This document shows positions 1-25,605 of a stretch of DNA of 25,605 nt, one piece after another. Source of the stretch: a virus (lineage: Duplodnaviria; Caudoviricetes); IMG/VR virus record IMGVR_UViG_3300042389_001946, positions 1 to 25,605 of that record. The stretch is one strand, 5' to 3'. The notes below the pieces were generated by a model. It was given only the letters and a program-made list of their open reading frames with translations. It ran no database searches and was not told where the DNA came from. Within the stretch, counting starts at the first letter, position 1. Every line of letters begins with the position of its first letter. Made by a program: the position numbers and the translations under genes.

Positions 1-363
1 TTACTTATCGTACTCCTTCGGTGTTTTAGCTTGAAGGTATACCTCACCATACGCCTCAAGCGTTCCAGATATGACTTGAAACTCTCTCTGCGAAAGAGAG
101 TCGATATCCTTTAGCCTTGCGTATACCTCTTTGTATTTTTCTTTGAAGTGGCCCTCTTTGTCTTCCTTGCTTGACCACTTTAAAGCATCAGCATACGGCT
201 TTACTTTACCTGAGAAATGATAAGCAGTAAGTATAGAGTACTTACCTTTCTTTCTAGCTGCGTTCTCTATCTTCTTTGCACCAGCTGCTCTCTTAGTTAC
301 GAACGTTGAAAACGCTTCTGTTAAATCGCTTATAACCTTTTCAAAGAGAGCTGTAAATTCCAT
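1..363 (-). CDS. hypothetical phage protein (late; possible head-packaged internal protein)
   Basis: 120-aa ORF; TAAATA box 5 nt upstream of the ATG; N-terminus ends in a T4-like L-x-E|A motif (DLTEA). Confidence 0.75.
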   Translation of the reverse strand: MEFTALFEKVISDLTEAFSTFVTKRAAGAKKIENAARKKGKYSILTAYHFSGKVKPYADALKWSSKEDKEGHFKEKYKEVYARLKDIDSLSQREFQVISGTLEAYGEVYLQAKTPKEYDK

Positions 364-371
364 ACTCTTAT

Positions 372-515
372 TTATTCAAGACGCACGCGATAATACTCAG
401 CAAAATAGTCTCCTAACATGCTAAGCGCAAACACATCTAGATCGTTCGGGAGCTCATCTAGATAGTGAGCTCCCGTCCATTCACCATCTCGTCTATAGTA
501 ATCAATTCTAATCAT
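372..515 (-). CDS. small hypothetical protein (47 aa, MIRIDYYRRDGEWTG...)
   Basis: Manually translated; ATGA overlap with the stop of the RadA-like gene; fills the gap exactly. Confidence 0.6.
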   Translation of the reverse strand: MIRIDYYRRDGEWTGAHYLDELPNDLDVFALSMLGDYFAEYYRVRLE

Positions 516-1408
516 GCTGTCTTTTTCCAAACTGCTTGCTCACCACGGCCGTACTTCTTAAGCTTACCAGCATCAGTCAACTCTTTCAGCGCGAAGTAAG
601 CTTGCGAAGAAGTAAGATTAAGCGACTTCATGATACCGTTCTTGGTAATGTTTGGAGGGTCCATTGCCATAATTTTATTCTCTATAGATTTCTTACGAGC
701 CTTCTTAGAAGGCGCATGAGTAACTTCACGCTTACCAGAGAGCTGAAAGCCATGAGAGGTCATAGAAGCGCTATAGTCAAGCGTAGCACCGAAGCGGTTC
801 TTATAGAAGCTAATGACACGATCTTGCTCATCACCTTCATCGTCCATCATGATCTGAACATTAACATCGACAGCATGAGGCACTAGCGTAGAGCCCTTAA
901 GCTTACCGTCTTTAGTAAGATGCATAATAAAGAACAGCGCGCACTCGTTAGCTTTAGCAGCGTTAATGAGAGTAGTTACAGCATAGCGCTCGAGCTCAGC
1001 ATGATTAAGCTTGTTGCGAGTACTAAGAGCTTGGAACGAATCGATAACAAGCACATCGAGATCTTGCATAGCTTTAGCAAGGATATCAACATCAGTCTCG
1101 TTAGCGATCTGAACGCTCTTAACATTCAAACGTTTACAAGTAAACGCAAGCTGATATTGATTCTCTTCGCCTGAAGCATAGCCTACATCGTAGCCGTTAT
1201 TAGCTAGAGCCTCCATAAGCTGAAGCAGTAGAGTAGTCTTACCGCAACCAGCTTGAGCTGTAATAGTAAAGGCAGAGCCAGGAAGGATACCCTCACCGAA
1301 CATATCATCGAACTCTGCAACTCCAGTTTTCATTCGACGATAGAAAATGTCTGGAATTTGAATATCTGAAACTCTCGTAAACGCTGACTTTTCGATTCCT
1401 AATTTCAT
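512..1408 (-). CDS. radA: RadA/Sms-like RecA-family ATPase without Zn finger or Lon-like domain, with putative C-terminal winged helix
   Basis: KTGVAEFDDMFGEGILPGS start, Walker A AQAGCGKT, YASGEE, Walker B VLVIDS, HLTKDG, and the RadA signature KNRFG. Confidence 0.85.
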   Translation of the reverse strand: MKLGIEKSAFTRVSDIQIPDIFYRRMKTGVAEFDDMFGEGILPGSAFTITAQAGCGKTTLLLQLMEALANNGYDVGYASGEENQYQLAFTCKRLNVKSVQIANETDVDILAKAMQDLDVLVIDSFQALSTRNKLNHAELERYAVTTLINAAKANECALFFIMHLTKDGKLKGSTLVPHAVDVNVQIMMDDEGDEQDRVISFYKNRFGATLDYSASMTSHGFQLSGKREVTHAPSKKARKKSIENKIMAMDPPNITKNGIMKSLNLTSSQAYFALKELTDAGKLKKYGRGEQAVWKKTA

Positions 1409-1436
1409 TTGTTTGTTTGGTTATTGATTACTCCTA

Positions 1437-1454
1437 ATTATAAGATAGTTCCTT
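1437..1454 (-). promoter_or_regulatory. AAGGAACT-N4-TATAAT promoter upstream of the RadA-like gene
   Basis: Minus strand reads AAGGAACT ATCT TATAAT; the motif recurs five times in the window with identical spacing. Confidence 0.7.
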
Positions 1455-1455
1455 A

Positions 1456-1629
1456 TTAAGGCTTTGATCCAATTACGATCTTTGACGAGTAATCCCTACC
1501 TTCATAAGTAAAGTGCATCACATCACCGTAAGGACTCTCTTCAATATCGAGAAACTCAGTTTCATCGACATTTACCCAACCGTATTCCTTATCTGCATAT
1601 ACCCAGAAAGGGGCACCTGTATTAATCAT
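1456..1629 (-). CDS. small hypothetical protein (57 aa, MINTGAPFWVYADKEYG...)
   Basis: Manually translated; ATG lies 6 nt after a GGAACT-N4-TACTAT promoter motif. Confidence 0.7.
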   Translation of the reverse strand: MINTGAPFWVYADKEYGWVNVDETEFLDIEESPYGDVMHFTYEGRDYSSKIVIGSKP

Positions 1630-1635
1630 GCTTTT

Positions 1636-1653
1636 ATAGTAAGATAGTTCCCT
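1636..1653 (-). promoter_or_regulatory. AGGGAACT-N4-TACTAT promoter
   Basis: Second copy of the recurrent motif. Confidence 0.65.
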
Positions 1654-1930
1654 AACTGTTTACTTCTGCGTCTAATTTTTTATACCAATCATCTGCATAT
1701 GCATAGTATGCTTCCATCGCATAATCTCCCGTGGAGTAATCACTTATACGTTCAGTAATTGCGATATCGTCTGAATTACTGTATATTTGCTTCAGAGTCT
1801 TTTCTTTAATATATTCTAACACACAATCGAGAACTTCAAGAATTTCCATACCACCTATGGGTTCTTTTTGAGAGTGTTCCTTGGTAATATTATAAATTAA
1901 ATTAATAGCTCGATCATACTTATCTTTCAT
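1652..1930 (-). CDS. hypothetical protein (start revised to MKDKYD, 92 aa)
   Basis: The ORF-track start runs through the promoter motif; the ATG at 1930 is 7 nt after the -10 hexamer. Confidence 0.65.
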   Translation of the reverse strand: MKDKYDRAINLIYNITKEHSQKEPIGGMEILEVLDCVLEYIKEKTLKQIYSNSDDIAITERISDYSTGDYAMEAYYAYADDWYKKLDAEVNS

Positions 1931-1937
1931 TCCTTTT

Positions 1938-1955
1938 ATTGTTAAGAGGTTCCTT
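1938..1955 (-). promoter_or_regulatory. AAGGAACC-N4-AACAAT promoter
   Basis: Third, slightly degenerate copy of the motif. Confidence 0.55.
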
Positions 1956-1969
1956 GAACTTAACACACC

Positions 1970-2212
1970 CTACCGCCAAAACAATTCTTGCCTCATTATA
2001 TAATTGTCACTTTTGGTTACTTTAATTTCAAAGCCATTTTCTTCCAAGGTGTTTTTTACTGAATCAACAAGAACTAGTCCTGTGATATCAGCAAAAAACT
2101 CACCCTTACTCGAAGCACTACGCACAATAAAATCAATCTTTTTTAGAGTCTCTTCTGATCTAGTAGAGAGTATCTCTAATGCAATCTTTTTTGCTTCCTG
2201 TGCTGTAATCAT
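1970..2212 (-). CDS. hypothetical phage protein
   Basis: 80-aa ORF preceded by a sigma70-like TTGCAC-N16-TACAAT. Confidence 0.7.
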   Translation of the reverse strand: MITAQEAKKIALEILSTRSEETLKKIDFIVRSASSKGEFFADITGLVLVDSVKNTLEENGFEIKVTKSDNYIMRQELFWR

Positions 2213-2248
2213 ACACTATTGTAAGATAGTGCTAATAAAGTGCAACAC

Positions 2249-2749
2249 TTAAAATTTATTCGTCTTGTATAACATATCGGCATCGCCGAAGGTGTCAGCT
2301 ACATCCACATCACCTTTTGCTGTTGCGGTATTAGCTTTGTTTATAAGTTCTTGAGGATCAGCAGGCTTACCATCTGCAAACCAAAACTCATTACCTTCAC
2401 CGCCATTTTCAAAGATTACAGCAGGTCCGTAGAGATTGTGAAGAACATCGTTTTCGGTGTCAGAGATTTTCTTAGTAGTGAACATAACAATATTGTTAGA
2501 CCCTAACAAGCTCTTGAAGTCCTCTGCTCCTCCATCGTCGAAGGTTGCTGTGGAGTTAATAGCTCCTTGCTTGGTGAAGTGGTTAACTCTTAGTTTTTCA
2601 GGTCCATAAGAATAGAGAGCAGAAGCATCACCTCCTGTGTTTGATGTGTTGGCTGTGGACTCCATTAATGTATTGAAATAAGCCGATCCTGCCTTCTCCA
2701 TAACCATTCTAAAAACGTCGTTAATTGAATTAATATCTTTTCTATTCAT
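2249..2749 (-). CDS. hypothetical late protein with an H-x-x-x-G-P-A (MORN-variant-like) motif
   Basis: LHNLYGPAVI...FWFADG motif; TAAATA 5 nt upstream. Confidence 0.7.
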   Translation of the reverse strand: MNRKDINSINDVFRMVMEKAGSAYFNTLMESTANTSNTGGDASALYSYGPEKLRVNHFTKQGAINSTATFDDGGAEDFKSLLGSNNIVMFTTKKISDTENDVLHNLYGPAVIFENGGEGNEFWFADGKPADPQELINKANTATAKGDVDVADTFGDADMLYKTNKF

Positions 2750-2760
2750 ACTATTATTTA

Positions 2761-3744
2761 TTATAGATTACTATTTATTTGATAAATATCCACTTCTTTC
2801 CCTGCTGGTCTTTGTTTTTTAACATATGATAAAAAATCTGCTGCAAGACCGGAAGAGTGTGGATTACCATCAATTAGAAATATGTGCTTCAGTGGAGGTA
2901 ATTTAAAGGGCTTCCAAGCCTCCTCACCATCAGTAAGAAAAATAGCTCCTTTATATTTCTCAATACCTTTTATTTTAGAGATATACTCTGCAACGTTACT
3001 AAAGTAATTACCACCTGTTGTGTCTATATTTTTCTTTAACCAGTTCGAGAGCTCCATACCTTTTGCTTCCGTAGGGGTGAAATCTTTCTCTCTGTATACG
3101 TTATCAGTATATAAGATTATTTTAATATATAGATTGTTGTGTTTAAATTGTTCTGAAATACGTTGTGCAGTACCTAAGAACTTAGCTATCATTCCTGGTG
3201 TAATAGAGCCGGAAGTATCTAGCGCTAGAATAAAATTATTAAGCTGTTTTTTAACTACACGCCCTGGCGGAGTATAAGACGAAGCTGCATACCTTCTAAT
3301 AGGGTTAGTATGTGACCTCGGCCCTGTCTTTGTAGATAAACTAAAGAGCTCTTTAAGTACATCTTTATAATTTCTTCTATCTAAATCTAATGATGTAGGT
3401 AGCGGTGACTTAGCACTTGTACCTTGAGCATTGGCCTGTTGTCTTTCAATTTCACGAACAGCTTCTTTTGATATTTCTTTTGTATCTTTTAATGGAGTTT
3501 TTCTATCATTTTGCTTATCTGAACCTTCAAGAACATCATGATCTTTGTCACCATCAACCATCTCATCGTGAGAGTTAATTTTCTCTATTTTGTCTTTTGC
3601 TGACCTTCCTTTACCGTCACCTGGTTGCTCTTCCTTATCAGATCGCGCTATATGAATATTATTATCCGGCTTATCACCAGGTTTACCAGGCTTGCCTTTG
3701 TTAGCTGACACTACTCTATCTAATTGTTCTAAAGGAATTCTCAT
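2761..3744 (-). CDS. vWA-domain protein (DUF2201 C-terminal-like)
   Basis: MIDAS motif LALDTSGS, TGG, IFLTDG; low-complexity N-terminal half; TAATG coupling to the upstream gene. Confidence 0.85.
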   Translation of the reverse strand: MRIPLEQLDRVVSANKGKPGKPGDKPDNNIHIARSDKEEQPGDGKGRSAKDKIEKINSHDEMVDGDKDHDVLEGSDKQNDRKTPLKDTKEISKEAVREIERQQANAQGTSAKSPLPTSLDLDRRNYKDVLKELFSLSTKTGPRSHTNPIRRYAASSYTPPGRVVKKQLNNFILALDTSGSITPGMIAKFLGTAQRISEQFKHNNLYIKIILYTDNVYREKDFTPTEAKGMELSNWLKKNIDTTGGNYFSNVAEYISKIKGIEKYKGAIFLTDGEEAWKPFKLPPLKHIFLIDGNPHSSGLAADFLSYVKKQRPAGKEVDIYQINSNL

Positions 3745-4637
3745 TATTTATTAATTTTTCTATATGCTTCTTCTTTACTTATTTGCTTGATAACTGCTTC
3801 ACCATCTTTAATATCAACAATCTCACCGAAAACGTCTTTACCTTTTTGTTTTGCAATATCACCAACTCTCAGTGGTCTGCTCTTACCGCTCTCTCCGTCG
3901 CCTCCTTCAGGATCTCCTCCACCATCATCATCATCATCGCTATCACCATCATAAATGTTTATTTTAGGTATGTTTCTAGCTATTTCTGCGTATATCATCT
4001 CTGCTGACTTAGATCGTATTACATAATCTCTACCTGCAAAGTTCGCTATTCCGTCTTTATTCGTGGTCAGGCCTACCTCCCTACCATTAATCATAGGTGG
4101 TTGTATGTTCCATTTCCATTTAAGCTGATCATTCATTTCAAAATCAGTAGCAATATTCCATAGAGAATGTTTTCCGCCTCCCCCATCCACAATTATCATT
4201 GTTCTGTCTTGCTGTCTTTCGAATGTTCTATTTACAACATGATATACTTCATGAGCTACTAAAAATGTAAATGCATCATAACCTGTACCGCCTTGATCTT
4301 CTTGCCCTTCAAGAATATCTCTAATAAATTTTGGATTAAAATATAAATTTCTATATTGATCTACCGCTGCAGTTTGTATATCACTATCCGGAGCAACTAT
4401 CCGTATAGGCATACTTTTAAGCATATGCCAGAAGTAAGGACTAGCAGTAAATAAATGCCTCTTAATCATTATAATCATACCCTCTACCTCTTCCTTTGTA
4501 GGTAGAGAGGAATCTTCCTCATCGTTACTTACCTCAGTAGGTCTAGGTACATCATTTATGATTTTAGTATGCACCAATTTATCGTAGTTATCAACTTCTT
4601 CTAGAAAACTTTTATAAGCTTTGTTAAATAGATTCAT
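3744..4637 (-). CDS. putative HExxH metallopeptidase (DUF2201 N-terminal-like)
   Basis: TAAVD...LYFNPKF, LVAHEVYH, WNIATDFEMN, SAEMIY motifs; acidic/Gly linker. Confidence 0.85.
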   Translation of the reverse strand: MNLFNKAYKSFLEEVDNYDKLVHTKIINDVPRPTEVSNDEEDSSLPTKEEVEGMIIMIKRHLFTASPYFWHMLKSMPIRIVAPDSDIQTAAVDQYRNLYFNPKFIRDILEGQEDQGGTGYDAFTFLVAHEVYHVVNRTFERQQDRTMIIVDGGGGKHSLWNIATDFEMNDQLKWKWNIQPPMINGREVGLTTNKDGIANFAGRDYVIRSKSAEMIYAEIARNIPKINIYDGDSDDDDDGGGDPEGGDGESGKSRPLRVGDIAKQKGKDVFGEIVDIKDGEAVIKQISKEEAYRKINK

Positions 4638-4638
4638 A

Positions 4639-6420
4639 TTATAGTTTTTTAGCTAATTTATCTTGAACTGCGAAAAGACCTTCAAGTGTATCGTTAAGAG
4701 ATGGTACATCAATGCCGATAGGACTTGTAGCTTGATCCTCTGCCTCTTCTTCATTTTCACTAGGGACATTAGAATAGTTAGATTGACTGTCTTTCTTAAG
4801 TCTATTGAGAGACTTTTCAGCGGCTTGGATCTTACCATTTAACTCAGCAGCTGTAGTTGAAATAAAGGTTTTAATCTTTTGTTTGTCTTCAGGTGTAGCG
4901 TTTTGTGTAATAGCAACTTGCATTATAGGCCATGCTTCAACACCATTTAGAAGTGCACCTTTTAGGTAAGAATAAACAATTGCAGCATTTTGCTGTTGCT
5001 TACCTACTCTCATTGCTTCTATCGCATTAAAGAATGACATTGCATAATCGTTATATGCTTGTATATCAACTTCTTTTGGATCAGGCTTAGGAAGAGTGCC
5101 CTTTTTCATATCTGTATTAAGCAGAGCGCCTGAAGTTAAATACCTATCATAGCCAAATGCTGTTACATATTCTCCTACAAAACCATTTATCCTATCTTGT
5201 AATATAGATAGATTTAAAAATAGATCTTTAGTTTCCACACCTTGTGGATTTTCTTTATCTTTTGTTACAAAATATTTTTCAGGCGCTTTAAGCATTTGAT
5301 CTATATTAGCACCTTGATATCTACGAACGTAATACATAAACTCAGAAGCCCATGGTACGTTAATATCGCCTCTCGCAGCTTCTTCAATTAGAGAAATAAA
5401 TTTGTTTGTAGGTTTGCCCTGCTTTGCTCTTTCTTGAAATTCTTTTTGTAAAGCGAATATAGAATCAGAAAGCTTTTCAAAGTTTCTAGGGTTAGGATCA
5501 CCTGTACGAACATTATCATCATCCTCATAAGAGAAATATGTGTCAATTTGATCTGGGTATGATGAATATTTGAAGTTTAAGAATTTAATTATTAACGGGT
5601 GATAGACTTGCCTTGTAGTTCCAAGTTCTGTTTTCGAAAACGTCTTAGCAAACTCACTCCATTTTTCAAAAGTAACGTCAAAATAAACAGTTGATACGCG
5701 GTTAACCAAAGCTTTATTTAAATCATTGGTACCTGCAAACTTTGCTCCTAGGTTACCTGCTGCATGTACTGCCCAAAAATCCGAGTTACTTATACCTTGC
5801 TCTGCTATAGAACGCTCTCCAAAGTGCAAGAGAGGATACATAGCATTTTGTGTCTCTGGGCTAGCTTGGTTAATTTCATCTAAGAACAACATACCTGCAG
5901 AATTCTCCATTGTAAGCATCTTTATCCATAGCATGTTTAATGCTTCTGCAGTACCTTTTATTGTCTCACTAGGCTTTGGAATGCCTTTAAACTCAAACGC
6001 TTCATAGGCACCTGCACGAATATCGATGAAACAGTAGTATTTTTCTGGGTTATTAAATTTTTCAAGTAACTCATCTTTAGATCTAGAATACAATCTATTA
6101 AAATCAACAAACTCTCTACCTACTGCTTTAGCAACATCTTGCGCTGTCTTCTTAACTATAGCTGATTTACCCACACCTGGTCTTCCATATATAACTACAG
6201 ATTGGTTGAGAGTTCCAGGTCCTTTACCAGACTTACGAAATAGGTAATCATCTAGTGTATCAACGTCGAGCAGATGTATCTCATATTTGTCACCAAACGA
6301 CTTAGTAGGTAACTCTTGCATATCCTGGGGACCAAACTCTCCAAAGTCTACCGATGAATCAGCTCTACTAGGACCTCTCGCTTCTGTTATGAATTCTAAA
6401 TAACGTTTAGTGTACGACAT
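4639..6420 (-). CDS. MoxR-like AAA+ ATPase
   Basis: Walker A GRPGVGKS, Walker B LFLDEINQA, AAGN, ALVNR, PNPR; adjacent to the peptidase and vWA genes. Confidence 0.9.
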   Translation of the reverse strand: MSYTKRYLEFITEARGPSRADSSVDFGEFGPQDMQELPTKSFGDKYEIHLLDVDTLDDYLFRKSGKGPGTLNQSVVIYGRPGVGKSAIVKKTAQDVAKAVGREFVDFNRLYSRSKDELLEKFNNPEKYYCFIDIRAGAYEAFEFKGIPKPSETIKGTAEALNMLWIKMLTMENSAGMLFLDEINQASPETQNAMYPLLHFGERSIAEQGISNSDFWAVHAAGNLGAKFAGTNDLNKALVNRVSTVYFDVTFEKWSEFAKTFSKTELGTTRQVYHPLIIKFLNFKYSSYPDQIDTYFSYEDDDNVRTGDPNPRNFEKLSDSIFALQKEFQERAKQGKPTNKFISLIEEAARGDINVPWASEFMYYVRRYQGANIDQMLKAPEKYFVTKDKENPQGVETKDLFLNLSILQDRINGFVGEYVTAFGYDRYLTSGALLNTDMKKGTLPKPDPKEVDIQAYNDYAMSFFNAIEAMRVGKQQQNAAIVYSYLKGALLNGVEAWPIMQVAITQNATPEDKQKIKTFISTTAAELNGKIQAAEKSLNRLKKDSQSNYSNVPSENEEEAEDQATSPIGIDVPSLNDTLEGLFAVQDKLAKKL

Positions 6421-6438
6421 ACAGTTATTTAGTCTATA

Positions 6439-6906
6439 TCAATTAAAAACAACATGAGAAAGTAACTCTGCCCTAACATTTGCTTCAACTTCCCATGGAA
6501 GACCGTTATAAATATCGAGAGATGATGTGTCTATCAGCATCTTTTTACCATTCCACTTAAAATGCATACTACCGGCATCCTTTAACCTACCCTGATAAAA
6601 CTGCTCAATATGAACTAGCTCATGAATCATTGTGTTTTTGAATGTAGCTAGATCCTGACGCACATCAACCTCTACAACATATTGCCTACTCTCTGAAAAT
6701 ACATTAGGTTTCACGTAGTAAGCTCTACCATAAGCATCTCTAACCGGTCTAAAGACAATGTTGAGATTTCTAGGCAGTTTTATAAACTGCCTAATATCAC
6801 TAAAACTATCCTTCAATACATCGATAAAAAAAAGAGCATTATCTAAGTGCTGCTTGTAATTACCGTAACGAACAGATGTCGCTAAGGTTATATTGGGTAA
6901 ACTCAT
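6439..6906 (-). CDS. zinc metallopeptidase-like protein (HExxH)
   Basis: MIHELVHIEQ and downstream PWEVEA. Confidence 0.8.
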   Translation of the reverse strand: MSLPNITLATSVRYGNYKQHLDNALFFIDVLKDSFSDIRQFIKLPRNLNIVFRPVRDAYGRAYYVKPNVFSESRQYVVEVDVRQDLATFKNTMIHELVHIEQFYQGRLKDAGSMHFKWNGKKMLIDTSSLDIYNGLPWEVEANVRAELLSHVVFN

Positions 6907-7073
6907 TATTGCTCTTCGATTGTAGGTACCCAGGTAATTCTTTCTACTTCTTCTACTTCAGGGTAATTCTCAAAAAACAAATCACGCGCTTCTGTTTTAT
7001 CTTCTGCGTTAATATGCGTTGTTAATCGTATTTGCGTTCTTGGATAAATATATTCAACAAGATAAGTTTTCAT
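6906..7073 (-). CDS. small hypothetical protein (55 aa, MKTYLVEYIYP...)
   Basis: Manually translated; TAATG overlap with the next gene. Confidence 0.7.
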   Translation of the reverse strand: MKTYLVEYIYPRTQIRLTTHINAEDKTEARDLFFENYPEVEEVERITWVPTIEEQ

Positions 7074-7084
7074 ACCTATATAGA

Positions 7085-7810
7085 TTATATAGTAGTTCCA
7101 TTGCTCTCTATTTTCTGAACCTGTAATTGAGTTAAATCTTTTAGAGTTGTGTCTATACCATAGTTGAATTGCAAATGAAAATCACTCCAGCTTGACTCAA
7201 CATCAAGTATATCAGGATGCGGTCGGTTCTTTTTTACGTTAAAAAAATACTCTAACGACATTACGCCGTAATCATTTACCATAATATTTTTATAATCAAG
7301 TTTTGCTACTGTACCGCTTTTAAGCAAATGTTGCGTAGACTGCACATTCTCTATTACACTTGCTTTAGCAATCGATTTAATAAAGGGAGTACCGCAAATC
7401 TGAGTAAAGGCTGTTCGGACTTGTTTAGGCTGATAAATAATGCCCGGGTCACCAAGACGCTTGCACTGAATATTTATAACATCAAAAGTATGGTTTTCAG
7501 AAAGATAGTCACGAACTGTACCTTGTTTAGTATACCAATACTGTGTGATGTCACAAACAGCAAGCCAGTTTATATCGTTACGTACCTGCTCAAAAACCGC
7601 ATTGTAATTGTCAACCCGTTTCTGCATTTCTTTAACACTAAAAAGACTTATAACTTCTTTATATGGCTGTAATACAGAAATATAATCATCTTCACTATGA
7701 TTATCAATTAAGTAGAAATGATCTACACCTTGCATTAAATGGTGTTCCACCCACTCTCTTAATATAGTTGCCTCGTTTTTAAAAGTTGCTAAAATAGATA
7801 AAAAGTGCAT
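7085..7810 (-). CDS. GT-A fold glycosyltransferase (GT2-like/GT92-like), DxD motif degenerate
   Basis: LATFKNEATILREWVEHH, FYLIDNHSED; has CDITQY where its paralog has CDIDEY. Confidence 0.8.
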   Translation of the reverse strand: MHFLSILATFKNEATILREWVEHHLMQGVDHFYLIDNHSEDDYISVLQPYKEVISLFSVKEMQKRVDNYNAVFEQVRNDINWLAVCDITQYWYTKQGTVRDYLSENHTFDVINIQCKRLGDPGIIYQPKQVRTAFTQICGTPFIKSIAKASVIENVQSTQHLLKSGTVAKLDYKNIMVNDYGVMSLEYFFNVKKNRPHPDILDVESSWSDFHLQFNYGIDTTLKDLTQLQVQKIESNGTTI

Positions 7811-7811
7811 A

Positions 7812-8624
7812 TTATTTAACTCGGTTATTTTGTGCTAATTGTTTTAGTAGATGTGATGAATTATTGTGTGTTGGTTTTGCAGTCGTAGTTGGAATGGTAT
7901 TTGCTCTAACTAAATTTGCCAGTGTATTATCTTCTACATCATTAACATCATTGACTCTAAAATACTCTTCATCTCTATATGTATCGCAGATATCAAGCGA
8001 TGGGTACCCCGACGGCGAGCCTCTCACGAGTTTTGTTTTTGTAAAATACTCTCTTGACATTACTCTATAATGGTTCAAGCGAATATCTTTATAATCTATC
8101 TTTACTGTTGTGTTTTCTGTCAGGGAATGTTGGTGTATATTTAAAATATTTGCATTAGATGTTCTTACGATAGACTTAATACTACCGACTTCTTCAGCTC
8201 TTTTTATAAAAGACTCTCTAATACTCACAGGTTGTGTATCATAACCTGATGATCCGTACGCGTACCATCGTGTGTAAAGTAGATGTATGTCCTGCTTATC
8301 CAATTCTTTCATATATTCATTAGCAGTTCCAATAGGTGTAAACCAATATTCATCGATATCGCAAATGGCAAGCCACCTCACTGTGTGTTTAATCTGCTGA
8401 TACACAATATTATAGTTATTAACCTGTTCATACTTACCTGGCAGATTATAAAGTGTTACATAACCATCCTTTATAAATTCCTTTAGGACCTCTTTGTAGT
8501 TATCATCACTATTGTTGTTAATTAGATATATGTGATCAAAACCTTGCCATTTATGGTGTTCTACCCATTCCTTTAAAATCATTGCTTCGTTTTTGAAAGT
8601 CGCTAAAATGGCGAGATAATGCAT
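7812..8624 (-). CDS. GT-A fold glycosyltransferase (GT2-like/GT92-like)
   Basis: LATFKNEAMILKEWVEHH, NNNSDD, WLAICDIDEY, KSIVR, LNHY. Confidence 0.85.
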   Translation of the reverse strand: MHYLAILATFKNEAMILKEWVEHHKWQGFDHIYLINNNSDDNYKEVLKEFIKDGYVTLYNLPGKYEQVNNYNIVYQQIKHTVRWLAICDIDEYWFTPIGTANEYMKELDKQDIHLLYTRWYAYGSSGYDTQPVSIRESFIKRAEEVGSIKSIVRTSNANILNIHQHSLTENTTVKIDYKDIRLNHYRVMSREYFTKTKLVRGSPSGYPSLDICDTYRDEEYFRVNDVNDVEDNTLANLVRANTIPTTTAKPTHNNSSHLLKQLAQNNRVK

Positions 8625-8723
8625 ATAATATATATTAATATATCAATTCATAACTATCAACTTTTTTTTATAATTAACTAATAGCGTGTAGAAAAATAGC
8701 AAATATACGCTATATATAGGTAT

Positions 8724-9458
8724 ATGAATATCAGCGACTTTAAAGCTGCACTGCAAACAATAGGTGAAAAAAAATCACCAGCGCTAGAATATAATACAGT
8801 TAGCGTTTCTACCTTCAAAGGTGATACAGATTTTAATATTCGCGATCATGTGTCTCAGCGAACATCATATAAGTTAATGTATGATTATTATGATGATTTT
8901 GATTCATTCAATCAAACCAAAACCATATCAAAAGACATAAAGACACTAATGCCAAAAATGCTAAACTGGAGAAAAACAGAAGCGGATTATTATATTTGGC
9001 TAGACGGTAGTATGAAATTTACAACATATATGTCGGTTGATTGGATGATAAATTATTTTTCTGCAGCTGATGAAACTATAATGCTATTTAAGCATCCATC
9101 ACGCGCTAATATAATTGAGGAAGTAGATTACATTGAATCTGAAATAAATGCAGGTAATCAAGAGATGATTGAACGGTATAACCTAGATGAACTTAAATCG
9201 CAGGTGATGCGCTATATCGAGGACTTTCCATATCTCAAGACTTATCCCCTATTTGACACTCGCGCTTTTATTTACAAAAAAGACTTTATAGATAAACCTC
9301 GTCATTTTAGTAATTTCATGCTTGATTGGTTTGCACATACAGTTACTGAATCTATGAACGATAAAATTAGTCTTGCATACACACTAGCATATAGACGTAC
9401 ACGGCATGATGCATTTGATGGTAATTTGCTTACTAATAACTTTATTAAACCAAGATGA
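8724..9458 (+). CDS. DUF616/TOD1-MUCI70-like glycosyltransferase
   Basis: YYIWLDGS, FKHPSR..IIEE, DKISLAY pattern. Confidence 0.7.
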   Translation: MNISDFKAALQTIGEKKSPALEYNTVSVSTFKGDTDFNIRDHVSQRTSYKLMYDYYDDFDSFNQTKTISKDIKTLMPKMLNWRKTEADYYIWLDGSMKFTTYMSVDWMINYFSAADETIMLFKHPSRANIIEEVDYIESEINAGNQEMIERYNLDELKSQVMRYIEDFPYLKTYPLFDTRAFIYKKDFIDKPRHFSNFMLDWFAHTVTESMNDKISLAYTLAYRRTRHDAFDGNLLTNNFIKPR

Positions 9459-9937
9459 CAAAACTTACAGTTATAACAGAGAGTTGGCCGACACTTGGTG
9501 TGGACTCTATCTACCTCAACAAAGCTTTTAGAGAGCTAGGTAGTGAGGTAGATATATGCATATACACCACATCAAAAGATGGTTATAGTGTAGTAACCGG
9601 AGGTAATAACATATTAATACACCGTGTAGAGTCTGTTCCACACAGAGCCTCTAAACGATTTTACGATAATATTTATGATCAAATTAAAATGAATGCTTCG
9701 GATGTACTATATACAATATCACCAACTTCAGATTTTTTCGTAAAAGCATCAAAAAATATAGCGCATTGGCCAGCAGGAAAAAATGTAGATAAAAATATAG
9801 CGCATAATTATAGCTACCATGTTACTTTTGATTCGCAGCATAAGGCAGATCTCGCCTCTATAGGTGTACCGGGTAGTAATATCTTTATAATGACCCCGAA
9901 CGATATATGCAATACTATAAAAAATATAATCTCTTAG
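9455..9937 (+). CDS. GT4 N-terminal-like domain protein (no C-terminal catalytic domain)
   Basis: MTKLTVITESWPTLGV resembles GT4 N-termini; ATGA overlap with the upstream gene. Confidence 0.5.
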   Translation: MTKLTVITESWPTLGVDSIYLNKAFRELGSEVDICIYTTSKDGYSVVTGGNNILIHRVESVPHRASKRFYDNIYDQIKMNASDVLYTISPTSDFFVKASKNIAHWPAGKNVDKNIAHNYSYHVTFDSQHKADLASIGVPGSNIFIMTPNDICNTIKNIIS

Positions 9938-9943
9938 ATTATA

Positions 9944-10072
9944 TTACAGGCCGTCTCTTCTTATTCTATAAGTTGTTTTTTTTAATTTCAACCTTTTAAT
10001 TATTTCTTCGCGCTCTTTCTTTGAAAGCTTTCCTCTAAAAATGCGGCGGAAAAGAGTGAGAAAGATGTTCAT
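9944..10072 (-). CDS. small highly basic protein (42 aa, MNIFLTLFRRIFRGKLSKK...)
   Basis: Manually translated; own TAAATA box at 10080-10085, 7 nt before the ATG. Confidence 0.55.
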   Translation of the reverse strand: MNIFLTLFRRIFRGKLSKKEREEIIKRLKLKKTTYRIRRDGL

Positions 10073-10109
10073 GATATATTATTTATCTATATAGAGACTA
10101 AATAATGTT

Positions 10110-11885
10110 ATGTATGATAGTGATGTGAGAGTTAATCAGAATTTACCTGAGTATGGTAAATTTGTTGAAATAAAAGGAGATTCACGCTTTCCAGCGGTTT
10201 CTGTAACCCGTTTTAATAGTCCTAATGTAGCAGGAATGGCTCCAATCTCATCGGTTGATACGTATTCAAAATATGCAGTATTAACTCATTTAGTTAACGC
10301 TTCAGATATTAACCTCACTCTTTCAGCTAGTAATGTTGATATTGGCAATGTTGGTATCGTTGATCATACCACAGGAACAGATGTATATGCACAAATAGTC
10401 CGTACAGCTACTGTAGGTGGATCTGAAGTAGGTGCAGTGCGAGTTATAACAACAGGCATTACTCCTATAAGCGGTACTATTACTGTTAGTAATCCTATAA
10501 CTGCTGTTACAGTTCTTAATACAGTTAGTTCGTTCTCTCTAGTTAATCCAGTTACAGCAGTTACAATTAACAATCCAGTTAGTTCTTTTTCTTTAGTTAA
10601 TCCAGTTACAGCAGTTACAATTACAAATCCAGTTACTGCTATAAGCGTTACGCCTTTAATTAACTATTCTGGAAATTACAACTTAGCGTCTGATGCGTTT
10701 GGTCGCACAAGAACGTCTTCACCTCTAACTCTTTTTGATTCATCACATAGATATGCCGACAACAATCTTTGGTCTACTCTCACAGGTGGCACAACCACAA
10801 CCTCTGCATCTGCTCAGTTTAATCAAAATCAAGGACTGGTAGAGTTAAAGGTAGATGCATTAAGTGGCTCTAAAATATATAGAGAGACAACAAAAGTGTT
10901 TGCTTATCAACCAGGCAAATCGTTACAGATAATGAGTACCTTTACTTTTAGTCCTTCTACTACCAACCTAAGACAGCGTGTTGGTTATTATGGAGCTGAA
11001 AACGGTATATATTTAGAACTAGATGATAGTTCATTGTATATGGTTGAACGCAGCCTTGTAACTGGTACTGTTACTTCAACGAGAATACCACAATCAGGAT
11101 GGAATGTTGATAAGCTTGATGGTTCAGGACCATCAGGAATTACGCTTGATATTACAAAAGCACAAATCCTATTCATGGATATAGAATGGCTGGGGTTAGG
11201 TACTGTTAGAACTGGGTTTGTTATTAATGGTCAGTTTGTACCATGTCATTACTTTCATCACGCTAACATAATTGACTCTACATATATTACCACCGCGTCT
11301 TTACCTCTAAGATACGAAATAGAAAATAAAGCAGCTACATCAGGCCCTAGTAAATTGAAGCAAGTATGTAGTACGGTTATATCTGAAGGTGGCTATGAAT
11401 TAAGAGGATTACAACAAGCAGCATCTATCCCAATTAATGCACCAAAAACATTTGCGGATGCAAATACATATTATCCAATCATTTCAATTAAATTGAGAAC
11501 AGATAGATTGGATGCTATTGTTATAATGACAGCATTATCCATTTTAGGAGCTGGGGATAATAAAAGCTATAATTGGCAAGTTAGAGCATCTGGAACAACA
11601 ACAGGTGGGCAGTGGTTGAGTGCTGGATCAGATAGCGCAGTGCAATATAATATTAACGGTACAAGTTTTGCAGGTGGGAGAATATTGGCTAGTGGATATG
11701 TGAGTTCTAACAATCAAAGCTCTGCTTCTGTTGATATTCTAAAAGAAGCTCTCTTTAAATTTCAACTGGAGAGAAATTATTTTACCAGCACTCCTTACGA
11801 ACTCACATTAGTTGCAGCTGCTAATAGTTCCAGTGGAGCAACTGGTATGTATGCTTCCATGGATTGGGAAGAGATAAGTAGATAA
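10110..11885 (+). CDS. putative virion structural / tail-fibre-like beta-rich protein
   Basis: GACTAAATA late box; Ser/Thr/Gly-rich; NPVTAVT repeats followed by a DAFGR...YQPGKS...DIEWLG domain. Confidence 0.7.
   Translation: MYDSDVRVNQNLPEYGKFVEIKGDSRFPAVSVTRFNSPNVAGMAPISSVDTYSKYAVLTHLVNASDINLTLSASNVDIGNVGIVDHTTGTDVYAQIVRTATVGGSEVGAVRVITTGITPISGTITVSNPITAVTVLNTVSSFSLVNPVTAVTINNPVSSFSLVNPVTAVTITNPVTAISVTPLINYSGNYNLASDAFGRTRTSSPLTLFDSSHRYADNNLWSTLTGGTTTTSASAQFNQNQGLVELKVDALSGSKIYRETTKVFAYQPGKSLQIMSTFTFSPSTTNLRQRVGYYGAENGIYLELDDSSLYMVERSLVTGTVTSTRIPQSGWNVDKLDGSGPSGITLDITKAQILFMDIEWLGLGTVRTGFVINGQFVPCHYFHHANIIDSTYITTASLPLRYEIENKAATSGPSKLKQVCSTVISEGGYELRGLQQAASIPINAPKTFADANTYYPIISIKLRTDRLDAIVIMTALSILGAGDNKSYNWQVRASGTTTGGQWLSAGSDSAVQYNINGTSFAGGRILASGYVSSNNQSSASVDILKEALFKFQLERNYFTSTPYELTLVAAANSSSGATGMYASMDWEEISR
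10522..10633 (+). repeat. 54-nt-period coding tandem repeat (18 aa, VSSFSLVNPVTAVTIxNP)
   Basis: Exact 30-mer tagttaatccagttacagcagttacaatta at 10540-10569 and 10594-10623. Confidence 0.9.
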
Positions 11886-11902
11886 CAGACTAAATAATTA
11901 AC

Positions 11903-12271
11903 ATGAAAGAGGTAGTTATTAATTTAAATGTAAATTCTATAGCGAGTGTGGATTATTCAAATGATCGAGCAACACCTAGAGTGAATGTCTTTAGGGAACC
12001 TTATACACTACCTGTAGATCATGTATATTTAGTAGATGATAATAATAAACCGTGTTTAGATATTACGTCACCTGGTCTATACACTTATTCTTTTAATATT
12101 AATGAAGCAGAAGGCGAGCGATGTGGTGTGGATATCTTTAGCGTGCTCGCAAATGATGTTTATATAGTATCAGATATAATCCCCGTTAAAAAACTATTCG
12201 GTACAATTAAACAACACCAAATATCTATACGCAAAGGCGGTATCTATAATATTACAATAGATATTCTATAA
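11903..12271 (+). CDS. hypothetical late protein
   Basis: 122-aa ORF; GACTAAATA box 6 nt upstream. Confidence 0.7.
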   Translation: MKEVVINLNVNSIASVDYSNDRATPRVNVFREPYTLPVDHVYLVDDNNKPCLDITSPGLYTYSFNINEAEGERCGVDIFSVLANDVYIVSDIIPVKKLFGTIKQHQISIRKGGIYNITIDIL

Positions 12272-12286
12272 TAATCAAAAAAATAT

Positions 12287-12680
12287 TGGTGGACACGACG
12301 GGAATTGAACCCGTGTCCTCTACTAGCTCCTACCGATCTTCAAACATGCTTATATTTGGTTCGTTAAGGTGAACCACACCTAGGGACGAATTGACTTCGT
12401 CCTCCACCAATGCATTAGACAGAATGCATACTGTTTGGGTTACCTGGTTTGTACTCAGAGCAGAGCAGGTTTTTCTCTGAGCGTTTTAGAACTTAAGCTG
12501 CGAGAGCAAGTTCACCACCAACGAATGACTCGTTGCGGGAACCGCGTCCGAAGATTGCGTTCACGACGTTTTTAGCTTTGCCGTTTGTTTTTGTTGAAAG
12601 GCTTTTTAAGAGGCCAACCTTGTCATTCCTCTGCATGCTAATCAATAGAACACTCGTACAGTCGAAACCAGAACGTGCCC
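12287..12680 (-). ncRNA. ssrA: tmRNA
   Basis: 5' GGGCACGTTCTGGTTTCGAC; 3' GGACACGGGTTCAATTCCCGTCGTGTCCACCA; acceptor stem with G3.U70; pk1 AGAGG/CCTCT; tag ORF at 12582-12493 = GKAKNVVNAIFGRGSRNESFVGGELALAA*. Confidence 0.96.
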
Positions 12681-12689
12681 TAAATTGTA

Positions 12690-12777
12690 TGGCGGAAGCA
12701 AAGAGAATCGAACTCTTGAGGGCTTTAAGACCCCAGCTGTTTTCAAGACAGGTTCCTCGACCGACCGGACTACTTCC
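12690..12777 (-). tRNA. trnS: tRNA-Ser(TGA)
   Basis: Acceptor GGAAGTA/TGCTTCC, anticodon loop CTTGAAA, long variable arm, GCCA end. Confidence 0.92.
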
Positions 12778-12785
12778 TTAAAATT

Positions 12786-12813
12786 ATTGTAAAATATATT
12801 TAATAAAAATCAA
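12786..12813 (-). promoter_or_regulatory. sigma70-like promoter for tRNA-Ser/tmRNA
   Basis: TTGATT-N16-TACAAT, 8 nt before tRNA-Ser; the spacer also contains TAAATA. Confidence 0.5.
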
Positions 12814-12877
12814 CTTTTTATTTCGTGATATCTTTTTCTATCATACATTCTACCCTTACTAACTACCATGTTTATAT

Positions 12878-13471
12878 TTACATAAAAACTCGTCTTTGCG
12901 ACCAACAATACTCAGAACAGCACTGATAGTATGCATCTTCTAAATTATCATAAATAACATTAAACCTAGTATGTATGTGTGCATGATTTCCACACTCGTA
13001 AATATTACCGTTAATGCGTGCCATTCCTGCAGAAACGTTGGGTTGAAAGGTTGGTGTTTCGGAAAAAACTATGTTATTATCAATAACACTAAATTGACGA
13101 CCTCTAGGGAAGGAAACTACACCTTCTGAATAATTATCTAAGCTCTCTAGCAGCAAAGGAGATATACCATCATCATCATCTAACCGTACTGTTGTAGTAT
13201 TATTACAGATCTCTTGACACTGTTTGCGAAAATCATCAAGAGATACATAGTGTACTGTTATGCGCGAGTCATCTATTTTTATCCTATCTTGTAAAAACTT
13301 CCCGGCAAATATATGCCATGTAAAATTTTCATCTGTTTGACTTAAAACAGATGGCTTTGTAAGTTTTTCAAATACGTTAAATTTAAATTCAAGACGCTCT
13401 TCATCTCGTACCTTATGTGCTCCTGTCGGTAGAAGACCTGGTATGCTAAATCGCGTTACAATTAATTTCAT
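12878..13471 (-). CDS. putative rhamnosyltransferase-like GT-A protein
   Basis: TRFS...FEKLTKPSVLSQTDENFTW...TVRLDDDD pattern. Confidence 0.75.
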   Translation of the reverse strand: MKLIVTRFSIPGLLPTGAHKVRDEERLEFKFNVFEKLTKPSVLSQTDENFTWHIFAGKFLQDRIKIDDSRITVHYVSLDDFRKQCQEICNNTTTVRLDDDDGISPLLLESLDNYSEGVVSFPRGRQFSVIDNNIVFSETPTFQPNVSAGMARINGNIYECGNHAHIHTRFNVIYDNLEDAYYQCCSEYCWSQRRVFM

Positions 13472-13475
13472 AAGA

Positions 13476-13601
13476 TTATTTCTTACGACTCTTTTTGACC
13501 TTTGGTTCTTTAACTGTTTTTGAGATCGTGAGAGTCTTACGAATCGTTACATTGCCACTCTTAACGGTAGCTCTTTTTGTTCTTGTTGTTGTTTTGGCCA
13601 T
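13476..13601 (-). CDS. small very basic protein (41 aa, MAKTTTRTKRATVKSG...KKSRKK)
   Basis: Manually translated; fills the gap between neighbouring genes; 15 Lys/Arg and 1 acidic residue. Confidence 0.65.
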   Translation of the reverse strand: MAKTTTRTKRATVKSGNVTIRKTLTISKTVKEPKVKKSRKK

Positions 13602-13612
13602 ATGCGTTTATA

Positions 13613-13870
13613 TTAAAATTGACTAACGGAAAGTCTATACAAAATCTTTCGTAAAGCAAAATCTTCTTCATCAGCTTTACGAATAATTTCAGTCTCTGCT
13701 GTAAAATTGTGTGATGTGTGTGCATCATGATCAACAACTAAATTACCGTTTTGATCAACATAGGCTCCTACGGGCCATGAGAGAGCTCGACGAAGAGTCT
13801 GTACGGTTACTCTAAGCTCTTCCTGTGTATCGAGCTCTGCTTCTATAATTGCTTTTGCTTTTACTTTCAT
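13613..13870 (-). CDS. hypothetical protein (start revised to MKVKAK, 85 aa)
   Basis: The ORF-track start lies inside tRNA-Leu; the first ATG after the tRNA is at 13870. Confidence 0.65.
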   Translation of the reverse strand: MKVKAKAIIEAELDTQEELRVTVQTLRRALSWPVGAYVDQNGNLVVDHDAHTSHNFTAETEIIRKADEEDFALRKILYRLSVSQF

Positions 13871-13880
13871 ACTTTTAAAG

Positions 13881-14170
13881 TGGTAGCCGTGGTCGGACTC
13901 GAACCGACAAGCCAGTAACGGCAACGGATTTTCATACCACTATAGTTTTCACTACCCTTTCGGTTTGTGGTCTGGACTATACCTTGATCATAGTATCTCT
14001 ACCTTAGATCCTCGCCGTCTAGTCTCTACACCTTCCTAATTTCTTAGGCTTGGCTCGGGGTTAGCATTTTAAAGCCTTCACCGAATTTGACGAGTTCTAC
14101 TCCTATCTTTTCAAACAGGGCACTCAAATTTCTCTAAGTCCGCAATGTTTACCAATTTCATCACACGGCC
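13881..14170 (-). tRNA. trnL: tRNA-Leu(TAA), intron-containing (exon 1 14170-14136, exon 2 13932-13881)
   Basis: Spliced product GGCCGTG...GCGGA CT TAA AA TCCGT...variable arm...GTTCGAGTC...CACGGCTACCA (87 nt). Confidence 0.93.
13933..14135 (-). mobile_element. self-splicing group I intron (IC3, Azoarcus-like, 203 nt, no ORF)
   Basis: Inserted after U34 and ends in G; P1 CTT/GAG with U.G pair; core motifs AAATTCGGTGAA, CCGAGCCAAG, GGTGTAGAGACTAGACGG, AAGGTATAGTCC. Confidence 0.93.
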
Positions 14171-14192
14171 ATTTTATTCTTTCTACATCGTT

Positions 14193-14210
14193 ATTATAAG
14201 CTAGTTCCTT
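14193..14210 (-). promoter_or_regulatory. AAGGAACT-N4-TATAAT promoter for tRNA-Leu(TAA)
   Basis: Fourth copy of the motif (AAGGAACT AGCT TATAAT), 22 nt before the tRNA. Confidence 0.7.
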
Positions 14211-14258
14211 TAGATTTTCCACAGTAAGTTTCTGTCTGAGAGTGACAAGATGGAATAT

Positions 14259-14951
14259 TTACTTTCTTATTAAATCTTTATTAAAGTGTGGGTGATTGAA
14301 AATATACCACCATATGCGCTCAAAAGCGCATGCTGTAAAATAAAAATTATATACACCGTGTCTTTTCCAAAAAAGACCAGTTGTGGATTCGAGACCAACA
14401 GATGATCTCAACCAACCTTCATATATATTTTCTCGTTTAAAGTTATCTATTAATTTAATATAGTAACATTTAGGTTTTTGTAAGATTAACTCACGGGTTA
14501 ACCCGAATTGTGCCCCGACTCCAAAATCGGTTCTATCTGGCAATTTATATAGACCTGCTGCATTTAATATTTCCTTTACGTTAAGAAACTGTTTATGATG
14601 TCGATGAGCCCAGTGCCTAGAAATAACTGCCTTTGTATACCATGTAAAATCAGCTAACACTGGTTGATGAATTTGTTCTAAAAAATCTGGACAATGATCA
14701 AACGGGCGACCTTGGCAAAAAATTGTATAATCCGCTAGATTATCGTAATTTTCGATAATATGCGTTAAGTATGTATGTGCTTCTTTCCCTATATTAAGTA
14801 GATGCTTAAAGCTAGGGTTAATATCAGTACTATCTTTATTATACACAATTATATCAAACCCTGCAACTTGTTTTAACCAATCAATGCTCTCTTTATATTT
14901 TGCAACAACAAGTTGTTTTGTCTTAATATTGTTATATTGTGATTCCATCAT
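14259..14951 (-). CDS. DUF3431-like glycosyltransferase-related protein
   Basis: LVVAKYKE, NIGKEAHTYLTHIIENYDNL, FCQGRPFDH, GAQF, FERIW. Confidence 0.8.
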   Translation of the reverse strand: MMESQYNNIKTKQLVVAKYKESIDWLKQVAGFDIIVYNKDSTDINPSFKHLLNIGKEAHTYLTHIIENYDNLADYTIFCQGRPFDHCPDFLEQIHQPVLADFTWYTKAVISRHWAHRHHKQFLNVKEILNAAGLYKLPDRTDFGVGAQFGLTRELILQKPKCYYIKLIDNFKRENIYEGWLRSSVGLESTTGLFWKRHGVYNFYFTACAFERIWWYIFNHPHFNKDLIRK

Positions 14952-14996
14952 ATAATGTTAGCTACTATATTTTATATCGGCTCTCAAGTAAATCAA

Positions 14997-15080
14997 TGGT
15001 GGGCAAGGAGAGACTCGAACTCTCACGCATCTCTGCACTGGCTTCTAAGACCAGCGTGGCTACCATTACACCACTTACCC
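14997..15080 (-). tRNA. trnL: tRNA-Leu(TAG)
   Basis: CTGGT CT TAG AA GCCAG; long variable arm; ACCA end. Confidence 0.95.
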
Positions 15081-15088
15081 TAATTAAA

Positions 15089-16192
15089 TTACGAAGAGAG
15101 AAGGTCGCTAAATTCTCTTTCTGATCTCGTAAGAGCATCTATATTCTGCTTAAGTGTCTCAGCTCTTTTAATAGTCGATTGAATTTTTCCTTTTGGTACA
15201 ATCATGAACCTACCATCCTTTAAGCCGAAGTTACCACCTCTACTGCCAGAGAATCTCAGATAAAACATTGGATCGTAACCACTATCTTCCTCAGGTAACT
15301 CTCCGTTATACATGACATGATTTGCTTTGAGCTCGTATGTGTCATCACCTACATTATCTAACTCTACTTTACCTTGTAGCAGCACATGAACATTATCCTC
15401 ACCAAACTTTTCACCATAATCAGCTCCATACATAGACATTAATTTAAGCTCTTTACTATTAATTTTTCTGTAATAAGATTGCTTAGACTTAACACCGTCT
15501 GGAAATTTTTCCTTCATATCCGAAACAAACTTTTCTACTTCTTCATGTTTACAAATGCTCTTACCAGACTTACAAGTTATTCCGCCATACTGCTGAAAGT
15601 CAGTAGGTTTGCTACCATCTTTATGTGAGATAAAGATAGCAGGACTTCCGTTGTATGTTAAGCTGAAATCACTTTTAGGCATACCCTTAGTTGTTTCAAT
15701 GCCGTTTATTTTAGACTTAACGCCATTTATATCTACATAGAAAAAGTCTTGTTCTATTTCAAGAAGAATAGTTTCAATCTGTCTTTTTATATTATCTATA
15801 ACGCGGTTCTCAGCTTTAAGTGTAGTACCTTTGCCTTTACCTAAGACTATAGGATATTCGTTTCCTTCAGTATCTTTTACTATATAAGTATCGAATTGAC
15901 TAGAGGTAGACCCTTCATCACCTGGCTCTGCTATACGTACAATTTCGAGATCTGCATCTTTAAGAATTTTTTCAAAACTACCTCTGTCAAAATTATCTAG
16001 AGGCTGTAGTCTAACGTCTTTAGATGAAGCACCTGGTTCTAAATTTTCATCCTTAGATGATATAATAGTAGCTATCTCTTTTTTTGAGTATTTCTTCTCA
16101 TTAATAAAATTGATTTTATGTCTATCTTGACCCACACTACCTTTAGGTGCTATTCGCTCTGTATAAAGTTTTTCTATTTCCCAGGAATGCAT
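15089..16192 (-). CDS. putative PD-(D/E)XK-like nuclease
   Basis: AE...PKSDF...IFISHKDG...FQQYGG arrangement; GACTAAATA late box. Confidence 0.6.
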   Translation of the reverse strand: MHSWEIEKLYTERIAPKGSVGQDRHKINFINEKKYSKKEIATIISSKDENLEPGASSKDVRLQPLDNFDRGSFEKILKDADLEIVRIAEPGDEGSTSSQFDTYIVKDTEGNEYPIVLGKGKGTTLKAENRVIDNIKRQIETILLEIEQDFFYVDINGVKSKINGIETTKGMPKSDFSLTYNGSPAIFISHKDGSKPTDFQQYGGITCKSGKSICKHEEVEKFVSDMKEKFPDGVKSKQSYYRKINSKELKLMSMYGADYGEKFGEDNVHVLLQGKVELDNVGDDTYELKANHVMYNGELPEEDSGYDPMFYLRFSGSRGGNFGLKDGRFMIVPKGKIQSTIKRAETLKQNIDALTRSEREFSDLLSS

Positions 16193-16229
16193 ACTTATAT
16201 ATTTAGTCTATTTAGTATAAAATAAAAGA

Positions 16230-16310
16230 TGGTACGGACGGCAGGATTCGAACCTGCGGTGATTGCCTCGGTGTAAACGAGGTGCGTTCGGCCACTACGC
16301 TAACGTCCGC
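16230..16310 (-). tRNA. trnV: tRNA-Val(TAC)
   Basis: CCTCG TT TAC AC CGAGG; GTTCGAATC; ACCA end; 8-nt variable region. Confidence 0.9.
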
Positions 16311-16320
16311 GTTAAAAATA

Positions 16321-16394
16321 TGGACGCACGTTCCAGTAACGCTCTGGACTACGCGGTTTTGCAGACCACTGCATGACTTCTCTGCCAACGTGCG
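16321..16394 (-). tRNA. trnC: tRNA-Cys(GCA), non-canonical T-loop
   Basis: Acceptor CGCACGT/ACGTGCG, U73, GTGGT CT GCA AA ACCGC; T-loop AGCGTTA. Confidence 0.88.
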
Positions 16395-16405
16395 AAATAA
16401 AACTA

Positions 16406-17251
16406 TCAACCAAAGCTTGTATCACGGTCAACTACATTTAGTCTCGGCGTTTCAGGCTGCGGTTCTTCCTTTGTTGGTTCTGGCTCCTTCTTTGGCGTTT
16501 TTTCTTCTTTGAGAAGAGAGCCTGTAGAAGCAATATTATAAGATAACAGAAGCGCCACAGCAAGTGGATCAAATACTGCTATAATTACACAGATAAACCA
16601 AATAACAACGGTATCAAGAGGTTTATCAACCTGTTGAGCTATAAACTTAAATGTACCGATATCTTTTGCTTTAGATATTTCTGTTTTTAAACTTATAACC
16701 TCGTTATCCTTTTCAAATTTAAGCGTTTGAAGTGATTGTGTTCTTGATGTGAGGTCTTTAATTTCTGCAGCTGAGCGTTCAATATCAGCGTAAATAGGAG
16801 CAGCTGACTGTCTAGACATAGACGGTAAGCGCTTTTCCTGCGATTCACGCGACTTATTGAGTGTATCAACACGTGTATTAATCTGTTGTATCTCGTTATC
16901 GAGACTTGCTTTTTGTTGTTCAATAAGAGTTATCTGTGAATCGATGCCTGAAAATTTAGCTGAATTAACTTGGTAAGCAGAAGAAAGATAACCAAATATA
17001 CCAAGAGATGTTATTGCCATTAAGATAAGAATAGCAATTGACATATACGCTTTAAGCCACCACACTGTTTTTGTCCAGTAACGATATAAATAGGAAGTAC
17101 CTACAACCTTACCAAATTCAAGCGCACCTGCCATAATCAAGACCTGGTAATAGCTGCCCATGAAGAGAGTCGCAATACCCTGTACAGAAAAATACGCTGC
17201 TGATCCAGCTACAAGCATAGCACTTAGAAATAATAACAACCTGAAGAACAT
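16406..17251 (-). CDS. membrane protein with central coiled coil
   Basis: Three N-terminal hydrophobic helices, a heptad-rich middle and a C-terminal TM (FDPLAV); TAAATA 5 nt upstream. Confidence 0.8.
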   Translation of the reverse strand: MFFRLLLFLSAMLVAGSAAYFSVQGIATLFMGSYYQVLIMAGALEFGKVVGTSYLYRYWTKTVWWLKAYMSIAILILMAITSLGIFGYLSSAYQVNSAKFSGIDSQITLIEQQKASLDNEIQQINTRVDTLNKSRESQEKRLPSMSRQSAAPIYADIERSAAEIKDLTSRTQSLQTLKFEKDNEVISLKTEISKAKDIGTFKFIAQQVDKPLDTVVIWFICVIIAVFDPLAVALLLSYNIASTGSLLKEEKTPKKEPEPTKEEPQPETPRLNVVDRDTSFG

Positions 17252-17303
17252 GTCTATATTTATTTAATCTTTTTTTATTGATATCATTATACCTCTTTGT
17301 ATA

Positions 17304-18038
17304 TCAATTGATTTCTAATAGCGTACACGAAGATCCGAACGATTGATCATTCCAGTCAATGAGAGGTAATTGCAAATGTTTTCTCCACTCGTTCATCTGT
17401 TGCATCTTTTGATCGTGATTGTATGCACCTGTAGCATGATGCAATGTTAATTCTTTTGCGTGTACATCTCTAATTGCGCCTGAGAAAAAATAATTAGAAT
17501 CTAGAAGAGCACGCGATACATTAAGCTCTCTAAGCAAATTGTTTATAACACTCTGATCTCCGAGTTTATACTGTGAAAAATCATGTTCTAATGTTTTGTC
17601 TAATAATAGAGAAATTTTGGGAGACTTTTTAATCATAAAAAATCCAGTATTCGCATCTTTATTCAATTCATACCATATGCAATTGTTGCTATTAACAAAA
17701 GGTTGATCAGATTGGCCAATATACAAATATTGGCTTTCTTTCATGTCTTGCCAAACTTTAACAATTACTTCGGGGTTAAAAACTTGAATGTCGGAATCTA
17801 TTAGACCAATAATATCTCCATCATCTACAAGATCATACAGCTCTTTTAAGAGCTCTATCTTTTTCCTCACAAAAAAGAACCATTCATTGCTTCGAAAGCC
17901 GTTAGATCGTTTATTAAACTTACATGCATTTATGTGTATTCGATCATGTTCTAATCCACGTGTACAATTTCGAGCAAGCGGAGCGAATTCTTCATTATAA
18001 CAAACTATAAAGTTTAAATGGTTATTTTTATATATCAT
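17304..18038 (-). CDS. nucleotide-diphospho-sugar transferase (GT-A; GT77/GT34-like)
   Basis: LIDSDI (DxD), NTGFF, DQSVINNLL, HHA. Confidence 0.8.
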   Translation of the reverse strand: MIYKNNHLNFIVCYNEEFAPLARNCTRGLEHDRIHINACKFNKRSNGFRSNEWFFFVRKKIELLKELYDLVDDGDIIGLIDSDIQVFNPEVIVKVWQDMKESQYLYIGQSDQPFVNSNNCIWYELNKDANTGFFMIKKSPKISLLLDKTLEHDFSQYKLGDQSVINNLLRELNVSRALLDSNYFFSGAIRDVHAKELTLHHATGAYNHDQKMQQMNEWRKHLQLPLIDWNDQSFGSSCTLLEIN

Positions 18039-18066
18039 ATACAGTATTTACACTCATGTAAAAAAA

Positions 18067-18140
18067 TGGCACGTCGTGTAGGAATCGAACCCACGTTAGC
18101 AGATTTGGAATCTGCAGTCCTGCCATTGAACGAACGACGC
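18067..18140 (-). tRNA. trnW: tRNA-Trp(CCA)
   Basis: GCAGA TT CCA AA TCTGC; GCCA end. Confidence 0.95.
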
Positions 18141-18141
18141 A

Positions 18142-18216
<75 letters not shown>

Positions 18217-18247
18217 TTTAAAAAAGACAAAGCGAAATTTAGTTTAA

Positions 18248-18778
18248 TCAAAAACCCAGTTTGTTCTTTAATTTCTGAAATGTAGATTGAGGCTTAAAGG
18301 ATTTAACCTTATGGGCAGGAGGAGTTGATTGCCTCTTTTCCGACCTTGCTCCTACATCTTTAGCTTCTTGCTTTAATATATCTGAAGCCTTGTAACCAAA
18401 GCGATGGAGATCAAAATACATTTTTTTGTCTGTATTAGTAATATATTTTTTTGCTAACTGCTCAGCAGCTGCTATAATCTGTTCGGGTGTACTTTGAGCC
18501 GTTAAATTTAATTCCTTCACGTATCTCAACGAACCTGGTTTATTATATGTATCTAAAAATACCTTAGGATCTTCAAAAGTTGATCTTATATTATCTTGGT
18601 TCATTCTTTCCCAGTCCCGTCTTGATGATTGAAGTTCTCTTTCTTGCTCCTGTTCTCTTGTTGGTCTTGACCTGGGCGCAGAGTCTTCAATATCCCCATA
18701 TTTATTACGAACTTCAAAACTAGCCTCTAAAACCTTATCATATGCTTCAGCTATAAGAATCTCATCTCTCGTCTTCAT
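18248..18778 (-). CDS. hypothetical late protein, possible head-packaged internal protein
   Basis: TAAATA 6 nt upstream; N-terminus MKTRDEILIAEAYDKVLEA contains I/V-x-E|A motifs. Confidence 0.7.
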   Translation of the reverse strand: MKTRDEILIAEAYDKVLEASFEVRNKYGDIEDSAPRSRPTREQEQERELQSSRRDWERMNQDNIRSTFEDPKVFLDTYNKPGSLRYVKELNLTAQSTPEQIIAAAEQLAKKYITNTDKKMYFDLHRFGYKASDILKQEAKDVGARSEKRQSTPPAHKVKSFKPQSTFQKLKNKLGF

Positions 18779-18818
18779 TATCTTTATTTATGCAAATTTA
18801 TCAACTAATCTATAAAAA

Positions 18819-18895
18819 TGGTCGGGATGACACGATTCGAACATGCGACATCTGCGTCCCAAACGCAGCGCTCTACCAGGCTGAGCTACATCCCG
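18819..18895 (-). tRNA. trnP: tRNA-Pro(TGG)
   Basis: Acceptor CGGGATG/CATCCCG; CTGCG TT TGG GA CGCAG. Confidence 0.96.
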
Positions 18896-18899
18896 TAAA

Positions 18900-18975
18900 T
18901 GGAGCCGGATATCAGAATTGAACTGATGACCTATCGCTTACAAGGCGATTGCAACTACCACTGTGCTAATCCGGC
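18900..18975 (-). tRNA. trnT: tRNA-Thr(TGT)
   Basis: Acceptor GCCGGAT/ATCCGGC; ATCGC CT TGT AA GCGAT. Confidence 0.95.
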
Positions 18976-18983
18976 GTAAAAAC

Positions 18984-19637
18984 TTATAAATTGTTCATAC
19001 TCCCTCTCTTTTTTCCGTTTTGTGGAACAAAGTCGGGGAGATATTTAGAAAAAGATTTGACAAGATTGGGTTGTGAATGCTTATAACCTATTCTTTGAAC
19101 ACCACTAAACCCTTCCTTGCAGTATATATTATATAAATCACTAAGCTCTTTTTGTTTGTTTAATAGATTGAGCTGCATTTTTTGTTGTCTTTGTTTCTTT
19201 TTTGCTTCTTTTGCTCTGACTGTATGATATGAAGCAATTCTTCCTCTCTCCCAACCTAGAGGTATTTGTTCTATTGTTTTTGCTTCCTCAATACCGTTAG
19301 TAATCCAGAAAGTTCCCGATTGTGAATTATTTTGACCACTTTGTGATGCTGATTGAGCTTTACTAAACTTTCTTCTCAACCAGCCATACATTTTGTTGTT
19401 TAGCCTTTTAGGTATCATCATTGCAGCAGCTCTAATTAGTTTATAATTATTTGGATTGATCTTAACTAATAATTGATGCGCTATATAATGCTCTTCTGGT
19501 GTGAGGCTAACAAGATTACTTTCTTCATCGGTACCTCCCATACATCTCGGAATGATATGGTGCTTTTCTTTATAGCCTTCTAGAACTCTTTCTCTTCCTC
19601 TTTCTATGAGTTTATTATAGATTAGTTCGTAATTCAT
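18984..19637 (-). CDS. free-standing HNH homing endonuclease
   Basis: HHIIPRCMGG...NLVSLTPEEHYIAH HNH core; WITNG NUMOD-like motif; basic C-terminus. Confidence 0.9.
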   Translation of the reverse strand: MNYELIYNKLIERGRERVLEGYKEKHHIIPRCMGGTDEESNLVSLTPEEHYIAHQLLVKINPNNYKLIRAAAMMIPKRLNNKMYGWLRRKFSKAQSASQSGQNNSQSGTFWITNGIEEAKTIEQIPLGWERGRIASYHTVRAKEAKKKQRQQKMQLNLLNKQKELSDLYNIYCKEGFSGVQRIGYKHSQPNLVKSFSKYLPDFVPQNGKKRGSMNNL

Positions 19638-19687
19638 AACTGTTAACTATAATATTTAATGTATTACTACCAAATTAACAGTAAAAA

Positions 19688-19763
19688 TGGCTCCCCGGGT
19701 TGGTCACGATCCAACGACATCCGCATTAACAGTGCGGCGCTCTGCCAACTGAGCTACCGGGGA
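19688..19763 (-). tRNA. trnN: tRNA-Asn(GTT), non-canonical T-loop
   Basis: Acceptor TCCCCGG/CCGGGGA; CCGCA CT GTT AA TGCGG; T-loop ATCGTGA. Confidence 0.93.
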
Positions 19764-19858
19764 ATTAAAAATTGTGCAGGGTTTATCGTCATTCTCTTTG
19801 GACATCCTCCTGCTTATTCCAAATCAGTTGGGAGCTACCACAACAGCGAGCTTACTTA

Positions 19859-20092
19859 TCAATTACCATTGACAAAAGTGTAGAGCTCTTTTGCTCTATC
19901 AATTATCTGTTCTGATGTAGGTAGAAGATCAGCAATTTCTTGCTCGTTAATTTTTTCTTCTACCCATGTTCCATCTTCTATCATTCGCTTCTTTCTATTG
20001 TGAAGCTTTTCGTGATAGATGTTCATAAGATCGCCGTGAGCGATGCTTAATACTTCCAACCTTATTTCGTATGCATTTTTTTGTGTGTTCAT
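19859..20092 (-). CDS. small hypothetical phage protein
   Basis: 77 aa, KNAYEIRLEVL...IIDRAKELYTFV; plausible helical protein. Confidence 0.75.
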   Translation of the reverse strand: MNTQKNAYEIRLEVLSIAHGDLMNIYHEKLHNRKKRMIEDGTWVEEKINEQEIADLLPTSEQIIDRAKELYTFVNGN

Positions 20093-20257
20093 ATGTGTGT
20101 AATGTCAGAGTGTTTTGTCTGACGATACTACTTATTGCACAAATTATCAAATGCAAGAAAATTTGCCCATAACAGATTGCTGCTACACTCACCCAGGGCT
20201 GGGGCTATCTAGAAACCACATCTAGCTGCGTCATACTTTATCGTGTATGAATACGAA

Positions 20258-20328
20258 TTGCGAGGGGGAGGAATTTAACCTCCACTCTAGACTATGGGCC
20301 TAGCGATCTCCGTATGATCCCTCTCGCA
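20258..20328 (-). tRNA. degenerate tRNA-Met-like element (anticodon CAT, no encoded CCA)
   Basis: TGCGAG/CTCGCA acceptor; D stem GATC/GATC; CTAGG CC CAT AG TCTAG; GGAGG TTAAATT CCTCC. Confidence 0.65.
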
Positions 20329-20333
20329 AAGTG

Positions 20334-20517
20334 TTTTCCCCACTACCGAATAATTGACCAGAGTCAACTTGAAGAAACGCAGTGACTATTTCATCTTGGT
20401 GGCTAATTCCAAGACTAGTTTAATGTGCGTCGGATTACATTCGGCGTCATCGGGTTGCCATCCCGTTCTTAGCCTCAATGCTCATTGTAGGATCATCGCC
20501 TACAATGGCAGGGAAAA
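20334..20517 (-). ncRNA. pseudoknotted multi-stem structured RNA (possibly manA-motif-like)
   Basis: Nested stems TTTTCCC/GGGAAAA, CATTGTAGG/CCTACAATG, CGGG/CCCG, CCGAATG/TATTCGG, ACGCA/TGCGT, TCTTGG/CCAAGA, GTTGAC/GTCAAT; pseudoknot GGCTAA/TTAGCC. Confidence 0.7.
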
Positions 20518-20520
20518 AAA

Positions 20521-21312
20521 TTATTCGGCTAGTGCTTCATATCGACTTAAAATGTCTGTTGTATCAATATGATTGCGTTGTGGAAAAAAGGCGTAATGAA
20601 CAAATAAAGTATCACCTATAATTCGATTTATTGTACCTAGAGAGCGTGGCTTATCTACAGATAACCACTGTTCTTCGTTTTTACTAACAACTCCGCTAAA
20701 TTTTAAGAACTCATCACCCCGCCATGAAATTACATTAATAGAAACACGCTCATTAGCATATAACTGCCAATCTGGAAGAGTAAATTGGTGATCTTGTGCA
20801 AGCTTACTTAAAAAATCGCGATGTAATTTTTCTGCAAAGTCTGAATTCTTCCATCCTGTTGGGCACATACATGCATAACTAGACCTACCGTAGGATGCAT
20901 CAAGATTACCAGTGCGTTGATGTAGGTGTGTAATTAATGCATTATTAATAATATTACCGTATAACAAAAACGATGAAGTATCCTTAATACGTGCATCGAA
21001 TAGACTTGTTAGTGACCCTTGTCTAATATAAACAATATCATCGTCTAATCTTACATATATTTCATCAAGATTAATATAATCTGTAAAAAAGTTATAGATT
21101 GAATTGATACCATCTACAGGCACAGTAGGGTATTTGATACAAATAAAATCATACTGTTCTTGTAACGATTCTATATATCTAATATCGCTTTCATCGGTTG
21201 TATTAAGCCAGATATCCCACCTATCAAATTCACCTTTACATTTTATAAGATGTTTTAATAAAATCTTTAAATATCGCTCTCTACCAGCTGGAGTAACTAT
21301 AATGCGCAACAT
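20521..21312 (-). CDS. GT-A fold glycosyltransferase-like protein
   Basis: TPAGRERYL, YVRLDDDIVYI (DxD), VHYAFFPQR; TATAAATA upstream. Confidence 0.75.
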   Translation of the reverse strand: MLRIIVTPAGRERYLKILLKHLIKCKGEFDRWDIWLNTTDESDIRYIESLQEQYDFICIKYPTVPVDGINSIYNFFTDYINLDEIYVRLDDDIVYIRQGSLTSLFDARIKDTSSFLLYGNIINNALITHLHQRTGNLDASYGRSSYACMCPTGWKNSDFAEKLHRDFLSKLAQDHQFTLPDWQLYANERVSINVISWRGDEFLKFSGVVSKNEEQWLSVDKPRSLGTINRIIGDTLFVHYAFFPQRNHIDTTDILSRYEALAE

Positions 21313-21359
21313 AATGTATTTATATTTTATAATTTAAATTATAAATATCCATATATAAA

Positions 21360-21445
21360 TGGTGGGCAGAGCTGGATTCGAACCAGCGTAGGCGTTAGCC
21401 AGCAGATTTACAGTCTGCCCCCTTTAGCCACTCGGGCATCTACCC
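21360..21445 (-). tRNA. trnY: tRNA-Tyr(GTA)
   Basis: GCAGA CT GTA AA TCTGC; long variable arm; ACCA end. Confidence 0.96.
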
Positions 21446-21453
21446 ATAAAAAT

Positions 21454-21533
21454 TGGTTGCGGGGGTGAGAGTCGAACCCACACCGAAGCCTAGCTTATGA
21501 GACTAGTTCAGCACCACTACTGACTGCCCCGCG
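21454..21533 (-). tRNA. initiator-like tRNA-Met(CAT)
   Basis: Acceptor CGCGGGG/CCCCGCA with C1:A72 mismatch; CTAGT CT CAT AA GCTAG; ACCA end. Confidence 0.88.
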
Positions 21534-21545
21534 ATTGAAAATTGA

Positions 21546-21656
21546 GCCGACTAAAGAGGCGACATAGATACATTCCCGTACGCACCCGCATACGCAGTCC
21601 TGCACGTCATCTGTATCTATATACCGGGCATGGAGCCCGTTAACCTCTCTAGCGGC
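21546..21656 (-). ncRNA. unannotated 111-nt branched hairpin RNA
   Basis: Closing stem GCCG-CTAGAGAGG/CCTCTTTAG-T-CGGC; side hairpin CGGGC/GCCCG; ATAGATACA/TGTATCTAT; apical CGTGC/GTACG and CTGC/GCGG. Confidence 0.65.
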
Positions 21657-21677
21657 AAATATTAAAAAGTTGAAATT

Positions 21678-21737
21678 TAGTGAGCTTATTGCATCTCAAT
21701 CTCCCTCTCGGACCTTAGTGGCTTCTGGCGCTCACTA
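21678..21737 (-). ncRNA. unannotated 60-nt structured element
   Basis: Perfect 8-bp closing stem TAGTGAGC/GCTCACTA around short internal hairpins; starts 14 nt after a promoter -10 box. Confidence 0.45.
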
Positions 21738-21751
21738 CCTTCTGTCTTAAT

Positions 21752-21769
21752 ATAATATCTAAGTTCCTT
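21752..21769 (-). promoter_or_regulatory. AAGGAACT-N4-TATTAT promoter at the head of the ncRNA/tRNA array
   Basis: Fifth copy of the motif. Confidence 0.65.
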
Positions 21770-21778
21770 TAATCAAAT

Positions 21779-21812
21779 AAAAAAGCGAGCTTTTTTAGGG
21801 CTCGCTTTTTTT
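21779..21812 (-). terminator. intrinsic terminator (conditional; part of the putative attenuator)
   Basis: AAAAAAAGCGAGC-CCTAAAAAA-GCTCGCTTTTTT; a competing GCTCGCTTTT copy lies upstream at 21827-21836. Confidence 0.85.
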
Positions 21813-21836
21813 ATGTACCAGGAATGAAAAGCGAGC

Positions 21837-21905
21837 TTAAATAACGTACCATCCTGGGCAATTATTGCCAGGTAGTACAGTTACTGTTGTATAAGTGCTT
21901 TGCAT
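21837..21905 (-). CDS. putative attenuator leader peptide (22 aa, MQSTYTTVTVLPGNNCPGWYVI)
   Basis: GACTAAATA box 7 nt before the ATG, as for other late genes; the stop codon abuts the antiterminator arm. Confidence 0.7.
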   Translation of the reverse strand: MQSTYTTVTVLPGNNCPGWYVI

Positions 21906-21936
21906 GTAAGTTTATTTAGTCTAGTTGTATGATTTT

Positions 21937-23217
21937 TTATACAGTTATTCTGATTCTACTGCGAATTGCTGAAAGCTTACGCTTCTTGAGAAGTACTGCT
22001 CCACCTTCGCGTGATCCTTGACCATCGGTATTACCTTCGATTGTATCGATATAACCGTCTTGAGGATCGCTTATAGCTAAACCAATGTGTGAGAAGGTAA
22101 ACATAACAATGTCGCCAGCTTTGATATCATCTTTGTGAGGCTTCTTAAGTTGAACTTTATTATTCTGTTTTGCTGCCCAATCTTCAAATCCCCAAGCACT
22201 TGCTGTTGTTGGTCTCTTGAATGTATACGAATTGTCTTTCATAGCTTCGCGCATTAACCAGCAGATGAACGCTGCACACCATGGCCATCCTTGTTCTGGA
22301 TCTAAGGAGGTTGCTGATTTATATTCGTTAACTCTTGGACCGCAGTTAGTGCCATTTACTTCTTGAACTCCAATTTCTTTCCTAGCTAATTCAACTAACT
22401 TTACTGCTAGAGGAGCTTGTACAGCTGCAGGAGCTGATGCTGTAGTTGATGCTGTTACGATAGGAGCTTTTGTTGAACCCTTTACAAGAGCTGCTTCTTC
22501 ATCTCTACGTCTTAGTAGACCGTCTAGACCTTTTCCGACCCAAATACGCTTCATGTTTGTAATCTCTTTAGCAATTGCTGCATAGTCTTTACCAGCAATA
22601 AGACCGCGAATGTTTTTCATTTCTTCACGATTCTTACCAGTTACAGCTGCACCTCTATTGAATACAAGAGATACAAGAGCACCAAATGCATCTGGATGAA
22701 GCTCATTAGCACCTGGGAATGCTTTAAGTGTTTCATTTACAAATCTCGGTAATGTACTCTCTTTAAACACCTTAAGAGCGCTCTCCCATGGTATCTCAAT
22801 ATCCTTTACAGAAGGTATTAATGACTTAGCTGATGAGTTTTTAGCACCTAAACATTTGGATAATCTGCTAAATACATCGCCTGTGAGTACTTTACCCCAA
22901 TCTGATGTGAATTGATCATCGGTGTTATAACCTAAGTCATAACCAACGCCGATTGTTACACCAGAAGCACCGCCTGGGTAGCATGGCTTCTTAAGTGCTT
23001 TATTATAATAAGCTTCACCACCGCCTACTTCATGCTTGATAATTAAATCTAAAGCTTTTTGTGATATTGGTAGTTCAGGCTCTTGTACTGGAGCTGGTAC
23101 TGGTGCAGCAACTGGTGCTGGAGCTGATGGTTTTGCACTTGACTGAGCTACTGATTTAGCTGTAGGTGTAGTTAAGTACTTTAATACTGATGTTAATATG
23201 TCTAATGCGATTTTCAT
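21937..23217 (-). CDS. two-catalytic-domain endolysin: lysozyme/pesticin-like muramidase plus CHAP
   Basis: IIKHEVGG...PGGASGVTIGVGYDLG...LVSLVFNRG...GLLRRRDEEA; CHAP motifs PWCAAFICW, HIG, TIEGNT; Pro/Ala linkers. Confidence 0.9.
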   Translation of the reverse strand: MKIALDILTSVLKYLTTPTAKSVAQSSAKPSAPAPVAAPVPAPVQEPELPISQKALDLIIKHEVGGGEAYYNKALKKPCYPGGASGVTIGVGYDLGYNTDDQFTSDWGKVLTGDVFSRLSKCLGAKNSSAKSLIPSVKDIEIPWESALKVFKESTLPRFVNETLKAFPGANELHPDAFGALVSLVFNRGAAVTGKNREEMKNIRGLIAGKDYAAIAKEITNMKRIWVGKGLDGLLRRRDEEAALVKGSTKAPIVTASTTASAPAAVQAPLAVKLVELARKEIGVQEVNGTNCGPRVNEYKSATSLDPEQGWPWCAAFICWLMREAMKDNSYTFKRPTTASAWGFEDWAAKQNNKVQLKKPHKDDIKAGDIVMFTFSHIGLAISDPQDGYIDTIEGNTDGQGSREGGAVLLKKRKLSAIRSRIRITV

Positions 23218-23222
23218 AATCT

Positions 23223-23232
23223 TAAATATTTA
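23223..23232. promoter_or_regulatory. palindromic bidirectional late-promoter box TAAATATTTA
   Basis: TAAATA on both strands between the divergent endolysin and holin-like genes. Confidence 0.55.
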
Positions 23233-23453
23233 TGAAAAAAGGAATAAATACTTATGTTATGGAACAAATTATTCAACTACTCCAAGGCCAAGAATGGTTC
23301 GGTATCTTATCAGCAGTTGTTGCTTTAGCTTCAACTATCGCTGCTTCAACACCAACACCAACTCCTGGTACTCCGCTTGCAATGCTCTATAAGGTTATCG
23401 ATGTTTTAGCATTAAACATCGGTAAAGCTAAGCAAAAAGGCGACGAAAACTAA
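23232..23453 (+). CDS. holin-like small membrane protein (second in-frame start at 23259)
   Basis: Hydrophobic helix, TPTP turn, YKVIDVLALNIGKAK basic tail; lies in the lysis cassette. Confidence 0.7.
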   Translation: MKKGINTYVMEQIIQLLQGQEWFGILSAVVALASTIAASTPTPTPGTPLAMLYKVIDVLALNIGKAKQKGDEN

Positions 23454-23461
23454 TATCGTAA

Positions 23462-23722
23462 ATGGACTTTATAGGTCTAATAAAGAACGCCTTGTGTGCT
23501 TTAACTTCTTATCTGGAGTTGAAGAACAAGGCGTTCTATTATGATATAATTCAAAAATCTAAAGCTAGACAGAAAGAACTAACAAATGAAATCGAAGAAC
23601 TACGTGCTAAAGGGACTAATGATAGCAATGATCGCGCTGACATCTTGCGCTCCGAGCTCATCAACGAACGTAAAACCCTTGAACATCTATCAGCCGTCTA
23701 TTCTCTCTCTGGAAAAGGGTAA
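23462..23722 (+). CDS. putative i-spanin (Rz-like)
   Basis: N-terminal hydrophobic segment plus coiled coil; overlapped in the +1 frame by a lipoprotein ORF. Confidence 0.6.
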   Translation: MDFIGLIKNALCALTSYLELKNKAFYYDIIQKSKARQKELTNEIEELRAKGTNDSNDRADILRSELINERKTLEHLSAVYSLSGKG

Positions 23723-23819
23723 AGCCGTTATAACTAAAGACGGTATCTATACACCTCAGACTGATGAGGTTTGGCATTCAGATGCTCGTTATAGAAAATT
23801 AGAAAGAGAGCTGTATTAA
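23586..23819 (+). CDS. putative o-spanin lipoprotein (Rz1-like)
   Basis: Signal peptide with lipobox ALTS-C; overlaps the 3' half of the upstream gene. Confidence 0.7.
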   Translation: MKSKNYVLKGLMIAMIALTSCAPSSSTNVKPLNIYQPSILSLEKGKAVITKDGIYTPQTDEVWHSDARYRKLERELY

Positions 23820-23832
23820 GCTCTCTTTTTTT
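23803..23832 (+). terminator. intrinsic terminator after the spanin genes (convergent junction)
   Basis: AAAGAGAGCT-GTATTA-AGCTCTCTTT followed by further T residues. Confidence 0.75.
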
Positions 23833-24148
23833 ACTTCTTTATAAACTTATCTGGAGATTTAGAAAACTTCTTACCGAAGTTAACGATTCCCTGAATAATC
23901 TCAGGTGAGATAACTCCTGTTATACCATATATAACAGCTTTGTGTAAATCTAAAAGAGCTAAATCGTGTATTAACGCCCACATAATAGTAGAGGTTAATG
24001 ACGCAACAAAGATTTTCTTAAGTTGACACACCAAACCTGAGCTGTCACCCATTGATAATAAACGTGCTAACATTGAAGCAGCACCTATTACCGGTATAAT
24101 CCACCCTCCATTAAGAAACTCTTCAAATAAAGATTTTTCTGAATCCAT
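23831..24148 (-). CDS. three-helix membrane protein, holin-like
   Basis: Three hydrophobic segments and a basic C-terminal tail; TAAATA 8 nt upstream. Confidence 0.6.
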   Translation of the reverse strand: MDSEKSLFEEFLNGGWIIPVIGAASMLARLLSMGDSSGLVCQLKKIFVASLTSTIMWALIHDLALLDLHKAVIYGITGVISPEIIQGIVNFGKKFSKSPDKFIKK

Positions 24149-24159
24149 TTACATATTAT

Positions 24160-24576
24160 TTATGGCTTCTGCACATAAACTTTCATGTATTCTGGTTGCG
24201 AATGCGCAAACCTATGGATTTTTGAGTGTGAAGTTACATATATATCGAATACATACGCTTTACCTCTCGATGCTTTCTTACTAGTAACTGCGCTACCTCT
24301 ATCTTGAACAATAAAATTACCGTCTCCAATCTTACCTTTTAATTGGGGTATGTAAAGCTTGGTACCAAACTTAAAATTTGGATGAGCTGCTACCGAGACT
24401 CCTTCTTTGGCGCGTTTAGAGCCCTGACATGCTACTCTATTACCCCATTTACCATCGGTACTATAATAAGTGATTCTCGCTGTGTATACGTTACCTATAA
24501 TCTTTTCAGCACTATAGCATGGTGTTAAGTATAAGAACGATAACAAAACAACATACAAATATGATCGTTTAATCAT
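24160..24576 (-). CDS. secreted 3D-domain (MltA-like) peptidoglycan enzyme
   Basis: Signal peptide; ITYYS, VAAHP..FGTKLYIP, VQDRGSAV, FDIYV. Confidence 0.8.
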   Translation of the reverse strand: MIKRSYLYVVLLSFLYLTPCYSAEKIIGNVYTARITYYSTDGKWGNRVACQGSKRAKEGVSVAAHPNFKFGTKLYIPQLKGKIGDGNFIVQDRGSAVTSKKASRGKAYVFDIYVTSHSKIHRFAHSQPEYMKVYVQKP

Positions 24577-24799
24577 TATCTATGATCTCGTAAGTTGTTG
24601 TTATTTTACATAAAAATGTAGGTAGCTCACGTAGTGGCTCGGGTAGCATCTGTATAACATGATCATAATCTTGTTTTGCACGCCCCATGTCTGTATATAC
24701 ACTATCAGAAAAGTGAGGTAACACTTCACCCTCTTCAGTTATAAAAGCATAAGCATACTCAATTTTTGGCTCTGGTTCTATCTTTTTCTGTGTTTTCAT
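24569..24799 (-). CDS. hypothetical protein
   Basis: 76-aa ORF in a tightly packed operon. Confidence 0.65.
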   Translation of the reverse strand: MKTQKKIEPEPKIEYAYAFITEEGEVLPHFSDSVYTDMGRAKQDYDHVIQMLPEPLRELPTFLCKITTTYEIIDND

Positions 24800-24801
24800 G
24801 T

Positions 24802-25053
24802 TTAAAATTCATTTTTCCATACAAATTGAGATGATTTGCAGTCAATATCTATATCCCCTTCTGTATATTCATTATCGCTAAACAATTCCTGAATAGTTTC
24901 TTCAGTAAATGTCTGGTGTGTTAGAACAGTCTTAAAGACTTCAATCCAATCTGAAAGATTAGCTTCAGCACTCATCGTTAGCTCTATTTTTTTATCAGGG
25001 CAGAATCCTCCCTCAACAGTAACCTTAATTGGTGTCTTTTTTTCGTAGTTCAT
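24802..25053 (-). CDS. hypothetical protein
   Basis: 83-aa ORF in a tightly packed operon. Confidence 0.7.
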   Translation of the reverse strand: MNYEKKTPIKVTVEGGFCPDKKIELTMSAEANLSDWIEVFKTVLTHQTFTEETIQELFSDNEYTEGDIDIDCKSSQFVWKNEF

Positions 25054-25058
25054 ATATA

Positions 25059-25454
25059 TTAATATTTTAATGGCGTTATTTCGGAAATCAAGCGCTGGGT
25101 GTGTGCACTATATTTTGTTTGTTTTAAATACTCTAGAATAACATCAATGGCTTGTTTACTGTCATATTCATGTAATTTATGTATAATAGAATATAAGGGT
25201 GCGTCTCTATTATATTCATCGCAGTTTTGAATTTCAGTAAGCTGATCCACAAGATCTGCAATTTGTTGATCATTAAGAATAACCATATCTGTATATGGCT
25301 GTCCACTTAAAGCATTCCAAGCTAACCTAACCCTGTTCCATAAAGAACGTGAAGGATGTTGACTAAACATTGCAATCTCAAGCCCTAAGCCTTGCTCGTA
25401 CTGAAAACACAGCACACCACATCTGCACTCACAAATATAATATTTATTATTCAT
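25059..25454 (-). CDS. hypothetical protein (ATG start MNNKYYICECRCG)
   Basis: The first ATG overlaps the end of the upstream partial ORF. Confidence 0.65.
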   Translation of the reverse strand: MNNKYYICECRCGVLCFQYEQGLGLEIAMFSQHPSRSLWNRVRLAWNALSGQPYTDMVILNDQQIADLVDQLTEIQNCDEYNRDAPLYSIIHKLHEYDSKQAIDVILEYLKQTKYSAHTQRLISEITPLKY

Positions 25455-25605
25455 GTTGTTCAACCTTTCTTTTTAAAAAATAATATTTAAAATGTTGTTT
25501 AATTTCATCACTAACATTTGAATTCCACCTTAATACACCGTCTTTATCTTTAACTACATCTTTGAAAGCATCTATTGATGGTGTATATTTCTTTCGCGTG
25601 TCGTA
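25447..25605 (-). CDS. partial CDS (C-terminus only; continues beyond the window)
   Basis: Open frame from the window end, YDTRKKYTPSID...VEQHE*. Confidence 0.6.
   Translation of the reverse strand, partial: YDTRKKYTPSIDAFKDVVKDKDGVLRWNSNVSDEIKQHFKYYFLKRKVEQHE

Follow-up and report, generated by a model that had tools for sequence, protein, structure and literature searches.

Introduction

Amino-acid operons such as those headed by trpL, hisL, pheL, thrL, and ilvL are controlled by ribosome-mediated leader-peptide transcription attenuation. A broader sensor is found in mycobacteria. In the accessible text of PMC10274678, the whiB7 uORF has a mixed composition, slow translation favours its antiterminator, the shortages that it senses depend on its amino-acid content, and antibiotics as well as starvation trigger the response. 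The trn operon (tRNA L-array) of Anabaena PCC 7120 is a tRNA array induced by translation stress (PMC8421152) and controlled by the repressor TrcR (PMC10272220), according to the available portions of these papers. For phage tRNAs, the expression level decides rescue from retron-Eco7 and PrrC; the available part of that report has the tRNAs driven by a strong promoter and describes no conditional switch (PMC11555353), and it suggests a likely purpose for the array considered here. The literature searched, with subscription journals mostly outside it, gave no published case of an attenuator in a phage or ahead of tRNA genes.

Here, we analysed a 25,605-nucleotide stretch of a tailed-phage record (hereafter the window), in which a leader-peptide attenuator had been proposed ahead of a tRNA array. 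The element is real and conserved. We consider it likely that it is a ribosome-coupled transcription attenuator adding late tRNA-array transcription when decoding is slow. Like the trp/his/thr-type attenuators, it has a short ORF whose stop is placed so that a ribosome covers segment 2 (terminator probability 0.99 at the stop), mutually exclusive 1:2, 2:3, and 3:4 helices in the models together with an intrinsic terminator, and termination predicted without translation in most homologues. The proposed layout of this type, with an arm directly behind the stop and exclusive helices, is therefore borne out in silico. Unlike them, it is a phage element with no run of one regulatory codon, it starts nearly leaderless from a phage late box, it is followed by an internal bypass promoter, and what lies downstream is structured RNAs and tRNA genes, not a biosynthesis or synthetase operon. 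The best non-tRNA Rfam match was Thr_leader (RF00506; 28.8 bits, E 0.003), short of the gathering score of 55. No leader-family match appeared at E 0.05 in 8 relative loci, and no T-box riboswitch in the window at gathering or at E up to 10. The phage leader would work like the trp/his/thr attenuators yet is not a member of that group. Its mixed codon content fits a broad sensor, the nearest being the whiB7 uORF, but that uORF is bacterial, Ala-rich, and controls a transcription factor (PMC10274678, accessible text). The Anabaena operon shares the tRNA array, whereas it uses TrcR, has no leader peptide, and lies on a host plasmid (PMC8421152 and PMC10272220, available portions).

Results

The leader lies between an endolysin-like gene and a tRNA array

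The virus record is only about 20% complete, so the phage may own further tRNAs; 14 lake-water metagenome DNA runs contain more than half of the window's sampled words. On the minus strand, the order is an endolysin-like gene (21937..23217; lysozyme and CHAP domains), the co-oriented leader element, two conserved structured RNAs, and an array of tRNAs and a tmRNA reaching to 12287. A transcript of the endolysin-like gene would also enter the leader's terminator. Two overlapping small ORFs at 23462-23819 (plus strand) were read as a spanin-like pair with no family match, and ORFs that look homologous to them are found immediately upstream of the leader in L115, L119, L120, and L312.

The first two tRNA genes of the array, Met and Tyr, occupy 21360..21533 (minus strand, ARAGORN). 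The remaining array (12287..21312, minus strand) comprises a CAT-anticodon tRNA-like gene (near 20330-20257, minus strand, read by hand), Asn, Thr, Pro, Ala, Trp, Cys, Val, Leu, an intron-bearing Leu, Ser, and the tmRNA, interspersed with genes bearing their own late boxes. ARAGORN called ten tRNAs in the window, and two more were assigned by hand. The tRNA-Cys (16320-16393, minus strand), missed by ARAGORN and by Rfam at default thresholds, is near-identical to an ARAGORN-called tRNA-Cys in L117; the second tRNA-Leu (13880-14172, minus strand; Rfam 60.6 bits), also missed by ARAGORN, has its anticodon loop split by a group I intron. The tmRNA (12287-12680, minus strand) encodes a 29-residue tag, and a tmRNA is also present in the relatives L006, L007, L015, and L016. 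A late box with a 19-codon, Lys/Arg-rich ORF at about 12810-12869 (minus strand) lies directly ahead of tRNA-Ser and the tmRNA. No terminator was seen behind it, and it may be due to chance.

Conserved structured RNA 1 (21672..21741, minus strand; 70 nt) heads the array, where the array's own transcript is predicted to begin. It is conserved at 78-83% in relatives, with double changes at 5 of 14 consensus pairs, and has counterparts in L004 (5054-5119), L255 (2474-2545), and L314; in L114-type arrays, a different-looking RNA occupies its position. RNA 2 (21547..21656, minus strand; about 110 nt) folds with a z score of -5.3 and has double changes at 11 of 40 pairs in 4 sequences. It has a counterpart in L117 (10259-10375, minus strand) and is kept or missing as one unit among related arrays. 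Neither RNA matched an Rfam family. Likenesses of RNA 1 to SRP RNA, a ribozyme, or an rRNA-type leader gained no support from Rfam and were discarded. A third conserved structured RNA (20337-20515, minus strand; about 180 nt) has a closing stem and is 79-98% identical in relatives; 3' of it, on to about 20160, lie the odd CAT-anticodon tRNA-like gene and then another conserved non-coding stretch. A glycosyltransferase-like gene with its own late box (20521-21312, minus strand) occupies the position that tRNA-Gly has in the sister strains L258 and L261; such inserts come and go in the array.

Architecture of the leader element

A motif check of the window found all claimed motifs at their minus-strand coordinates. 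The element begins with a putative T4-type late promoter box (21913..21919), 7 nt ahead of the ORF. Late boxes sit at -12/-13 to -6 relative to the start (accessible text of PMC1524935). This spacing places the predicted start near 21907, about 2 nt ahead of the ORF, so the leader mRNA would be nearly leaderless. By eye, start codons 3-9 nt behind a late box recur in the window, and 11 of 18 such distinct ATGs open frames of at least 73 codons. A scan of the 13 upstream ORFs revealed no gene for a late sigma factor, and the label "T4-like" accordingly derives from the promoter motif.

The leader ORF (21837..21905) has 22 codons plus a stop and encodes 13 different amino acids, among them 4 Thr and 3 Val, which are scattered. 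In folding, the ORF pairs with itself in a long 1:2 hairpin (21824..21905), whose base includes the antiterminator arm. This arm, segment 2 (21827..21839; arm proper 21836-21827), stands directly behind the stop and can pair with 21809-21800. Two further segments lie within the ORF (21878-21868 and 21857-21846), and a 9-mer at 21818..21826 is a second partner of 21857-21850 in the fold model; no clear counterpart of the 9-mer was seen in relatives. The intrinsic terminator (21779..21812) consists of an A-run with the 5' stem (21812-21800) and the 3' stem with the U-tract (21790-21779), where 21805-21800 pairs with 21790-21785 across a 9-nt loop and the U-tract proper is 21784-21779. The terminator is also terminator-like on the plus strand.

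The region 21770-21912 folds with a z score of -5.8, and 0 of 200 shuffles were equally stable; the terminator alone scores -5.9 and the alternative arm pairing -3.3. The window's terminator stem is common to 23 viral stretches, with a tRNA nearby at 1 of 23, while the upstream arm was found only in the window's own contig (1 match). The upstream arm is not a generic by-product of the terminator.

The element is conserved at the head of related tRNA arrays

Exact patterns for three arms and eight ORF codons retrieved only the window's own contig from viral contigs, and by such patterns no close homologue of the leader was found outside the sister strains. Matches of blastn against 50,697 phage records were limited to the tRNA part. 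A scan with the relatives' terminator gave 120 mostly unrelated loci, with a downstream tRNA at 2 of 131 oriented sites, and the mostly unrelated loci were reused as controls. The RNA 1 pattern had 16 matches in metagenomes, namely 7 phage arrays (2 sister strains, 1 new leader, and 4 leaderless) and 9 chance-like ones. A further scan yielded arrays in 7 of 40 matches, and the RNA 1 pattern had no match in 185,579 genomes. We then read the region upstream of the first tRNA in phages reached via the endolysin, RNA 1, or the adjacent HNH gene. A profile of the latter led to a 139-kb contig carrying a leader and a tRNA array (L322, G043:C1) in a Saccharibacteria bin; the contig is probably a binned phage, and the bin is not a host assignment. 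Among the weaker leader-model matches (29 bits or less), those inspected were plain terminators and were set aside.

Nine further distinct leaders (L114, L115, L119, L120, L255, L312, L314, L315, and L322) were recovered in this way. Together with the window's they fall into about five sequence groups and do not amount to ten independent cases. All nine head tRNA arrays and share one order: a promoter-like start, an ORF of 20-21 codons, an arm behind the stop complementary to the 5' side of the terminator, the terminator, a sigma70-type promoter, and the array. In 11 of 11 rows, window and sister included, the ORF has 20-22 codons and the stop lies 48-54 nt before the U-tract. With 95 of 267 sites omitted as belonging to neither class, an automatic filter for this geometry passed 8 of the 12 terminators that head arrays and 1 of the other 160; since the filter was drawn from these leaders, only the 1/160 is a fair null. 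Two of its four misses are leaders by eye, and the other two belong to one unrelated record. Relatives that keep the terminator and lack the ORF, named in the original prediction as contrary evidence, were not encountered: all ten array-heading family terminators have the ORF, eight by the filter and two by eye. One leader, L322, was found by the HNH profile once the leader model was fixed and is thus out of sample; it scored 48.8 bits (E 3e-9).

In the terminator stem, 4 of 7 pairs carry double changes among 10 aligned leaders, with window and sister counted as one event. The window's arm forms a duplex of -14.8 kcal/mol with its own terminator arm and of -1.8 to -3.2 kcal/mol with eight others, and over 10 bp it perfectly matches a terminator stem unlike those of all relatives. 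These alignments indicate that the post-stop arm and the terminator have changed together. Since the eight terminators other than the window's resemble one another, a leader's own arm comes out as the best partner in just 2 of 9 rows. Between close leaders (5 pairs compared, no frameshifts), the peptide varies freely while length, frame, and stop position stay constant, and the start codon and the type of stop codon swap in place.

Folding with a modelled ribosome predicts a switch

We modelled equilibrium folds of the nascent RNA to the end of the terminator stem. To represent the ribosome, all bases were kept unpaired up to an assumed edge, 13 nt beyond the first base of the A-site codon. 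With a ribosome at the stop, the terminator probability in the window was 0.99; it was at most 0.03 at codons 2-7, 0.65-0.99 at codons 8-13, at most 0.01 at codons 14-19, and 0.18 at codon 20. The proposal that a ribosome at the stop masks the antiterminator arm and favours termination thus agrees with the fold model, and so does read-through upon stalling, as far as codons 2-7 and 14-19 are concerned; controls rarely switch. Failed translation, which had also been expected to allow read-through, behaves otherwise: with no ribosome, 8 of 11 leaders have a terminator probability of at least 0.87; the value is 0.46 for the window and 0.93 for the sister strain. A second switch had been proposed inside the ORF. 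Its pairing does appear in the model at codons 8-13; its direction is termination, in that it blocks the antiterminator.

Switching was scored as a mean terminator probability below 0.5 at 4-8 codons before the stop. None of 160 unrelated control terminators switched by this measure, although in 3 of 160 a single position fell under 0.3. When the window's ORF and spacer were dinucleotide-shuffled, 3 of 300 shuffles switched. At the stop, the terminator probability was at least 0.98 in 11 of 11 leader rows. The out-of-sample leader L322 switches, from 0.98 to 0.02. Three of ten leaders (L312, L114, and L120) failed the test; in L312 the probability never fell below 0.76, whereas L114 does drop at codons 8-11. 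The sister strains differ from the window's leader by a single change, at 21896, which turns Thr into Ala at codon 4, adds a pair to the 1:2 helix, and lifts the no-ribosome terminator probability from 0.46 to 0.93; one change against about 2 expected is not significant.

These results bear on a simpler explanation, in which a stand-alone small late gene or small RNA precedes an ordinary terminator whose role is to end the lysis operon and shield the array, the arm being a local duplication with no regulatory role. The endolysin gene ends 125 nt before the terminator, which looks like one on either strand, a promoter of its own serves the array, MAFFT places the window's arm as an insertion, and some homologues do not switch in the model. 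We nevertheless regard this explanation as unlikely. It does not account for a peptide that diverges freely at constant length and stop position, nor for the individually matching arm that accompanies each terminator of the family just after the stop, and generic terminators lack both the geometry (1/160) and the switch (0/160).

A predicted internal promoter follows the terminator

A predicted sigma70-like internal promoter lies at 21749..21776 (minus strand) and matches the consensus at 9 of 12 positions. The caveat that such a promoter could bypass the terminator holds: the 9/12 match at 21776-21749 is conserved in place in relatives, where a better -35 element is found at the matching position. 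By themselves, sigma70-like matches are at chance level (42 found, 36 expected). A sigma70-type promoter stands between terminator and array in all leader-bearing loci. Terminator and internal promoter are separated by a conserved non-coding stretch in L114 (about 7745-7870), L115, and L312 (about 7085-7150). By this position, the stretch would be the first target of read-through; L119 has an ORF in its place.

Phages whose arrays are most like the window's start directly at the internal promoter, with neither leader nor terminator. The leader model detected no leader in G002, G003, G020, G047, and G048 (most similar array) or in G006, these records being fragments. The claim that the phage makes its tRNAs only when host tRNAs are short therefore goes too far, since an internal promoter follows every leader terminator and the most similar arrays lack leader and terminator. 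Expression was also proposed to be late, and the window does have a late box, whereas the leaders of relatives have sigma70-like starts. Several late boxes lie inside the array. Given the conserved internal promoter, the leaderless closest arrays, and these late boxes, we read the switch as a conditional boost and not as an on/off gate; on the model, the leader is best read as a boost added to the output of the internal promoter.

The same observations might mean that a once-functional attenuator is now vestigial or minor here, the internal promoter and the in-array late boxes supplying the tRNAs, as close arrays manage without a leader. However, the window's arm matches its own divergent terminator stem perfectly over 10 bp, and the sole change in the sister-strain leader adds a pair (again one against about two expected, not significant). 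Decay of this kind appears extremely unlikely to us.

Leader codons partly match the tRNAs of the array

The array's tRNAs decode 12 of 21 codons in the window's leader (P 0.02 against a background of 0.33, and P 0.06 against nucleotide shuffles). Counted by amino acid, the array has a tRNA for 17 of 21 residues (P 0.005; shuffles 0.013). The codon match between leader and array is modest. Codons 14-20 specify Asn, Asn, Cys, Pro, Gly, Trp, and Tyr, and tRNAs of the array decode 6 of these 7, a post hoc count with a hand-calculated P of about 0.007; a tRNA for the Gly codon is present in the arrays of the sister strains L258 and L261. By eye, Lys and Arg codons occur in all nine other leaders, whose arrays have Lys or Arg tRNAs, and the window has neither. 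Lys, Arg, Phe, Glu, Asp, and His are absent from the window's leader and from its narrow array alike.

Eight of 10 distinct leaders, the window's among them, have a Trp codon four codons ahead of the stop. This position would fit an attenuator that senses general ribosome availability, coupling, or nascent-peptide arrest at the conserved Trp, for example under antibiotic stress or ribosome-targeting defence, and not the supply of tRNA. The leader has no single-codon run, its codon match to the array is modest, and the whiB7 uORF, in the accessible text, answers antibiotics as well as starvation (PMC10274678). Against such a sensor, the Trp is lost in L115 and L120; its codon belongs to the 3' strand of the 1:2 hairpin, whose pairing can account for its conservation; and the stretch predicted to be sensitive in the window consists of array-served codons. 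We judge general sensing to be quite unlikely.

Metatranscriptome contigs over the leader

Two of 4 metatranscriptome runs, which come from two studies, each hold one contig of low depth reaching from 21684 to 21884 or 21894. These contigs cross the ORF, the terminator, and RNA 1 and do not extend beyond the promoter. Run X15 has equally low-depth contigs in the endolysin gene, so DNA carry-over is possible. With neither strand nor ends defined in the contigs, and with similar pieces in the endolysin gene, they are only a weak hint of read-through. Runs X16 and X19 gave no contig over the leader, which carries no weight either way.

Discussion

The attenuator that we consider likely would act as follows. 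A ribosome that reaches the stop would cover the arm, and the terminator would form. A ribosome stalled at codons 2-7 or 14-20 would leave the arm free to pair with the 5' strand of the terminator, and the polymerase would read on. The signal would be too little charged or intact tRNA, registered across many codons and not for one amino acid, and the output a boost above the internal sigma70-type promoter.

A more far-reaching reading is a feedback loop on the tRNA pool. The leaderless mini-gene would sample the codons that its array serves, its content having evolved with the array, and the phage would detect cleavage of host tRNA or starvation and answer with replacement tRNAs. We put this forward tentatively, as a possibility somewhat short of an even chance.

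The purpose of phage tRNA arrays is debated, and codon bias, replacement of degraded host tRNA, and escape from anticodon nucleases have all been considered. A cis-acting switch that reads ribosome speed for tRNA genes would make this question testable with a 140-nt reporter, and the codons that trigger read-through would name the stress that the phage expects. Such a switch would also bring tRNA genes and a phage late promoter within the reach of ribosome-mediated attenuation, beyond amino-acid and resistance operons.

Follow-up and report, generated by a model that had tools for sequence, protein, structure and literature searches.

The window (the whole stretch of DNA analysed here, 25,605 nucleotides) is part of a large phage, and according to Pfam and PHROG it encodes an endolysin, virion proteins and a homing endonuclease. 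It contains 12 tRNAs, a tmRNA and a group I intron, with every RNA gene on the minus strand. Eleven of the tRNAs, including the intron-bearing tRNA-Leu-TAA, are called by ARAGORN at its default threshold, and tRNA-Cys is called only at a lowered one. The sequence-only reading that preceded this analysis had listed twelve tRNAs; all twelve are present, and a second CAT tRNA at 20258-20328 is missing from its count. On the whole, the cluster comprises Met, Tyr, the second CAT tRNA, Asn, Thr, Pro, Ala, Trp, Cys, Val, Leu-TAG, Leu-TAA, Ser-TGA and the tmRNA. A near-identical 41-kb record, rated 20% complete, contributes no extra tRNA. A T4-type Gp23 is encoded by the relatives G002, G011 and G012 (three of the five records searched), and the G011 genome is complete with 212 kb. 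At least half of the sampled words from positions 20000-23400 are present in nine runs, all of them lake metagenomes, and two of these may be the source of the sequence. The features at and around the head of the cluster are listed below.

21937..23217, minus strand: upstream endolysin gene with lysozyme and CHAP domains (Pfam PF00959 and PF05257 over cut-off; PHROG endolysin)
21913..21918, minus strand: late-promoter-like hexamer, beginning 13 nt ahead of the leader start codon
21837..21905, minus strand: leader ORF of 22 codons plus stop, frame kept in homologs
21838..21885, minus strand: predicted inner hairpin across codons 8-22 (folding; three pairs changed on both sides in G006)
21824..21836, minus strand: segment 2, a 10-nt copy of the terminator 3' arm right after the stop codon, then the complement of the start codon
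21779..21812, minus strand: predicted intrinsic terminator (3:4) with six G-C-rich pairs, a 9-nt loop and a U tract (detector and folding)
21749..21776, minus strand: sigma70-like promoter candidate 3' of the terminator (9 of 12 positions match), a possible bypass
21672..21742, minus strand: unnamed structured RNA 1, the first element past the switch (conserved in 8 contigs; predicted fold)
21546..21656, minus strand: unnamed structured RNA 2, a long hairpin (predicted fold)
12287..21533, minus strand: tRNA/tmRNA cluster with protein genes interspersed (ARAGORN and Rfam scans)

The ORF has the coordinates and codons described in the sequence-only reading. The hexamer ahead of it resembles the consensus of T4 late promoters in PMC5587285. 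Out of 54 copies on both strands, the same motif occurs at a distance of 6-15 nt ahead of 15 of the 34 other genes of the window. It also precedes the leaders of the relatives L139 and G006. The leader mRNA is likely to be almost leaderless, starting near the start codon. The endolysin transcript may also extend into the leader. As for transcription as a single unit from the upstream promoter, the late motif lies upstream, yet a promoter-like site lies downstream of the terminator. A similar sigma70-like site is found in L139 and G006, the relatives without a leader have a near-consensus promoter at the corresponding place, and genes with late motifs within the cluster are further points of transcription entry. 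Contigs crossing the leader and the terminator (21745-21988 and 21684-21884) occur in RNA libraries of two studies at a depth below 5; their strand, ends and level are unreadable and DNA may be present, so that they are counted as no support.

The predicted fold is built around segment 2, which can pair either with codons 1-4 (1:2) or with the 5' arm of the terminator (2:3). The terminator stands 46 nt beyond segment 2 and is the sole one detected on the minus strand of the window; it is symmetric and is found on the plus strand too. The 2:3 antiterminator helix has 10 bp, versus 6 bp in the terminator core, and the two are mutually exclusive. The RNA, ended at the U tract, was folded at 25 C with a mask for the ribosome. 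Under these settings the probability of the terminator is 0.89 without a ribosome, 0.0 with the ribosome at codons 1-7 and 14-19, and 0.9-1.0 at codons 8-13 and from codon 21 to the stop; footprints of 6-13 nt move the profile by one codon. In this in silico geometry a ribosome at the stop codon masks segment 2 and a stalled ribosome exposes it. According to the model, the leader is a three-state attenuator, with the terminator formed if it is untranslated or fully translated, and the antiterminator formed while a ribosome occupies codons 1-7 or 14-20. In a control with shuffled sequences, evaluated at every second codon, one of 150 had an equal number of read-through positions and none of 150 also formed the terminator in the untranslated state; for the G006 and G013 leaders the result is 0 of 60 shuffles each.

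No Rfam cis-regulatory RNA, T-box included, reaches its gathering score in the window (11800-22100) or in six related loci. The thr and ilv leader attenuators are multivalent, and Thr_leader has a conserved Thr/Ile run ahead of the thr genes. The Thr operon leader (Rfam RF00506 Thr_leader) was tried as a candidate and rejected: it scores 28.8 bits (E 0.042) at 21776-21910, with a gathering score of 55. A leader responding to Thr only was likewise rejected, as the Thr codons drop from four in the window leader to two in L139 and one in G006, and the downstream genes are RNAs.

Homologs of the leader were searched with the neighbouring 86-residue gene, which gave 15 loci, and a leader was found in three of them besides the window's own record. 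They have 22 codons in the sister strain L134 (one codon differs), 23 in L139 (an in-frame 3-nt insertion) and 22 in G006; identity over the head region is 91% for L139 and 63% for G006. All three preserve the frame, the helices and the promoter motif. In the four aligned sequences the consensus fold has 39 pairs, 4 of them with both sides changed, which is conservation more than covariation; the antiterminator cells are paired in 39 of 40 cases, and the pairing of the start codon is retained in 4 of 4. The terminator of G006 carries one compensatory and one one-sided change. In L139, about 850 nt are inserted behind the endolysin gene, and the leader still adjoins RNA 1. Searches with exact leader patterns returned only the window's own record or chance matches (1 locus; 11 loci, of which 10 unrelated; 21 loci, of which 19 by chance), with none in the genome contigs and no match among annotated phages. 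Among relatives of the endolysin, tRNA clusters were found and no sequence homolog of the leader.

Similar leaders are also present before tRNA clusters of related phages. Among 97 distinct terminators in the loci compared, an ORF with an antiterminator is present at both terminators located at a cluster head, one of which is the window's own, versus 0 of the 95 others. A second conserved RNA is observed at the head of 14 tRNA clusters (L167, L169-L171, L173, L174 and L176-L183); it is different from RNA 1 of the window, and none of the six loci scanned gives an Rfam match for it at gathering score. Searching with a pattern of this head RNA, built from two leader-bearing loci, gave 18 loci, consisting of 4 unrelated ones and the 14 cluster heads. 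Of these heads, 11 have an ORF of 17-22 codons with a terminator, representing 8 distinct leaders, and 8 of 11 heads have a leader after the seed lineages are removed; the three heads without a leader all belong to one lineage. Over the 11 leaders, the three-state profile is clear in five and partial in three; that of G014 is without the untranslated state, and those of L171 and G005 show little or nothing of it. In G011-G014 and L171 the distance from the U tract to the head RNA is only about 12-25 nt, which leaves no room for a promoter. RNAs 1 and 2, which in the window lie between the switch and tRNA-Met and are noted for L109, L111 and L115 too, match no Rfam family at gathering score either; in their alignment both sides have changed in 11 of 46 pairs, and compensatory changes are numerous in the long hairpin of RNA 2. 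In seven of the eight contigs with RNA 1, all of one related lineage, the cluster starts at a plain promoter and no leader is found, which speaks against a general need for the leader.

We then consider the codons of the leader. That 17 of its 22 codons are readable by the tRNAs of the window presupposes that U34 decodes U-ending codons as well, which concerns four codons; A/G wobble gives 13 of 22. Among 6,419 windows of 21 codons from 37 genes of the window, with the start codon omitted, the extended count is reached by 197 and the strict count by 314; as 3-5% of CDS windows match equally well, the window by itself is weak evidence. The sequence-only reading had also pointed out that codons for Lys, Glu, Asp, Arg, Phe and His are missing; this pattern is rarer, seen in only 36 of the 6,419. 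Overall, the codon evidence from the window only is modest and was picked after the fact. More specific claims are not supported. The Leu codon CTA had been regarded as an exact match to tRNA-Leu-TAG, and the homologs L139 and G006 have other Leu codons; pooled over 8 phages, exact codon-anticodon matches amount to 48 versus 48.0 expected. The unsampled tRNA-Leu-TAA and tRNA-Ser-TGA had been explained by promoters of their own; promoter candidates do precede both, but they precede sampled tRNAs too, and the scan gives 46 sites versus 38 expected. The unsampled tRNA-Ala, formerly an unexplained exception, is no longer one in sister strains, where Ala is at codon 4 (L134; 4 of 4 runs carry this variant too). 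A strict mirror of the tRNA inventory is not supported either: the Gln and Ile codons have no matching tRNA here, and G005 has two Phe codons and no tRNA-Phe.

The two unmatched Gly codons of the leader match a tRNA-Gly that is found after Tyr in the sister strain L134 and in outgroups; the place of this tRNA-Gly-TCC is occupied in the window by a glycosyltransferase-like gene with a late motif (20521-21312, minus strand). Next to this gene, a GC-richer non-coding stretch (20330-20520, minus strand) lies ahead of the second CAT tRNA. It is 89% alike in L134 and has no Rfam match, and pieces related to it are seen as contigs in RNA libraries.

Covariation of the leader with the tRNA set was analysed in 8 phages, not independent of each other, in which a leader is present and the cluster could be followed to where it appears to end; the permutation test excluded L171, L134 and L139, whose contigs stop inside or before the cluster. 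At the level of amino acids, leader composition does covary with the tRNA sets: comparison of own with swapped sets gives 88/40,320, and 2/96 when swapping is kept within groups, which were drawn from weak head-region identities. tRNAs with low scores (those for Lys in G006 and G005 and for Tyr and Thr in G012) did not enter the main test; once the Lys tRNA of G006 and the Tyr tRNA of G012 are included, the result is 37/40,320. The own assignment gives 9/720 and 20/720 in two six-phage subsets, and after the last four codons are dropped 591/40,320 overall and 3/96 within groups. In addition, the size of the tRNA set is correlated with the number of different amino acids in the leader (Spearman 0.90, n=8). 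The window leader, with a set of 11 amino acids, matches its own set in 17 of 21 codons (binomial 0.006; sliding windows 316/8,430), G012, with a set of 9, in 13 of 16 codons (sliding windows 24/3,736), and G014, also with a set of 9, in 16 of 18 codons (sliding windows 0/1,251). These small-set phages fit one another poorly across lineages (33-57%): the window leader reaches 38% and 57% against the sets of G012 and G014, and their leaders reach 50% and 33% against the window set. For the five phages whose tRNAs cover 16-19 amino acids the binomial test is neutral; in diversity, four of these five leaders exceed 97% of CDS windows. The G005 leader has unmatched Phe and Lys codons. In G014 the sole tRNA amino acid left unsampled is Trp, and a near-consensus sigma70 promoter is located directly before tRNA-Trp (L169). 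The covariation rests on about two independent reductions of the tRNA set, and 6 of the 8 phage records are 15-35% complete. The match is at the amino-acid level, not at the anticodon level. Of the earlier proposal of a multiplexed tRNA sensor, the multi-amino-acid content following the downstream tRNA set is thus retained and the codon-anticodon level is given up; sensing itself we infer from folding alone.

Taken together, we consider it probable that this 22-codon ORF serves as the leader of a ribosome-coupled transcription attenuator, predicted at the head of the tRNA cluster, and that it reports shortage of the amino-acid families covered by the tRNAs. Late in infection, the host RNA polymerase would initiate near the start codon. 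A ribosome reaching the stop codon would cover segment 2, the terminator would form and transcription would end. A ribosome delayed at codons 1-7 or 14-20 would leave segment 2 free to form the antiterminator, and RNA polymerase would continue into both RNAs and the tRNA genes. If no ribosome is present, the start codon would pair behind segment 2 and the terminator would form. The late boost from the switch would be added to the output of the downstream sigma70-like promoter. Because of this promoter-like site and the late motifs inside the cluster, the switch would tune expression instead of gating it. Loss of usable tRNA is a more likely trigger than amino-acid starvation, since extra tRNA would not cure starvation, and since in T5-like phages the amount of phage tRNA determines whether tRNA-cleaving defences are escaped (PMC11555353). 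As a tentative extension, which we hold to be possible and somewhat short of an even chance, ribosomes stalled through decay of host tRNA or through anticodon nucleases would induce exactly the repairing tRNAs, with leader codons gained and lost along with tRNA genes; this would be an inducible counter-defence in T4-like freshwater phages.

Several other explanations have been weighed against this one. The element may be a real attenuator acting as a general gauge of translation speed or coupling; its agreement with the tRNA set would then merely follow from shared ancestry and RNA-structure constraints. The missing anticodon-level match, the large-set leaders that merely use many amino acids and the few independent contrasts all speak for such a gauge, as do the Arg, Glu and Phe codons in the leader of L139, although its head region is 91% identical. 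We regard it as unlikely nevertheless, since the near-complementary amino acids of the small-set phages track their own sets, the signal survives removal of the last four, structure-bound codons, and the lone unsampled tRNA of G014 has its own promoter. A vestigial or bypassed switch, in which the hairpin ends the endolysin and late transcripts and the cluster is driven by its own promoter, would agree with the promoter-like site at 21776-21749, with the relatives having the same head RNA and no leader, and with the symmetric terminator detected also on the plus strand. This is improbable considering that segment 2, the frame and the start-codon pairing are retained at 63% overall identity, and that a late motif of its own precedes the leader, which remains beside RNA 1 despite the upstream insertion.

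It is also conceivable that the peptide itself matters, its conserved C-terminal half being a nascent-chain arrest motif or a trans-acting small protein, for the last seven residues are largely common to the window, L139 and G006 with synonymous changes. The same C-terminal stretch doubles as the 3' arm of the inner hairpin, and no such peptide is common to the seven other leaders, leaving this reading very little weight. As to a chance ORF over a plain terminator, short ORFs are common and the window-only match is attained by a few percent of CDS windows; conservation of frame and pairing, the results for shuffled sequences, the absence of the arrangement at other terminators and its recurrence at other cluster heads make it scarcely credible.

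The preferred reading, attenuation by a multi-amino-acid leader, has several known counterparts. In actinobacteria, as the available text of PMC10274678 describes, the whiB7/wblC uORF attenuator has a short ORF with many different amino acids, whose composition determines which shortages are sensed; efficient translation leads to the terminator and stalling to the antiterminator. It differs in being bacterial, Ala-enriched and longer, with a transcription factor as its target, whereas the leader here is phage-borne, targets tRNA and other RNA genes, and has a composition tracking the tRNA set. With the enterobacterial leader-peptide attenuators (trp, leu; excerpts of PMC10274678), it shares the 1:2, 2:3 and 3:4 logic and the stop codon adjoining segment 2; unlike them, it lacks a run of one or two amino acids, is not followed by biosynthetic genes and would start almost leaderless from a phage promoter. 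The mycobacterial polycysteine sORF attenuators, as summarised in accessible parts of 10.1101/834739, also use a leaderless short ORF as a ribosome sensor, but with a single amino acid, and they control translation initiation instead of termination.

Why phages carry tRNAs has been an open question for decades (PMC10264068, available text). For the tRNA-rich regions of T5 and SP15, the expression level of the phage tRNA clusters determines rescue from tRNA-cleaving defences, expression is attributed to a strong promoter, and the string 'attenuat' is absent from the main text (PMC11555353). Neither 'phage' nor 'tRNA gene' occurs in the portions consulted of a genome-wide attenuator survey (PMC2965389). 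Leader-peptide attenuation would here extend to tRNA genes and to viruses; we found no such control of tRNA genes in the literature searched, which includes few subscription papers. If the leader tests the decoding of the same amino acids, phage tRNAs would be an on-demand supply, the leader would name the codons that the phage expects to fail, and models of depletion and of counter-defence would become testable. The present case contributes an example with a small tRNA set, together with a close homolog whose set is large and a sister strain that reveals a recent loss of a tRNA.

Some further observations concern the RNA genes of the clusters. Initiator tRNAs are characterised by an unpaired first base pair together with three G-C pairs in the anticodon stem. 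In the first tRNA-Met (21454-21533, minus strand), the first base pair is apparently unpaired, as in initiator tRNAs, and the three G-C pairs are missing from the anticodon stem. Non-standard T loops with intact stems, below the default ARAGORN threshold, are seen in tRNA-Cys (16321-16394), in the second CAT tRNA and in tRNA-Lys of G006 (L164 2427-2501). A tRNA with the anticodon CTA, labelled Pyl by ARAGORN, lies within the clusters of L170 and L180, and is possibly an amber suppressor or a sign of TAG recoding. The group I intron splitting tRNA-Leu-TAA (13881-14170, minus strand) scores 60.6 bits, and the clusters of G006 and G015 likewise contain group I introns. The cluster is closed by a tmRNA with a long tag peptide (12287-12680, minus strand).
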